This document shows positions 1 through 64,000 of a stretch of DNA of 64,000 bases, piece after piece. The notes beneath the pieces were generated by a model. The model was not told where the DNA came from. It made no database searches and saw only the letters and a list, made by a program, of their open reading frames with translations. Position numbers and translations under genes: made by a program. The stretch is from assembly GCA_965205485.1 (NCBI GenBank), contig OZ242180.1:1472001-1536000 (forward strand), written 5' to 3'. Source of the DNA: Candidatus Latescibacterota bacterium. Its GTDB lineage: Bacteria; Latescibacterota; UBA2968; GCA-2709665. The first letter of the stretch is position 1. Each line of letters begins with the position of its first letter.

Positions 1-2
1 TG

Positions 3-308
3 GATCCAAACCATCGCCAAGTTCGCGCCGCCGGGAAGGGTTACCGTAATATCCTTTTCGGGTGCGCCTTCCCCGAATTGCTTCGCAAACAGAATAAAGT
101 CCGGAAAATCCACGTTCCCGTTGCCGTCGAGATCGAAACCGGATTGATTCGACCCGAACGCCTGCGCGAACAGGATGAAATCCCCGAAATCCACAATACC
201 ATTGGCGTCGAAATCGGCATCTCGGGAGGGTTGGGCGATCAGAAGCGGCCTCGGTGTCAGTATCGCTGCAAGGGCAAGCAATGCGATAATCATACATCTT
301 TTTGACAT
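3..308 (-). CDS. Secreted protein with dockerin/EF-hand-like repeat pair, probably followed by an FGE-sulfatase (SUMF1) domain; 3' end runs off the window
   Basis: Hand translation from ATG at 308 (GGAG RBS upstream): MSKRCMIIALLALAAILTPRPLLIAQPSRDADFDANGIVDFGDFILFAQAFGSNQSGFDLDGNGNVDFPDFILFAKQFGEGAPEKDITVTLPGGANLAMVWI. It has a signal peptide and two DxDxNGxVDFxDF repeats. ITVTLPGG..MVWI resembles the start of an FGE-sulfatase domain. Confidence 0.7.
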   Translation of the reverse strand, partial: MSKRCMIIALLALAAILTPRPLLIAQPSRDADFDANGIVDFGDFILFAQAFGSNQSGFDLDGNGNVDFPDFILFAKQFGEGAPEKDITVTLPGGANLAMVWI

Positions 309-613
309 TTCAAGGACTCCTTCAAACAGCCTGGTGCAGGTAAGTGTGGGTGCCAAATCTGAGGTTTCCAGTCACCGACAGCTTTAACAATGCACCTGCA
401 CAGCGACTCATCACTTCTATAAAGTAGATTTATTCGAATTATTAATCAAGACTCAGCGAGATCGTCCGGGTTCAACGAATTGGTCTGTGGTAGGATCCGG
501 ACAAAAGGCCGCCGACGTTCCCAGGTTCCTGGATATTCACTCAATCACAACGAGGGTGGGGCCAGACATTCCTGTCGTGCCCTTCTCTTTTCCATCATGT
601 GATGTGGACTGAC

Positions 614-3600
614 CTATAGCGCGATAACAAACACCACGTCCTTCTCCGCCCTCTCGCCGCTGTTCATGTCGTTGATTGATACCTTCAGCGAGTATCGGCC
701 TGGAACCTGTTCATCCACCGCCAGTTCCACGTATTCCGTTTCCCGGTCAGCATCGCCCAGCTGTTCGTACGTAACGGCCAGTTCCTCTCTCTTGCCGGCT
801 TCCCACCGGAAGAGTCTGGAGATGTTGCTCGCGTTGCCCGGTGATTCCTTCGATGTAATTGTGTAGGAGACGTTGTACTTTGTCTGTCCAAACTCATCCT
901 TATCCAAATTGTAAATCTCGTAGTAGACGAATACGCTCTGGCCCTTCCTGTAATTTCGGGAAGGCATCGGGACGACATAAAGGTCCCCTTTGGTGAACTT
1001 TCCGGATTCTCTGGTTTCGCCAACCTGCCAGGCCAGTTGGAGGTCGCTAATCTGCAACGCGTCGTCGCCGTAGGACTCCACAATGACCTGCTGCTGATAG
1101 ATGCCCATTCGCCCTCGCAGGCGGTCCTGTGACTTCACCTCCAGCCGGTAGGCGCCGGGCGACAGGTTCAGCTTCAAGACGTCGGGCGCCATCAGGCCTT
1201 CTCCCGCCTGGTTGCCTGCGGCTTCGTAGGTGATCTCGCCCGTTTGCCGGTAGACCGTATCCAGCGAGGATGATATGAGGGCCGCATGGTGCGTCAGAAC
1301 CTGCCTGGTTACGTCCTCGTCCGTAACATAGTGGGCCGGGAGGATGGGGACGCCGTAGTAGATTTCCAGGAGGCTGCGGTCGTCCGCGCCCTTGAAGTCA
1401 GCCAGCGAATAGTGAAAATCCAGAGGTGGTTTTTCGTCTTCGGGGACATAGAAATCTGGAGTAACCGACGACGCTCGTTGGAACATGGATCGTGGAGAAT
1501 TGGTACTCAACGAAGCGGACTGACGTATTGACCTTCCTCCCTGGTTGGTCGGTATCGGGGCATAGTCATAGGTTCCGGAACCGATTTCGTCTGTAAAAGT
1601 GATTTCAATACCACCCGCCACGTCAACATAGATCCAAGTCTCCCAGGGAACCGTACTTGGGTCGTCGCCTGAAGTTACCGGATGATAGTCACCGAATCCA
1701 AGCCGTTCGTCCATTGGCAAAATTCCGATACGGACTTCGTCATCAGGGGCCGGTGAAGGCGTTGTGACCTCCTCAACGGCAGATGTACCTCCTTCGGAGG
1801 TCTCCGAGCCTGTTGAGGCACCAATTCCAAAATCATCGGCAGGGACATCACCTACATCGTCCAGATCGGACGATCCGGATGCATTCTCATTGTTGATGTC
1901 TTTCAAATCATACCAGGCACCATCCAACTGTTTGAGGCTGCGTACGGGGTACACCGGTCCAACAAACGTGTGCGCCCCGACGTCGCTTTTGTAAATCTGG
2001 AAAGCGAGGCGCTCCTTGACTCGCTGTACTTCAAGGCTCTGTTTGAAATTGGGGTCGTCCGACCTGGACCGGTGATCGGGTTCCCGAATCGAATATAGAC
2101 TTCACCTCGTGCATCCCAGGGCTTTTTACTCTTGGAGAACTCCGTGAGTGCGTACCAGACCCGTCTGTAGTGTTCAAGTTGACGTTCGTTGACGGGGGTT
2201 GACAGATCCGGGTCTTTGGAATTCCAGAAGCGCTCCAAATAATCTGCACGGTCCGTACCCTCGGCTTCGCCAAGGCTCTTCAGTTCTTCGCTGGACGCAA
2301 TATGCGTTACATCTTCGTACCATTTTTGCTCATCCGGAGCAAGACCGGAAATGTAGTCTTCGAAGAACCTCATTGCCATATCCAAACTGTCCTGCTTGAT
2401 TGCAGAAATCGCAACGATGGGCATCAGCTCGATTGAATTCGGATGCCTTTGGACAAAGTCGAATAGATGGTTCATAATCTTCGAATAATCTCTGACTTTC
2501 AAGTATGCGATTCCGAGGCTACGTTGCGCATCTGCATCTTCCGGCCGAAGGGCGAGGTATTTGGTATACCATACAACGGCCTTTTCAAATTCCCACGACA
2601 GGTTCAGATAGTAGTCTGCGATCAACAGGCAGGCACCGGCATGCTCGGGGTCCAAATCCAGTACTCTTTTCGCTTCCAATTCGGCATCGCGTTCTTTCAT
2701 ATCATATCGCACTCTGGCCATCTGATACCGGGCATCTACAAACTTCCGATCCTTGATCAACGCTTCAGTGAAATGGTGGATGGCAAAATGCCGCTGCATG
2801 GGCCACGTCTTGTAGAGCATACCCAGGCCATAATGCGCCTCCGCCTTACTTCCCAGCCTCAGAGCCCGGTGGAACGCTTCCTTCGATTCCTTGAATCGCT
2901 TCAATGTCAATAGAACGTGCCCCAGACTGATATATGCTTCGGGATCCTTCGGTCTTTGGCGTGCGACATTTCGGAAAATCAAGCGCGCCTGTTCCAGATT
3001 ATCCCGGTCCACGGCCAGGTTGCCAAGGGAAACAAGACTGTCTACTCGAGCCGGCTGTAGTGCTGATCTCTTCGTGCGAATCCCGTCCGGACCGGAGGAG
3101 CCGTATATCTGCTCTTGACTGTGCCAGAAACAGGCGACGGCCGGTGCGCCGGGCAACTTTTCGGGCTTGTAAAGATAGTCGCTGAAAAGCTTGTATTCGA
3201 AGTTTGCCGGGCAGGAGAACAGCAAGTCAAGGATCGCGATCCTGTCTTTTCGTTCGTTTCCCGCAGGCGAACCTCCGAGCTTTTCTTGAACCGTCCATTG
3301 ATGCAGCTCTTCAAGGTTCGAAGGATCTCTCTCGTCATGGCCTCGCTTGAATCCCTGTATCAAGCCCAGCATGCCGGCCAGGTGTTCTTGACATATGGTG
3401 ATTTCAGTTTCGTGTTTTTTCGATTCAATCCAGAATTCACAGATGTTGATATATCTTGTGCAACTCTTCCTGGAAAGGCCGTATTTGGCGGCTTTATCGT
3501 AGAGGTGTCTAAATGCGCTTCTGGCATTCTTGAACATCTTGTCCGCGTGTTTTTCGTTTCCTCTGTGTAGCGCATTCTTGCCGCGTATATAGAGGTTGAG

Positions 3601-4383
3601 ACCGGCACCGATCATGCCCAACACAATTTCCGAAGAATCCGTTTGGTCCAAGACGGCAGTAGAAAGCGCCTTCGAGTTGGACTCTCGGTCCCGCTTTTCG
3701 TTTTTGGACCTGGCTTCTACCGCTTGCGCCTCACTAATCTCGCCATTGTTGACTTGAATACGGATCGTCGTCAATCCGTCCTGAATACGGCACGAAATTG
3801 ACATTCCATCAGCTGACCACAATACAGGAGGCTCTAGTTTGCCGGCAAACAGAAGCTTTATGCCGGCAGTTTCGTCCGATACCCAGAGGCCACTGTTGAT
3901 TCTCTCGAAGAAGTTCCCTCTATATCCTATGATCGCCAATTTGCGTCCATCAGGAGATGGCGCTATTTCGTCTGGTTGAAAATCATCCGGAAGAGGCCAC
4001 AATTCCTCTTCTGCACCGTCCAGGCTTAATTTCCATATCCCGTTTTTTATAATCGGAAGAGACTGTCCGCCAAAGTAAGAGGATGCCCAGACCTGATTTC
4101 GTAAGCTTCGCTCCAGATATATCAGGCCCTCACCAGCCGGATCAAAATGGAGATCGCCCATTTCTCCAGGGTAAGTCTTGATCCTCATGGGTCGGTTATC
4201 CTCCTTCGATACCACCCATATCTCCGTCACAGAAATCGCACCATCACCACGTTGCAGACCAAGTGCAAGATCTCCGGCTTCCGACGCTACAGTGAGTAAC
4301 TCACGGCCAGACGCTTCGACAGGACGGGGCAAATTTGAAATACAGAACGCAAACACCAGTAGGCTATGCGTAATCCGAGCCAT
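614..4383 (-). pseudogene. Large secreted TPR + GWxTD-domain protein split by a 1-nt frameshift near 2083-2085 (pseudogene or sequencing error)
   Basis: ORF 1903..4383 has a signal peptide, a beta-propeller-like N-terminus, TPRs and FW..KDPDLSTPVNERQLEHYRRVWYA...WDARGEVYIRFG. Adding one G to GGG at 2083-2085 gives FGEPDHRSRSDDPNFKQ, which continues in frame into ORF 614..1954. That ORF's C-terminus (ISDLQLA, YYEIYNL..DEFGQTKY) matches the paralog at 4866..7238. Confidence 0.8.
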
Positions 4384-4450
4384 GACGTTTACCTCCTGCC
4401 ATTCAGATAAACCAATTGTTCAACAGAAAGCCTGAAATGAAAAACGAGCT

Positions 4451-4738
4451 TCAAACTGTTACCGCGTCCAACACGTCGAAGCCGGCCGGCGCAAAGTCCC
4501 TGTCCGCCCTCAACACTCGTTGGAAGGCTCTCATACTCTCTTTAGCGGAGACCCGACCGACCTGCTCCATGGCCGTTTCGTAGAGCCCCTCGGCAAGCCG
4601 GTTATCACCGGCGGCAACTGGCGCCGAGAGGCAGAATCCGAGACACAGAACCGCACAGACAGTTGAAGTCAGTCTTGTGCGGCGTTTTCGTTTTTTGTTA
4701 ATTCGAAGCAAAGGCATGTCGTGAAATGCAACTGGCAT
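4451..4738 (-). pseudogene. Truncated N-terminal fragment of a third GWxTD/TPR paralog
   Basis: Signal peptide followed by EGLYETAMEQVGRVSAKESMRAFQRVLRADRDFAPA, which aligns with DSLYLKATAQVRKVSPTESIKAFEEVLKLDWEFAPA of the neighbouring gene. The frame stops 10 codons later. Confidence 0.6.
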
Positions 4739-4865
4739 CCGGGTCTGACGGACTCCGACGCGACGTCCAAAGCCGCATACGCCTATCTATTACAAAGCAC
4801 ATACGCAGTCTGAAGGTCATTATGGACCAATCGATGTTCACAACACAAGCCTCGCTCCGAACACC

Positions 4866-7238
4866 TCACTCAATCACGCGGAACAACACTTCGCGCGCTG
4901 CAATTTGACCGGTATGCATGTCTTTGACTGTCACCGATAGGCGATGCACACCGGCTGGCACGTGAGTCAGGTCGATCTGCAAATAGGTGAAGTCATCCTC
5001 GCGATCCCCCTCATACCGCGCCGTAATCGTGGTCTCTGACCCGTCAAGGCTTCTCTGCAAATTCCTGATACGGCTGGCAAGTTCATCCTCTTCCGGAAAC
5101 ACGTACCGAACCCGGTACGTGACCTCATCCCTCTTCTTCGTGTCAAAATAGTCCGGAACCACTACCGGCGGCGTGACCGGCAATCCCCCAAGAGGCCCAT
5201 CTTCATCCGTGGCTCGCACCGGGGTACGCATTGCCGTCTCCCGAATCCTGATTTCACGCGTGACCTCCAATTGGCTGCCGCCTTCTGGCAACCGCTGCGC
5301 CAAGAACAGGTACGGATCGATCTTCTTTTGTTCCGGACGCCCTAACCGATATGAAATCTCGTACTTTGAACGGCCGAATTCGTCCCGCTCCAGGTTATAC
5401 ACTTCCAGGTAAATGAACGCGGGTTCGGTCCGATGATAGGTCCGCATCGGATTCGCGACGATCGTGAGATCGCTCCTTCCGTTCGGAAACGGTGTTCGTG
5501 ATTCGATTCGCGTGGCCATCAACAGATCGCTCATTGAAAAGAGAGAATCCAATGTCTCGGACCTGCGCGTTTCACGAAACGTACCGATCGATCCCCGCGT
5601 TCGATCACGAACTTCGCCAACCAGATTATACCTGCTGTTCGGCACCTTGAATGCCAACTGAAAAACCAGGTGACTATTACGCAGACTGTCCGCCACGGGA
5701 TACCCGCTGGGTGTCAATTCGGGCCACCTCAATTTGAGATCGGAATGCTTCCGATACACCTCATCCCAATCCTCGTCAAACACAAACACTCCATTCTCAA
5801 TAGCAATGGTCCTGTTCGAATCCGAGGCAGACACGTTATATTTCGGCAGCGCGTAAGCCAGTTCCATACGATGGCTGTCGCCGTCCTTGAAGACTGCAGC
5901 CAGGTAGGGGATTCTGTACTTGTGATGACCATAAGGGTCTATAAAATGCGCAGGTTGATGATCGAACCTGTATCGAGCCGATATGCGACCCGGACGGTTG
6001 TCGAAACGCCAGGAATCCAGCCCGTCGCTATTGACAAAGGAGATTGAAAATCCCTCATAGATCCACGTCTCGTCACCGCCGTGGAAATCTCGGCGGAACG
6101 TGCCCTCGAATGAGTCGACACCTCCACCGATTTCAGGACGCTGTGCCTTCTTCTTGAGATACCGCCCGAACTTGATATATGCCTTCCCGCGGTCCGTCTG
6201 CCATCCCGGAATTCCTTTCAATCGCTCACCAAATCTAAGGTTGGCATACGCCACCCGTCCGTAGTGCTCCATCCGCCGTTCGCTGAAAGCCGTCAGATAC
6301 AGCGGATCTCGTTTCCGCCAGAATCGCACACGCTCAAGGCTATCCGTCCATCCGTTCTGAGTCGTATCGGTCGTCGAAATCGAATCCAGTGCAGATTTCT
6401 CCACCCGGCTTGCAATCACATCCACCGACTCCATTAATGCGCGTTCCTGCTCGGACATTCGCTCAAGGGCACGTCTGTAATACCCATGAGCCGTTTCCCA
6501 TTCACCCATCCCCTGGTATCCCAGCCCACAATAGAGTAACGCGTCCTTGTCCTCGGAAAACTGATCCAGGCATAGCCTTGATGCCGTTACCAATCCTTCG
6601 GGGTTCCTGCTTTCATAATGAATCAAGCCCAAATCGTAATATGCTTCTCGATATCCAGGATCGGCGTCGATACTCTTGGTAAAGAATGCCAGTGCTTTCT
6701 CGCGGTCGCGTGAACCGAATTCCTCCCATCTAAACAGGTGATACGACGGGCCGCCCGCCCCAACTGTTACGTCTATATGCTCCATATTTATGTACTTAAA
6801 GAAGGCTTGCATTGCGAAAAAGCCCGCCATATATGCTGCCTCGGCGCGTTTTTCGGGATAGGTCTGGTATATCTTCTCGTAATGCCTTTCGGCATTCAGC
6901 CAGAGCCCCTGCTTTCCGAGTAACTCACCAAACTTCAATTGATAATCCCCGTTGTCCGGATCCAACCGAATCGCCTCGTCCAGCGCGTTGCGAGCGCTCT
7001 GGCGCGTCAGTGGCGTGTTCATTTCCATGTACAGTTTTGCGATCTGAAAGTGCGCGGGCGCGAATTCCCAGTCCAGCTTCAAGACCTCTTCAAACGCCTT
7101 GATGCTCTCGGTCGGAGACACCTTACGGACTTGGGCTGTTGCCTTGAGATAAAGCGAATCCATTCGCGCAGACTTCGACAAGGCGAGTACTTCGCTTGGC
7201 GAAAGGAACATCAACATCAAGACAGTCAAATGTCTCAT
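4866..7238 (-). CDS. GWxTD domain-containing TPR protein, secreted
   Basis: GWQTDRGKAYIKFG motif, preceded by FWRKRDPLYLTAFSERRMEHYGRVAYAN, with N-terminal TPRs. Likely start is MRHLTVLML at 7238 with a GGGGAG RBS. Confidence 0.85.
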   Translation of the reverse strand: MRHLTVLMLMFLSPSEVLALSKSARMDSLYLKATAQVRKVSPTESIKAFEEVLKLDWEFAPAHFQIAKLYMEMNTPLTRQSARNALDEAIRLDPDNGDYQLKFGELLGKQGLWLNAERHYEKIYQTYPEKRAEAAYMAGFFAMQAFFKYINMEHIDVTVGAGGPSYHLFRWEEFGSRDREKALAFFTKSIDADPGYREAYYDLGLIHYESRNPEGLVTASRLCLDQFSEDKDALLYCGLGYQGMGEWETAHGYYRRALERMSEQERALMESVDVIASRVEKSALDSISTTDTTQNGWTDSLERVRFWRKRDPLYLTAFSERRMEHYGRVAYANLRFGERLKGIPGWQTDRGKAYIKFGRYLKKKAQRPEIGGGVDSFEGTFRRDFHGGDETWIYEGFSISFVNSDGLDSWRFDNRPGRISARYRFDHQPAHFIDPYGHHKYRIPYLAAVFKDGDSHRMELAYALPKYNVSASDSNRTIAIENGVFVFDEDWDEVYRKHSDLKLRWPELTPSGYPVADSLRNSHLVFQLAFKVPNSRYNLVGEVRDRTRGSIGTFRETRRSETLDSLFSMSDLLMATRIESRTPFPNGRSDLTIVANPMRTYHRTEPAFIYLEVYNLERDEFGRSKYEISYRLGRPEQKKIDPYLFLAQRLPEGGSQLEVTREIRIRETAMRTPVRATDEDGPLGGLPVTPPVVVPDYFDTKKRDEVTYRVRYVFPEEDELASRIRNLQRSLDGSETTITARYEGDREDDFTYLQIDLTHVPAGVHRLSVTVKDMHTGQIAAREVLFRVIE

Positions 7239-7854
7239 TCCAGTGATTCTCCCCCGATGTCTCGAGGCATTTGAGCCGCCCGGCTTCTTGATACCAAATA
7301 AGGCCCCGATAAATTGCATACGCAGCCCCTGCTGCCTACCGTTGCACGAAAAAACACGTCATTCACGAGAATCGAACTGATATTCGCACTTCGACACAAA
7401 TCGCACCAAATCCTCCGATTAAATCCGTCTTCCCCGGTACAAAAGACACGAGCCCGGCCGGGTGGGTTCGGTAAACCTGAGCCGCGCGGTCGAACACGAA
7501 ACCCCTGCTTCCGGCAGCCGTTACGTGACGCTTCGACCCCTTGAGTTCTCATCGGAATGGCTGCCCGCGCCGCCCTTTTCGGACGTCGCAATCTTCGTAC
7601 CAGACCGCAAAATAAAATTCGCCTGTGCTGCTACGCACAAGCGAATTAAAAACAACAACTTTTTTCGAACTAATTCAGGCCGTCACAGGACTTTCAACGC
7701 ACAGACGTATACGTTGTATACATCTGAATCTCTTCAACAGTGCGCCCTTTGAGGGCTTCGTTTTTTGATTTGCTAAATAACATACTCTTACAACATAAGC
7801 AACATCGTCTACGGTATTAAACGAATTACTGTATACGTCGTATACATATCCCGC

Positions 7855-10800
7855 TTATTCGGAATTCGCTTTTTCCCTGAGACCGTACCGGCTCATCATC
7901 TTTTGCAGACCGTTTCGACTCAGCCCCAGTTGGCGCGCGGCGCGGGAAATATTGCCGCCACACTGGTCGAGCGCTTCCACGATCATCCGCCTCTCGAGGG
8001 ACGCAACGCGGGACTTGAAGTAACTTCCCTCCCCGGACCTGAGTTGCTCGGCAAGCCCGATTCTCTCTGAGAACAGGTCGGCGGAGACCTCTTTGCCTTC
8101 CTCCACAAGGGCAATCGCACGCCTGATCTCGTTCTCCAGTTCACGTACGTTGCCCGGCCATCCGTGGTCCATCAATGCCCGCATGGCCGCTACCGTGAAA
8201 CCCGGAACCGCCTTATTCTGGTCCGCGCAAAGACGGTTCACAATGTGTTCGCATAACAATGGTATGTCTTCAATGTGGCTGCGCAGAGGGGGCATTTCGA
8301 TCTGCAACACACGCAGTCTGTAATACAGATCCTCCCGAAACAGCCCGTTCCGCACATCCGCTTCCAGGTCGCGATTCGTCGCCGCGATCACCCGCACGTC
8401 CACGTTCCGCACCTCTGCCTCGCCCACCCGCTGGATTTCCCCGTCCTGAAGCACCCGCAACAGGCTCGATTGGAGCTGTGCAGATGCGTTTCCAATCTCG
8501 TCCAGGAAGACCGTGCCGCCGTGCGCGGATACAAACAATCCCTTCCGGTCCGACGACGCCCCGGTAAAAGCACCCTTCCTGTGTCCGAACAGTTCGCTCT
8601 GAAGCAGCTCGTGGGTCATTGCGGCGCAGTTGGCGGAGAGAAACGGCTTCGCCTTGCGTTCGCTCCGGTTATGGATAGCCCGGGCAGCCAGTTCCTTGCC
8701 CGTTCCCGTCTCTCCCTGTATGAGCACGGTCATGTCGCTTTCAGCCGCAACTTCCACCAGCTTGAAAACCTCCTGCATAGCGTCGCTCTGCCCAACGAGT
8801 TCTCCCAGACGGTAGCTGTCCCCGGCTTGTTGCTGCAAGAAAAGCGCACGTTCCTGGATCCGGGAGTACATCCGGGCGTTGACAACCGCGATCGACACCA
8901 GGTTCCCGAACGCCGACAAAAGGGCGCGGTCTTTTTCGGTAAACAGATCCTCGAGCTCCCTGTGGTCCATGTAGAGCGCGCCAATAACGCCAGATTCCCC
9001 GTGCCGTAGCGGCACGCACAAAACCGAACGGATGCCGTAATCGGTAACACTCGACCTCTGCCTGAATCGTTCGTCTACTCGAGCGTCCAAGCTCAATACC
9101 GGCTCGTTTCGCTCCATCGTCCACTTGATGACTCCGCGGCTGATCTTATGCGTCTCGACGTCGTCCAGATTATGCCTGCGTGCCACTTCGACATGAACAG
9201 CGTCTTCGTCCTTTAACGCAATCAACACGCGTTCGGCCCGGCTCACTTTCTTCAAACGGTCCAGAATCCGGTCCAGAAGCACGTTCAGGTCCAGGACCGC
9301 CGTCAAGTCCTCCGAAGCCTGGTAAAGCGTTAGCAGATGCTCCTCGGAAAGCGCAGTGACCATTTCCTTTGCGGGCAACGCCATTTCAACTTCCTCAGCA
9401 ACCCGCTCCAGAAGATGGGCCGCCTTCCCGGCAAGATAGCGCAGATTCAGCCGTTCGGCAGCCTCGCGGGCGTCTTCCAAGTACCGCCGGGCATCGGCGA
9501 GACGCCGCCGCTCTAAATAGTACTCGCCCGCAACGAGTAACAGATTTAACTGTCTTGTATCCTCTGGCGAAACGTCGACCTGCGATGCCTCATCAAGAAG
9601 GGTATCGACTTCCTCATGCAGGCCGGCCGCGGCAAGCGATTTTGCCTTCGCGATCCAGATTCTGGCGCGGACATCTTCACCGTACTCCACGCCAGGCCAG
9701 GCCCGTTCGGCCCAGGACAGCGCCTCTTCAACGCGGCCGGTTTCGGCCAGGGTCTCAGCCAGCAATCCGCAGGCTATGAAATACTCTTCCCCGCGCCCAC
9801 TTTCCGATAGCAGCCGTTCCGCCTCTCGCGCATGCGCTTCTGCACGGGCGGAATCTCCCTGCTTTAGTGCAATCTCGCACAGATAGAGATACGCGTGCGC
9901 CTCCCCACTCTCTGACCCGCGTCTGCTCCAGTATTCTCGTTTTTCTTGAAACATCTCCTCTGCCCGATCAAAATCTCCCAACCAAATATTGATGCGGCCC
10001 AACAGATAATTGCAAGTATTCCGATAGACGCGGTCTCCCTCCTGGTCCAGCAGATCCAACGAAGATTCTAGAAGGGTTTTGGCCTCTTCAATCTGATTCG
10101 TGTTTTCGGCTGCGAACGCCAGATAGATCAGGGCACGCGCATCGTTGGCCGCTCCTCCCAATTCCCGGCACTTTTCAGCGGCTAAATCACAATACCTAAC
10201 AGTCCCATCCACATTTTTCAGGCCCAGGCAGGTATTCTGCAAGAGCCCCAGAACCTGGAGTTCATTTTCATCGTCACCCAGATTCCGGTATAGACCCAGA
10301 GCCTCAGACAGCACCGACTCCGCCCTTTGAAAATCACCCGAAGTTGAGTGGATTATCCCCAACATTCTCAATGCGTACGCCTTCTGCGCGGGCGTTTTGT
10401 CGGACGCCCAATGCATGATCCTTTCCAACTCGCGCCGCGCTTCATCAAACCGGTCGCATCCGCAAAGCGACTCGGCGTAGACGCAGAGAAAATCCAGGTG
10501 CGCCAACGACCCGACGGATATGCTGCCCTGCACATCACGTGAAAACGCGCCTTTTTCAATAACCGCTTCGAACTGTTCAAGAGCGCGGGAGAAATAATGC
10601 ATCCGCAGCGCCACGCGGCCGGATGCCGTCACGTACCGCACCATTTTTTCCAGGTTGTTAGATCTTGAAAAGTGATAGGCCAGGTCATCCAGCGTCTCCG
10701 AGCCGCCGGACTCGGACCGCGTCTCCAGGGCCCTGCCTGCCTCCTGGTGAAGCAACGCACGTCTGTTTTCGGATATGCCGTCGTATACAGCCCGTTGGAT

Positions 10801-12759
10801 AAGTCCATGCGAAAACCGGTACCGTCCGTCGCGGTCTTGAAAATCTTTCAAAAGGCCCAGGCGGACGTGTCCTTCCAGCGTCTCCAACAGCTGCAGTTCG
10901 TCTTCGCGCCAGACCTCTGCAATCAGGTCGAATGAAAACGCGCCGCGAAAAATAGAGGCATATTCCAGGGCTTGCCTCTGAGCCGAACGAAGCCGTCCCA
11001 GGCGCAACTCAATGGCCTGCATAATGCCCGAAGGCATCGGCCATTCCCCGGATTCCGGCCACCTCCAGCCGCCGGCCGAATCCCTCCAAATCAAGCCTTC
11101 TTCCACCGAACCGCGGATCAGTTCGACGACAAACAGAGGGTTTCCCCCGGTCTCCCTGAAAATCCTGCGAGCTTCCTCCTCGGGGACCGCCTGCTCGCCA
11201 AGCAGGGACGCAGCCAGATTCGCCGTCTCCTCCATTTCGAGAGGATCGAGTTGAAAATGCACAACGCCCGGCGCATCCGGCCCTTTTGTCAGGTTGCCAA
11301 TTCCCGGTGGCAGCGGATCTTCGTCCACCTTGCGGCAGGCGAGCCCGAAGACGAGGGGCACTGGATCAGGATCTCTCCTCATAAAGTCCAGGAACCGCAG
11401 GGTCAGTTCGTCGGCCCATTGCAGGTCTTCGATGCATACAAGGGTGGGTGTTTCACGGCTAAGGTCGCCGAGAAGCTCCGACAAAGTCTCCATCGCCGGG
11501 TACGGATCCGGCTGATCGGCGGGCGCCGGCCTTTCGATTAGCGTTAGAACTCGCCTGACGGATGCTTCCAGGTCCGATTCCTGCGTGCCCGGCTGTTCCG
11601 CGATGTCGCGCAGGGCTTCCAGGAATGGACCGAATGGAGGGCCGGCGTTTTCATAGCAACGCCCGGTGAGAACGCGCATTCCCTGAACGCGAGCATCGGC
11701 CTGAAACTCTTCCAGAACCTGGGATTTCCCGATACCGGCCACCCCGCTCACCAGCACCACGCGCCCCCTCCCGTGACCGGTTTCCCTCAGGATCTCCCGT
11801 AACGCCTTGATCTCACGTTCTCGCCCCTGGAATTGAGGCTGCAGAACGGGAGCGTCCGTTGTGCCCTCGACGTGAGGTGGACTGAAACAATCGTCGCCTC
11901 GCTCCTGATCGGACCCGGCTTCCTCCTTATCCGTTAAATCGTGCAGCAGGCTCCCTGCGGAACTGTAGCGGTCAATGGGCTCCTTCTCCAGCAGCTTCAT
12001 GACTGATTCTTCGATCGGGGAAGAAGCGCCGCCGGCAGACGGGCGCGGCGGTGGGGGCAGGTCTCTCAAGTGCTGGAACATCACCGAAGCCGGGTTCTCG
12101 CCCGTGAAGGGCGGTCTCCCGGTGAGAATCTCGTACAGGACGACACCCAGAGAATACAGGTCGGACCGCTGATCCGTTCGCCGGGCACGGATCTGTTCGG
12201 GAGACATGTACTCCACGGTCCCGGTCGGTCTGCCCGGCGGCGTCACACGCGGTTCCGCGGACTCCCGGAAACGGGCCAGACCCAGGTCCAGAATCGCAAC
12301 CTCGGGTTTGCCCTCTATTTCGGAAATCATGATATTCGAAGGCTTCAAGTCCCGGTGTACCACACCCTGTTCGTGGATATACGCCAGCCCCTCTCCGATC
12401 TGGCGGATGAGCGGAAGGAGCCATGCCGTTCTCAACCTCTCAAGGTCTTCCGCGCTGGCGATCAGGTCGGATAAGGGGCGGCCCTGGATATAATCCATGG
12501 AAAAGTACGGCTTCCCCGCGTGTAATCCCCACTTGTGGGACCGGACAATCCGCGCATGCCGGATTCTGCAGAGAATATTGAACTCCCTCAGGAATCTCCG
12601 CTGGGCCTCGTCTCCCACGATATTCAACATCTTCAGCGCGACCGTGGCGTCATCGTTTACATCGCGCGCACGGTATACGGTACCCAGCCCACCGCTGCCA
12701 ATCGCAGCAAGGATCTCGTAACGCCCGTCGACAACCGTTCCTGCTTCGAGTTCAGACAT
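7855..12759 (-). CDS. Ser/Thr kinase - P-loop ATPase - TPR - GAF - sigma54 enhancer-binding (AAA+) - Fis HTH fusion regulator
   Basis: Kinase motifs GSGGLG, VALK, HRDLKPSN, DLGLAR and YMSPEQ. Walker A GVAGIGKS with EDLQWAD. GAF segment SVLCVPL. Enhancer-binding motifs GETGTGKE, GAFTGA, FLDEIG and WPGNVRELEN. C-terminal GNISRAARQLGLSR. Start taken at MSELEAG. Confidence 0.9.
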   Translation of the reverse strand: MSELEAGTVVDGRYEILAAIGSGGLGTVYRARDVNDDATVALKMLNIVGDEAQRRFLREFNILCRIRHARIVRSHKWGLHAGKPYFSMDYIQGRPLSDLIASAEDLERLRTAWLLPLIRQIGEGLAYIHEQGVVHRDLKPSNIMISEIEGKPEVAILDLGLARFRESAEPRVTPPGRPTGTVEYMSPEQIRARRTDQRSDLYSLGVVLYEILTGRPPFTGENPASVMFQHLRDLPPPPRPSAGGASSPIEESVMKLLEKEPIDRYSSAGSLLHDLTDKEEAGSDQERGDDCFSPPHVEGTTDAPVLQPQFQGREREIKALREILRETGHGRGRVVLVSGVAGIGKSQVLEEFQADARVQGMRVLTGRCYENAGPPFGPFLEALRDIAEQPGTQESDLEASVRRVLTLIERPAPADQPDPYPAMETLSELLGDLSRETPTLVCIEDLQWADELTLRFLDFMRRDPDPVPLVFGLACRKVDEDPLPPGIGNLTKGPDAPGVVHFQLDPLEMEETANLAASLLGEQAVPEEEARRIFRETGGNPLFVVELIRGSVEEGLIWRDSAGGWRWPESGEWPMPSGIMQAIELRLGRLRSAQRQALEYASIFRGAFSFDLIAEVWREDELQLLETLEGHVRLGLLKDFQDRDGRYRFSHGLIQRAVYDGISENRRALLHQEAGRALETRSESGGSETLDDLAYHFSRSNNLEKMVRYVTASGRVALRMHYFSRALEQFEAVIEKGAFSRDVQGSISVGSLAHLDFLCVYAESLCGCDRFDEARRELERIMHWASDKTPAQKAYALRMLGIIHSTSGDFQRAESVLSEALGLYRNLGDDENELQVLGLLQNTCLGLKNVDGTVRYCDLAAEKCRELGGAANDARALIYLAFAAENTNQIEEAKTLLESSLDLLDQEGDRVYRNTCNYLLGRINIWLGDFDRAEEMFQEKREYWSRRGSESGEAHAYLYLCEIALKQGDSARAEAHAREAERLLSESGRGEEYFIACGLLAETLAETGRVEEALSWAERAWPGVEYGEDVRARIWIAKAKSLAAAGLHEEVDTLLDEASQVDVSPEDTRQLNLLLVAGEYYLERRRLADARRYLEDAREAAERLNLRYLAGKAAHLLERVAEEVEMALPAKEMVTALSEEHLLTLYQASEDLTAVLDLNVLLDRILDRLKKVSRAERVLIALKDEDAVHVEVARRHNLDDVETHKISRGVIKWTMERNEPVLSLDARVDERFRQRSSVTDYGIRSVLCVPLRHGESGVIGALYMDHRELEDLFTEKDRALLSAFGNLVSIAVVNARMYSRIQERALFLQQQAGDSYRLGELVGQSDAMQEVFKLVEVAAESDMTVLIQGETGTGKELAARAIHNRSERKAKPFLSANCAAMTHELLQSELFGHRKGAFTGASSDRKGLFVSAHGGTVFLDEIGNASAQLQSSLLRVLQDGEIQRVGEAEVRNVDVRVIAATNRDLEADVRNGLFREDLYYRLRVLQIEMPPLRSHIEDIPLLCEHIVNRLCADQNKAVPGFTVAAMRALMDHGWPGNVRELENEIRRAIALVEEGKEVSADLFSERIGLAEQLRSGEGSYFKSRVASLERRMIVEALDQCGGNISRAARQLGLSRNGLQKMMSRYGLREKANSE

Positions 12760-13057
12760 AGTTAACCCGGCGAAATATTCCCTATGTAAACGTGATTCAT
12801 CCACATCTTCCAGTAAGAAACTACGTGTGGATTCGGTTCTGGCAATTCCACGATGTCGAAAACTAGTCGCGCAAAGGGATAGAGTGCAGGTCGGAGACGG
12901 CTTCGCCAATGACGTTTCAGCAGTCAGCTAAGCCCCTTGCAGCCCACCACCGGTTTGGTGGGGGATGGGTGGACTGACGGCTGAGAGCTGACAGCTTTCT
13001 CGCGGGAAACTCCATTGAAACCCACCGAGGGTGCGAACGCCCCAGTCAGATTTCCAA

Positions 13058-14983
13058 TCAACAATCACTTACGGATAACGTCTGTCCGCCGGATGGCACC
13101 CACCATTCCAGAAAATCGGTCCACCCCGAGGGATACCAGTTCACCCCTCGAAACCGCCGGCTGTAGGCCGTTACGCCCCGTCCTACAAACAGAAACGTAT
13201 AGGGCTGTTCCTCGAACAGGATTTCCTGGAGCCTTCGGTAGAGTGAAATCCGCCGTTCCGCGTCAAACGTACGGCGATACCGTTCCATTATCCGGTCCGC
13301 CTCTTCATTCTCGAAACACGCATAATTCCCGCCGTCCCGGACCTGCGACGAGTGCCAGCTTGAATAAAGATCGAGCGGAACGGCCGGATGGGTTCCTCCG
13401 CCGGAGAACAGCGCATCGAACTCCCGCTTTCGCAGCCGCTGCAGGTAAATGGAACGATCGATTTCACGTACGTTACAGACGATTCCCACGTCCGCCAGTT
13501 CGTCTTGCAGAACCAGGCCGATGTCCTTGCTGAGTTGAGAACCTGCTGCTACCAGGAATTCAAACCTGAATTCGGTCCTGACGCCGTCCACAGCCCGATC
13601 CAGAACGCCGTCGCCGTCCGAATCGAGCCAGCCAGCCGCCTGAAGCAATTCAGCGGCACGATCGCGGTCGTATTCGAGTGGTTCCAGGCCGGCGTAATAT
13701 TCCGGACGGGACATATGCACCGGTCCGTCGATGGTAACGCCGAGTCCATAGATCAGATCCCGGATAATACTGCTGCGCGGCGTCAGATGCGACATCGCCC
13801 TGCGGACCCGCCTATCTCGAAAAATCGGATGCGAATTGTTCCATACGATGTAATTGATACCGCTGGCGTACCGGATGGCCTTGAGAAAGCGCGACGTAAA
13901 TTCAGGCGACCAGCTCTTCTCCTTGAACGGCAACGGATACATATTCAAAACGTCCAGGTTTCCATTGGTCAGTTCGATAAACGCCGCATCCGGATTAATC
14001 ACCACTTTGAAAACCAGTTTATCGACAAAACCGGAAGGGGGAAGGTCCTTCCTGCCGGTCCCCCAATAGTTCGGGTTACGATCCAGAACGGTCTTCCCGG
14101 TTGACGCCGCGTCTTCCGCGGAAGAAGCCAGCACGTAGGGGCCGGACCCCAGGACGCTACGGTTGAAATCCCTGTTGAACCGCTCCGCGAAACGGCGCAC
14201 CAGGTCGGCCTCCGGGCCCGCTTGCCAGGAACTGTCGATGAGCGCCTCGATGGATACGCTATCCATCAACCCGTCCGGGTCGTAGAAATGTTTCGGCAGG
14301 ATCCACCTTCGTCCAATGTTGATTGCATTATAGAAATAGGGTTCGCCGTAAACAAACGTGATCCTGTAGGGTCCCTCCAGCCGGACCGCTTTGAGGTCCT
14401 TGAACCCGCTTCGCATGTATCCGGATAACTGGACCTCCGGATTCTTGATCACCTTGAAGCTGAACAAGACGTCCGCCGCGGTCACAGGCCTGCCGTCCGA
14501 AAAACGGGCATCTTCTCGAATGTCGAACGTATATGAAAGCTTGTCCGGGGAAACCGCCGGATAAGCGACGGCCAGTTCACCCTTGAATTGGTACGGAGGG
14601 GTGTTCTCCATATACAACAGTGACTCGAACATGTTCTCCAGGATTCTGTGAGAACCATAGTCCATCTTTCCGTACGGATTGAACGTTGCCGGCTGGGAAA
14701 ACGCATGGAGTACCAGCCAGTCTCCGTAGACGGGACCGTCATTCCCGGTGTAACGCGGCGAGACCTTCTCGGTCCCGTCCAGCACGATCAGCCCCTGATC
14801 CTCCGCGAGTATCTTCTCTACTTTTTTCCATATTTCACCGGCGCCAGCCTCTGCAACGAAGAAGCTGAGGAAATGCGTCAGAGCGAACAAAACCGTACTT
14901 GCAAATGGTGTTTTCAAAGGGTCCACCATTGAATGATAGGCTTTATCACGCTTAATCACCCGCTGCAAATCACACCTGTCCAA
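13058..14983 (-). CDS. ABC transporter peptide-binding protein (SBP family 5, OppA/AppA-like); start may be 14929
   Basis: LAVAYPAVSPDKLSYTFDIREDARFSDGRPVTAADVLFSF, GSGPY, FRDRRVRRAM and GWLDSDGDGVL motifs. No permease genes adjacent. Confidence 0.85.
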   Translation of the reverse strand: MDRCDLQRVIKRDKAYHSMVDPLKTPFASTVLFALTHFLSFFVAEAGAGEIWKKVEKILAEDQGLIVLDGTEKVSPRYTGNDGPVYGDWLVLHAFSQPATFNPYGKMDYGSHRILENMFESLLYMENTPPYQFKGELAVAYPAVSPDKLSYTFDIREDARFSDGRPVTAADVLFSFKVIKNPEVQLSGYMRSGFKDLKAVRLEGPYRITFVYGEPYFYNAINIGRRWILPKHFYDPDGLMDSVSIEALIDSSWQAGPEADLVRRFAERFNRDFNRSVLGSGPYVLASSAEDAASTGKTVLDRNPNYWGTGRKDLPPSGFVDKLVFKVVINPDAAFIELTNGNLDVLNMYPLPFKEKSWSPEFTSRFLKAIRYASGINYIVWNNSHPIFRDRRVRRAMSHLTPRSSIIRDLIYGLGVTIDGPVHMSRPEYYAGLEPLEYDRDRAAELLQAAGWLDSDGDGVLDRAVDGVRTEFRFEFLVAAGSQLSKDIGLVLQDELADVGIVCNVREIDRSIYLQRLRKREFDALFSGGGTHPAVPLDLYSSWHSSQVRDGGNYACFENEEADRIMERYRRTFDAERRISLYRRLQEILFEEQPYTFLFVGRGVTAYSRRFRGVNWYPSGWTDFLEWWVPSGGQTLSVSDC

Positions 14984-15028
14984 AATCGTCTTTTTTAACT
15001 GCTATCACGACATGATCCACATGTAACC

Positions 15029-15176
15029 GGAGCGAGGGCATCCTGCCCTCGAATTTCGCGTCACCTACCGCTATTCGCGTAGAGAGACTGACGCGTCCAT
15101 TCAATCGGACACCGGTTCTCGGAAAACACCGTGTGCGACGAGTTATCCGATGTCGAGGGCAGGATGCCCTCGCTCC
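15029..15176. repeat. Inverted pair of 24-bp REP-like palindromes
   Basis: GGAGCGAGGGCATCCTGCCCTCGA at 15029-15052 and its exact reverse complement at 15153-15176. Each unit is itself a hairpin. Confidence 0.8.
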
Positions 15177-15576
15177 CGGGAACGCCAACCACGCGGGTCC
15201 GAAATCGGTTTCTGTCCTGGACAGCCGTTGCCAATAGAGGGGGATCTGCATTGGCGCTTCGAAGCGACTGTCTAGAAAACCAGGTACTTACGCATTCAAG
15301 ATCGTCTTTTTCAAACTATCTTGGACAGCAGTAAGTTGGAATGATGACGGAAACCAGGTCTTGATGGCTCATGTTCAACACGAAATACGCCCCCGGCGGT
15401 ACCGGAGGCGCGCAAAGGTCATCGATTTTTTTTAGGTGCTGGCAAGCGGCTGGTTTGGTCTACCGACAGATCGGGAAATGGCGATGCGCCGTCAGAATGG
15501 AAAGAATCCCACGACCCGTCCGGTCTTCGAGCCGCAGCCCGGAACTCTTTTGTCTTCGATCTTTCGTTACACCCAT

Positions 15577-15636
15577 CGGGAATCGAACCCGTGCCAGAAT
15601 TCTGATCTAACATAACGTCAACGGATGCTGCTTACC
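15577..15636 (-). repeat. Degenerate copy of tmRNA 3' region (att-like scar 2)
   Basis: Ungapped hand alignment to 17570-17629 gives 43/60 identities, including CGGGAATCGAACCCG. Confidence 0.7.
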
Positions 15637-15931
15637 GTTTACTACCGAACCGCTGGCGCCCGTGTAAGTAGCACTACCTTCCTGGCAACTCAACGGTCTC
15701 CGGAAATCACGAACAACTCCTCCGAATTCGGCCCATGAACGGCTTTACAATCGCGCGGACGAAGCATGGCCGAAAGCGCAAGAATATATGCGCGAACTAA
15801 TGTACTGTCAAGGGCGGGCGGCTCTCATAGGTCAAGACTTCATCGGCGGCGATATAAAAAACCGTCGCATTGTTGAAATAGCGCTGAAGTTCGGATAAAC
15901 AAAAATAGCCGATGTTGTGGACGGAAGTCGA

Positions 15932-15987
15932 AATCGAACCCGCGTGCGACGGCAGACCAACGACAGCGCCTACGCCGGTGGTTCATC
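15932..15987 (-). repeat. Degenerate copy of tmRNA 3' region (att-like scar 1)
   Basis: Ungapped hand alignment to 17574-17629 gives 45/56 identities (AATCGAACCCGCGT, CAACGACAGCG, CTACG). Confidence 0.8.
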
Positions 15988-16007
15988 CGTCTGCGGTGGT
16001 CCGGACG

Positions 16008-16097
16008 TTAAGGGAAACTGACGGCGTTGAGTTCCACCGCGTAGCGGGGATCGAACGTCTCGCCGGTGCCGTTGGCGCCCTGGATGCGATCAATCAC
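16008..16097 (-). pseudogene. Internally deleted AbiEii-family toxin remnant (29 aa)
   Basis: GTG overlaps the AbiEi end and reads MIDRIQGANGTGETFDPRYAVELNAVSFP*. MIDR resembles an AbiEii start. DRIQGA..T..TF.PRY.VEL resembles the WYL-like C-terminus of long AbiEii proteins (from recall). Confidence 0.6.
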
Positions 16098-16914
16098 CGG
16101 CGTCCGCCCTGACCCAGGTTTCGGGGATCCGGAGTCTCCATCTTGTGATCAGCCGCGGCGATTTGAGCGCCGGATCGAGTTTGGCGTGACCCTTGGTGAG
16201 GCGTTCCCGGCAGGGTTCGACCAGCGTGGCGCCGTCGGGGTGACGTTCTGCAAGAAAGCCGAGACGCTTGAACACCGCGCCATTGCCGAGACGCGAAGCG
16301 TAACCGATCAGCGTGGCATCATCGCGGTTTCTGCTGTTGAGATAGTTCGACAGGCAGTCGGAAACGTGCTGGATTCCTCCCCCCACGGCCGGATCGTCCA
16401 GAATATCGACCATTGTGCGATGAATGTCGGAGACCAGGATCCTGCTTTTGCCGCGCCAAATGGACCTGGTACCGAAGATTTCGCCTGCTTTGATATGTTT
16501 GAGACTGAATCGTATGCCCTGTAGCCGCTGGGACTTCTGGCGTACCGGCCGACTTGTCAACACGACAATGTCGTTGAAAATCTGTTCGGTAAGGTCCCAG
16601 TGCTCCGCGGCGCTGCGCCCCCCGATATAGGCTGGATCGAAAAGGCCTGGTACTAATATCCAGGGATCATCGAGTACAAGGCTGCTGCCGAGCATTTCGA
16701 TTGGCACCGGAAGGTAGACGCCGCGTCCAACCCGTCGAAACCAGCCCTGCTTCATCCACCGTGACAGCTGCTTTGCAGCCTCGTTTCGGGAGATATCGAG
16801 CGCGGATCGGGCGTCGTCAATATGAACGACGTCACCCGCCTCGTTCAGGACGGCGGCGAGACGCCTGCGCGATGCCGGAAATGTGGATTCGACACGGATC
16901 ATGGTATAATACAA
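16090..16914 (-). CDS. abiEi: Type IV toxin-antitoxin AbiEi-family antitoxin / transcriptional regulator
   Basis: N-terminal wHTH (LSRWMKQGWFRRVGRGVYL), then AYIGGRSAAEHWDLTEQI, VSDIHRTMVDILDDP, GNGAVFKRLGFL and LDPAL motifs. Confidence 0.85.
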   Translation of the reverse strand: MYYTMIRVESTFPASRRRLAAVLNEAGDVVHIDDARSALDISRNEAAKQLSRWMKQGWFRRVGRGVYLPVPIEMLGSSLVLDDPWILVPGLFDPAYIGGRSAAEHWDLTEQIFNDIVVLTSRPVRQKSQRLQGIRFSLKHIKAGEIFGTRSIWRGKSRILVSDIHRTMVDILDDPAVGGGIQHVSDCLSNYLNSRNRDDATLIGYASRLGNGAVFKRLGFLAERHPDGATLVEPCRERLTKGHAKLDPALKSPRLITRWRLRIPETWVRADAGD

Positions 16915-17179
16915 TATCTATATTTCACTAAAATTGTGAATTGATATCAATACAATATACTAAAGGAAGGTTTCAGTCGCAAGACGATTTGATATAATTC
17001 AATGTAGATTTTTCTCAATTATTACGAATTAAACGAATTAGATTATACTACTATAGTCACAGTCTCAAAGGGCGTCCGGATCATACAACAAAACTCCAAC
17101 TCACAATGCGTACATGATTCCTCACGTTGGCAGGATTCGGTACGGCATTGAAATCCCCCCCACCGCATCAGCCGTCGCC

Positions 17180-17412
17180 AGCCCCTTCGACATTTCGACG
17201 AGCACAATGCTGCCAGGCTCTGGGCAGGTTATGAGACTTCCAACGGCGGTTCAATGAACCAAATAACGCGTGGTCATTGAGCTTGTCGAAATGCCCGCTA
17301 TTCAACGGCCCTTCGACACCCTTCGCCGGGCCCTTCGACAATCCTTCGGCAGGCTCAGGACAGCGGCTCAGGGTCCGGCTCGGCTTCTGCGACTCCCCCT
17401 CAAGGGGGGAAT
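17180..17412. repeat. Cluster of degenerate REP-like palindromes (CCCTTCGAC / GGCTCAGG / GTCATTGAGCTTGTCGAAATG)
   Basis: Multiple CCCTTCG(A/G/C) and GGCTCAGG units, ending with the hairpin TCCCCCTCAAGGGGGGA. Confidence 0.55.
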
Positions 17413-17484
17413 GATACGGATGTGCACAATATGAAAAAACGTCCCTGCTGTAATTCCCTCGACGGCATCGGGTACTAAAATAAA

Positions 17485-17538
17485 GGCCGGGCGATCTGTG
17501 AGTCGCAACCATTCGCGACGCACAGATCACCCGGCCCT
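17485..17538 (-). terminator. Stem-loop just downstream of tmRNA
   Basis: GGCCGGGCGATCTGTG...CACAGATCACCCGGCC inverted repeat, followed by a T-rich tail on the minus strand. Confidence 0.6.
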
Positions 17539-17557
17539 GAGTTCTTATGCGTTCAAT

Positions 17558-17917
17558 TGGTGGAGGCGGCGGGAATCGAACCCGCGTCCGAAAGCAGATC
17601 AACGACAGCGTCTACGTGTGTAGTTTACCTTTTGAATCTCACGTGCGGGCGCCCCGGTAAACGGGGTTGCCCCCACGCCAGTTCAATCAGCTCTCGCTCA
17701 CGCACCCTCGAACGGAGGTCCACGAGCCAGCCCGCATAAGTCGGCGCTCCGGTCAGGCCCTGCAGGCGAAGCCCGGCGGAACGGACTGCGTTTTAGTTAC
17801 GCAGCCATTGCGTACGTATCGTCCGCAATTATAGAGTGTTCCCACAGTTTAACGAGGACATGGGACCTCGACACGCAGCCATCGCCTCTCCACCCCCGTC
17901 GAATCCAGGTCGCCCCC
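17558..17917 (-). ncRNA. ssrA: tmRNA, tag peptide (A)ADDTYAMAA* at 17797-17826
   Basis: 5' GGGGGCGACCTGGATTCGAC. 3' T-arm GGGTTCGATTCCC followed by CGCCTCC-ACCA, with a G.U pair in the acceptor stem. Length 360 nt. Resume codon GCG after ATAATT, tag ending YAMAA. Confidence 0.97.
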
Positions 17918-17962
17918 ACACGAGTGTTCTGTCCCGGGCCGCCTGGTTGCCCGGGCGCTGAA

Positions 17963-17991
17963 AATATAGCCTGACAGCCTTTTCCTGTCAA
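17963..17991 (-). promoter_or_regulatory. Sigma70-type promoter for ssrA
   Basis: TTGACA-N17-TATATT about 45 nt upstream of the mature 5' end. Confidence 0.75.
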
Positions 17992-18003
17992 GCGGCGGCC
18001 GGG

Positions 18004-18840
18004 TCATTCTACCCGAAACAGTACGGAATCCGCGGCCATGGATGCGAACAGCCCGATGCCGCCCTCTATATGAAATCGAGGTTCATCGAGCGTGGCCATG
18101 TCCTGCTGGCTCGAGATCAGAAAGTCTCCGTAATTCTCGTCCAGGGAAAAGACCAGAAACGAATAGGATCCATAATAGGAAAACTGAAGGGGATTCAACG
18201 TCTGGGACTGCCCTTGCAGGAACCGCCATTGGTCCGCCCTGGCGATACTGTCCCTCAGTGCGCCGAATCCCGTGGTGTCAATCGCCCCGCCGAAGCCGCC
18301 GCCAAGCCGCCCGCCTCCAAACTGGCTCTCCGGTGGAATTCGCTCCAGAAGTTCCAAAGCCTGCCTTGACGTGACATAACCGCCATTTGTCTCGCCTTCC
18401 CACGTCACGCGATACGGATCGCCGCCGACGTAAACCACGGGCGCCCCCGAAGCTATCGGCGGGAACGGCACGGTAGTCTGCGCGGTCGCCGTCCCCAACC
18501 CCGTCGTGACCGACAGATGGTAGGTTTTTCCAGGTTGGACGACCAGGTCCGGCTGATGGTAGGTGCCGGGCTTGTCCGGAACGGATGACAGAGAATGCGT
18601 TACGCCGTCCACCGTAATCGTGACGCCCGCATCGGAAAGCGCGCTGGCGTCGCGATCGTATTCGCTCGAGAGCGGCATCGTCGTGCCCACGAATAAACCG
18701 GATACGTTGCTTCCCGCTTGAAGATAGCCTTCGATAAGGATCGTCTCTTTGAATTCCCCCAGCGACTCTGTCGGCGACGTACTGCACGCGCCGGACCCAA
18801 GAACAACAACCGCACACAGAATCAAACGCAAATTGATCAT
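18004..18840 (-). CDS. DUF4249-like lipoprotein (TonB-receptor partner)
   Basis: Lipobox-like LGSGAC, ILIEGYL, PGKTYHLSV and a C-terminal HIEGGIGLFAS. GGAGG RBS. Directly downstream of the TonB receptor. Confidence 0.75.
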   Translation of the reverse strand: MINLRLILCAVVVLGSGACSTSPTESLGEFKETILIEGYLQAGSNVSGLFVGTTMPLSSEYDRDASALSDAGVTITVDGVTHSLSSVPDKPGTYHQPDLVVQPGKTYHLSVTTGLGTATAQTTVPFPPIASGAPVVYVGGDPYRVTWEGETNGGYVTSRQALELLERIPPESQFGGGRLGGGFGGAIDTTGFGALRDSIARADQWRFLQGQSQTLNPLQFSYYGSYSFLVFSLDENYGDFLISSQQDMATLDEPRFHIEGGIGLFASMAADSVLFRVE

Positions 18841-18863
18841 ATTTACTTCCTCCGCCGGCCGTC

Positions 18864-21311
18864 CTACATGTCGAATCGTAGACCGACACTCGGCAAAATG
18901 GGCTGTAATAACACATCCTGTACCAGAACTTCCGGCTCGGTCGCATCGAACGAGCGATACCACACGTTTCGCCGGTTGTAGACATTGAACACGCTGAATA
19001 CCAGCTCAGCTTCGACGCCGCCCAGGTTTATTTCACGTGTGACGCCAAGATCGAGCCGATGATAGGCCGGCAGCCGGTACGCGTTCTTTTCCGAAACATG
19101 GACATAGGGTATGGTCTGGCCCGTAGGCTGCTGCACCTCATAACGCGCCTCCGGAATCGTGTAGGCCTGTCCCGTGCCATATACCCAATTCAGGTTGAGG
19201 TTCCAGCCTCTGCCCACGTAATAGTCGGTCACAATCGACACGTCATGACGCCGATCGTACTTTGGCGGAAATGGCTCGCCCTGGTTCAATTCAGGGAAGG
19301 TGTGTTCCGTCTTGCTCAGTGTATATCCAATCCATCCCTTCAGACGCCCCTCCGTCTTCCGAAGCAGGACCTCTCCGCCGTAGGATGTGCCCGATCCGGT
19401 CACGAACAGGTCCGAAAGCGGGGTTGAGTCGTCCAGGCGCACCTGGGACTGGAATTCCACGAGGTCCTCGAGGTCCTTGTGATAGAACTCCAGATCGACC
19501 TGCCATCCTTCGTTTGGCGTCAACATGAGGCCGAATGCGCTGTGGACGGCTTTGCCCGGCGTCAGGGTCTCGTCCACCGGCAGCCACATATCCGTCGTGT
19601 ACGTGTTGGCCTCTATCGAAATCAGGTTGACGAACTGGTGGTAAATGCCCCAGCCGCCCTTGATCGCGATGTTCTCATCGAATTGGTACAGACCCGTCGC
19701 GCGCGGCGACCATCGGGTATAGTTGCCGCTGTTGAAATGACTCACACGAATCCCGGGCGTCAGTTCCAGGCGACCCAGGCGCATCGCATGCTCGAGGTAA
19801 CCCGTCTGGTACAGCGACGCCGTATTGATTCCCGTACGGACCGAATCGCCCACGCCCTGCCGGTAATAGGCGTCGTAGGCCGTGAGTTGAGCGCCGAAAC
19901 GCGTGGTGTGCCAGGGGCCCGAATAGAGGTCGAACGTCGCCTTCGCCGTCAGGTCGTTCAGCTCGTTGTTGCGATTCAGCCCGAATCCACGCCCTTGGCG
20001 GCCCTCGCCGCCTTGCCCCGCCTGATCGGCGTTCTGGTTCGTCGCGACGTCGAAATTCGAGATGTATCGGCTTGCCGAAATCTGGACGTTGCCGATCAGG
20101 TTGTCGGTGTAGATGCGCTGCCATTTGAACCGCGCGATCTGGTTGCCCCAGTCCATGAGCTGTTCTCGCGTCTGCTGGCGAAACGACGGCAGGGATAGAT
20201 CCAGCGCGTCACGGCCCGCGTAGCCGCTGACGGAAATGCTGTTATTGTCCGACACGTCCAGGTTCAGCTTGAAATTCGTATCGTAGAATCCGTAATCCTG
20301 ATCGAAGTCGCCGGTTTGCTGTTGAAAGTTGAATCTCGTCCCTCCAAACCGCCCGCCGCCAAACCCTCCGCCGCCGAATCGGGGCGGCCCGCCGGCGGCG
20401 CCAGGACTCGCCGAAATCGTGCCGATCCGGGTGCTGAACATCTCGTCGACCAGATGACTGAAAAGCGGCGACTCCAGGACTTCCTGATAGGTACGTCGAC
20501 CTGACAACATCCAGGATCCGCGATCGCCCACGGGTCCTTCGACCGTCAGACCCGCGCTGATGAGGTCCATGGATCCTCTGGCATCCAGAGATTTCCGGTT
20601 GCCGTCGAGGTTCGTTATGTCGAGTACGCTCGACAGCCGGTCGCCGTACCGCGCGGGAAATGTACCCTTGATTAATGTCACGTCCTTCAGCGCATCGGGA
20701 TTAAACGTGCTGAAGAAGCCGAACAGGTGGTTCGGGTTATAGACGACCACGTCGTCGAGGAGAATCAGATTCTGTCCGGGCGTGCCCCCCCGAACGTACA
20801 ACCCGGCGGAATTCTCATTCCCTGCCTGAACTCCGGGAAGAAGCTGAATGCCACGCATCAGATCGGGCTGTCCCACCGTTGGAATGCGCGCCAGTTCGGT
20901 CACGCGGGTTCCGAACGCGCTAACCGGTGTCAACTCCGTTGTCGACACGCGCTCTCCTACCACTTCTATCTCGTCGATCGTCAATGCCACGGGTTCGAGC
21001 TCGATCACCAACCTCGCAGTCTCAACCGACTCAATTGCGATATCGACGGATCGACTGGTGTAACCAACGAAGCTCGCGGAAATGACGTGTCTGCCCGGCG
21101 GCAGATTTCCAATGACGAAGTAACCGGACTTATCCGTGGACACCCCGATTTCCAGACTGTCGATCACGACGTTGGCATTCGGCAATGTTTCACCGTCCGT
21201 GGCGTCGCGCACCGTGCCGCGTACCGACCCCAGCCCGTAGGCCTGGTTATAGAAGCCCAACACCCACACACAAAAAACCATCGATAAGATCCGTCTCACA
21301 CGCGCCTCCAT
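18864..21311 (-). CDS. TonB-dependent receptor with carboxypeptidase-regulatory-like N-domain
   Basis: GTVRDATDGETLPNANV, plug-domain motifs LYVRGGTPGQNLILLD and HLFGFFSTFN, then YDRRH, RLPAYHRLDL and a C-terminal beta strand GLRFDM. Confidence 0.92.
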   Translation of the reverse strand: MEARVRRILSMVFCVWVLGFYNQAYGLGSVRGTVRDATDGETLPNANVVIDSLEIGVSTDKSGYFVIGNLPPGRHVISASFVGYTSRSVDIAIESVETARLVIELEPVALTIDEIEVVGERVSTTELTPVSAFGTRVTELARIPTVGQPDLMRGIQLLPGVQAGNENSAGLYVRGGTPGQNLILLDDVVVYNPNHLFGFFSTFNPDALKDVTLIKGTFPARYGDRLSSVLDITNLDGNRKSLDARGSMDLISAGLTVEGPVGDRGSWMLSGRRTYQEVLESPLFSHLVDEMFSTRIGTISASPGAAGGPPRFGGGGFGGGRFGGTRFNFQQQTGDFDQDYGFYDTNFKLNLDVSDNNSISVSGYAGRDALDLSLPSFRQQTREQLMDWGNQIARFKWQRIYTDNLIGNVQISASRYISNFDVATNQNADQAGQGGEGRQGRGFGLNRNNELNDLTAKATFDLYSGPWHTTRFGAQLTAYDAYYRQGVGDSVRTGINTASLYQTGYLEHAMRLGRLELTPGIRVSHFNSGNYTRWSPRATGLYQFDENIAIKGGWGIYHQFVNLISIEANTYTTDMWLPVDETLTPGKAVHSAFGLMLTPNEGWQVDLEFYHKDLEDLVEFQSQVRLDDSTPLSDLFVTGSGTSYGGEVLLRKTEGRLKGWIGYTLSKTEHTFPELNQGEPFPPKYDRRHDVSIVTDYYVGRGWNLNLNWVYGTGQAYTIPEARYEVQQPTGQTIPYVHVSEKNAYRLPAYHRLDLGVTREINLGGVEAELVFSVFNVYNRRNVWYRSFDATEPEVLVQDVLLQPILPSVGLRFDM

Positions 21312-21656
21312 TTTCCCCCGGCGTTCGTAGACTGACAGTCAGGCGGCCGTTTTGTTAGATTGAGGCCCTGGTCTTTCCGTTCCCTTTCCTGTCTCCAGGA
21401 ATGGCGTGAATTCAACCGGATGTGGATGGGCCGGGTACGCGCAATTGCTGCCTACGCCTCGTTGAGTCCCCGTGCCGGAACGGCAATGGCAAGTGAGATG
21501 CTGGCGTGAATCGTGCCGTCGAATTCGGAGGGAGGGGTGTGGAGGTGCGCCGATACGAGAAACGCCTCTCGGGGGGCTATACGGAGAGGCGCAATTCGTC
21601 CTGAAAGGCCAATAACCTGGCCTGGCTAACCGTCAGTCGCCGTCATATGCAGGCGG

Positions 21657-22925
21657 TCACTGCCCCGGCAATAAACTCCGCCTCATCGGTTGCCGCGCAC
21701 GGTAGGTGAGCGACCGCCACGCCCACTCCACCGGCCCGAAGCGATACCGGCGCAGCCACAGCGGCGAGGCGATCAGCTGCACCGCCCAGACACCGACCAC
21801 CAACCCGGCCTGCCCGACGCGCTCAACGGCGCCGAACCAGCCCAGACCGTGTCCGTAGAAGATCGTCGTGCAGATGACCGTTTGCAGCAGATAGTTGGTG
21901 AGGGCGGTCTGGCCCACGGCCGCGAACGGACGCGTGACACGGCGAAGCGCCGGTGTCCGGCACGCCAGCATTATCGCACCGACGTAGCCGAGACTGACAG
22001 CAATACTCGTCCAGTAGACCAGCTGAATGCCCGTGAATAACGACCGGACCGACCATCCGGACGCGAAGTCGAGCGAGATTCCGTACGCCTGGAGGGGAAA
22101 GCCGACGGCGGCCGCAACAGCGATCAGCGACACGTAGAAGCGTGTCGAGCGTTGCGCGTTGAACACGTCCTTCTTGAAAAGCGCCATCCCGATCAGCATC
22201 AACCCACCTGCGCGCCATACGACCGCCACGATCAGCGCCAGCGTCTCGCTCGCAAGCGCCGTCACTGACCGATCGGGCATCTGTTCAAGCCAGCCGCCGC
22301 GGTATGTGGCGATTTCGGCTTCGACTTTCTCCTGCGGCGGCTGCCAGGCGTCTGCGACGAACTTGGCGCGTGCCTCCTCCGGCCAGTACGGGAACGACAG
22401 ACCCAATACGCCCCAGAACGCGGCGAAAGCGACAAGCAGCGCCACTCCAATGGCGATCAGCCGCGTTGGCGACAGGCGGCGCAGCGGATACACCAGCATC
22501 CCGCAGACAGCGTAATGGAAGAGGATATCCCCCCACCAGAGAAGATGCCCGTGGAGCAGCCCGATGACCATCAGCCATCTCATGCGCCGGTAGTGTACCC
22601 GGCGGGCGTCCCCGCGTGCCTCCGCCCGTCCCGTCATCAGGACAATGCCCGCGCCGAAGAGCATTGAAAAGATCGTCATGAACTTTTGATCGGCCAGCAT
22701 CCGGCCCGCGATCCAGACATAACGGTTCGCGCCTGTGAGGTCGCCGAAGGCGGTCGGGTTGAAGTACGCCGCCTGGGGCATGGCGAATGCCTGGATGTTC
22801 ATGATGAGGATGCCGAGCAGGGCCACGCCGCGCAGGACGTCAATCGACTCGATGCGTTCGGTCTGGGAGACGGGTGCGGCACTCGAATCCTGAGCGGGAT
22901 CGACTATCGTGGCGTCTTCGTTCAT
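21657..22925 (-). CDS. DUF418 (YeiB-like) membrane protein
   Basis: RIESIDVLRGVALLGILIMNI, KFMTIFSMLFG, GDILFHYA, ALTNYLLQT and GPVEWAWRSLTY. Confidence 0.9.
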   Translation of the reverse strand: MNEDATIVDPAQDSSAAPVSQTERIESIDVLRGVALLGILIMNIQAFAMPQAAYFNPTAFGDLTGANRYVWIAGRMLADQKFMTIFSMLFGAGIVLMTGRAEARGDARRVHYRRMRWLMVIGLLHGHLLWWGDILFHYAVCGMLVYPLRRLSPTRLIAIGVALLVAFAAFWGVLGLSFPYWPEEARAKFVADAWQPPQEKVEAEIATYRGGWLEQMPDRSVTALASETLALIVAVVWRAGGLMLIGMALFKKDVFNAQRSTRFYVSLIAVAAAVGFPLQAYGISLDFASGWSVRSLFTGIQLVYWTSIAVSLGYVGAIMLACRTPALRRVTRPFAAVGQTALTNYLLQTVICTTIFYGHGLGWFGAVERVGQAGLVVGVWAVQLIASPLWLRRYRFGPVEWAWRSLTYRARQPMRRSLLPGQ

Positions 22926-23015
22926 TGTCTCATAGCCTCTTCGGGAACATCGATGGGTGGAAAGGGGGAGTCCGACGGCCACCAGTCGACGGGCAGCGGC
23001 CAACCCAGCGACCTG

Positions 23016-23126
23016 GCTATCAGCTGTCAGCCGTCAGCTATCAGCTAAACACAGAAACGAAAGGCAAAATCAAAACCTACCACTCCACGCCCCCCGCAGA
23101 CCTCTCTCCCCTAAAGGAAAGAGGGA
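23016..23126. repeat. Heptamer (GCTATCA-type) array-tipped intergenic repeat; inverted homolog at 28876-28991
   Basis: After the heptamers, AAACGAAAGGCAAAATCAAAACCT(A/G)CCACTCCAC(G/A)CCCCCCGCAGACCTCTCTCCCC is shared with the reverse complement of 28876-28991. Confidence 0.8.
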
Positions 23127-23521
23127 GGAAAGGCAGATCTCGCCCAATCAATGCACTTCACATCTGGCGACCGGGGGTATGGGGGGTTTTTCCGTGTTAA
23201 TCCGTTTAGCACCCAAGTGTTGGTACAACTGAGGGACTTGAAGGCCACCCAATTGTCATTTTTGCCTCCGGAGTGATTCACGGAAAAACCGGCCCCCTGC
23301 CGAAGGGCGCGCTTCTTTTTGGTCCTTTTTCTTACGCGGATAAGAAAAAGGACGTAAATAAAATAAAAATAATGATTTGATTTTAAAAATAGCACCCTGC
23401 ATTAAGCAAATCCATCTATGGTCTTTCTTTTTAAAATCATGCCTGCGGCGTGTTCCTTAACAGCGGGGAGACGGAAGAGGGTAGAGAACCACACTCCGCC
23501 CCACCACCTGGTGAGAAGGTA

Positions 23522-23631
23522 GACGGAAGAGGGGAGAGATTGCCTGCCCTGTGAGGTTTCCTCTCCTGCCGCAGGCAAGTCGGAGGAGCAAATGGGCAAG
23601 GGCATCATCTCCTGTCTTACGTCTTGCGTCT
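23522..23631. repeat. Intergenic repeat element; second copy at 38546-38670
   Basis: Shared GAGGGGAGAGATTG(C/T)CTGCC(C/T)TGTGAGGTTTC...GGGCAAGG...GTCTTACGTCT. The 38.6-kb copy has imperfect terminal inverted repeats GACGGGAAGACGTAAG / CTTACGTCTCCCGTC. Confidence 0.7.
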
Positions 23632-23762
23632 ACCCGATTTCCCGTTGTTGACCGTCGTCCTGCATTCGATTAAATTAAATCCGGAATGAATGAAAACAAG
23701 CCGGAAATAATCCTGGCACGCGGACAAGACGGCTTCAGTTGAATAAACGAGAAAGGAAAACC

Positions 23763-25436
23763 ATGGCGCTGAACAAGCACAGCTCCCGGATAACGCAGGT
23801 GAAGTCTCAGGGCGCGTCCCAGGCGATGTTGTACGGAACGGGAATGACCGAAGCGGATATGGACAAGGCGCAGGTCGGCATCGCCAGCATGTGGTACGAA
23901 GGCAATACCTGCAATATGCACCTGCTGGATCTGGCGGCGAAGGTGAAGCAGGGCGTGGACGCTGCCGGTCTTCTGGGCATGCGATTCAACACGATTGGCG
24001 TGAGCGACGGGATCTCCATGGGCACGGAGGGCATGAGCTTTTCGCTTCAATCGCGGGACCTTATCGCGGATTCGATCGAAACGGTAATGGGCGCGCAGTG
24101 GTACGACGCCAATATTTCCCTTCCGGGATGCGACAAGAACATGCCGGGGTGTGTGATGGCCATGGGGCGGTTGAACCGGCCGTCATTGATGATCTACGGA
24201 GGTACGATCAAGCCCGGATTCCGGGACCACAAGAAGCTCGATATCGTGTCGGCCTTTCAGAGTTATGGTGAGTACCTGGCGGGCGAACTGGACGAAGCGG
24301 GGAGGAAGGGCGTTGTGCAGCACGCCTGCCCGGGCGCCGGAGCGTGCGGCGGGATGTACACCGCGAACACAATGGCGTCCGCTATCGAAGCGATGGGCAT
24401 GTCGCTGCCTTACAGCTCTTCCACACCCGCCGTGGACAAGGGCAAGCTGGAGGAGTGCTTCCAGTCCGGAGCAGCCATCAGGAATCTGCTGGAGAAGGAT
24501 ATCAAGCCCAGGGACATTATGACCCGCGAGGCGTTCGAAAACGCCATGGTCGTGGTGATGGCCCTCGGCGGGTCGACCAACGCGGTGCTGCACCTGATCG
24601 CAATGGCAAAATCCGTCGGCGTGCCGCTGACCATCGACGACTTTCAGGCGGTGAGCGACCGCGTGCCGTTGTTGGCGGACTTCAAGCCCAGCGGGCTGTA
24701 TGTGATGGAGGATCTGCACAACGTCGGCGGAACGCCGGGCGCGATGAAGGTTCTGCTGGAGAACGGCTTCCTGAATGGAGACTGCCTGACCGCGACGGGT
24801 CGGACGATTGCGGAGAACCTCGCGGAGTTGCCCGGACTTGACGAGGGTCAGGAGGTGGTCCGGCCCATGGACCGGCCGATCAAGGCCACGGGGCATCTGC
24901 GCATTCTGCGCGGCAACCTGGCGTCGGAGGGCGCGGTGGCCAAGATCACGGGGAAGGAAGGGGTGCGGTTCTCCGGTCCCGCGGCGGTGTTCGACCGGGA
25001 GGAGGACCTGCTTGGCGCCGTCGAGCGAAACGAAGTGAAGAAGGGATGCGTGGTGGTCATCCGTTACGAGGGACCCACGGGCGGGCCTGGCATGCCGGAG
25101 ATGCTCACGCCCACGTCGGTGATCATGGGCGCGGGCCTTGGTAATGACGTCGCCCTGATTACGGACGGTAGGTTCTCGGGCGGATCTCACGGCTTCGTCG
25201 TCGGGCACATCACGCCCGAAGCGCAGGAGGGCGGCGCCATCGCCCTCGTCAAGGATGGCGACGTGATTACAATCGACGCGGAGACCAACGAGATCAGCGT
25301 GGACCTGAGCGACGAGGAACTGGCCGAGCGGCGCGCGGCCTGGAACGCACCGCCTTACAAGGCCTCGCAGGGGACGCTCTACAAATACATCAAGACCGTG
25401 ACCACGGCCTCCGAGGGATGCGTGACGGACGAGTAG
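23763..25436 (+). CDS. ilvD: Dihydroxy-acid dehydratase
   Basis: [56 protein letters not shown] and TDGRFSGG. Confidence 0.97.
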
Positions 25437-25444
25437 AGGGGACA

Positions 25445-25488
25445 AAGGAAGAAAGCAGAAGGAAGAAGGAAGAGGAAAAGGCAAAAAG
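25445..25488. repeat. GAAGGAA-type heptamer array; inverted partners at 25971-26018 and 38723-38753
   Basis: AAAGGAAGAAAGCAGAAGGAAGAAGGAAGAGGAAAAGGCAAAAAG shows 7-nt periodicity. Confidence 0.7.
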
Positions 25489-25505
25489 CGGGAAGACGAT
25501 CAGAT

Positions 25506-25901
25506 ATGAGCTTGACAGGCGAGGCGGAAAGCGGTTACGAGACTGAAGCGAAGCCACCGGTTGATTGGGAAACCCTTTCCCGACACGTGAATGAAAGAGG
25601 CGCGGTCGTCTACAACGTGTCGTGGAGACACCGGTGTACGCTGGAGTGGAAGCTGCCCTGGAGTCATCTCATTTTGAATATGTTTGCCCGAAAGCTTGAA
25701 TGGATCGTGCTGGTGGTGACATGCTACCTGGCGTTCACCGGTTTGTGGCCATACGCCACTGTTGGATTCGGGATCTGGTACCTGGTCCTCTTCCCATTCA
25801 AGAGAAAAAGCGTGATTGCTGCCATTACAGTCCACGCTGCGCAAGACCGCGAATTTTTCGATCTGGCCAATCAACGCGGGACTTTTCGATTGGAACCATG
25901 A
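25506..25901 (+). CDS. Hypothetical small membrane protein
   Basis: 131-aa ORF with two hydrophobic segments, lower GC than its neighbours, filling the gap between ilvD and glpK. Confidence 0.55.
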   Translation: MSLTGEAESGYETEAKPPVDWETLSRHVNERGAVVYNVSWRHRCTLEWKLPWSHLILNMFARKLEWIVLVVTCYLAFTGLWPYATVGFGIWYLVLFPFKRKSVIAAITVHAAQDREFFDLANQRGTFRLEP

Positions 25902-25976
25902 ATTGAGTTGGCGTGAGCCGGGAGACGATCACATCCAAACGGTCTCCCGTTGCCCATTGAAAACCACTTGTTCCTA

Positions 25977-27518
25977 CTACTCTCTACTTTCTTCCTTTTT
26001 CCTTCTTCCTTCTTCCTTGTCTCTACTTACCGGATTTCCGTGGTGGCGGGCGGTTCGAACGGCGTGACGCCATTGATTCAGCAGGGCGTCGCGCTTTTTC
26101 TTTGGCATGGCGGGTTCGAAGGTGCGTTCCGGTGGATTGAGACCTGAAAGTGCGTCAGGGCCCGTCCAGAAACCGGTCGCAAGCCCCGCGAGCATGGCGG
26201 CGCCCAGAGCGGTGGTCTCGGTGTGGCGGGGGCGGATCACCGGCGTACCGAGAATATCGGCCTGGAATTGCATGAGGAAGTCGTTGGCCGAGGCGCCGCC
26301 GTCTACCCTCATACCGGTGACGGAACGCCCGGTATCGGCGGCCATGGCATCCACCAGCGCGGCGCTCTGGTACGCGATGGATTCGAGGGCTGCGCGGGCG
26401 ACGTGGGCGCGTTCGGTACCCCGGTTGATGCCGACGATCGTCCCGCGGGCGTCCGGATCCCAGTACGGCGCGCCGAGGCCGGTGAAGGCTGGGACGAGAT
26501 AGACGCCGCCATTGTCCGGAACCGATCGCGCGAGCGCTTCCGTATCGGACGCATTCGCGATCAGACCGAGACCGTCGCGCAACCACTGGACGGCCGAGCC
26601 GGCGCTGAAGACGGAGCCTTCGAGGGCGAATGCGGGACCGCCGCGGGAATCGCATGCAAGCGTGGTGAGCAGGCCGTTCCGAGAGGGAAACGCGTCCGAG
26701 CCCGTGTGGAACAGGGCGAAGCAGCCGGTGCCGTACGTGTTCTTGACGTCACCCTCAGATACGCCGCGCTGCCCGAAGAGCGCCGCCTGTTGGTCTCCCG
26801 CGATACCGGCAATGGGGATCCCCTCCGGCAGCGGACGCGCGCCCCGGGTGGTTCCGAACACATGGGCCGAGCGATGAACCTCAGGGAGAATAGCCCGGGG
26901 GATGTTGAACGCGTCGAGAAGGTCCAGGTCCCACTCGCGCGAATGGATATTGAAACACATGGTGCGGGAGGCATTGGTCAGGTCCGTCGCGTGAACGGCG
27001 CCCCCGGTGAGCCGGTAGAGGAGGTAGGTGTCGATCGTGCCGAAGCAGACGTCCCCGGCTTCCGCCCGGTAACGAAGCCCCGGTACGTTTTCCAGAAGCC
27101 AGACGATTTTGGTCGCGGAAAAGTAGGCGTCGATGACAAGGCCCGTCTTCTTTACCCGGACCGTCTCTTCCAGGCCCCGCTCCCGGTAGCGCCGGCAGAG
27201 GTCCGCGGTCCTTCGGCACTGCCAAACGATGGCGTCGTGCACCGGTTCTCCGGTGCGACGGTCCCAGATGACCGTGGTTTCCCGCTGGTTGGCGATCCCG
27301 ATGCCCGCGAGGTCCGCAGGGCGGATGCCCGAATCTCGCATCGCGTCGGCGACCACCGCGCAGGTGGAGCGCCAGATTTCATCCGCATTGTGAGAGACCC
27401 AGCCGGGTTGAGGATAGATCTGGCTGAATTCGGCGTAGGCGCGGCCGACGATATCGCCACCATGGTTGATGACGAGTACGGTCGTCCCCGTGGTGCCCTG
27501 GTCGATGGAGAGAATCAT
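25977..27518 (-). CDS. glpK: Glycerol kinase
   Basis: ILSIDQGTT, IANQRETT, AIVWQCRRT, DAYFSATK, GDQQAALFG, KNTYGTGCF and GLGAPYWD. Confidence 0.96.
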   Translation of the reverse strand: MILSIDQGTTGTTVLVINHGGDIVGRAYAEFSQIYPQPGWVSHNADEIWRSTCAVVADAMRDSGIRPADLAGIGIANQRETTVIWDRRTGEPVHDAIVWQCRRTADLCRRYRERGLEETVRVKKTGLVIDAYFSATKIVWLLENVPGLRYRAEAGDVCFGTIDTYLLYRLTGGAVHATDLTNASRTMCFNIHSREWDLDLLDAFNIPRAILPEVHRSAHVFGTTRGARPLPEGIPIAGIAGDQQAALFGQRGVSEGDVKNTYGTGCFALFHTGSDAFPSRNGLLTTLACDSRGGPAFALEGSVFSAGSAVQWLRDGLGLIANASDTEALARSVPDNGGVYLVPAFTGLGAPYWDPDARGTIVGINRGTERAHVARAALESIAYQSAALVDAMAADTGRSVTGMRVDGGASANDFLMQFQADILGTPVIRPRHTETTALGAAMLAGLATGFWTGPDALSGLNPPERTFEPAMPKKKRDALLNQWRHAVRTARHHGNPVSRDKEEGRRKKEESRE

Positions 27519-27519
27519 A

Positions 27520-27707
27520 GGAAGCTGTTTTAAAATTACCGGTGAGTTCCCGAGCGTGAGCGAAAAAGCGGCGGTCAAGGCGGGAGAATCCGCCTATGAG
27601 AGGCGAGCAGGCGCAGCCTCGATCTCGTAAGACGGGTGGGTTTGACCAACGCCGACCGGCGCTTTTGCAGCCGCGCGAAGACCGCTGGGGATTTTAAGAC
27701 AGCTTCC
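27520..27707. mobile_element. MITE family A (copy 1)
   Basis: 17-bp terminal inverted repeats GGAAGCTGTTTTAAAAT / ATTTTAAGACAGCTTCC (1 mismatch). Near-identical copy at 51748-51911. Confidence 0.85.
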
Positions 27708-27767
27708 AAAGACGTCCGGCGCAGCTCGCACGCTTGAGTCTGATTGGGGCGCTGTCGCATCGCCATC

Positions 27768-28616
27768 TCACGAATCCCTTTCTTCCATCGGGATCGCCTG
27801 CTCTGATAATGCGCCCTCTTCCCATTTTTCCAGCCGAATTCCGCCATTTTCCAACACCGCATAAGTGCATTGCTGGATCCAGTCGCCCAGAACGACCAGT
27901 TCGCCTGTGCGTTCAGTTCGGGCATCGGTGTGGTCCTCGTGACGCATCTCCGTGCCTGCCGGATCGCCTGGTGAACCGCCCACGCGGGCGTGGAGCGTAA
28001 AGTGGTAGTGGCCGTGGATGACGATGTCGACGCCCTGAGCGATTTTTTCCCGTGCGGCCCTATAGAGAATATCCCGGTTACCGGAACCCCGCCTTCGGAT
28101 CCGGTATTCGGAGAGCCGTGAGGTGTACCCGGCGAGAATGGCCCCAAAGTCCGGGTGAAGCAAGCGAAACAGGCCCACGCAGAAGCGGTTTTTCAGAATG
28201 CCGCGGCTGAGGCGGAATCGCCAGTCGGTCCGGATTTCGTCTCCGTGGGCAATGTGGATCCTGAGACCCTGGTGCGTGACCGTGATGGGCCCGCCCGGCA
28301 ATTCAACGCCGAGCTGACCCGAGAAGTATTCGCCCGGCCACAGGTCGTGATTCCCCGGCAGGTAGATCACGCGAACGCCGGATTCGACGAGGTTGTACAG
28401 TTCGAACAGGACCCGGGCGCCGCTCGAAGGGACCGTCGTGCGGTACTCGAACCAGAAGTCAAAGAGGTCGCCGACGATGTATAGCGCCTCCGCGTTGCGA
28501 CGGATGGACTTCAGGAAGCCGATCAGGACCTCTTCCCGCTCGCGGGCGTTGCCTTCTATATCGGGTGCGCCGATATGAACGTCGGAGATGAAATAGATCC
28601 GTTCCAATGTCGTCAC
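27768..28616 (-). CDS. lpxH: UDP-2,3-diacylglucosamine hydrolase (metallophosphoesterase)
   Basis: FISDVHIG, GDLFDFWFEY, PGNHD, HGD, HGHYH and LGDW. Confidence 0.85.
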   Translation of the reverse strand: MTTLERIYFISDVHIGAPDIEGNAREREEVLIGFLKSIRRNAEALYIVGDLFDFWFEYRTTVPSSGARVLFELYNLVESGVRVIYLPGNHDLWPGEYFSGQLGVELPGGPITVTHQGLRIHIAHGDEIRTDWRFRLSRGILKNRFCVGLFRLLHPDFGAILAGYTSRLSEYRIRRRGSGNRDILYRAAREKIAQGVDIVIHGHYHFTLHARVGGSPGDPAGTEMRHEDHTDARTERTGELVVLGDWIQQCTYAVLENGGIRLEKWEEGALSEQAIPMEERDS

Positions 28617-28633
28617 CGATGTTGGAAGAAACA

Positions 28634-28991
28634 GCTATCAGCTATCAGCCGTCAGTTTTCAGCTGTCAGCTTAAGACCAAAGGCGAAAACCACACTGCAG
28701 GATATCTGAGCCGACGTGATCCCCGCGCGGGTGCGGACCTTTCCCCTAGCCCCTTCCTGACAGGAAGGGGGAACGGTGATCGGTGGATCTACCGTCATTG
28801 GGAACGTGCCGGGACGGCGATATCCTTTCAATCGAAGTTTCTTCAAATGACCGGCACGCGACGCCTGCTTTTCCTCCCTCTCTCCCTGTGGGAGAGAGGG
28901 CCGGGGAGAGAGGTCTGCGGGGGGTGTGGAGTGGCAGGTTTTGATTTTGCCTTTCGTTTTTGTCTTTGGCTGACCGCTGATAGCTGACAGC
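28634..28991. repeat. Intergenic element bounded by inverted GCTATCA/TGATAGC heptamer arrays with internal hairpins
   Basis: GCTATCA GCTATCA GCCGTCA GTTTTCA GCTGTCA at 28634-28668 and the reverse form at 28968-28991. Internal hairpins CCCCTTCCT..AGGAAGGGG and CTCTCTCCC..GGGAGAGAG. Confidence 0.7.
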
Positions 28992-31166
28992 TTATTGTCT
29001 TAACAGTTGCCTGATAACGGGCGCCTGGGGATCGTTGGGATTCAGTTCCAGCACCTTTCGAAGGTTGGCTCTCGCTTCCTCCAGTCGATTCAGCGCGCCA
29101 TAGGCCAGGCCAAGGTTGAAATAGGCATTCGTGAGCCTGGGGTTGATCTGAATGGCTTTCTGAAGATACGGGATCGCCTCTTCGAATCGTCCCATGCTGT
29201 GGTAGGTCCCACCAATGTTCAGGTACGTCTGCGCGTTGGCCAGGGCCGGTTGAAGTTCAAGTGCGGTCTCAAGGTGTTTGACGGCCTCCCCGTACCGGCC
29301 AAGGCCGTGGAATGAGGCGCCGATATTGACGTGGGCGCCCGGGTGTTCGGGTTGGATTTCAAGGGCTTTACGGAGAGGTTCGAGCGCCTCGCTGTATCTT
29401 CCCGCCTCGTTGTAGGCGGCGCCAAGATTGACAAGCGCGAGCGCGGTTTCGGGCTGGAGTTCCACGGCTTTCCTGAGGTGGTTGATCGCGGCGCCGTGTC
29501 GACCGGTCCCCAGGTACGCAGCACCCAGATTGATATGCGCCTCAGCGAGGTCGGGCTGGATCTCCGTTGCTTTTCTGAGGTGTTCGATCCCGCGGTCCGG
29601 CCGGCCAATGTCGCAGTAGATGATACCTACGGAGAGCCAGTGGCGTGGATTCTTCGGATTCGCATCGAGCGCGCGCTGGTAGGCATTCAACGCCGGTACG
29701 GTTCTGCCCTGCAGACGATAGTATGTACCCAGCGTCTCCCAACCGTATGAGCCGGCATGACCGCTGAGTCTGCCCATGAGGTGCACATATCGCGCCTCGG
29801 CGGCAACCGGGTTGGCGTTCAGGCCTATCCACAGCAGGGTGTGCAGGGCGGCGGCCGCGCAAATGACAGAGACGCTTCGGTGGGTCCGCTCGTCCTGACG
29901 ACGGCGTTCCAGCAGCGTCGCGGCGGCCCAGAGTGTGAGCGGCAGGGCCGGAAGCGCCAGGATATCCCAATCTCTGAAGGCACCGATTTCAGGGTTTGCG
30001 ATAAACGTGAAGAAGAGTGGGACCGCAGCGGCCGAAAGCAGGAATGGATGGTGACGATAGTCTTTTCCCCCGAACAAGAACACCGCCATCACCGCTGCGG
30101 GGGCCGAGAGGATCTGCAGATTGACAAAATCCAGCAGATGGGAGACGGAGACGATGCTGTAGGGCACATGAAAGCCCGGATCGGAAAACAGCGGGAGAAT
30201 GTGGTGTTTCCCACCGGTCCGCTCCAGAAATGCGCCGAAATCGAAGCCGGCGATCCAGAAGACGAGCAGGGCGGCCAGTGGGGCACTGCAAATCGCGGCC
30301 AGTTTATCCACGACGTTCTTCGATCTCGGCATCGACGTCTCGCGGCGCCGATATCCGCAGTACCCGAGGATTAGCAGGGAGGGCGCAAAGAGAACAAACA
30401 GAAAGTGGAACGGGATGAGCAGTCCCAGCACCAGCGCGGGTACGTAGAGGGGCGCCCGGCCTTCCAGACTTCGAAGACCCGCCAGCAGATACAGCAGACT
30501 GGCCGGCATATAGAAAGCGTAGTTCTCCACGTATCCGAAGAAGAGCTGCACGTATCCGGCGGTGAGAAGGATGGCGAATACCACGGATTTCTCACGGCCG
30601 TTCCTTCCGACGGTGCCGGCCGTGGCGAACGCCAGCACCAGATAGAGAAGGCCGGAAGCAAAGCTGTAGACACGGTACGTGTTTTCGGCGGTTCGCCAGA
30701 GCGCGGCGCCCGCATCATGCAGGAGCCGAATCAGAGCGAAGGTGAGCGGCGCCCGGTCGACGCGTTCTGTCATGCCGGCGTCCAGTTCCCGCAAATAGAG
30801 ATAGCCGTCGCCCAGGAGGTGCCGCGCCGACTGCAACGCAATGAATCCGGCAAGAGCCAGCAGAATGAACAGAGTGCGGACGATCCAGGTGCGGACGCCC
30901 TTGCCCCAGAGTGCGGCGGGAAGCGCCGCAAAAAGGGAGTGAATCCGTTCCCGCACGAACGGAACGAAAGCGAGTATCGCGAGCAGGATGAAAACAGCCC
31001 GTAGCGAATCGGGATAATAGTAGAGAAGGTCCGCGCCCCAGAAGGGATTGGGACGCCAGTAGGCGAGAAGAACGTGGAGACCCAGGAACGCGGCTGCGAC
31101 GGTCGCGGGGTTCCGGACTCCGATATGGCGCGGCCGCTTTGATTTTCGCGCTTGTCTCCGGCTCAA
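28992..31166 (-). CDS. Multi-pass membrane protein with C-terminal TPR array
   Basis: About 12 hydrophobic segments including LFFGYVENY and FRDWDIL, followed by about 7 TPRs (AEAHINLGAAY, NAYFNLGLAY). Possibly a GT-C-like fold. Confidence 0.8.
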   Translation of the reverse strand: MSRRQARKSKRPRHIGVRNPATVAAAFLGLHVLLAYWRPNPFWGADLLYYYPDSLRAVFILLAILAFVPFVRERIHSLFAALPAALWGKGVRTWIVRTLFILLALAGFIALQSARHLLGDGYLYLRELDAGMTERVDRAPLTFALIRLLHDAGAALWRTAENTYRVYSFASGLLYLVLAFATAGTVGRNGREKSVVFAILLTAGYVQLFFGYVENYAFYMPASLLYLLAGLRSLEGRAPLYVPALVLGLLIPFHFLFVLFAPSLLILGYCGYRRRETSMPRSKNVVDKLAAICSAPLAALLVFWIAGFDFGAFLERTGGKHHILPLFSDPGFHVPYSIVSVSHLLDFVNLQILSAPAAVMAVFLFGGKDYRHHPFLLSAAAVPLFFTFIANPEIGAFRDWDILALPALPLTLWAAATLLERRRQDERTHRSVSVICAAAALHTLLWIGLNANPVAAEARYVHLMGRLSGHAGSYGWETLGTYYRLQGRTVPALNAYQRALDANPKNPRHWLSVGIIYCDIGRPDRGIEHLRKATEIQPDLAEAHINLGAAYLGTGRHGAAINHLRKAVELQPETALALVNLGAAYNEAGRYSEALEPLRKALEIQPEHPGAHVNIGASFHGLGRYGEAVKHLETALELQPALANAQTYLNIGGTYHSMGRFEEAIPYLQKAIQINPRLTNAYFNLGLAYGALNRLEEARANLRKVLELNPNDPQAPVIRQLLRQ

Positions 31167-31282
31167 TTTCCGGTCCCTCCTGCTGTGTGCGGGACGGTTT
31201 TCTCGCTTGACGCGTGCACCCGATAAGGATAGTTTAAAGGTATCGCGTGATGAATCTACCGCCGTTGCGCTACAGAGACACT

Positions 31283-32536
31283 ATGCCGGATCCTCAACGA
31301 ACCACCTATGATCTCATCATCGTCGGCGCAGGTCCGGCGGGCGCCGCCGCCGCTCTGTACGCGTCGCGGCATGGGCTCAAGACCCTTCTCCTGGACAAGT
31401 CCACTTTTCCAAGAGACAAAATCTGCGGCGACGCCCTTTCGGGAAAAGCCGTTGCCATACTGCTCGAACTCGGACTGCTCGACAGGATTCGGGACCTGCC
31501 CGGCGCCCTCATCAACAAAATCGTCTTCAGCAGCCCGGATCATGTGGATGCCTGGATCGACCTGGAGCGGCATACGCTTCACGACATCGGTACCGGCCGG
31601 AATATCCCCATGGAGGGATTTGTCATCCGCCGCACGGTTTTTGACGCCTTCCTCTTCCGTGAGGCCAGAAACAGTGTCGACGCATGCATCGAAGGGTTTG
31701 CGGTTAAAGACCTGGTCCGCGAAAACGGAATCGTCAACGGCGTAACCGGCAGCGCCAACGGACAACAGCAGACCTACCGCGCCAACCTGGTCCTGGGCTG
31801 CGACGGCTTCAACTCCGTCGTCGCACGCCGAACAGGGCAATATCGCCACGACGGCCGCCACTGGGTTGTGGCCCTGCGTTGCTATTACGAAAACGTGACG
31901 GGACTGAAGGACCAGATCGAACTGCACTTCGTCAACGAAGTCCTTCCCGGGTACTTCTGGGCCTTCCCCCTTGAAAACGGCTATGCGAACGTTGGCATCG
32001 GCATGCTGCACAGCAGCCTCAAGCGCCGCAAAGTCAACTTGAAAGACGCGCTTCAATCGGTGATCAGCCGCCCGCCCTTCGACCGGCGATTCGCCAATGC
32101 GCGCGCCATGGAAGAACCCATCGGATGGAATCTGCCCATCGGCAGCATCCGGAGGAAGAGCTATGGCAACGGCTTCATGCTTCTGGGCGACGCCGCCGGG
32201 CTGATCGACCCCTTCACGGGGGAGGGCATCGGCAACGCCCTGTACGCCGCACGATTCGCGGCGCAAACCGCCGCCGAAGCCAGTTCGGCGAATGACTTCA
32301 GCGAAGCCTTTTTGAAACGATACGAAGACCGACTCTGGGATGCCATCGGCGACGAACTCAGGACCAGCAAGCGCCTGCAGGATCTGGGCCGCTGGCGTCC
32401 CCTGCTCAACCTCGTCATTCAAAAGGCCGCACGGAATCAACAGATCAGCGATCTCATCACCGGTATGATCGCCAACGCCGTTCCCAAGAAAAAACTCTTC
32501 AGCCCTTTTTTTTATTTCGGGCTCCTTTTCAAGTAA
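31283..32536 (+). CDS. Geranylgeranyl reductase family FAD-dependent oxidoreductase
   Basis: IVGAGPAG, FPRDKICGD, GYFWAFP and GDAAGLIDPFTGEGI. Confidence 0.9.
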   Translation: MPDPQRTTYDLIIVGAGPAGAAAALYASRHGLKTLLLDKSTFPRDKICGDALSGKAVAILLELGLLDRIRDLPGALINKIVFSSPDHVDAWIDLERHTLHDIGTGRNIPMEGFVIRRTVFDAFLFREARNSVDACIEGFAVKDLVRENGIVNGVTGSANGQQQTYRANLVLGCDGFNSVVARRTGQYRHDGRHWVVALRCYYENVTGLKDQIELHFVNEVLPGYFWAFPLENGYANVGIGMLHSSLKRRKVNLKDALQSVISRPPFDRRFANARAMEEPIGWNLPIGSIRRKSYGNGFMLLGDAAGLIDPFTGEGIGNALYAARFAAQTAAEASSANDFSEAFLKRYEDRLWDAIGDELRTSKRLQDLGRWRPLLNLVIQKAARNQQISDLITGMIANAVPKKKLFSPFFYFGLLFK

Positions 32537-32567
32537 TAGACGGATCGCTCACAAAGGAGGACGCAAC

Positions 32568-33503
32568 ATGAAATCTCCGGGCATCTCTTCGTTCCTGTGT
32601 CTTGCCGTTCTATTGTCAATTGGTACTTCCATCCATGCCAGGGAGAAAGTCACCCTTCGTGTCACGTATCCGGACGGACGCACCGTTAAATATAAGCACA
32701 AGTATTCATTAACCTTCAAGAGCGACCGATCGGAAGTCATCGTGCCGGGACGCACCAGGCGCGGATTCACTTCCGGCGAGATCAGGGGAGAGTGGCGAAG
32801 CCGGGAAATCGTCCATGCCGGCGGGGAGGGTGAATCCGGCGAAAAAGCCACCCGCCTTGTCGCAACCGTAAGCAGGGCCGTCAATGGCTTTTTCTTCGAG
32901 AACAAACGCCTCACGCACGACCAGTTCCCCTATACGCTGGAGCAGTTGGACGACTGGGAACTCACGTGGTTTCTCTCGCCGGACGGAACGGTTCAACGGC
33001 ACACAAGCGATAATTCCCCGCGGGAACTCAACCGCCCGGACATCCTGACGGACCTGTGGCAGATCTGGTCCCCCGAACTTCACCCGGCATTCCCGCAGGA
33101 CCCGGTCGGACCCGGTGACACGTGGAGCGGCGAAACGAACTTCAAAACGCCGATCCTGGTGCTGGATGACGAAGCCGTGGTCGAAGTCAAGAGCACGTAC
33201 AAGGTGAAAAACGTCGCCACCAAGAAGGGCAATAAAGTCGTCACGCTCGAGGAAGACAGAAACGTCCGTTTCAGAGCGATTCTCAATATTGGCTCTCTTC
33301 ACATGGTCGTCGACGGGACCGGAGAAGGCAATGGCACGTGGGTCATCGACGCCACACGCGGCATCGTCATCTCCCACAAAGTGCGGACGAACCTTACCCG
33401 TCCGGAGGTCAGGCGCGTCGACCACAGGAAGCCCGTGGACAACATCCGCGCAGAAATCGACCTTTCCTACGAACGGAAACTGGATAAGGTAGAAAAGGAA
33501 TAA
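32568..33503 (+). CDS. Hypothetical secreted beta-rich protein (DUF6263-like)
   Basis: AGGAGG RBS, signal peptide and a FPQDPVGPGDTW motif. Confidence 0.65.
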   Translation: MKSPGISSFLCLAVLLSIGTSIHAREKVTLRVTYPDGRTVKYKHKYSLTFKSDRSEVIVPGRTRRGFTSGEIRGEWRSREIVHAGGEGESGEKATRLVATVSRAVNGFFFENKRLTHDQFPYTLEQLDDWELTWFLSPDGTVQRHTSDNSPRELNRPDILTDLWQIWSPELHPAFPQDPVGPGDTWSGETNFKTPILVLDDEAVVEVKSTYKVKNVATKKGNKVVTLEEDRNVRFRAILNIGSLHMVVDGTGEGNGTWVIDATRGIVISHKVRTNLTRPEVRRVDHRKPVDNIRAEIDLSYERKLDKVEKE

Positions 33504-33654
33504 AAAGACAGCTATCAGCTCTCAGTTTTCAGCAATCAGCGAGAAGCGGGACCTCTCCCCCCGGCCCCCTCTCCTGAAGGAAAGGGGGAGGTAAGCCAAG
33601 AGTCGCCGTGCCGGTACATTGACCCGTGGGCGCCCAATCACCGTTCTCCCTTCA

Positions 33655-34542
33655 ATGCGCGACCAGAATAAAGCCTACCTCTACGCCATAGCAACGGTTC
33701 TTCTCTGGTCGACCGTCGCCTCCGCCTTCAAGATCACCCTCCGCTACCTGGACCCCCTTCAGCTTCTGTTCTATGCAAGCCTGGCTTCCGTATGCACCCT
33801 GGCGCTCATTGTCGTTATACAGGGCAAGAGTAGCCTTATCTTCTCGTACTCAAAACAACACTATCTGAAGTCCCTCCTGCTCGGCCTGCTCAACCCGTGC
33901 CTCTACTATGTGATCCTGTTCAAAGCTTACGATCTTCTGCCCGCTCAGGAAGCTCAGCCCTTGAACTACACCTGGGCCATTACACTCTCGCTCCTGTCCA
34001 TTCCTTTATTGAGACAACGCATAAAACCTCAGGAAATCCTTGCCCTGTTCGTGTGTTATTCGGGCGTCCTGGTGATCTCCACGCGCGGAAACGTGCTGGA
34101 CTTTCGCGTCTCAGACCCTCTCGGCGTAACGCTTGCCCTTTCCAGCACGATCGTCTGGGCCCTGTACTGGATCTACAACACGCGGGATGACCGGGACGCG
34201 GTCGTCGGCCTTTTCCTGAACTTCACGTTCGCCCTGCCGTTCATTTTCCTCCTCTGCGTGTTCTTCTCGGATATCCGCATTTCCAGTCTCAACGGCCTGA
34301 TGGGCGCCGCGTACGTCGGCGTGATCGAAATGGGCATCGCCTTCGTGTTCTGGCTCATCGCCTTGCGCCTCTCGGAGACAACGGCCAGAGTTGCCAACCT
34401 GATCTTCATTTCTCCATTCGTCTCGCTGGTCTTCATCCACTTCCTGGTGGGCGAAGCAATCCTGCCGTCCACCCCGGTCGGGCTGATTCTCATTGTCGGC
34501 GGCCTGCTGATCCAGCATCTCGGTAAGCGATCAACGGAATAA
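33655..34542 (+). CDS. DMT/EamA family transporter
   Basis: About 10 TM segments, with LWSTVASAFK, AQPLNYTW and ANLIFISP. Confidence 0.9.
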   Translation: MRDQNKAYLYAIATVLLWSTVASAFKITLRYLDPLQLLFYASLASVCTLALIVVIQGKSSLIFSYSKQHYLKSLLLGLLNPCLYYVILFKAYDLLPAQEAQPLNYTWAITLSLLSIPLLRQRIKPQEILALFVCYSGVLVISTRGNVLDFRVSDPLGVTLALSSTIVWALYWIYNTRDDRDAVVGLFLNFTFALPFIFLLCVFFSDIRISSLNGLMGAAYVGVIEMGIAFVFWLIALRLSETTARVANLIFISPFVSLVFIHFLVGEAILPSTPVGLILIVGGLLIQHLGKRSTE

Positions 34543-34582
34543 TTCCTGGATTCGTCAATCAACACTGTGAAAGGTATTTAAA

Positions 34583-34978
34583 ATGGGCAAACAACTCGAC
34601 TTCTCAAGACCTCATGTATTGCGAGACGAAGCCGAATACGACGCGGCCGTACGTGAAATCGACGGCCTGCTCGATGCCGATCCCAAACCGGGTTCAGATG
34701 AATACGAGCGCCTGGAGTTTCTTTCCGTTTTGGTACAGGCTTACGAAGACGTCCGGTTTCCCCTCGATGAAACGATGGATCCCCGGGAGGTCGTGGAATT
34801 CATGCTGGAACAGAAAGGACTCTCGCGAACCGATCTCGCCGAATGGCTGGGCGGCAGAAGCCGTGTGTCCGAATTCTACAGCGGCAAGCGGACCCTGTCC
34901 ATCCGGCAGATCAGGCGCCTGACCGAAAACCTGGGCATCCCTGCCGACCTGTTGATCACTCGCGACGGAAAGGGTTGA
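34583..34978 (+). CDS. higA: HigA-like XRE antitoxin / transcriptional regulator (no cognate toxin adjacent)
   Basis: EAEYDAAV..I..L.D..P..GS.E..RLE.L..LV.AYE, then DPREVVEFMLEQKGL..DL..GGRSRVSE..GKRTLS...LGIPADLL. Confidence 0.85.
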   Translation: MGKQLDFSRPHVLRDEAEYDAAVREIDGLLDADPKPGSDEYERLEFLSVLVQAYEDVRFPLDETMDPREVVEFMLEQKGLSRTDLAEWLGGRSRVSEFYSGKRTLSIRQIRRLTENLGIPADLLITRDGKG

Positions 34979-35117
34979 ACCGGCGATCTCCAGCGCGATA
35001 GCATCACCTGAAACGGAAAAGCCGTCAGGCTGGGCGTCAGTCCAGCTGACGGCTTCTTCGTACTTTCCACAGACGCGCCAACCACTTCGCGCCGATCGAT
35101 CCGCGAGTCAGCAGCGC

Positions 35118-35552
35118 TTATTCCCTGGATCTGAGCATGGAAAAGCCAATCGAGGCCAGGAGCAACGGCAGGGCGGCGTCGATCACGATCCACACCGCGG
35201 AAACCGTTTCCATTGCTATCGCGGTGAAGCCGGGGCTGTGCAGGTTGAAGAAATTCCAGAAAAAGAGTATGCCGACGAAAAGAAGGCCGTAAAACTGGAT
35301 GTTCGCTTCCAGATATTCGCGGGTTACGGAAGCGCCGCCGCCTTCACTGCTTGCGCCACGCTTGCGAAGGGTTCCGAAGATCACGCCCAACACGATTGCC
35401 AGCACCATGAGCGCATTGAATTTGCTCCAGTGCGGGCTGTACGGACTGGCTTCGGTGGAAGTATAATACAGGGGTTCGACGACCGTATGGATTGCCACCA
35501 CGGCGGCGACGAGCACAAGATAGACGCCTACGATGCGTTTGAACGATTCCAT
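35118..35552 (-). CDS. Hypothetical 4-TM membrane protein
   Basis: 144-aa ORF with four hydrophobic helices and an AGGAGA RBS. Confidence 0.7.
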   Translation of the reverse strand: MESFKRIVGVYLVLVAAVVAIHTVVEPLYYTSTEASPYSPHWSKFNALMVLAIVLGVIFGTLRKRGASSEGGGASVTREYLEANIQFYGLLFVGILFFWNFFNLHSPGFTAIAMETVSAVWIVIDAALPLLLASIGFSMLRSRE

Positions 35553-35764
35553 GCGGTGTTTCTCCTTTCTTCAGTGCAGTGCGCCAATGAGTATGGATCG
35601 GGTGACGAACCGTAACTGTACTCAAACAGAAATCGGAGAAATATAGCTCGCGCAATTGAGAGCAACAAACAAAACCCCTCGGTCCCGGAAATGAGTCGCG
35701 CCGCAGGATGGCCGTGGATTCTCGTTCAGGTGCCACAGGGACGACGTCAAGGGACGATTCAGGC

Positions 35765-37213
35765 CTACAGAAACGGAAACATCTTCTCCGGCTCGTACCC
35801 CGGCATCACCGACCGGTGTTCACGGGCTGTAACCAATCTGTCGCCATCGGTAAATCCCTCGGGCCGACCTTCGAGAAACCGGATCAATCGCTTCCGCCAC
35901 GGGGATAACAGGTCATCGGCGCCTTCCCCCAACGCCAGGTCACGCGTTTCGTGCGGGTCCTCGTCCAGGTCGAACAGGTGTTCCCGGCCGGTCTGGGTGA
36001 ACCAGATGTACTTGTGGCGACCGTCCGTCACATACTGATTTCCATGCTCGTATGCGTAGCACCCCGAGTGTTCGCCGTGCAACACCTCGCGTACGCCATC
36101 CGATTCGCCGCGCAACACCGGCAACAGGCTCTTGCCCGTACACGTTTCCGGCACGTCCAGGCCGCACGCATCCAGAATTGTCGGCATGATATCCTGCAGA
36201 CCCACCGGCGAACCGCAGGTGACAGATTCAGGCGCCCCCCAACTCCGTGGCGCCCGGATGAGAAACGGCACCCGCGCTGAAGCCTCGAACGGCCACGTTT
36301 TCCGGAACAGGTGGTGGTCCCCGAGCATCTCTCCATGGTCCGACGTGAATATGATGAGACTCTCGTTCAGGATGCCGCGCGCGACTTGAATCAACCTCCC
36401 GATCTGATCGTCGATGAAATTCACCATCCCGTAGTACGCCGCGCGTGCGCACTGCATGTCGTAGGCGTTCAGACAGATCTCCGAAGCGTCCGGATCCAGC
36501 CCCTTCGGCGGTGCCTCGAACTGAGCCGCCCAATCTCCGACGACCGGCTCCGGCAACGCGCGATTGATATAGCGGTCGTAGTAGACCCGCGGCGGGGTCA
36601 GCGGTGGATGCGGATCGATGAACGAGAGGTTCAGGAAGAATGGCACAGACGGATCCCGCTTCTGAAGAAACGCCATCGCCCGGTCCACGCACCAGAACGT
36701 GTGCATCTGTTCTTCGGGCAGATGGTGCGGCCGACCCACCCAGCCGTTGGACGAGATGCCATGGGCCATCCCCGGATCCACCTCCGTGCGACCGTGTCGT
36801 TCGCGCAGCCAGTCCACATAGTCATTTTCCCGCCCCCGAGTGCCGTCCGCAAGCTGCATGTGGTCGAATCCGTACCGTTTGCGTGCCGGCGACAGGTGCA
36901 ACTTCCCGATCATCTCGGTCTGATATCCCGCCCTCGACAGTTCTCCGGCCAGGGTATGCCGCGGTTCCCACTCGGTTCCCTGAAACCCCACCACGCCGTT
37001 TGCAGCCGGCGCCGTGCCGGTCATCAGAGAACGCCGTGCGGGGATGCAGCTGGGGCACTCGGAGTAACCGCGGCCAAACATCGCCCCCGAGTTGCCCAGC
37101 CAGTCCAGGTTGGGCGTCTGAAGGACCTCCGGCGCATTCGGGTCCAGGCCCACGCAATCCCCTCGCTGCTGATCGGTCATGATCAACACCACATTTGGCC
37201 GCGTTTCCGCCAT
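35765..37213 (-). CDS. Arylsulfatase / sulfatase-family hydrolase
   Basis: PNVVLIMTDQQR, formylglycine motif CIPARRSLMTG, GKLHL, PHPP and SDHGEMLGDH. Confidence 0.93.
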   Translation of the reverse strand: MAETRPNVVLIMTDQQRGDCVGLDPNAPEVLQTPNLDWLGNSGAMFGRGYSECPSCIPARRSLMTGTAPAANGVVGFQGTEWEPRHTLAGELSRAGYQTEMIGKLHLSPARKRYGFDHMQLADGTRGRENDYVDWLRERHGRTEVDPGMAHGISSNGWVGRPHHLPEEQMHTFWCVDRAMAFLQKRDPSVPFFLNLSFIDPHPPLTPPRVYYDRYINRALPEPVVGDWAAQFEAPPKGLDPDASEICLNAYDMQCARAAYYGMVNFIDDQIGRLIQVARGILNESLIIFTSDHGEMLGDHHLFRKTWPFEASARVPFLIRAPRSWGAPESVTCGSPVGLQDIMPTILDACGLDVPETCTGKSLLPVLRGESDGVREVLHGEHSGCYAYEHGNQYVTDGRHKYIWFTQTGREHLFDLDEDPHETRDLALGEGADDLLSPWRKRLIRFLEGRPEGFTDGDRLVTAREHRSVMPGYEPEKMFPFL

Positions 37214-37225
37214 TTGCCACTCCTT

Positions 37226-38464
37226 TCACACAATGCCCAGCGCCGTGTCTATCTCTGCCTGATAGGCGTCCGTTTCGCCGCTTTCGACCTCAGCCATCTG
37301 TACCGCACGGCCTGCCACGGCTGACTCGAATACCGCGTAGACAGCCGCCACGTCCTTCATCCCCTCCGTTCCATCCACCTCCACTTCCCCGCCCTCCGCA
37401 ATGGCCTCGCCAAACTCGTAGTACTCCATGGCAAGAAGCTTCCAGTCGACCTCGGGATCAGCCGACGTCAGCCCCGTGGGAAAGAAGTGGGCAGCCAGCG
37501 CTTCCTGTTCGAAGCCCTCAGCCTGCGCGAGCATCTCTTCCTGTTCCTGGAACTCTTCGCGCCCCCGGCGCATCCGAACCCGGCCTCCTCGGGTCCCATA
37601 ACCCTCAATGCACCCCTCCGTGCCCAGAATCAATTGCGTACTGCAACCCCCGTATCCCCCCAGTCCGACCACCCAGCTCACGGCGGCGCCGCCGGCCATG
37701 CGAAACATCGCCAAAGACGAATCCTCAGCGTCGGCCGGGACCACAGGAGCCATGTCTTCGTATTGTTTCCTGTAAAACTCGTAAGGCCTCCACATCGAAT
37801 CGGACTTCCGCCGCACAGGCTCCACGAGCCGCGCGTCGCCGTACACTTCCTGAATATCCCCCAACTGATAGCGGATCAGGTCGGCATAGTGTACCCCCAT
37901 GTCCACCAGCGGCCCGCCACGATTCTTGAGGTGGCGCCATGGCGTAATGAAGATCCGGTCCCCCTCGCTTACCGCGTGAAACAGACCCATGTACGGTGTC
38001 CCTATTGCGCCGCTGGTTACCATGTGGTGAGCCAGCCGTGCCGACGGGTCCCGCCGGTAATTCTCCGCCACGGACAGCACGCGTCCGTTCCGGTCCGCGG
38101 CCTGAATCATCATATGACAGGCCCGAACGGTAATCGCCATCGGTTTTTCAACCATCACGTGCAGTCCGAGATCCAGCGCTTTACAGGTAACCTCGTGGTG
38201 CATCGCGGGATCGGTCACAACGTCGACGGCATTCAGTTCCGGCATCGCGGCCGCCATAGCCTCGAGGTCCGCAAAGACCGCGGGATTCACCCCCAGCAGC
38301 TTTTCGGCCTCCGCGGCCGCCAAACCGGCATTATCCGGTTTGATGTCGCACACCGCCTTCAGGTCAATCCTGTTGAACGGCGTCTGCGCGAGCGTCCGCA
38401 GGCCGTACAGGTGTCGCGTTCCCATACCGCCGCACCCTACCAGTCCCAGGTTGATCCGGTCCAT
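37226..38464 (-). CDS. Gfo/Idh/MocA family oxidoreductase
   Basis: GLVGCGGMG, HVMVEKPMA, ENYR and DMGVHYAD. Confidence 0.92.
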   Translation of the reverse strand: MDRINLGLVGCGGMGTRHLYGLRTLAQTPFNRIDLKAVCDIKPDNAGLAAAEAEKLLGVNPAVFADLEAMAAAMPELNAVDVVTDPAMHHEVTCKALDLGLHVMVEKPMAITVRACHMMIQAADRNGRVLSVAENYRRDPSARLAHHMVTSGAIGTPYMGLFHAVSEGDRIFITPWRHLKNRGGPLVDMGVHYADLIRYQLGDIQEVYGDARLVEPVRRKSDSMWRPYEFYRKQYEDMAPVVPADAEDSSLAMFRMAGGAAVSWVVGLGGYGGCSTQLILGTEGCIEGYGTRGGRVRMRRGREEFQEQEEMLAQAEGFEQEALAAHFFPTGLTSADPEVDWKLLAMEYYEFGEAIAEGGEVEVDGTEGMKDVAAVYAVFESAVAGRAVQMAEVESGETDAYQAEIDTALGIV

Positions 38465-38762
38465 ATCGGTCTCTTTTGTCAGAATTCCGTGCTCACCTGC
38501 TTCAACACCGCTTGACACAAGGGGGATGTTCGATTTTCTTCAAAGGACGGGAAGACGTAAGCCGGGAGAGGGGAGAGATTGTCTGCCTTGTGAGGTTTCT
38601 TATCGTGCCGGAGGCCAGGAAGAAAAAATATCGGGCAAGGATGTCTTCTGCCGTCTTACGTCTCCCGTCTCCCCGCATTTCTTCTACCGTCTACCGTGAC
38701 TCCACTCTACCCGATTCTCCCGCTTTTTCCTTTTTCCTTCTTCCTTCTTCCTTAGGTTTTTT

Positions 38763-39614
38763 ATGATCCCCATCGGTTTCAGCACCTACGCCACGCAGAA
38801 CGTCCACGTCTTCGATGCCCTGCCGAGAATCCGCGCGATCGGCTACGACGCCATCGAAATCGCCATCGGTGACGCGTGGCCGACGGCGCCACACAAGCTC
38901 GATCGGAAGACCCGGCGCAGACTCGCAGATACCGTGCGGGATCTCGGCTTCCCGCCACCCGTCCTCTTCGGCCCTATCTCAACGTGCGCACGGAACGGCG
39001 AGCGAGGCGCGGTCCTTGCACGTTTCATCGAGAACTGCGTCCTCGCCCGGGACCTGAATTTCGGCGACGACCCCGCCATCATCACGACCACGGTGAGCGG
39101 TCCCCTCACGAATTGGAATACCGACAGGGACGCCGTCGCTGCTGACCTGGTCGAACTTGCGGATCTTGCAGCCGAACATCACGTCATCCTGGCGGTGGAA
39201 CCGCACGTCGGCGCAATCCTGGACACACCCGAAAAAGCGGCGTGGCTCATGGTAAACACCCGACATCCCAACCTCAAGATCCACTTCGACCACAGCCACT
39301 TTCATGTGCAGGGCATCGACCTCAGGCACGCCGCCAATCTCTGCCTGCCCGACACCGTCCACATCCACATCAAAGACGGATACATGAAAGACGGCGCTGT
39401 GACTTTTCTGTTGCCGGGCGAAGGAAGCCTCGACCTCAACGAATACTTCAAGACCCTGCTCGATGCCGGAACCGAAGTCCCCGTTGGCGCGGAAGTCAGC
39501 GCCATGATCTGGAGCCGGCCCGGGTACGACCCGTGGCAGGCCGCGGATTTCTGCTACCGTACGCTTGCCTTTGCCAGGGAGCAGGCCATCGTCGAATCAT
39601 CGACGCCGGATTGA
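38763..39614 (+). CDS. Sugar phosphate isomerase/epimerase (xylose isomerase-like TIM barrel)
   Basis: GYDAIEI, LAVEPH, FDHSHF, HIHIKD and PGEGSLD. Confidence 0.88.
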   Translation: MIPIGFSTYATQNVHVFDALPRIRAIGYDAIEIAIGDAWPTAPHKLDRKTRRRLADTVRDLGFPPPVLFGPISTCARNGERGAVLARFIENCVLARDLNFGDDPAIITTTVSGPLTNWNTDRDAVAADLVELADLAAEHHVILAVEPHVGAILDTPEKAAWLMVNTRHPNLKIHFDHSHFHVQGIDLRHAANLCLPDTVHIHIKDGYMKDGAVTFLLPGEGSLDLNEYFKTLLDAGTEVPVGAEVSAMIWSRPGYDPWQAADFCYRTLAFAREQAIVESSTPD

Positions 39615-39658
39615 ACCGAGCTGACAATCCGGTTGTCGAAAACCCGGTTTTCCGGATG

Positions 39659-41884
39659 CTACAAGCTCCTCACCGTCCCCATCCGGTACGTCGGGTGACG
39701 CTCCATTTCCAGGGCCGCGTGACAGTAAAACGGGTATACGCTCCACTCGACACACCCCAGGAGATCGGGTTTCCCGTCGCCGTTGAAATCACCCGGCCAC
39801 GCGTTCGGGCCGTGAACCGTAAACGCGATCTCCTCGCCGTAACACCTGAATTCTCTCGGCAGGTCGAACACCGGAACATCCAACGAACCCACGTTGCGCA
39901 GCAGGTAGATCTTTCCCGTCCCCGCGACGTTATACACCAGGTCGATCAATCCATCCCCGTCCCAATCCACGGCGCGGAATGACTCTGTCCAGTGTTTCAT
40001 CCGACCCACGATGGAATCGTCGATCTCCCGCCCGTCCACGAGCCGCACGTGGTCATCCCGTTTCAGTCTTCGGGAGCCCTGCCCGTCCCGATATTGAACG
40101 AACAGCGTTGCTTTTCGGGTATGGTCGTGCGCGATAAAGTCCATCATCCCGTCGCCGTTCCAGTCCGCGAACGCCGCGCCGGTCCGCCAGAAAAACGGCG
40201 CACGCGCATCGTAGGGATAGGGACTGTTTGGCAGGGTCTCGTCTGCGGCCTCCCTGCCCGACTCCGCCCTCAGACCATCGGAATCCGGGAATCCATCCAC
40301 TTCCAGAAAACGGCGACCTCCAAACCTGGGTTCTTCACGCGTACCGATATTCCGATACCAGACAATCCGGTTCGTTTCGTTCGGGAGCATCAGGTCCGGC
40401 AGGCCGTCGCCGTCCCAATCCACGAATACGGGATAGGGATATCCCATATTGTGCCAGTGGTTGCTGTGCAGAATCTCATCGCGCAGCACCTGGATCGGTT
40501 GGCCTTCTGAATAAATCAGTTCCGGCTCCTTCCAGGCCGGCCGCTCATTGCTCCCGAAATTGACAACCACGCGCGGCCAACCGTAACCCCCGCCGATGAC
40601 GAGATCGGAGACGCCGTCGCCATTCCAGTCGCACGAACAAGGCCACGCCTGATCGCTCAATGACATCACGGCAGAAATAGAAAGGGCCCTTCCCCGGTGT
40701 TCGAATCGAGGATGGCCGCCGCGCGTTCCAACCCGTTCGTAGAATGAGATATTCTGAAACGCATTGTGCTGCACCAGAATCCCGCTCCGCCGGCCGTCCG
40801 TTACCGTGCTGATCCGGCTGCAGGATCCCGGCTCCAGGTCTCCCAGCTTCTGCTCCGGTCCGAACCGGGGCGGTTCTCCTCCCAGATTCTTCCGCCATCT
40901 CAGCGTATGGTCACACCCGCCAGCGGGCGTGGCCATGACGTCCGGCAATCCGTCACCGTCGAGATCCAGGAACGCGAGCTGTTTTCCGGCCTGGAGATCC
41001 ACCGCCTCGGCGGCTCTGAACGGCCAGCCGTCCGGATTCAGGTTCCTGATATAGTGCCCGTTTACCACCAGGTCGGGAATGCCGTTCCCGTTGAGATCCA
41101 CGATGCAGATGCCCCCGTTCTGAGCCACCGGCGCCGGAATCTCGATATCCTTCACGAAGACGGGCAGTCCGCCCCCGTCCCGTTCTCCTGAATTGAGGTA
41201 GACCGTTACCCCGGTATCACGCATCCCCGCGTACACGATATCGGGCAGCCCGTTGCCGTTCAGATCCGAAAAATCCGCTTCGGCGTACACGGCCGGGAAG
41301 TGCTTGAGTTCGCGGGATCCCCGCTTCTCGACGTAGCGCAACCGGGCAAGATCTCCGAACGTGAGGTCCTCATCCGGACCCACGCGGGGATAACAGACAA
41401 TCCCGCTGACGGGCGACCCCGGTCGATAGTAATAATTCCAGCACCCCGCCAGATCGGCGCGGCCGTCGCCTGTGATATCAACGAGCCGCATGGAATGCGC
41501 GAGCGCAATCGGGCGCGGGACCCCGGCGTTGTATCGCAGGAGATCGCCTACGCCGACCATAGGTGTGTACTTTTGCGGCTGCAGCGGCTGCCTTTCCGGC
41601 AGCGTGCGAAATCGGATTTCATAATCCGTATGGTCCGGGTTTTCGATCACCCACTCGATTCTTCCCCTGTCGCCATAGGCGAAGTCCTCGGTCCTGGCGA
41701 ACGCGACCGGCTTTCCTGAGGTTAGATCCACAACCTCGATGGAATTCGGATCGAACCGGCCGGTGGCTTCGGCCTCCCGTACCAGGCGACCGAAATCTAT
41801 CTCCACCGACATCGGAATACGCCCGAGATCCGCGGGCAGCGCCGACGTCACCCTCAGCCTGAATCCATATCGAAGGCCGGCCAT
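39659..41884 (-). CDS. FG-GAP/VCBS repeat (beta-propeller) protein
   Basis: At least eight D(W/L)(N/D)GDG.xD(L/I) repeats. Confidence 0.85.
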   Translation of the reverse strand: MAGLRYGFRLRVTSALPADLGRIPMSVEIDFGRLVREAEATGRFDPNSIEVVDLTSGKPVAFARTEDFAYGDRGRIEWVIENPDHTDYEIRFRTLPERQPLQPQKYTPMVGVGDLLRYNAGVPRPIALAHSMRLVDITGDGRADLAGCWNYYYRPGSPVSGIVCYPRVGPDEDLTFGDLARLRYVEKRGSRELKHFPAVYAEADFSDLNGNGLPDIVYAGMRDTGVTVYLNSGERDGGGLPVFVKDIEIPAPVAQNGGICIVDLNGNGIPDLVVNGHYIRNLNPDGWPFRAAEAVDLQAGKQLAFLDLDGDGLPDVMATPAGGCDHTLRWRKNLGGEPPRFGPEQKLGDLEPGSCSRISTVTDGRRSGILVQHNAFQNISFYERVGTRGGHPRFEHRGRALSISAVMSLSDQAWPCSCDWNGDGVSDLVIGGGYGWPRVVVNFGSNERPAWKEPELIYSEGQPIQVLRDEILHSNHWHNMGYPYPVFVDWDGDGLPDLMLPNETNRIVWYRNIGTREEPRFGGRRFLEVDGFPDSDGLRAESGREAADETLPNSPYPYDARAPFFWRTGAAFADWNGDGMMDFIAHDHTRKATLFVQYRDGQGSRRLKRDDHVRLVDGREIDDSIVGRMKHWTESFRAVDWDGDGLIDLVYNVAGTGKIYLLRNVGSLDVPVFDLPREFRCYGEEIAFTVHGPNAWPGDFNGDGKPDLLGCVEWSVYPFYCHAALEMERHPTYRMGTVRSL

Positions 41885-41888
41885 GCAG

Positions 41889-42428
41889 TTATCCCGTCTT
41901 CAACCGTCCCTGAAACGCGTTCCTGAACCACCGCATCTTCGGATCGATCACAAAGATGCAGTAGGGTTGGGCGCGATTCGAACGATAGTAGTTCTGATGG
42001 TAATCCTCGGCCCGGTAGAATTCGGCCATCGGCGAAATCTCGGTCACGACAGGATCCTTCCAAAGTTCCGACGCGTCCGTCTCCGACATGGATTGGACCG
42101 CTTCCGCCCGCTGGGAATCGTCGTGATAGAATATCACCGACCGGTACTGCGTGCCCACGTCCGCACCCTGACGGTTCAACGTTGTGGGGTCGTGGGTGCG
42201 CCAGAACACGTCCAGCAGGTCCCGGTAGGAAACCGTCTCCGGTTCGAACCGGATCTGTACCACCTCGGCGTGTCCCGTGGTCCCCTCGCACACTTCCTGG
42301 TAGGTCGGATTCGGAACCGATCCTCCCGCATATCCCGAGACCACTTCCAGCACCCCTTTCAGGTCCTGATAGAATGCCTCTACGCACCAGAAGCATCCCC
42401 CTCCGAACGTCGCGCGTTCTTCGTCCAT
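41889..42428 (-). CDS. msrA: Peptide-methionine (S)-S-oxide reductase
   Basis: GGGCFWCVE, GHAEVV, HDPTTLNRQGAD.GTQYRS and AEDYHQNY. Confidence 0.96.
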   Translation of the reverse strand: MDEERATFGGGCFWCVEAFYQDLKGVLEVVSGYAGGSVPNPTYQEVCEGTTGHAEVVQIRFEPETVSYRDLLDVFWRTHDPTTLNRQGADVGTQYRSVIFYHDDSQRAEAVQSMSETDASELWKDPVVTEISPMAEFYRAEDYHQNYYRSNRAQPYCIFVIDPKMRWFRNAFQGRLKTG

Positions 42429-42447
42429 TTCTGTCTCCTGACTCATA

Positions 42448-42711
42448 TTACTTCCTGGACATCCCGCGTGTATACACCTTGCCCTGAATGATCTTGTGGG
42501 CAACTCGCCCGCTGATCACCCGCTCCCGCGCGAATGCCTGCCCGCATTCGTGACACTTCAGGTCACCGCGGGTGAAGTCACTCACGATGCGTTCAAGGAA
42601 GCATTTGACAAGGCCGCCCCTTCCGCCTTTTTGGTACCTGTAGAGCAGCGTCCGGCATCCGGCGCAATGGATTGAAATGGTCCGTCGATCGACCCGCTCT
42701 CTGGGTGCCAT
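42448..42711 (-). CDS. Small zinc-ribbon-like protein
   Basis: 87 aa: CAGC..LYRYQKGGRGGLVKC...CHEC...AHKIIQGKV. Tightly packed between the PhyH gene and msrA. Confidence 0.7.
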   Translation of the reverse strand: MAPRERVDRRTISIHCAGCRTLLYRYQKGGRGGLVKCFLERIVSDFTRGDLKCHECGQAFARERVISGRVAHKIIQGKVYTRGMSRK

Positions 42712-42715
42712 TGCG

Positions 42716-43702
42716 CTACTCCGGGCGCAGTTCTCCCAGCGACGGCTCGCCAGGGGAAATGAACTCCACTGCAGGGTTTTCGATGCGACCGTATGCGTGC
42801 CACACCTTGAACCCGAGCAGCGCCAGCAATTCGGGAGAGGCTTCCCGCAGCACCTCCGGCGACGTGCCCACGGTGAAATTCTCCTGGGGCCGGAACTGCG
42901 GACCGCAGAAAGTGGTAAGCAGCGCCAGCCGTTGACCGCCGGTCGCGTTGGCCCCGGTTCCATGCCATATCCGCGCGTCGATAATCAGGGCCGTACCCGC
43001 CGGGCCCTCCGCGGCAACCGCCTCCAAATTGGAAGCCATGTCCGGCTGCCGCCCGTACAGGTGGCTTCCCGGCACGACGCGCGTACCCCCGTTTCCGGCG
43101 GTGAAATCCACGAGCATCCAGAGCACGTTCACCGCTGCCGCCGGTGCGATCATCGGCGGCGCGTCATCCACGTCCGTATCGAACCGCTCGCGTGTGATCG
43201 AGCCTACGGGCAATCCCTTCCTTCCCGGACGCGAGGGCGAAGGCATCCACCACTGGTCGGTATGCAGGTCCATCTCCACCCCGCCCTGCTTGGCGATATT
43301 GGCGGTAAAGCTCGAAAGCAGGTACTCCTCACCCAGAACATGGCCAATCACATCCCGCACCCGTTCCTGAAACAACACCTCATGAAATATCCGTCCCTTG
43401 TTGATCAACATCCACAGCCGCTGGTTGACGCCCCCCTGCGCAGCCGTGAAGGCTTCGGGCCGCACCTGGCCGCTTTCGTCCCGGAACGATCCCCAGTTCT
43501 GGTTCGGGCCGCCGTCTTCGTACGCCGCGCCCAGTTGCCTCTCCGCCTCCGCCTGCTCCGCCAGCCTTTTCCGCATGGCCGCAACCTGGTCCTGGCTCAA
43601 CGCGTCCTTCAGCAGACAATACCCGTGCTTCTCAATATTGGACTTCGCCAACGCCAGGTCGCCGGAAACCCGCGGCAATCCATCGACACCCAGGCCCGCC
43701 AT
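42716..43702 (-). CDS. Phytanoyl-CoA dioxygenase (PhyH) family Fe/2OG enzyme
   Basis: LHTDQ (HxD), DFTAGNGGTRVVPGSH, WHGTGAN and RPQEN. Start at MAGLG with a GGAGG RBS. Confidence 0.9.
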   Translation of the reverse strand: MAGLGVDGLPRVSGDLALAKSNIEKHGYCLLKDALSQDQVAAMRKRLAEQAEAERQLGAAYEDGGPNQNWGSFRDESGQVRPEAFTAAQGGVNQRLWMLINKGRIFHEVLFQERVRDVIGHVLGEEYLLSSFTANIAKQGGVEMDLHTDQWWMPSPSRPGRKGLPVGSITRERFDTDVDDAPPMIAPAAAVNVLWMLVDFTAGNGGTRVVPGSHLYGRQPDMASNLEAVAAEGPAGTALIIDARIWHGTGANATGGQRLALLTTFCGPQFRPQENFTVGTSPEVLREASPELLALLGFKVWHAYGRIENPAVEFISPGEPSLGELRPE

Positions 43703-43755
43703 AACGACACCTCCGTCATACGTCGATATCAGGTCATGTTTTCGGAAACATCCCC

Positions 43756-43921
43756 TAGCAGTCCGTTGATAAAGTCGCTCTGCAGGCGAGGCCGCGCCAT
43801 TGTGGGCGAAGACAAGGCGCGCGACCGAGTCCCATCCTGCGATTCGGCGAGGGAGCGCAACGCAGTATTTCGACCGCAAGAGCCGGCCGTAGCCCGGATG
43901 GGCTTTTTCAATGGGCTGCTA
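43756..43921. mobile_element. MITE family B (copy 1)
   Basis: Imperfect terminal inverted repeats TAGCAGTCCGTTGATAAAG / CTTTTTCAATGGGCTGCTA. Close homolog at 51583-51747. Confidence 0.82.
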
Positions 43922-44112
43922 TATGCTACGCCGGTATCCAGGGCAAGTCAACCCCGTTCCTACATCCGCCGAGACGCCTGGCCGGGTCTGCAATCAGCAG
44001 TTGAAATCCCGCCCTGTTTTTCGGTATTTTGAAGCGAATCAGACAAATCGGCGCGCCGAAGATGGTTCGTCGTCACCGTCCCGGCCGCCACCTTCATCGC
44101 GGCGAGGAATTC

Positions 44113-45459
44113 ATGGAACCGCGAAACCTCCAGGCGTCCGTGGAAAGGCAGATTGCCGAATACATGGACAACCACCCGCGTTCACGGGAGATGTTCAGGC
44201 GCGCCCAGGCGTCTCTTCCGGGCGGGAATACGCGCACCGGCGTACACTTCGACCCGTACCCGGTCTACGCCGACCACGGCGAAGGCGTCCATCTCATCGA
44301 TCTGGACGGCAATCGCCTTCTTGACTTCGTGAACAACAACACTGCCCTCATCCTGGGCCATGCGCATCCCGAAGTCGTCGCCGCCCTCCAGGAGCGCATC
44401 GCCCTCGGCACGGGCTTCTCGCGTCCGCTGGCCCTCGAAGTCGAAATGGCCGAATTTTTGAAGAACCGTGTCGCATCGTTTGAAAAGGTGCGCTTCTGCA
44501 GCTCCGGCACCGAAGCCATTATGAATGCCATCCGCGCCGCCCGCGCCTTCACCGGCAGCAACAGAATCGCCAAATTCGAAGGGGCGTACCATGGGATGGA
44601 TGAATACGTCATGGTTAGCCACGTCCCGCCGCTCGACGGGAATCTGGGACCTCCCGACCGTCCCGAATCCGTGCCTTCCTCGCGGGGTCTCACCCCCCAC
44701 GCTGTGGAGAATGTCATCGTCCTCCCGTTCAACGACGCCGATGCCTGCGACTCGATTATCAAACGTCACCGGGAAGATCTGGCCGCGGTGATTGTCGATC
44801 CGCTTTCCACTGCCGCCGGCTTCACCCTTCCGGCCGACGGTTTTCTGTCGCGCCTCCGTGAGATGACGGAACGCGCAGGCATCCTGCTTATATTCGACGA
44901 GATCGTCAGCTTCCGCATTTCCCGCGGCGGGGCGCAGGAAACGTATGGCGTGCGGCCCGACCTCACGTGTCTTGGCAAAGTCGTTGCCGGCGGTACCCCC
45001 GGCGCCGTCGTCGGCGGCCGTTCCGACGTCCTGGACCTCTACAACCCCACCGCAGGCGCGCCGGAAATCCCTCACTCCGGCACGTATAACGCCAACCCGA
45101 TCGCCATCGTCGCTGGCCTCACCACCTTGCGCCTTCTCACGCCGGAAGCCTACAAACGGCTGGCATCGCTGACACAGCGCCTCGCCACGGGGCTCGAACG
45201 TGTTTTTCAGGATGCAGGCCTTCAGGCACGGATCACAACGGCGGGCTCCCTGTTCCGCGTTCACTTCCTTCCCGAACGGCCCCGGAACTACCGCGAAGCC
45301 GCGCGCGATAACCAGCTATTGCACCGCTGGCTGTTCTTCGCCCTGCTCAATCGCGGGATCTACTGGAAACTCGGCGGCAATGTCTCACTTCCCATGGAAG
45401 ACCGGCACGTCGATCAACTGGTCTCGGCCGTCGACGACGCGCTTCGAGAATTTAAATAA
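44113..45459 (+). CDS. Class III PLP aminotransferase (glutamate-1-semialdehyde aminomutase-like)
   Basis: LPGGNTR, DLDGNRLLDF, SGTEA, KFEGAYHG, LIFDEIVSFR, DLTCLGK and HSGTYNANP. Confidence 0.88.
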   Translation: MEPRNLQASVERQIAEYMDNHPRSREMFRRAQASLPGGNTRTGVHFDPYPVYADHGEGVHLIDLDGNRLLDFVNNNTALILGHAHPEVVAALQERIALGTGFSRPLALEVEMAEFLKNRVASFEKVRFCSSGTEAIMNAIRAARAFTGSNRIAKFEGAYHGMDEYVMVSHVPPLDGNLGPPDRPESVPSSRGLTPHAVENVIVLPFNDADACDSIIKRHREDLAAVIVDPLSTAAGFTLPADGFLSRLREMTERAGILLIFDEIVSFRISRGGAQETYGVRPDLTCLGKVVAGGTPGAVVGGRSDVLDLYNPTAGAPEIPHSGTYNANPIAIVAGLTTLRLLTPEAYKRLASLTQRLATGLERVFQDAGLQARITTAGSLFRVHFLPERPRNYREAARDNQLLHRWLFFALLNRGIYWKLGGNVSLPMEDRHVDQLVSAVDDALREFK

Positions 45460-45725
45460 AGGATCGCCGATCTGATCTTGCATTTATCAATGGCAAGAGA
45501 CGAGATGCTCAATCTCACTTTCGACGGTAGACCGCACTTCCTGATCGTATTGTAACAGATCGGCCTTTATCGCAGTCACCAAGACACATCTTGTTTTAAC
45601 GTTCCCACCATCTGCCGTCGACAGTCCGTATGTGTCAATCGTATAGGGGCGGGAAATTTCGCTGGGTGGCGGCATCTATGAACAGCTTGTGGTCTGAATA
45701 GCGATTGACGGAGTTTTTTCTAACT

Positions 45726-45753
45726 AAAAAAAAGGCGGCCGTTGTAGCCGCCC
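45726..45753 (-). terminator. Rho-independent terminator after darT
   Basis: GGCGGC-TACAACG-GCCGCC followed by T8 on the minus strand. Confidence 0.75.
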
Positions 45754-45783
45754 TGAATCCAATATCAGCGATTTATAGTGAAT

Positions 45784-46785
45784 TTAAAATGGTAGCTCCG
45801 AGTCATCCAAATATCGATTTTCGTAAGCCGATTGCCCATCCAACGTAAATTTCACGGTATAGCTTTCTGGATGAGCTAGATTTGACAAATCAAGAGACAA
45901 CGTACCGCTGGCGTGGAAGTCATTCTTCTCCCATCCATAAATCTCCTTTGACTTTGTCTCTGTCAGTTCTATCTTCGCGTGAAAAGGACCCGTTATCTCT
46001 GATGGATTGAAACTGAACGCGTTGGAGGAAATACTGAGATCAGCTTTTTCCAAAAAGGGCCATTTTCCGAAAAACAGCATTGATCTTCTACTGACTCCTA
46101 TGTGTCTTGACCACTTGCGTCGCACTTTCCAGGGAAGCGAATAAATCAAAGTCTCAAATTCGGCCTGCGACCGACAACTGATCAGCTTTAAAGCGGATAG
46201 ATCAATATAGTTCGGGACTATAACTTCAGCGTGTCGATGATAGATAATTTCGCGCTTTTCACTTTCACTCAATCCCCACAAACTACGATCATGGTATATC
46301 TTCTCAAAGGGGAGCGATTGAAAGTACCCAGCAGTGTTTCCTGCATCTGCGCCAGAAGCCAGATTTCCAACGCTAAACATGGTTTCCGGTCTTGTCAGAA
46401 TTGATTCGGCGTCGAAAATAAAACCAACGGGTACGGGGCAGTGAGCATTCATTTCCCGCTGACCTACTGGTCTGAAACCCTCATTTATGTACTGTGTCGG
46501 TGTCCGCGGACGAAAATATAGGCGCACATACTCTTTCCACCGAGGCTGTGTAGTTGAAATGACTTCCGGGCTTGCAATGTCCGTAACCAATCCCCCAGTG
46601 CGTTCTAACTCAGCACGGGACACCAATTTGCCGTCGCCGAGAATCTTCACAGCATTGGTCAAATCAGTAATATGAAAAAGGTGGCCTGGCCACCAACGTT
46701 GTGATTCCCGTAACCATGCCTGCTCCTTGAGTGACCGAAAATGAGCGACGATTTTCTCTGCATTTTGTTTTAACGGCTTCGTCAT
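45784..46785 (-). CDS. darT: DarT ssDNA ADP-ribosyltransferase toxin (DUF4433) with C-terminal extension
   Basis: FHITDLTNAVKIL..GKLVSR, YVRLYFRPRTPTQY, FSVGNLAS and AEVIVP (putative catalytic Glu). ATGA overlap with the upstream macrodomain gene. Confidence 0.85.
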   Translation of the reverse strand: MTKPLKQNAEKIVAHFRSLKEQAWLRESQRWWPGHLFHITDLTNAVKILGDGKLVSRAELERTGGLVTDIASPEVISTTQPRWKEYVRLYFRPRTPTQYINEGFRPVGQREMNAHCPVPVGFIFDAESILTRPETMFSVGNLASGADAGNTAGYFQSLPFEKIYHDRSLWGLSESEKREIIYHRHAEVIVPNYIDLSALKLISCRSQAEFETLIYSLPWKVRRKWSRHIGVSRRSMLFFGKWPFLEKADLSISSNAFSFNPSEITGPFHAKIELTETKSKEIYGWEKNDFHASGTLSLDLSNLAHPESYTVKFTLDGQSAYENRYLDDSELPF

Positions 46786-47711
46786 ACTGGCTTAAGCTCA
46801 AAGGGAAACTTCTCGAATAACTTGGGAGGAATTGCTTGAGGTACTATTTGAAGGCCAATGCTTTGGCCTGAACTCAATGCCCAATAGTTATTACTGGCTG
46901 ACACCGACCGACAATAGGGCAATTCCGAAAAAAGTGCCACGATCTGATTCGAGATTATATCTAATCCTGCGGGCATTATCCCGGGAATTACAAATCCGCA
47001 ATTCCGTATAGTAGTCCACAATTCGATCAGTTCTTCTTTTGGGATGAAGGTTTTCTTGTCGTCTATATAAAAACAGATTCCCTGCTCATCGAGTTCCGAG
47101 GCAATTTTAACGTGGAAGATCTCGTGATCAAAGGAAGCACGTAACTCTAAGCCTGAACCGATCAATTCAGTCAAATCCTTCCAGACCTCGACAAATCCTA
47201 AAGATTCGAGATCGGACCGTAGCCAACTCGCCACAGCCCTTATGTCTCTGTGTTCAGGGACTTGTGGGTCCTGTCTATACAGGTGAATAAAAATGTCAAT
47301 AGGTAGCTTCCTCAGGTAATTCTCCATCAGTGGTTGCACCTGTCGATCCCAGTCCAATTCACCGTTACCACATCCTAAAGGCGGAAAAGCTACGCTGGTT
47401 ATACCACGTTTCGCATATTCTCTTACGAATGTGTTTAGACCACTTTCGATGTATTGAATTTCCGAAGGTTTGCGCCAAGTTGTCTTGGTGGGAAAATTAA
47501 GGATCCATTTGTTTGAAGTCTTATAGAGCCAGAGCTTACCCACGGTAAGCCGTTTCGTTTCGCAGTGTTTTTGATATTCGCGAAACATCTCAGGGTATAT
47601 CCGCTTAAAATCCTTCGCGATTCCTTTGCCCATGACCCCTACGGTATTGACCGTATTCACAAGAACCCTAGCCGGAGATTCGAACAAATCTCCTAATACG
47701 TAGGTAATCAT
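46782..47711 (-). CDS. darG: DarG macrodomain antitoxin (ADP-ribosyl glycohydrolase)
   Basis: GDLFES...LVNTVNTVGVMGKGIA..FK..YPEMF, ILNFPTK..WR and AFPPLGCGNGELDW. Confidence 0.9.
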   Translation of the reverse strand: MITYVLGDLFESPARVLVNTVNTVGVMGKGIAKDFKRIYPEMFREYQKHCETKRLTVGKLWLYKTSNKWILNFPTKTTWRKPSEIQYIESGLNTFVREYAKRGITSVAFPPLGCGNGELDWDRQVQPLMENYLRKLPIDIFIHLYRQDPQVPEHRDIRAVASWLRSDLESLGFVEVWKDLTELIGSGLELRASFDHEIFHVKIASELDEQGICFYIDDKKTFIPKEELIELWTTIRNCGFVIPGIMPAGLDIISNQIVALFSELPYCRSVSASNNYWALSSGQSIGLQIVPQAIPPKLFEKFPFELKPV

Positions 47712-47851
47712 ACTTTTTCCTTTCTACTTTGAGCGTTTGTATATTCCCAGATGTAGTATAGCGCTCAATGCAAAAGCCGGGCAATTCCTTTTCTCAGGGG
47801 CCATTCAGCGCCAATAACGACATAATCTGACTCGGATAGATTACCATTGTT

Positions 47852-47880
47852 AATATACTATACATTTGTTCATCTGTCAA
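47852..47880 (-). promoter_or_regulatory. Sigma70-type promoter upstream of darG
   Basis: TTGACA-N17-TATATT. Confidence 0.65.
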
Positions 47881-48057
47881 AATAGAAGTTTTCAAATTGA
47901 AAGACGATTTGATCAGAAAAAGCTAATAAAATTAATGGCTTGTAATACCTGACACCTTCTTCGCCCGTGATTGACGATTGCTTTGACGAGCAGATGTATT
48001 GGGAACCTGCTGGGCGCCGTTTGTTTCTCAAACTGAACTCGTATCGGAGATTGAAAA

Positions 48058-48294
48058 ATGACAGTTCAGGAAAAGGCGTTAAGCGAAATTACCAAAGAAG
48101 CCCTTGAAGTGCTTTCCAATGAGATCGGTATAGCCAATACGATTCGTTTCATTAATCAGTTTACAACAGGTATCGGAAACTATACCGAAGAGCGAGCACT
48201 TCTATTTGAGGATATGTCCCTGGGCCAGATCCTCACCGAGATCAAGAAAATGCGTAGTCATTCCAGCTCTGACCTGCGATCCAATACGAGCTGA
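48058..48294 (+). CDS. Small antitoxin-like protein of the family usually paired with a PIN toxin
   Basis: EITKEALEVLSNEIGIANTIRFINQFTTGIGNYTEER matches the G....RF..Q...G.GDYT.ER pattern (family assignment from recall). Confidence 0.6.
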   Translation: MTVQEKALSEITKEALEVLSNEIGIANTIRFINQFTTGIGNYTEERALLFEDMSLGQILTEIKKMRSHSSSDLRSNTS

Positions 48295-48472
48295 TTCGCT
48301 GTCGAGGAGATTTCCCCAGGAGATAGATCCGGTAGGAAATTACTGGGTCCGCTAGACTCTGAAAGCGGGAAAGAACCTCTCGGTCTCGGCGATCTGTCTC
48401 ACGTCCGCCGGTTTGATTTACCTTACTGGATTCTGTGTTTAGAGAATCGTCGATCGAAGTCTCCCAGAGTAA

Positions 48473-49240
48473 ATGGCAGATCCGAAGACCATCCGTAAAT
48501 CAGACCTCCTTCAGGGCTTCGCCGCCCTCGGCCTTTGTGACGGCGATGCGCTTCTCTTTCACAGTTCTCTCAAGAGTTTCGGATACCTCGAGGGCGGCGC
48601 GGATACCGTCATCGACGGCGCATTGGACGCCGTGGGCGAGTCAGGTACCGTGATCGTTCCGACTTTCGTTCAGAAGGTCAACGGCGAGTCCGCCACCTAC
48701 CGGACGCGGCTGGAAGCGTGGAACATCCGTTCGTCGCCATCTGACGTCGGGCACATCACGGAGGTCTTCCGCCAGCGCCCGGAAGCCGTGCGAAGCGACC
48801 ACTGCTGCGACTCCCTGGCAGCGATCGGGGCCGACGCCGGGTCCGCGATGGACGGACACAGGCACGCCGGTCCACGTTTCAGCCCGTGGGACGAGAAAGC
48901 GTTCGGCCATGGTTCGCCATGGGACTGGCTGGTGGAGCGCAACGCCCTGTACCTGCTCATGGGCGTTGGCTTCAACGTCTGCTCCATCTTCCACTACAAC
49001 CAGGCTTTATGGGTCGAGCGGAATGACGCCAACGCCGGCAACCCGCGCATGTGGCCCGTCTTCAACTTCAGCGTCATGGGCGAACGCGTAAAATCCGCCG
49101 GCCTCGTCAGTCAGGTTTGCGTGGGGCCTTCAGTCTGGCAGGCTTTCCGCGTCGTTCCCACCCTCGAACACGTCTCCCGCGTTCTCCGGGACGAACCCTC
49201 ACTCATCACGCTATCGCCATTGAAGGTCTACGGCGAGTGA
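48473..49240 (+). CDS. AAC(3)-family N-acetyltransferase
   Basis: LGLCDGDALLFHSSLKSFGYLEGGADTVI, GTVIVPTF, VGHITEVFR, RSDH and AFGHGSPW. Confidence 0.85.
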   Translation: MADPKTIRKSDLLQGFAALGLCDGDALLFHSSLKSFGYLEGGADTVIDGALDAVGESGTVIVPTFVQKVNGESATYRTRLEAWNIRSSPSDVGHITEVFRQRPEAVRSDHCCDSLAAIGADAGSAMDGHRHAGPRFSPWDEKAFGHGSPWDWLVERNALYLLMGVGFNVCSIFHYNQALWVERNDANAGNPRMWPVFNFSVMGERVKSAGLVSQVCVGPSVWQAFRVVPTLEHVSRVLRDEPSLITLSPLKVYGE

Positions 49241-49288
49241 TTAAAGCCGTCTGCGATCAGCAGTCAGCTTTCAGCATACCGAAAAGGC

Positions 49289-49313
49289 GGGCGACCACAA
49301 GGGTCGCCCCTAC
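49289..49313 (-). repeat. GTAG-type REP palindrome; second copy at 54214-54238 (+)
   Basis: GTAGGGGCGACCCTTGTGGTCGCCC versus GTAGGGGCAACCCTTGTGGTTGCCC, with a compensatory G-C to A-T change in the stem. Confidence 0.8.
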
Positions 49314-49382
49314 AAACACAACGTTGCCGTGGGCTGACCCGCAGCATCATGGATCCTGCTTTCACGCAAATGAGCCCATATG

Positions 49383-49419
49383 ACAAGAGCGCAAAAGCCG
49401 ATGGCTTTTGCGCTCTTGT
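49383..49419. terminator. Perfect 17-bp stem-loop between convergent genes
   Basis: ACAAGAGCGCAAAAGCC-GAT-GGCTTTTGCGCTCTTGT. Confidence 0.7.
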
Positions 49420-49452
49420 ATTCTCGGAACTCTGTCGCTACCTTTCCGACTC

Positions 49453-50757
49453 CTACCTCTCGCCCATCGGCGTATAGTCCCGGATATCTTCACCCATATA
49501 GATCTGCCGCGGACGCGCGATGCGCTGCTCCGGATCGTGCATCAACTCTTTCCACTGCGCCAGCCAACCCGGCATGCGGCCCACTGCGAACATAACCGTC
49601 ATCATGTCCGTGGGCAGGCCCATCGCCTGGTAGATGATGCCCGAATAAAAATCCACGTTCGGATACAGACTGCGAGAAATGAAAAACTCTTCTTCCAGCG
49701 CGATGCGCTCCAGTTCTACCGCGATGTCGATGAGTGGATTCTTTCCGGTGACTTCGAATACCTCTTCGGCAGTCTTCTTGATAATCGCCGCTCTTGGATC
49801 GTAGTTCTTGTAGACCCGGTGCCCGAATCCCTGGAGCAGCACCTCCCGGTTGTACACCCGCTTGATATAGGCGGGGATATTGTCGACCGACCCTATCTCG
49901 TTCAACATCTTCAGTACGGCTTCATTCGCACCCCCGTGCGCCGGCCCGTACAACGCGCCGGCGGCGCCCGCCGCTGCCGAATACGGGTCTGCACCGCTGC
50001 TGCCGACGCCGCGCATGGTGCTCGCGCTGCAGTTCTGTTCGTGGTCGGCGTGCAATATCAGAAGGACTTCCAGCGCCCGTTCCAGCGCGGGGTCGGACTT
50101 ATATGCGCTCGTACCCTCGAACATCATCTTCAAATAATTGGCGCAGAATCCCAATGACGGATCAGAGTCCACAACAGGCAGCCCCTGGCTTTGGCGATAC
50201 ACGGCTGCCGCGGCTACCGGGGCCATGCCCATTAGCCGGCGGATATGTAATTCCTGAACATCCTCCGAGCCGATGTCTCTCGCATTGTCGTAGAACGTGG
50301 ACAGTGATCCCAGCATACCCACCATCATCCCCATTGCGTGGGAGCCTTTTCCGAATCCGCTTACCAGTTCGGTCAACTTCGGCTCGGTTTTGACGTACGC
50401 CATCACCGATTCGTTCCAGGTCTTCAGTTGCGTCTGTGACGGCAGTTCGCCGTACAACAACAGATACGACGTTTCAAGGTAGGTGCTGTGCTGCGCGAGC
50501 TGCTCGATCGGATATCCACGATATCTGAGGATGCCTTTTTCGCCGTCGATGAACGTCACGGAACTCTGACAGGATCCGGTATTCAGATACGACGGATCGT
50601 ATCCGAGAAGCCCGAAATCGTCCTCCGATACCTTAATCTGCTTCAAGTCGGCGGTTCGAATGGCGGCCCCGTATTCGGGGTACGTACCATAAAGGATTGG
50701 TACTTCGTAAGTCTTGCCGGTGCGATTATCCGTAATGGTGAGTGAGTCTTTGTTCAT
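49453..50757 (-). CDS. gltA: Citrate synthase
   Basis: FIDGEKGILRYRGYPIEQL, LHADHEQNCS, GPAHGGANE, GFGHRVYKNYDPRA and YPNVDFYSG. Confidence 0.97.
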   Translation of the reverse strand: MNKDSLTITDNRTGKTYEVPILYGTYPEYGAAIRTADLKQIKVSEDDFGLLGYDPSYLNTGSCQSSVTFIDGEKGILRYRGYPIEQLAQHSTYLETSYLLLYGELPSQTQLKTWNESVMAYVKTEPKLTELVSGFGKGSHAMGMMVGMLGSLSTFYDNARDIGSEDVQELHIRRLMGMAPVAAAAVYRQSQGLPVVDSDPSLGFCANYLKMMFEGTSAYKSDPALERALEVLLILHADHEQNCSASTMRGVGSSGADPYSAAAGAAGALYGPAHGGANEAVLKMLNEIGSVDNIPAYIKRVYNREVLLQGFGHRVYKNYDPRAAIIKKTAEEVFEVTGKNPLIDIAVELERIALEEEFFISRSLYPNVDFYSGIIYQAMGLPTDMMTVMFAVGRMPGWLAQWKELMHDPEQRIARPRQIYMGEDIRDYTPMGER

Positions 50758-50793
50758 CCACACAATTCCTTTCAAGTCGTCTGCCGCTGCCAG

Positions 50794-51462
50794 TCAGGCC
50801 CGAACCGCATAAATTACACTCTCGAGCGGTTTTCCGGTCAGGCTATGGTCACACGTTTGTTGTCGAGTCACCCCGCCGAAAACACGGTCCAGCGCGCGCT
50901 CGTAAGAGCGGTTGACGGCATGGCTCCAGATCGCCATGGTTCCATCCGGGCGCAACCGCGTTCTCAGCGTCTGAAGCGCTGACACGCTGTACGCCCGCCG
51001 GTTTTCCGGCCGCACCACCCAGTCGGGACCGTTGTCGATATCCAGCGCAATGCCGTGATAGCTCCGGGGATTTCCCTGTACATATTCGTAAAAATCGCCG
51101 ACGACCACCTCCGTACGCTCATCGTCGAGAACATCGGCGTTGTCCAGGTAATCGCGATTCCAGTTTACAATTCGGGATTCGAATTCCACCACACACACGG
51201 AACGTACGTTTGAATAGGCGAGCGCCTGTCGAAGGGAGATTCCCAGTCCCAAACCACCGATAAGCAGGTTGATGTGCCTGCCGGATTTCGATGTTTCCAT
51301 GACCGTGTCGATCAATGCGCGATTGGACGACGCATTGTAGGTGGCCATCAGGAATACACCGTTGACGATGAGTTCGAAATGGGAGACCGTGCCGGCATTA
51401 ACGGACGCAAGCTGCAATTCACCCGTACGGGTGGACGAACGCTGCACTACCCGCCGATCCAT
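50794..51462 (-). CDS. Spermidine synthase-like SAM-dependent methyltransferase fold protein
   Basis: FELIVNGVFLMAT, LIGGLGLG, DIDNGPDW and LRPDGTMAIWS. Start taken at MDRRVV. Confidence 0.8.
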   Translation of the reverse strand: MDRRVVQRSSTRTGELQLASVNAGTVSHFELIVNGVFLMATYNASSNRALIDTVMETSKSGRHINLLIGGLGLGISLRQALAYSNVRSVCVVEFESRIVNWNRDYLDNADVLDDERTEVVVGDFYEYVQGNPRSYHGIALDIDNGPDWVVRPENRRAYSVSALQTLRTRLRPDGTMAIWSHAVNRSYERALDRVFGGVTRQQTCDHSLTGKPLESVIYAVRA

Positions 51463-51582
51463 AGCCAGAACCAAGAACGTCCGTTCAGCCTCCTTCACTA
51501 TCGATGACAAAATAGATACGCTATTAAGATAATGCAGAATTGAAATTTCACAAGCAGATTTGAATTCGAAGATAGATCCGTG

Positions 51583-51747
51583 AACAGTCCGGCGAGAAAG
51601 TCGCTCTGCAGGCGAGGCATGGTGTCCCGTCCCCGAAACAAGGCGCGCAACCGAGTCCCATCGAGCGATTCGGCGAGGGCGCGAAACGCCATATTTCGAC
51701 CGCAAGAGCCGGCCGTAGCCCGGATGGGCTTTTTCAACGGGCTGTTA
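51583..51747. mobile_element. MITE family B (copy 2)
   Basis: Homologous to 43756-43921, sharing TATTTCGACCGCAAGAGCCGGCCGTAGCCCGGATGGGCTTTTTCAA exactly. Confidence 0.82.
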
Positions 51748-51911
51748 AGAAGCTGTTTTAAAATTACCGGTGAGTTCCCGAGCGCGAGCGAAAAAGTGGC
51801 GGTCAAGGCGGGAAAACCCGCCCATATTTGTCTATACGGGTGGGTTTGACCAACGCCGACCGGCGCTTTTGCAGCCGCGCGAAGACCGCTGGGAATTTTA
51901 AGACAGCTTCT
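51748..51911. mobile_element. MITE family A (copy 2), directly abutting MITE B
   Basis: Terminal inverted repeats AGAAGCTGTTTTAAAAT / ATTTTAAGACAGCTTCT. Homologous to 27520-27707. Confidence 0.85.
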
Positions 51912-52209
51912 AAGAGTCAAATGCCTTGACAACTGTGGATGCACATTTAGATTGGCAGTCCGGAAAGGCGCCGCCGGGCACAGACACGGCTTTTCTTGCG
52001 AATGAAGGTCATTGACCTCAATCCGAAATAAACAGCAACGCGGCGACGCGATAAAACCCTCCGAAACGGGGCAATATCAACGTATAGAAGGACATTTTTT
52101 AGTTTCACGTCCAGTGACCTGGTGTATCCTGGTAATCCGCAGTATAATCGCCTTTATTTACAAGCACATATTCGAATTAACGTCCACGAAGACTTAGGAA
52201 TCAAGGTTA

Positions 52210-53055
52210 ATGGCTATACCGGATCGTTCCAATTCCTTGCGAATGGCAGATATAGAACGTGTGAACGACGGCATTGCTCTCGGCCGTTTCCGTTCGGTTC
52301 TTTTTGATTTCGACGGTACGCTCTCGCTGATTCGCCAAGGCTGGCGGGAAATCATGGTTCCGATGATGGTCGAAACGCTTGGCGAGTGCCCCACCGGCGA
52401 AACCGAGGCCCAACTGTCACAGGTTGTGGCTGATTTCGTCGACCGGCTTACCGGCAAACAGACCATTTACCAGATGATCCAACTCGCCGAGGAAGTGCGA
52501 AAACGCGGCGGCGCGCCTCCGGATCCGGTGGCCTACAAACATCGATATCACGAACAACTCAACCGTCACATAGGGGATCGCATTCAAGGTCTCCGGTCCG
52601 GCGTCGTTGAGTCGGAAGACCTGATGGTGCCCGGGTCTCTGGACCTCCTTCGCAACCTGGAACGCCGGGGCCTTACGCTGTACCTGGCAAGCGGCACCGA
52701 CGAGGTTTACGTTAAAGAGGAGGCCGGCCTTCTGGGGCTGACGCCCTTCTTTGAAGACCGCGTTTACGGCGCACTGGACCGATACCAGGACTTTTCCAAG
52801 GAAAGGGTAATCCGGGACCTGATTGCCTCGCAGGGTATCGAGGGAGAGGAACTGCTGGGCTTCGGCGATGGATACGTGGAGATCGAAAACGTCAAGTCGG
52901 CGGGCGGGTCGGCCGTGGGCGTCGCGTCTGAAGAAGCCCGCCGCCAGGGTGTGAACGCGTGGAAACGCGAACGACTGATTCAAGCGGGAGCGGATCTCAT
53001 CATTCCGGACTTTCGGTGCCACGAATGCCTCGTGGACTATCTCCTCGACGCGTAG
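52210..53055 (+). CDS. HAD-family hydrolase (start may be 52243)
   Basis: LFDFDGTLSLIR, LASGTD and FGDGYVEI. Confidence 0.88.
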   Translation: MAIPDRSNSLRMADIERVNDGIALGRFRSVLFDFDGTLSLIRQGWREIMVPMMVETLGECPTGETEAQLSQVVADFVDRLTGKQTIYQMIQLAEEVRKRGGAPPDPVAYKHRYHEQLNRHIGDRIQGLRSGVVESEDLMVPGSLDLLRNLERRGLTLYLASGTDEVYVKEEAGLLGLTPFFEDRVYGALDRYQDFSKERVIRDLIASQGIEGEELLGFGDGYVEIENVKSAGGSAVGVASEEARRQGVNAWKRERLIQAGADLIIPDFRCHECLVDYLLDA

Positions 53056-53117
53056 TGTTCAGAAACTGTGTTAAGATTCCCAGTGGCCGCGGGTAATCCG
53101 GAACGGCCGGTTTTTCT

Positions 53118-54140
53118 ATGACCCATTCCGATTTGAAAGTGCTGCTGAGCAGGTTTTCAGACCTCGCTATCCTGGTCGTGGGGGACTTCTTCCTGGATCG
53201 CTATCTCCTGGTCGATCCTGACCTTGCCGAAATCTCCCTGGAGACCGGACTGGAAGCACGGCAGGTTGTGGAGGTCCGAAACCGGCCGGGAGCGGCCGGA
53301 ACCGTTACCAGCAATCTCGATGCCCTGGGGGTAGGACGCATTAATGCACTCGGGGCGATTGGCGATGACGGACAGGGCTACGACTTGAAGGCGGGACTGC
53401 ATGCGTCCGGCGTGGAGACAGGGCATCTGATGGAGGTTCCGGGCCGCGCAACGCCGACCTATACCAAGCCGATTCTCACCACGACCGGGAAGGAGACGGA
53501 GCGATTGGATATCAAGAATCGCTCCCCACTTCCGCGACGCGTTGAAGACCGCATTCTCGTCGCACTGGAGAAACTGCTCGCCGAAGTACACGGCGTGATC
53601 GTGCTCGACCAGGTCCAGGAACGCAACTGTGGCGTAATTTCGGATCGTGTCCGCGAGGGAATCGCGCGCCTCGCTCCCGCGTACCCCAATGTCGTGTTTA
53701 TGGCGGATTCGCGTTCGCACATCGGCCGATTCAGGAACGTGATTGTCAAGGTCAACCGCGAAGAGGCGCTCAAGGCGGTTTCCACGGACTCCGGCGCTGA
53801 AGGGACGGTGTCTCTTGGTCGAGCTATTCGATCGATGGTCACGCGTACGGGACGACCCGTCTATGTTACGCTTGGACCTGATGGGATCCTCTGCGACGAC
53901 GGCGAGGCGACTCACCACGTTCCCGGTATCCCGGTGCCCGATCCCATCGATATCGTGGGCGCGGGAGACAGTGTTTCCGCTGGAATCGTCTCGGCGCTTT
54001 GCGCCGGCGCCTCGTGTGTCGATGCCGCACGCGTCGGCGTGCTGGCGTCGTCCATCACCATCCAGCAGATCGGGACAACCGGCACCGCGTCACCCGAACA
54101 GGTGTTGCAGCGGTTCGAAGAATCCGGTCAGAACTCCTGA
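53118..54140 (+). CDS. PfkB-family carbohydrate kinase (HldE/RfaE domain I-like)
   Basis: LVVGDFFLDRY, PGAAGTV, VTLGPDG and DIVGAGDS. Confidence 0.88.
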   Translation: MTHSDLKVLLSRFSDLAILVVGDFFLDRYLLVDPDLAEISLETGLEARQVVEVRNRPGAAGTVTSNLDALGVGRINALGAIGDDGQGYDLKAGLHASGVETGHLMEVPGRATPTYTKPILTTTGKETERLDIKNRSPLPRRVEDRILVALEKLLAEVHGVIVLDQVQERNCGVISDRVREGIARLAPAYPNVVFMADSRSHIGRFRNVIVKVNREEALKAVSTDSGAEGTVSLGRAIRSMVTRTGRPVYVTLGPDGILCDDGEATHHVPGIPVPDPIDIVGAGDSVSAGIVSALCAGASCVDAARVGVLASSITIQQIGTTGTASPEQVLQRFEESGQNS

Positions 54141-54258
54141 GCAGGGTCCTCCCAACCCGAACCGCCATCCCTCGTTCACCTTACCCATCTTTCCAATCCT
54201 GCCTGGGTCGGTAGTAGGGGCAACCCTTGTGGTTGCCCTGGTTTCGGCGCCCTGCGCG

Positions 54259-54936
54259 TCAGATGTCAAACTCGACGCTGAGCCGCCCGGGGAGCGCGAG
54301 CCACCTTGCGTCGCCGCCCGCGAAGCCCAGGAGGTGGGTGTTGCCGGGCACGTCGTTTGCGCCCAGCCCTTTTTCAACAACGACGGTGTGGGGATCGCGC
54401 TCCAGGAATTGACCCAGGCGTTCTTCGAGGTACTCCGGAGTTCGAAGGATGCAGGCGCCGGTCAGTTCGGCAGCTGGCAGGTCGAGCAGGTGGTCGACAT
54501 TCCAGTGCAGGTACTTTTGGCCGGTGGGCGTCAGGTTCCCGTTTCCAAGACCGACGGACTTGAATCGCCGGAGCATTTCGACCCGGATGCCATGAGGTCG
54601 CTTCCCGCCGCTTCGGGTGGCGTGGCGGACAAGCCGGTTGGCCAGCGACGCGGCGCCTCTCTTCGCCATCGCCGACCCGACGTAGGTGTACTCTCCCGCC
54701 GGAAGCTCAATGGTCTCTCCGCGCTTGAATCCGCCGAAAGAGAGTGCCGCCGTCTCCGCGAGATGGATTCGCAATATATACGACCCACCCTGCGATTCGC
54801 CGCCCAGGAAGACGAGAGAGGAAGCCTTCGGATTCTCGTCAAGCGTTTTACTATTGCTGCACACGTTGGAACGCCGGACATTTACGAGTCGGCACGCAAA
54901 GAACTCCTCAATTCGGCGTGCTTTCCAGCCTCCCAT
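54259..54936 (-). CDS. DUF123 / GIY-YIG (Uri superfamily) endonuclease-like protein; start uncertain
   Basis: GSYILRI, GEYTYVGSAM, RLVRH and LHWNVDHLL. Confidence 0.78.
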   Translation of the reverse strand: MGGWKARRIEEFFACRLVNVRRSNVCSNSKTLDENPKASSLVFLGGESQGGSYILRIHLAETAALSFGGFKRGETIELPAGEYTYVGSAMAKRGAASLANRLVRHATRSGGKRPHGIRVEMLRRFKSVGLGNGNLTPTGQKYLHWNVDHLLDLPAAELTGACILRTPEYLEERLGQFLERDPHTVVVEKGLGANDVPGNTHLLGFAGGDARWLALPGRLSVEFDI

Positions 54937-56036
54937 GCCTGATAGTCATCCGGTGCATGCCAGAATTCCTTCCACGCGGAGTTCAGGATCTCGACAATTG
55001 GTGCCATTGCGTCCGAATTTGCTGTCACCACACCCGTACCTTTCACTCCCTCTTTTGTCGTGGAGACGATGCTCAATAACAACGCTTCGGGGTAACACTG
55101 ACGGTATTCGGGTTCTACTTTGTAGCCCATTATGTCAACGTAATCACGCCAAGCCGCATCGATTAGCTTCACTTCCCCGTCGAAGCCGTTCGCGGTCAGC
55201 ATCAACTCCATCGCACGCATACGTGCATCGTCGGCCGGGTGCGTAGATACAAACTTCACGGGAGTCTCAAAGGGGTCGCCACCGCGTTGAATACAAAGGT
55301 GATAGTGTGACCACGCATACGCCGGCCCCGCCTCAAGGACCCCGAACAGGTCGCAGTAGAATTCCTGCATCCAGTATTTGACCCAGCATGTTCGCCAAAG
55401 TTGGAGTTGGTAGAGCTTACCTGCTGGCTCACGTACGGTTTCAGCATTCACAATACAATCGTGGAAGTGCCTCACGGCATCAAAAAGGCTCCGTTCGAAA
55501 GCAACATGGTAAGCCTTGAGAAGTGGCAAATCGGCATTTTGCTCACGGTGAAACAGATGGCAGAGTTCGTGATATATGTCCGGGAGGTGTAGTAGAAATC
55601 TACTTTCAACCAACGGCAGACATAGTAGTAGATTGAAGTTGAGGTATATTTGGAAATAGTCCTGAGAAATGTGACTGACGACTGGAGGAATTAGCGGGTA
55701 ATTGATTTCGCGACAAACATCCGTAATCAAGCGGTTAAGGAAGTCGTCATCGTGGCTTACTCTGCTCAGGGCAAAAGCACCAACGTTTTCGACTGTTTCC
55801 AGCTGTTCTACGATTCGCGCGAATTCCCTCACACGTCGTGGTGTCTGTAGTTCTCTAGTGACTACCGTCTCTTCGGCTAAGCACTGGAGCAATTCCTGTG
55901 CGGCGTCTAGATGCGTCAGACAAATCTGACGTAAGCCGTCGTATTCTCGTCGGTACGTTCCATGTACAATCTGGCGCAAATGCCGTATTCGTTGCAGAGA
56001 TTGGTTGATAGATCCGACGAGATAGGCTTCGATCAT
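54882..56036 (-). CDS. Cytoplasmic HExxH zinc metallopeptidase-like protein (M48/gluzincin-like)
   Basis: YHELCHLFH, then EFYCD (ExxxD) and STHPADDAR. No signal peptide. ATG overlaps the upstream stop (TGATG). Confidence 0.7.
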   Translation of the reverse strand: MIEAYLVGSINQSLQRIRHLRQIVHGTYRREYDGLRQICLTHLDAAQELLQCLAEETVVTRELQTPRRVREFARIVEQLETVENVGAFALSRVSHDDDFLNRLITDVCREINYPLIPPVVSHISQDYFQIYLNFNLLLCLPLVESRFLLHLPDIYHELCHLFHREQNADLPLLKAYHVAFERSLFDAVRHFHDCIVNAETVREPAGKLYQLQLWRTCWVKYWMQEFYCDLFGVLEAGPAYAWSHYHLCIQRGGDPFETPVKFVSTHPADDARMRAMELMLTANGFDGEVKLIDAAWRDYVDIMGYKVEPEYRQCYPEALLLSIVSTTKEGVKGTGVVTANSDAMAPIVEILNSAWKEFWHAPDDYQAWEAGKHAELRSSLRADS

Positions 56037-56407
56037 CAACGCCTCCGGAGTCGGCGCGCAATTTCAGCCCTCTCTCGCTCCAGTCTCTGAGCAAGCGTTT
56101 CTAGCTGCCTATTAAAGCTGGCATCGACTTCACCGCTTAGTAGGTATTCTCCGAGGCGTTTCAAATCTATGCCGTTGAAGGGCTCGCCTGTATTTGACCG
56201 GAGAATGCTGTCCAGCGTCAAAGCCTCAAGGGACTTAGATTTTAGACCCTGGTCGTTTGTATTAATGAGAAGCTGGCCCAGCCTCTTCTGATCCCGATCC
56301 GGGGAACCGCTCTGTACCCGACCCAGCCGTGCAATTACCCTGTCTATCAGGCCGCCGTATGTCTCCACATCGGCGTAAACTCCCCTCAACAAACTCAGAT
56401 CGCTCAT
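56036..56407 (-). CDS. Hypothetical 123-aa helical protein
   Basis: GGAGG RBS. ATGA overlap with the Argonaute-remnant stop and TGATG overlap with the downstream gene. Confidence 0.75.
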   Translation of the reverse strand: MSDLSLLRGVYADVETYGGLIDRVIARLGRVQSGSPDRDQKRLGQLLINTNDQGLKSKSLEALTLDSILRSNTGEPFNGIDLKRLGEYLLSGEVDASFNRQLETLAQRLERERAEIARRLRRR

Positions 56408-56703
56408 TTTACCAGTTCCTCCTGATGATGGACATTGGCTGAATTAACAGCGTCCTTATCGTATTCCGCAGCTTCGTCGAATAGGCTGCGATCGCAAGGC
56501 TTGATCGAAACCGGCAGCCGAGTGGCGCCCTCCGGCCGAGTCCACGTCAGACAGCTAAGAGAGAAAACATCTGAAAGTCACTGTTGGAGGGGCATTTCAC
56601 CAACCGCGTGTCGGACATGTAGTGGACTGGAAGTTCCCGGAATCCAAAATGGTCTTCCGGTTGTACACACGAATCCCTCGTTTGGAGTGGTTTCTGTCCA
56701 AGA
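56404..56703 (-). pseudogene. C-terminal PIWI-domain fragment of a prokaryotic Argonaute
   Basis: One frame reads SWTETTPNEGFVCTTGRPFWIPGTSSPLHVRHAVGEMPLQQ*LSDVFSLSCLTWTRPEGATRLPVSIKPCDRSLFDEAAEYDKDAVNSANVHHQEELVK*. TTG..GTxxPL, L(S/T)xLxW and RLPV(S/T)I..D appear in PIWI order and spacing. Confidence 0.75.
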
Positions 56704-56759
56704 TACCATTTCCGTTGGCACTGGCGAAACGAACGGCTTGCTGAATATGACCACCTCAC
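56703..56759 (-). pseudogene. N-terminal stub of a PD-(D/E)XK / Cas4-AddB-like nuclease
   Basis: GTG overlapping the XRE stop (GTGA) reads MRWSYSASRSFRQCQRKWY, matching the S.S....F..C.R.WY start of PDDEXK_1/Cas4-like nucleases. Confidence 0.65.
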
Positions 56760-57118
56760 TGTCGTCCTCGCCTTCTCGACCGGATGAATTGCAGGTATTC
56801 GAGTAGCGCATCCTCTTCTTCCACTGTAACTGTTCCAATGCGAGCAGCGAAGCTGGAGATAGATGCCTGTCCTTCGGCCGATCGATCACCAGGCACCGGA
56901 TAACCGGCCAACTCCATCAATAATTCGTATGGTACACGATAGAGTTCGGCAAGCTTGTGCAAGTTCTGCGGTGCCGGCGTCTTTATCTTACCGTGTTCCA
57001 ACTGGCTCAGATAAGCGTTGGAGATCCCGGTCTTCGTCTCTACAGCCCGGAGCGTCAAATCGAGTTTATTTCGAGCCGATGCAAGAAAGGTCCCCAGATT
57101 TGATTCTGACTGTTCCAT
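56756..57118 (-). CDS. XRE-family HTH transcriptional regulator
   Basis: LGTFLASARNKLDLTLRAVETKTGISNAYLSQLEHGK...LMELAGY, with C-terminal EEEDALLEYLQFIRSR. Confidence 0.92.
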   Translation of the reverse strand: MEQSESNLGTFLASARNKLDLTLRAVETKTGISNAYLSQLEHGKIKTPAPQNLHKLAELYRVPYELLMELAGYPVPGDRSAEGQASISSFAARIGTVTVEEEDALLEYLQFIRSRRRGRQ

Positions 57119-57154
57119 ATTGCTAAATCTACTTAACTTTGCTAATTTTGTCAA
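57119..57154 (-). promoter_or_regulatory. Sigma70 promoter for a probably leaderless XRE transcript, overlapped by a TTAGCAA direct repeat (candidate operator)
   Basis: TTGACA(57154-57149)-N17-TAGATT(57131-57126)-N7-ATG. TTGCTAA at 57120-57126 and 57139-57145. Confidence 0.65.
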
Positions 57155-57242
57155 GCAGAATGAACAAAAAAGATTATCGTGTACGCATCGAGCAAGGCAA
57201 CAACTTCCAGTATAGGACTGATTGCCAGGATTGTGGGGTCAT

Positions 57243-57306
57243 CTATGCGGCCGATATTTCTGCAAGCAGGTCGTCTCCCGCACCTCAATTCGACCGAGAG
57301 TGTCAT
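57243..57306 (-). pseudogene. Possible collapsed remnant of a DUF5615/VapC45-like PIN toxin
   Basis: ATGA-coupled start MTLSVE (one base from MTLWV) and, in another frame, AGDDLLAEISAA*. These resemble the first and last residues of the usual DUF433 partner (from recall). Confidence 0.4.
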
Positions 57307-57527
57307 GCAGCGAGAACCGGGTGATTTAGGCGATCGATCGCAAAACGAAGACAGGCACGAATGTCCTCGAGCTCAAGGTCCGGATGCTCAGCCAGAATCT
57401 GTTCCCGGGTGAGATCATGAACAAGCAGATTCAGCACATCAGTGACGCGAATGCGCATGCCGCGTATACAGGGACGCCCCCCGCACTGTTTTGGATTTAC
57501 CGTGATACGGTCCATCAGGGTCGCCAT
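57303..57527 (-). CDS. DUF433 antitoxin-like protein
   Basis: RITVNPKQCGGRPCIRGMRIRVTDVL...ILAEHPDLELEDIRACL. AGGAG RBS. Confidence 0.93.
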   Translation of the reverse strand: MATLMDRITVNPKQCGGRPCIRGMRIRVTDVLNLLVHDLTREQILAEHPDLELEDIRACLRFAIDRLNHPVLAA

Positions 57528-57652
57528 AACACGCTCTCCTACATAAGGGCTTCTCCGATACGGTTGACACAAGGGAAATATAGCCCACGCCGCGGGTCTG
57601 TCAACACTTCGAACGCGAAATCGCGCCCCTCAGTCTGCACTTATCGGCCTGC

Positions 57653-58402
57653 TCACCCGCCATCCGGCGCAATGCCACGCGCCTTCATCCAGTCCATGAC
57701 GATCCTGTGTCCGCCCGTCTTCGCCTGCTGATATGCGGATTCACCGGCCGGGTTTACCCAATCCGGATCGGCGCCACGTTCGAAGAGGATCTTGGCGATG
57801 GTCGCGTGGCCGTTGCGACACGCCAGGCCGAACGCGCTGTCCAGCGCCGTCTTCGGCGGTCGCGGCGGATCCCAGCAGGGCAGGGCGCCCGCGTTTTCCG
57901 TAACGTTACCATCCTCATCGAAGTACTGATCCACGAGATCTCTCCGACCGGCGCCCGCGGCCGTCATGAGATTCGACGCCGCGCCCCGGTCGATCAACAG
58001 CCGCGCGACGTTCACACACCGAAAGATGACGGCATTCCAGATCGGCGTCCCGTTCGCAATCACGCCGCAGTCAATATCGATATCCGCCCCAGCGTCCAGA
58101 AGCAGCTCCGCCAGGTCGACGTCGTCGTTGCTCGCCGCCCAGTGCAACGGCGTCTCTTTCGCCGCTTCGACCTGGCCATGCTGGAAACGCGCGTTCACGT
58201 CCGCCCCCGCCTCGATGAGCAGCCTGGCCATTTCCACGCCCTTCGGTTTGTGCCCGGGATAATCCGCGATCGTATGCAGGGGCGTGCGATCGTTGTCTTC
58301 CGACCTGAGGTTGGGCAATTCCGGATACGACTCGATGAGCATCTTTAGCCTTTTCACGTCGCTCTGTTCAATGGCTTCTCGCGCCTGTTCGATTGGCGTC
58401 AT
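57653..58402 (-). CDS. Ankyrin repeat protein
   Basis: RTPLH, LLIEAGADVNA, ETPLHWAASNDD..LLLDAGADID and GTPIWNA. Confidence 0.92.
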   Translation of the reverse strand: MTPIEQAREAIEQSDVKRLKMLIESYPELPNLRSEDNDRTPLHTIADYPGHKPKGVEMARLLIEAGADVNARFQHGQVEAAKETPLHWAASNDDVDLAELLLDAGADIDIDCGVIANGTPIWNAVIFRCVNVARLLIDRGAASNLMTAAGAGRRDLVDQYFDEDGNVTENAGALPCWDPPRPPKTALDSAFGLACRNGHATIAKILFERGADPDWVNPAGESAYQQAKTGGHRIVMDWMKARGIAPDGG

Positions 58403-58424
58403 TCTTTCTCCTCCAATTTGCGGT

Positions 58425-59330
58425 TCAGGGGATACCCAATCGCTTGCGGTAGACTTCGTCGCTCAGCGCTTTTTGACGCCAGTAGGGTTCGCGCACGGTC
58501 ACCATCAGTTCCGCGCGGGCGCCCGCCCCGTCTTCCCATTTCAGGATGCGGCGAGGGTGCGCCGCTTCAACCCAGACCGTCGTGTTCCACCGGTCTGTCT
58601 CCCAGCGCCATGGAATGGCGTTGTGGCGCTCGTTCGAAACGGTGATCGTCTCCGGCTTTCCCTTGCTCAACCGTGCGTCCACCAGGGCGTGGGGGCGGTG
58701 CCGCGTCCGGAACGACCAGAGGCTGCGCAGTAGCCGGACCGGCCGCGATTCGCCAGCACGCATGATCGCACCCTTGAGCTCCCGGATCTGGATGAGCAGA
58801 TGGTCTTCGCTTTGAAAGGCATCTGGCATGTCCAGACTATACGTACGCAGGCCTTCGCGTTCGAAATAACTGTTCAGGGCGCCGCGCAATTTGCCGTCAT
58901 CCACGCGAATTTCATCGAAAATATGCCCGCACCACTCCTGTGAACTCAGATTCACCTTCATCAGCTCAAACGGGTTTGAACCGTCCAGACCCTCAACGGC
59001 GCTGAAGACCGACGTCATTACCGAATAATCATAGATGCCGGTGGTGAACTTCAGCACGTTGTTCAGCTTGAGCACGTAGATTCTCTCCGCCGGCGGCGTT
59101 GGCGACTCCACCTTGATGTATGTATTCCGGTTCAGGTCTTCGGTGACGAAAATGAGGACGCCGTAGCCCTCGCGGGACTCTCCGTAGCGAGGCTGTACCA
59201 CGCGATAGCTGGAGATCTCCGCCTTGCCGTCCGCCCAGTGCGCATAGAAGTCCGGCGTCTCCGCGGCGACCGGCGGGACGAATCCGAGCGTAGCCAGGAC
59301 CGCCAGGGCGGTTGCGCAAAATCGGGGCAT
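58425..59330 (-). CDS. Conserved hypothetical secreted protein
   Basis: Signal peptide, then W.DGKAEISSY...Q.RYGE.R.G...IFVTED, VLKLN, FTTGIYDYS.MTSVF and SSQEWCGH. Confidence 0.75.
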   Translation of the reverse strand: MPRFCATALAVLATLGFVPPVAAETPDFYAHWADGKAEISSYRVVQPRYGESREGYGVLIFVTEDLNRNTYIKVESPTPPAERIYVLKLNNVLKFTTGIYDYSVMTSVFSAVEGLDGSNPFELMKVNLSSQEWCGHIFDEIRVDDGKLRGALNSYFEREGLRTYSLDMPDAFQSEDHLLIQIRELKGAIMRAGESRPVRLLRSLWSFRTRHRPHALVDARLSKGKPETITVSNERHNAIPWRWETDRWNTTVWVEAAHPRRILKWEDGAGARAELMVTVREPYWRQKALSDEVYRKRLGIP

Positions 59331-59423
59331 GTTTCCTTCCTTCCACAGGATGATCGACTGGAATGGAAAAGGCCGCCTCACGTTCGGGCGGCCCGTGTAT
59401 CCCGCTGCGACGTCGAGCATGGT

Positions 59424-60506
59424 CTATTTCAGGAACAACATACGTCTTGACGCCGAGAAACCGCCTGCCTGAATCCTGTAGAGATAGATGCCACTGGACA
59501 CCTGCCGACCCATTTCATCCTTCCCGTCCCAGGTCGCTGTGAAGGAACCTGCCTCCATATAAAGGTCCACCAGAACGCGCACCTCCTGGCCCAGAAGGTT
59601 ATAGATGGCCAGCCGGACCGGGGCAGCCTCCGGAATGCGGTATCCGATGACGGTGGAGGGGTTGAACGGGTTGGGTACATTCTGGTCCAGCGTGTATTCG
59701 CCGGGCAGTGACGACAGTCGGTCGAAATCGACGTTCGTCAACCGGTCGATAGCGCCGTCGAGACCGATAAGCACGCCTTCCGAAACCCTGAAGTCGCCGG
59801 ACGAGGCCGCGCCGTCTGTCTTGAAGATAAGCTCGACGAGCTTTCCGTCGCCACTGACGCCTTGCCCATCCACCTTCACCGCGCCGAGATCCACCCTGCC
59901 CGGGGCGTGGTTCGCGGATACGAAAAGCGTCTGCCCGCCCGGGCCGGACTTGAGCAGGTTCTCATCCGGTTCCCCGGCTTTCACGAACTCGTACTTCGCA
60001 GGATCGTAATGCAGCGAGAACCCGTACCCCTTCAGGTCCTTCGTGTGCGCCAGTGAGACGTGGAGTTTCAGAAGGTCTTTGTCTGCGCTCGAGTCATCAA
60101 CCTTTTCCAGCATAAGCGCGGCAAACGCGTTCCGGCCCCCGGTTATGTTCAAACCCCGCGTCAGTTTTCCGCTGGATTTCCCTTCCCCGAAATTCGTTGC
60201 CTTCGATGACAGCGATCGTTCCCGGCCCTCGGCGTCCAGAGGGTCCCCGCGCAACCCACGACCGTTTACCATCTCGTACTTCGAGGGAACGTGTTCCAGC
60301 GAAAGCCCGTATCCCTTCAATGTCCCTTCTTCCGTCGAAGGAATGGGCTTCGGCAGAGAACTCCTGCCCCCATTCAGGACGCTTAACAGCCTCGCCTTCG
60401 GATTTGCATTGGCGCGCGTCCCGTCGTCAGTGGTCAGTTCATCGGCAAGGGCTGGCCCGAACGAAACCAGCGCCGCGCAGACGGCCGGGACAAACGTCCG
60501 TCTCAT
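59424..60506 (-). CDS. Secreted protein with cohesin-like domain and C-terminal FlgD-Ig/secretion-tail domain
   Basis: DLKGYGFSLHYDPAKYEFV...SGDGKLVELIF (cohesin-like), then LDQNVPNPFNPSTVI...IYNLLGQEVRVL...WDGKDEMGRQVSSGIYLYRI. Confidence 0.82.
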   Translation of the reverse strand: MRRTFVPAVCAALVSFGPALADELTTDDGTRANANPKARLLSVLNGGRSSLPKPIPSTEEGTLKGYGLSLEHVPSKYEMVNGRGLRGDPLDAEGRERSLSSKATNFGEGKSSGKLTRGLNITGGRNAFAALMLEKVDDSSADKDLLKLHVSLAHTKDLKGYGFSLHYDPAKYEFVKAGEPDENLLKSGPGGQTLFVSANHAPGRVDLGAVKVDGQGVSGDGKLVELIFKTDGAASSGDFRVSEGVLIGLDGAIDRLTNVDFDRLSSLPGEYTLDQNVPNPFNPSTVIGYRIPEAAPVRLAIYNLLGQEVRVLVDLYMEAGSFTATWDGKDEMGRQVSSGIYLYRIQAGGFSASRRMLFLK

Positions 60507-60962
60507 ATCGAAACTCCTTAGGAACCTGGTCCTCCTGAATCACGATCAATTCCTATCCGAAATCTATTGCATAAATCCGCTACTGTCAACCCCATTGGGC
60601 GTCGATAAGCCGGATTCGTACGCCTGGGACCAGTCTCACCCACCGGCGAGACTATCTTCCGTCGACGGCGGTTCCGTTAGGTGGATGTGAATCGATTGCG
60701 TCACAAATCTGGTGTCAACAGTCTTGCTGTGTAAATCAAAAAGGCCGTCTGAGCGGTCCATCGATACCCGCAGATTTGGCCCCTTGATCGAGCGAAAGAT
60801 CTGCACCCGTCGGTCAATCGCCGGAAACCCGATCTTTCAGGGAGCGCATTTCCATACACGACGGTAACCACAACCTGCAATGCCCTTGTTGAAACCTTTG
60901 GAATCCCTTATGTTAAATGTGGGAATTCAGACCGACGCTATTGCATCAGGAGAGTCGAAACC

Positions 60963-63320
60963 ATGCCCGAATCGAGAAATCATTCCTCTCGTTGGCCCAC
61001 CCGGTATTTCGGTTTGGCGGCGGTGTTGTCATTTGCAATCGTCGCCCTGGTCCTGTGGGTTGGCCCGCAGCCGATATCTTCGCAGAGTCCGTTTACGCTT
61101 TCTCCTGATCTGGATGGCGCGGAGGGCGATCAGGGTACGACGTCTCTTGAAGTCTCCACCGAGGACGTCGTTTCCATTCAGGTCTTCGGAGATGACATTC
61201 AGGGGGCCACCGCCGTCACCATGCGCTTTCAATACGATGCGCGCCAGGTCCTCTTTGACGGGTTCGACGTCGGCGGGATCATGTCCAATGCCGTGGCGAC
61301 TACGAAGGAAGAAACGCATCCGACGTCCGTGGAGATCTCCGTTTGGCCCTTCGCGAGCCGCACCACGCCCCGAGCCGGCCTTGTGGGTACCGCACGTTTT
61401 CGCACGTCTGAGTCGTTTTCGAGCACCACGATCCGGCTGACCGACGGTGAAATCTCCCTGGGCCGATACCGTGAGGAAACCGCGTCGCTGGACATCGATA
61501 TGTCCCTGCTGGACAGTACAGCGGCTCCGTCTCCCGGCCTTGACGTGCATCGTGCCGACTTCGACGGCGATGGAACGGTCGCGTTGTCCGACTTTTTGCT
61601 GTTCGCGGACAATTTCGCGTCTCAGCAGGAGGACGATTCCTTCGACGGACGGTTCGACCTCGATGACGACGGATCGGTCGAACTCGGCGATTTTCTCAAA
61701 TTCGCCGCCCAGTTCGGAAAGGAACTGCCGCCGCCCGCCCCGCTAGTAGACCCCGCAGAACGCGACGCGCTGGAGGCGCTGTACAGGTCTACAGGAGGAG
61801 ATGACTGGACCGAGAACACAAACTGGCTCACCGACAAACACGTTTCCACGTGGCATGGCGTGATCGCGTTCGACGGTCGCGTGTCTATTGTGAACCTGAG
61901 CGAAAACAATCTGACTGGCGAAATCCCGTCTGAACTGGGCAGCCTTTCCCATCTCAGACGCCTTTATCTACAGAGGAATGGCCTTGCGGGGCCAATTCCA
62001 CTTGAATTGGGAAATCTCACTCGGAATGAAGTACTCTTTCTTCACCGGAACGCGTTGAGCGGTGAGATCCCCGCCGAACTGGGAAACCTGTCCAATCTCA
62101 GATGGTTGGCCCTCAACGCCAACCAGTTGAGCGGAACCATACCCGCACAACTCGGGGACCTTGCTGAACTGCGTTGGCTGAATTTCGACGAGAACGAGTT
62201 GAGCGGTGACATACCCTCGGAACTGGGAGACCTGTCGAATCTCAAGATCCTCTGGATCTGGAAGAATGCGTTGAGCGGTGAAATACCCGCCGAATTGGGC
62301 AAGCTGACAAACCTGTTGTTCCTGGATTTCGCGGACAACGAACTGACAGGCGCCGTACCCGCGGAACTGGGCGATCTGACCAACGTAAATTCGATATGGC
62401 TCAACTCGAATAAACTGTCCGGTGAGATTCCCGGGGCGCTTGGCAATCTGCCCCACCTCCAGAGGCTCTACCTTAATGAAAACGAACTCACAGGATCCAT
62501 TCCCCCGATGCTGGCCAACATCGCCGTCCTGGAAGTTCTCAGGTTGAATGAAAATGAACTGACGGGCGAGATTCCGTCCGAGTTCGGCGAACTGGATGAA
62601 CTCACGTGGCTGGAACTCGACAAGAATGAGCTGACCGGCGAGATACCGGGTGCGCTGGCCGACATGTCCTCCCTGGAGGTGGCCTGGATCGCCGCCAACA
62701 AGCTGACAGGACCGATACCCTCGGAATTGGGCAAATTGTCCACCCTGGTATGGCTGGACCTGTCCGAAAATATGTTGAGCGGCGAACTGCCCGAGTCCAT
62801 GGGAAATCTGTCCGACCTCGCACAGTTGTGGATCAACGATAATGCGGACCTGAAGGGCCCTCTGCCGTTCAGCCTGACCAATCTGAACGGCATGGAAGAT
62901 CTCCAGTTTCACGCCACCGGGCTGTGCGCGCCGCTCGACGAGGGCTTTCAGTTGTGGCTGGAGGACATTGACCGTACCACCGGAGAGAATTGCGAGGAAT
63001 CCGCAACCACGCCCGTGGAAATCAGGCCGCTGGCAGGGCTTCGCGTATCGGACGGGGGGGTTGAATTCCTGGTACTATCGACAACAGAGCAGTGCATCAC
63101 CCTGATTGGCATATCGATTGAGGGTTCCGCGTACACCACACACACGTCGAAATGGCAACGCAAAGAGGGTGATTCATGGGTCGATATTGAACGAACGCTG
63201 CGCGTGGGCCTGTGCCCTTACTCGACAACCAGCGCCGGGGAATACCGGATGGTCGCCGAGATTACGATCGACGGTGAACGGGGAAGCTACTCAAGCGAGA
63301 ACACGTTTACCATCAACTGA
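60963..63320 (+). CDS. Exported cohesin-like + dockerin/EF-hand + leucine-rich-repeat protein
   Basis: N-terminal TM/signal segment, then a cohesin-like domain (RFQYDARQVLFD...GLVGTARF) and DFDGDGTVALSDFLLFA / DLDDDGSVELGDFLKFA. ERDALEALY..TGG..W cap followed by about 14 plant-type 24-aa LRRs (N.LSGEIP.ELG.L). Confidence 0.9.
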   Translation: MPESRNHSSRWPTRYFGLAAVLSFAIVALVLWVGPQPISSQSPFTLSPDLDGAEGDQGTTSLEVSTEDVVSIQVFGDDIQGATAVTMRFQYDARQVLFDGFDVGGIMSNAVATTKEETHPTSVEISVWPFASRTTPRAGLVGTARFRTSESFSSTTIRLTDGEISLGRYREETASLDIDMSLLDSTAAPSPGLDVHRADFDGDGTVALSDFLLFADNFASQQEDDSFDGRFDLDDDGSVELGDFLKFAAQFGKELPPPAPLVDPAERDALEALYRSTGGDDWTENTNWLTDKHVSTWHGVIAFDGRVSIVNLSENNLTGEIPSELGSLSHLRRLYLQRNGLAGPIPLELGNLTRNEVLFLHRNALSGEIPAELGNLSNLRWLALNANQLSGTIPAQLGDLAELRWLNFDENELSGDIPSELGDLSNLKILWIWKNALSGEIPAELGKLTNLLFLDFADNELTGAVPAELGDLTNVNSIWLNSNKLSGEIPGALGNLPHLQRLYLNENELTGSIPPMLANIAVLEVLRLNENELTGEIPSEFGELDELTWLELDKNELTGEIPGALADMSSLEVAWIAANKLTGPIPSELGKLSTLVWLDLSENMLSGELPESMGNLSDLAQLWINDNADLKGPLPFSLTNLNGMEDLQFHATGLCAPLDEGFQLWLEDIDRTTGENCEESATTPVEIRPLAGLRVSDGGVEFLVLSTTEQCITLIGISIEGSAYTTHTSKWQRKEGDSWVDIERTLRVGLCPYSTTSAGEYRMVAEITIDGERGSYSSENTFTIN

Positions 63321-63364
63321 TAACGACGTCTCGAGCATATTACCGAAATCCTTTCTCAAAAGCC

Positions 63365-63395
63365 AAAAGGGCCGTGTGATCCACACGGCCCTTTT
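63365..63395. terminator. Bidirectional rho-independent terminator
   Basis: AAAAGGGCCGTGTG-ATC-CACACGGCCCTTTT between convergent genes. Confidence 0.85.
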
Positions 63396-63580
63396 CTCAG
63401 ATTCGGGTTCTCCCCGACCGGGTACACTATGTTTGAATCGGCCCGATAAGTAGAAATCCACCTACCGTTTCGACTTCCTGGTGCCAGATCCCAATCCCGT
63501 CCCTTTCACGACTCAACCTCCAGAACCCTCCTGATTTAACCCATCCAATTTCAGGAAAACCCCTACAGACGTTGTGGACG

Positions 63581-64000
63581 TCAATTCGAACGAACGCGTT
63601 TGCCGAAGTCCATGGAAAAGAGTAAGAAATCAGCAAACGCAATCTCGCCATCGCTGTTCAGATCGTACAAACCATCGAAACCCGCGTCATTCCTGCCCAA
63701 TCCGAAATGCGTGGCAAAAAGGATGAAATCATTGAACCCAACGATACCGTCATTGTCGAAGTCCGGCCCGCGTCGATAGATGCCGGCGCCGATGACGTAT
63801 TCTTCTCCGAGATGCGTGTGAATCAGTGCGTAACTTACCTTGAATGAGCCTACCGTATCGCCCAATAACGCTCCGTCTCCATCCTCGTCCCTCGCAGGAT
63901 CGTCCCACACATACTCGACGAAGCCCCCGCCGGCCCGAGCCGCCTTCAGGATCTCCTGCACGATCTTTACGCCGTTGGCGTCTTCAAGGTCAAAGTTGAT
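63581..64000 (-). CDS. C-terminal part of a Cache-domain protein with a dockerin/EF-hand tail (5' end beyond the window)
   Basis: DANGVKIVQEI..AA..GGGFVEYVWDDP...KVSYA...IGAGIY (sCache-like), then DFDNDGIVGFNDFILFA and DLNSDGEIAFADFLLF. Confidence 0.75.
   Translation of the reverse strand: MNFDLEDANGVKIVQEILKAARAGGGFVEYVWDDPARDEDGDGALLGDTVGSFKVSYALIHTHLGEEYVIGAGIYRRGPDFDNDGIVGFNDFILFATHFGLGRNDAGFDGLYDLNSDGEIAFADFLLFSMDFGKRVRSN

Follow-up and report, generated by a model that had tools for sequence, protein, structure and literature searches.

A deletion relic of a PliAgo-group Argonaute operon in a Latescibacterota genome retains the intact genes of a repressor, a small helical protein and a putative zinc metallopeptidase

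Results

A relic of a five-gene Argonaute operon

The locus described here lies in a window of 64,000 nucleotides (the whole stretch of DNA analysed) from a Candidatus Latescibacterota bacterium, and is a deletion relic of an operon with the order XRE regulator, ACE2/Cas4-like nuclease, PliAgo-group prokaryotic Argonaute (D-R pAgo), 123-aa helical protein (SMALL) and 384-aa predicted peptidase (PEP), an assignment that we regard as nearly certain. About 2.95 kb are gone from the five-gene operon, and what is left over besides the promoter and the intact XRE, SMALL and PEP genes is 19 nuclease codons and approximately 98 Argonaute codons. Homologous five-gene operons support the original prediction of a relic pAgo defence operon with a metallopeptidase and a small helical protein. 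All features are on the minus strand:

57140..57157, minus strand, operator 1, an 18-bp imperfect palindrome that overlaps the -35 box TTGACA (57154-57149)
57121..57138, minus strand, weaker second palindrome, covering the -10 box (57131-57126)
56756..57118, minus strand, XRE-family repressor, 120 aa, intact (Pfam HTH_3, E 2e-11; PADLOC capH, E 4e-6)
56703..56759, minus strand, first 19 codons of an ACE2/Cas4-like PD-(D/E)XK nuclease (PDLC02406, E 9e-8)
56702..56703, minus strand, deletion junction, loss of about 2.95 kb (break in BLAST alignments with intact loci; contigs X1, X4 and X6 across the junction)
56404..56702, minus strand, PliAgo-group pAgo pseudogene remnant, last ~98 codons, PIWI end (PDLC02382, E 1e-38)
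56036..56407, minus strand, SMALL, 123-aa soluble helical protein, intact (AGGAGG at 56423-56418)
54882..56036, minus strand, PEP, 384-aa predicted zinc metallopeptidase, intact (motifs)
55571-55557, 55364-55350 and 55241-55221, minus strand, PEP motifs HExxH, ExxxD and HPxxxxR

The three overlaps read from the sequence in the original prediction (GTGA at 56759-56756, ATGA at 56407-56404, TGATG at 56038-56034) were all confirmed, as was the AT-richer islet, with a GC content of 0.512 (54882-57160) as compared to 0.599 for the genome. The XRE gene is intact, but its start is most likely the ATG at 57118 rather than 57154, since the TTG at the latter position is the conserved -35 box. The start at 57118 is just 3' of the second palindrome, and is probably leaderless.

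The nuclease start and the Argonaute frame had been described as joined near 56703. Both pieces and the junction were recovered, but not a continuous frame: the pieces meet out of register at 56703/56702, which rules out an in-frame fusion, the nuclease frame continues in the wrong register as far as a stop at 56547, and the Argonaute remnant has no in-frame start of its own and contains a TGA at 56580-56578. The nuclease start matches positions 1-22 of the PADLOC model Aga_Cas4-like_Nuc (PDLC02406, E 9e-8) and shares 79% identity with the first 19 residues of the nuclease of locus L033, which is intact at 313 aa, and the Argonaute remnant is 69% identical to residues 695-792 of the L033 Argonaute. 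A profile search with the translation of 56703-56404, the stop being read as X, bore out the proposed PIWI end (PADLOC pAgo_II, PDLC02382, E 1e-38, positions 689-778 of 782). Pfam Piwi gave no match to the fragment and matched an intact relative (E 1e-8).

Compared with the intact operons L024 and L033, the deletion measures 2,951 and 2,954 nt, respectively. An assembly artefact is ruled out by contigs that span the junction, X1 and X4 from two samples of one study and X6 from another. Contig X6 has 66 differences to the window in 1,067 nt and no gap; the base at 56709 is missing in X1 and X4 and present in X6, and by arithmetic neither version aligns the reading frames. A tblastn search of the genome recovered no other part of the operon, which excludes an intact copy elsewhere, and the full-length DEDD pAgo is absent, having been deleted. 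The coupling of an Argonaute to a proteolytic output that had been suggested is therefore impossible in this genome.

The intact relatives encode a catalytically complete type of Argonaute

The L024 Argonaute matches PDB 7R8F over residues 2-784 (E 5e-220), and the structure closest to the intact relatives is that of PliAgo, a DNA-guided RNA slicer. The DEDD tetrad is complete in 67 of 70 relatives, with DEQD in three. The idea of an inactive, guide-sensing Argonaute thus fails for this catalytically complete family, and a long-B, catalytically dead sensor is ruled out by the same count. The candidate MID-pocket columns (RHSY), which were assigned here and not taken from the published numbering, hold R in 54, H in 65, T in 42 or S in 18, and Y in 65 of 65 relatives. 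Intact nucleases are about 313 aa long, and in 53-55 of 55 sequences they have conserved C, PD and DWK as well as a C-terminal set of three C. DNA-guided RNA slicing has been published for PliAgo and RslAgo only (Lisitskaya et al., 2022, PMC9360449); as purified proteins both slice in the absence of SMALL and PEP, and guide-making by the associated nuclease is there a speculation of the authors.

SMALL and PEP accompany these Argonautes

Among 79 checkable loci approached from PEP, SMALL was upstream in 76, some Argonaute was present in 73 and all five genes were intact in 51, in counts biased toward loci that kept PEP because the loci were mostly found via PEP. The 51 intact operons are spread over many phyla, the recurrence in unrelated taxa that the original prediction had named as support. 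Approached from the Argonaute, SMALL and PEP were downstream of 18/18 D-R pAgos found, a count that excludes nine plasmid records with distant pAgos (coverage of 60% or less). In a set of 72,556 plasmids, PEP matched only 5 records, all of which carry these pAgos. The plasmid locus of Runella slithyformis DSM 19594 carries all five genes, and its Argonaute is presumably RslAgo. None of 71 pattern matches in viral contigs was confirmed, and the Planctomycetota sample (401 searched) contained no Argonaute beyond the centre genome.

Operators and the three retained proteins

We report here a conserved operator over the promoter (67/74 loci). The pattern GCT-N10-WGC is found upstream of 67 of 74 XRE genes, as compared to 6.0 on average and at most 12 in shuffles. 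Operator 1 is the best-scoring site in the genome for the profile derived from relatives, and together with the second site it forms the best paired site (score 35.8, next 21.1). Single sites scoring 19-20 exist, but no comparable paired operators were found elsewhere in the genome, and a regulon of such pairs was rejected. The palindromes are predicted to be bound by XRE, whose C-terminal R-x-G and E..L..YL.F.R are kept in at least 90% of 40 sequences.

SMALL has 155 relatives, and no model of Pfam, NCBIfam or PADLOC matches it with a meaningful E-value. Its AlphaFold2 model (pLDDT 84.8) has five helices, no transmembrane segment is predicted, the fold search gave no matches beyond generic helical bundles (best match Z 8.8, rmsd 3.2, 101 aligned), and there was no usable Atlas match. 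Since M1 is the sole invariant position in 59 sequences, SMALL is unlikely to be an enzyme.

The PEP model (pLDDT 86.6) consists of an N-terminal three-helix bundle (residues 1-93) and a helical core. Residues H156, E157, H160, E225, H266 and P267 do not vary among 111 diverse sequences, 110 of which have the complete motif set, and HExxH with a downstream Glu ligand, which defines gluzincins, is present in 111/111. From these motifs, PEP is probably a zinc protease. The window PEP has no Pfam match; weak matches were obtained to Peptidase_M78 in 5/111 sequences (best E 8e-4) and to M48 in 1/111 (E 0.008), and no NCBIfam family was common to more than one of the 111. Searches of PDB sequences with PEP profiles gave coiled-coil noise only, and no match at E <= 0.001 was obtained with the model in PDB or viral fold libraries; the fold matches listed in the VIA searches come from the bundle 1-93 and speak for the bundle, not the core. 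In the nearest named Atlas clusters, 12-25% of members carry U49 or M48 (score 0.79-0.80), which serves as no more than a lead. Fusions of PEP to CHAT occur in P0245 (E 4e-9) and, below the cut-off, in P0267 (E 2e-4), and in L054 PEP is joined to a domain that matches a CBASS effector peptidase model (E 6e-13). Insertions disrupt PEP in L036 and L063.

Nuclease and Argonaute were lost repeatedly

At least five different junctions (the window, L013, L017/L027, L026 and L044) remove nuclease and Argonaute and keep XRE. They end in the last ~300 nt of the Argonaute gene or at its end, none inside SMALL; at least five different deletions stopping short of SMALL are newly recognised here. The L013 junction could be nested in that of the window's type, and one contig joint hints at a sixth junction. 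The window-type junction also occurs in a strain approximately 6% diverged.

L017 and L027 share one junction, and the dS of their cassettes is only 0.02-0.05, as compared to 0.08 for gltA and to 0.28 and 0.33 for the genes on either side. The cassette was thus apparently exchanged between species in recent times. Their SMALL and PEP genes differ by 7 synonymous and 4 non-synonymous changes (p 0.008-0.04), and XRE has a dN/dS of 0.56 in this pair. Deviations from conserved columns in Argonaute-less PEP and SMALL are no greater than in intact operons (window PEP 8/135, intact range 0-13). Low dN/dS is not proof of selection after the loss, because the dead Argonaute remnant of the window also has 0.15 relative to L014 (the L017/L027 chimera has 0.15 on 6 changes) and most divergence predates the deletions. 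At the PEP end, 15 listed differences between the window and X6 fall 5/5/5 by codon position in a hand count of a partial list, a pattern that looks relaxed.

Decayed cassettes were found in L032, L087 and L088. In L089, an Mrr-STAND gene is followed after 53 nt by a distant SMALL-PEP pair, and in L016 a close pair comes after a Menshen system; no XRE, nuclease or Argonaute was detected in either locus. Both loci may represent no more than neighbours within a defence island. The retained pairs hint that SMALL and PEP can work without an Argonaute.

Discussion

Comparison with known systems

The original prediction did not recognise the combination as a characterised system. This stands for SMALL and PEP, which are without mention in the text of PMC9360449, but not for the XRE-nuclease-pAgo core, which is described there. 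The PliAgo-group D-R pAgo operon (PDB 7R8F; PADLOC pAgo class II) shares the order HTH regulator, PD-(D/E)XK nuclease and pAgo with our locus; the published text names only these three genes, although Fig. 1b may draw the others unlabelled. In the window, XRE is intact, while nuclease and pAgo have been deleted down to a 19-codon remnant and an Argonaute remnant assigned to the group by its profile match (PDLC02382, E 1e-38). In the literature searched, SMALL and PEP are not named, nor did we find a catalytically active Argonaute with a protease arm. The intact nucleases, with ~313 aa, one N-terminal and three C-terminal Cys and PD...DxK, fit the description of ACE2 in APACE2 (Bobadilla Ugarte et al., 2025, PMC12094033), a resemblance by description only; in the text of that paper APACE2 is named but uncharacterised, and no downstream genes are described. 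The long-B pAgo effector systems (BPAN, BPAS, BPAM; PMC13535254) also co-encode pAgos with accessory proteins, but as described there those pAgos are catalytically dead, whereas the present family keeps DEDD.

PEP shares HExxH and ExxxD with the gluzincin families M48 and U49 (Lit), but falls below every family cut-off and has no membrane segment. A downstream HP..R motif, as in PEP, is part of the M48 pattern. Regulator-antitoxin-toxin modules of the omega-epsilon-zeta type have three components, and the present cassette has a similar gene order of regulator, small helical protein and enzyme. CapH-CapP, DdrO-IrrE and ImmR-ImmA also combine an XRE repressor that has C-terminal helices with an HExxH...E peptidase in the control of a defence operon, and a putative repressor site over the promoter, as in a switch of the CapH-CapP type, is conserved in the present operons. 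PEP differs in its 384 aa, its N-terminal three-helix bundle and the extra HPxxxxR; it is last in the repressed operon, nearly always behind SMALL, and cleavage of XRE is only putative.

Proposed mechanism and alternatives

We propose, with a probability of roughly 40%, that XRE-SMALL-PEP is a repressed module with a latent protease as effector, in the order regulator, inhibitor and toxin. In the intact operon, the nuclease would probably make short DNA guides from invading DNA, the Argonaute would cut RNA matching the guides, and XRE would repress the operon via the pair of palindromes at the promoter. A second arm would consist of SMALL and PEP, with PEP as a latent zinc protease kept off by SMALL; infection may deplete or displace SMALL and thereby free PEP, leading to cell arrest or destruction of phage proteins. 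Because this arm would need no guide, it would survive the deletion of nuclease and Argonaute. The proposal is supported by the linkage seen from both PEP and the Argonaute, by the apparent independence of the pair from the Argonaute, as seen in the five junctions and in the similar conservation of Argonaute-less and intact copies, by the contexts of L016 and L089, by the CHAT and effector-peptidase fusions and by slicing of purified PliAgo and RslAgo without the pair. Against it speak the decayed cassettes, the insertions that break PEP in L036 and L063, the relaxed-looking codon positions at the PEP end and the dN/dS of 0.56 for XRE in L017/L027. More tentatively, XRE-SMALL-PEP could be a protease defence module that is portable and stands on its own, from a family so far unnamed, with nuclease and RNA-slicing Argonaute as a removable sensor arm; the module would be left alone here and joined to other sensors elsewhere (Mrr-STAND, L089), and in intact operons Argonaute activity or sabotage would lead to proteolytic cell arrest.

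It is possible, if somewhat doubtful, that PEP is instead an inducer of the CapP/CapH, IrrE/DdrO or ImmA/ImmR kind that on a signal such as ssDNA or cut RNA cleaves the C-terminal helices of XRE and derepresses the operon, with SMALL as a gate; the cassette in the window would then be a switch without a target. The operator lies on the -35 box in 67-69/74 loci, XRE has no sensor domain and matches capH (E 4e-6), Peptidase_M78 is the commonest Pfam hint in PEP, and none of the five junction types has lost XRE. The sigma-70 group also keeps an XRE-like HTH protein (hhalign 78%, E 2e-5, 69 columns). In addition, the conserved Arg of R-x-G is at the start of the C-terminal part of XRE, and CapP is described as cutting CapH at Phe82-Arg83 (10.1101/2022.04.27.489752). 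However, there is not much to explain why an inducer would be retained after the loss of its targets, in a genome where no comparable paired operator was found elsewhere, and the pair occurs without a detected XRE in L016, L088 and L089. The PEP model also lacks the peptidase-HTH-GAF layout of CapP, and the fusions suit an output role better.

We consider it unlikely that SMALL bridges a target-bound Argonaute to PEP, so that RNA recognition switches on proteolysis directly and Argonaute-less cassettes are recent, decaying leftovers. Such a bridge would fit the 18/18 linkage, the overlapping stop and start codons, the decayed cassettes, the one Argonaute-SMALL fusion frame (L042, possibly a sequencing indel) and the correlation of 0.92-0.95 between pairwise distances of Argonaute, SMALL and PEP, which co-inheritance would give likewise. 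Against it are the repeated loss of the Argonaute with the pair intact, the window-type junction in the diverged strain, the slicing by the Argonaute without any partner in vitro and the occurrence of the pair beside other defence genes. When Argonaute residues 335-795 were co-folded with PEP and SMALL, with SMALL as the scored chain, the complex gave 0.78 and unrelated partners 0.00-0.01, but the control with the Argonaute replaced gave 0.79 and the result is hence uninformative on binding. Improbable is a role of PEP in maturing or recycling the Argonaute or nuclease, or a PEP that is no protease in a locus of inert debris, in line with its weak family matches and with fold matches that include no peptidase, given that the six invariant residues are a gluzincin-type set, that PliAgo and RslAgo were active after production in E. 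coli without PEP in the experiments described in PMC9360449, and that the window has its promoter, XRE, SMALL and PEP undamaged.

Implications for the Argonaute family

What DNA-guided RNA-cutting pAgos do in nature is left open in the Discussion of PMC9360449. The studies considered here handled the Argonautes alone; if two near-universal partners were left out, the working unit would be the five-gene operon (six genes in the sigma-70 group), for which the Runella slithyformis DSM 19594 plasmid locus is a ready test system. The relic described here is part of a natural deletion series, and it suggests that XRE-SMALL-PEP can be separated from the rest of the operon, with an assayable operator.

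Structure of the locus in the window

At this locus the window carries a known operon in broken form. As the original prediction held, genes chained by overlaps on the minus strand encode an XRE regulator, the start of a nuclease, the end of an Argonaute, a 123-amino-acid helical protein (here SMALL) and a 384-amino-acid predicted HExxH zinc metallopeptidase (PEP). The nuclease-like start and the C-terminal Argonaute frame were both confirmed by PADLOC models (Aga_Cas4-like_Nuc, E 9e-8, and pAgo_II, E 1e-38, respectively). Comparison with intact loci indicates that about 2.95 kb is absent, and no further part of the operon was found in a genome-wide search of G000, the genome that contains the window. 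The junction between the fragments is spanned by contigs from sequencing runs X1, X4 and X6, of which X6 stems from a separate study and has 66 differences from the window over 1,067 positions. Features in the window are as follows:

56703/56702, minus strand: out-of-frame junction of the nuclease and Argonaute fragments
56580, minus strand: stop within the Argonaute fragment
56709: one base missing from the X1 and X4 contigs relative to the window, present in X6
57303-57527, minus strand: DUF433 gene (E 1e-23) adjacent to the operon promoter on its upstream side, lacking an evident partner gene and matched only in part in L017 and L027
45784-47711: convergent genes for DarT (Pfam, E 5e-19) and a Macro-domain DarG-like protein (E 4e-20) in a low-GC island, with no match in the same-genus loci L017 and L027

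Recurrence of the intact operon

Scans with the PEP alignment gave 67 loci from genomes and 71 from metagenomes, or 125 after removal of 13 duplicates. Counts refer to the 79 loci with at least 4.3 kb upstream, and the gene-presence profiles were derived from those same loci. SMALL was present in 76/79, XRE in 68/79, the nuclease in 60/79 and some Argonaute in 73/79 (near-complete in 62/79). The predicted recurrence of the operon in varied taxa was borne out, with all five genes in 51 of the 79 loci; according to the record titles, PEP loci occur in Latescibacterota, Poribacteria, Chloroflexota, Planctomycetota, Acidobacteriota, Proteobacteria, Cyanobacteria and one archaeon.

The reverse search, starting from the Argonaute, recovered 8 genomes besides G000 among 168 of the same phylum, 4 (non-centre), 0 and 1 genomes in three samples of 401, and, with coverage of 78% or more, 5 plasmids. 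SMALL and PEP homologs were expected beside Argonautes and lay downstream in all 18 finds, five of which were also found via PEP; the SMALL matches are weak in the sigma-70 group (E 5e-4 to 8e-4). Among 72,556 plasmids, PEP matched exactly those five plasmids.

Variants of the operon were also observed. The nuclease gene was not detected in five Dehalococcoidia loci with the order XRE, Argonaute, SMALL, PEP (L061, L064, L065, L069, L073). L090 (5974-12783, minus strand) encodes XRE, nuclease, a distant, insertion-split pAgo, a divergent 148-amino-acid SMALL-like protein and PEP, possibly representing a third subclade. In two unrelated Bacteroidota plasmids, Multiubiquitin, ThiF and DUF6527 genes adjoin the operon (L172:9220-11399, L175:1-2400).

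Relation to the PliAgo group

The intact Argonaute of L024 matches PDB 7R8F, which is PliAgo (PMC9360449), from end to end (E 5e-220), and the DEDD tetrad is intact in 67/70 Argonaute sequences. In L077, L137 and L140, Q replaces D at the third catalytic position (HRQG); L077, from a record titled archaeon, contains a frame of SMALL size that has diverged beyond the reach of the SMALL profile. The nuclease motifs of intact relatives agree with ACE2 as described in PMC12094033, the comparison being with that description.

DNA-guided RNA cleavage was demonstrated in PMC9360449, the available text of which names a regulator, a nuclease and pAgo, with a sigma factor instead in a second group, and treats the biological role as an unanswered question. 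The sigma-70 group (L175, L176, L185, L186) differs in having a sixth gene, for an XRE-HTH-like protein of 180-200 amino acids, between sigma factor and nuclease, which that text does not name. Term searches of the accessible portions of PMC6299218, PMC13346755, PMC9122594 and PMC13104665 turned up nothing pertinent on a protease or an operon in the PliAgo group, and no publication describing SMALL and PEP with an Argonaute was found in a literature that includes few subscription journals. We conclude that SMALL-PEP is an undescribed, near-universal gene pair of a known operon.

Operator, PEP and candidate mechanisms

Upstream of XRE, a full palindrome was found in 67/74 loci (200 shuffles: mean 6.0, maximum 12) and a half-site overlapping the -35 box in 69/74. 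A further site lies over the -10 box, with the XRE ATG following a few bases later, a layout suggestive of an autorepressed, leaderless repressor gene. XRE would repress the operon; an XRE-like HTH protein is retained in the sigma-70 group. Single, unpaired matches to the operator profile occur at G000:C1 821394 (20.4) and 4644415 (19.0), the operon's own site scoring 21.6.

Across 111 diverse sequences, the invariant PEP residues are H156, E157, H160, E225, H266 and P267, by sequence a gluzincin-type set that predicts protease activity, and the HP..R motif presumably resembles M48. Family-profile matches are weak. The PEP profile itself matched 954 cluster representatives at E <= 0.001, 258 of these at 1e-30, most of them without gene context. 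The structure model of PEP is confident (pLDDT 86.6) and has a three-helix bundle at the N-terminus, and SMALL is a helical bundle with no invariant catalytic-type residues. A PEP-CHAT fusion exists, and in Acidobacteriota PEP is fused to a second HExxH domain matching a CBASS effector model.

Extended forms of about 780-800 amino acids (L054, L060, L066, L111, L113, L115; protein P0271) consist of PEP, this second domain (E 6e-13 for L054) and a C-terminal helical domain. In L089 (5873-10966, minus strand), an insertion-split Mrr-STAND/NACHT gene is immediately followed by genes for a SMALL-like protein and PEP, which share 69% and 67% identity, respectively, with their L090 counterparts; Argonaute was not detected within that locus.

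We favor a repressed effector module with a latent protease (probability about 0.4), in which SMALL would keep PEP off. It is rather unlikely that PEP is instead an inducer that cleaves XRE, a reading beside which the CapP cleavage site reported in part of 10.1101/2022.04.27.489752 may be set. Direct coupling of Argonaute to the protease appears doubtful, and a maturation role or mere debris is improbable. Gene content, linkage, motifs, operator conservation and the deletion series are observed directly; protease activity, the role of SMALL, repression and any part in defence are putative.

Loss of Argonaute

The site in the window is orthologous across the genus, with an ankyrin gene upstream and DUF123 downstream. 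The locus is mosaic, since its XRE is nearest to L017 while SMALL and PEP are nearest to L013. Five junction types with XRE, SMALL and PEP whole were found among the mapped loci lacking Argonaute; L016 has only the SMALL-PEP pair, and L032, L087 and L088 are decayed. Insertions interrupt Argonaute (L019, L022, L090), the nuclease (L014, L022, L035) and PEP (L036, L063).

L017 and L027 have a junction in common, and their XRE-SMALL-PEP cassettes are far closer than their flanks. Selection after Argonaute loss is modestly indicated by 7 synonymous versus 4 non-synonymous changes in SMALL and PEP; to the contrary, dN/dS is likewise low in the dead Argonaute remnant, and in a partial list of the positions at which X6 departs from the window near the end of PEP, the three codon positions are hit evenly. 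The relic supplies new evidence that the SMALL-PEP pair is separable from Argonaute.
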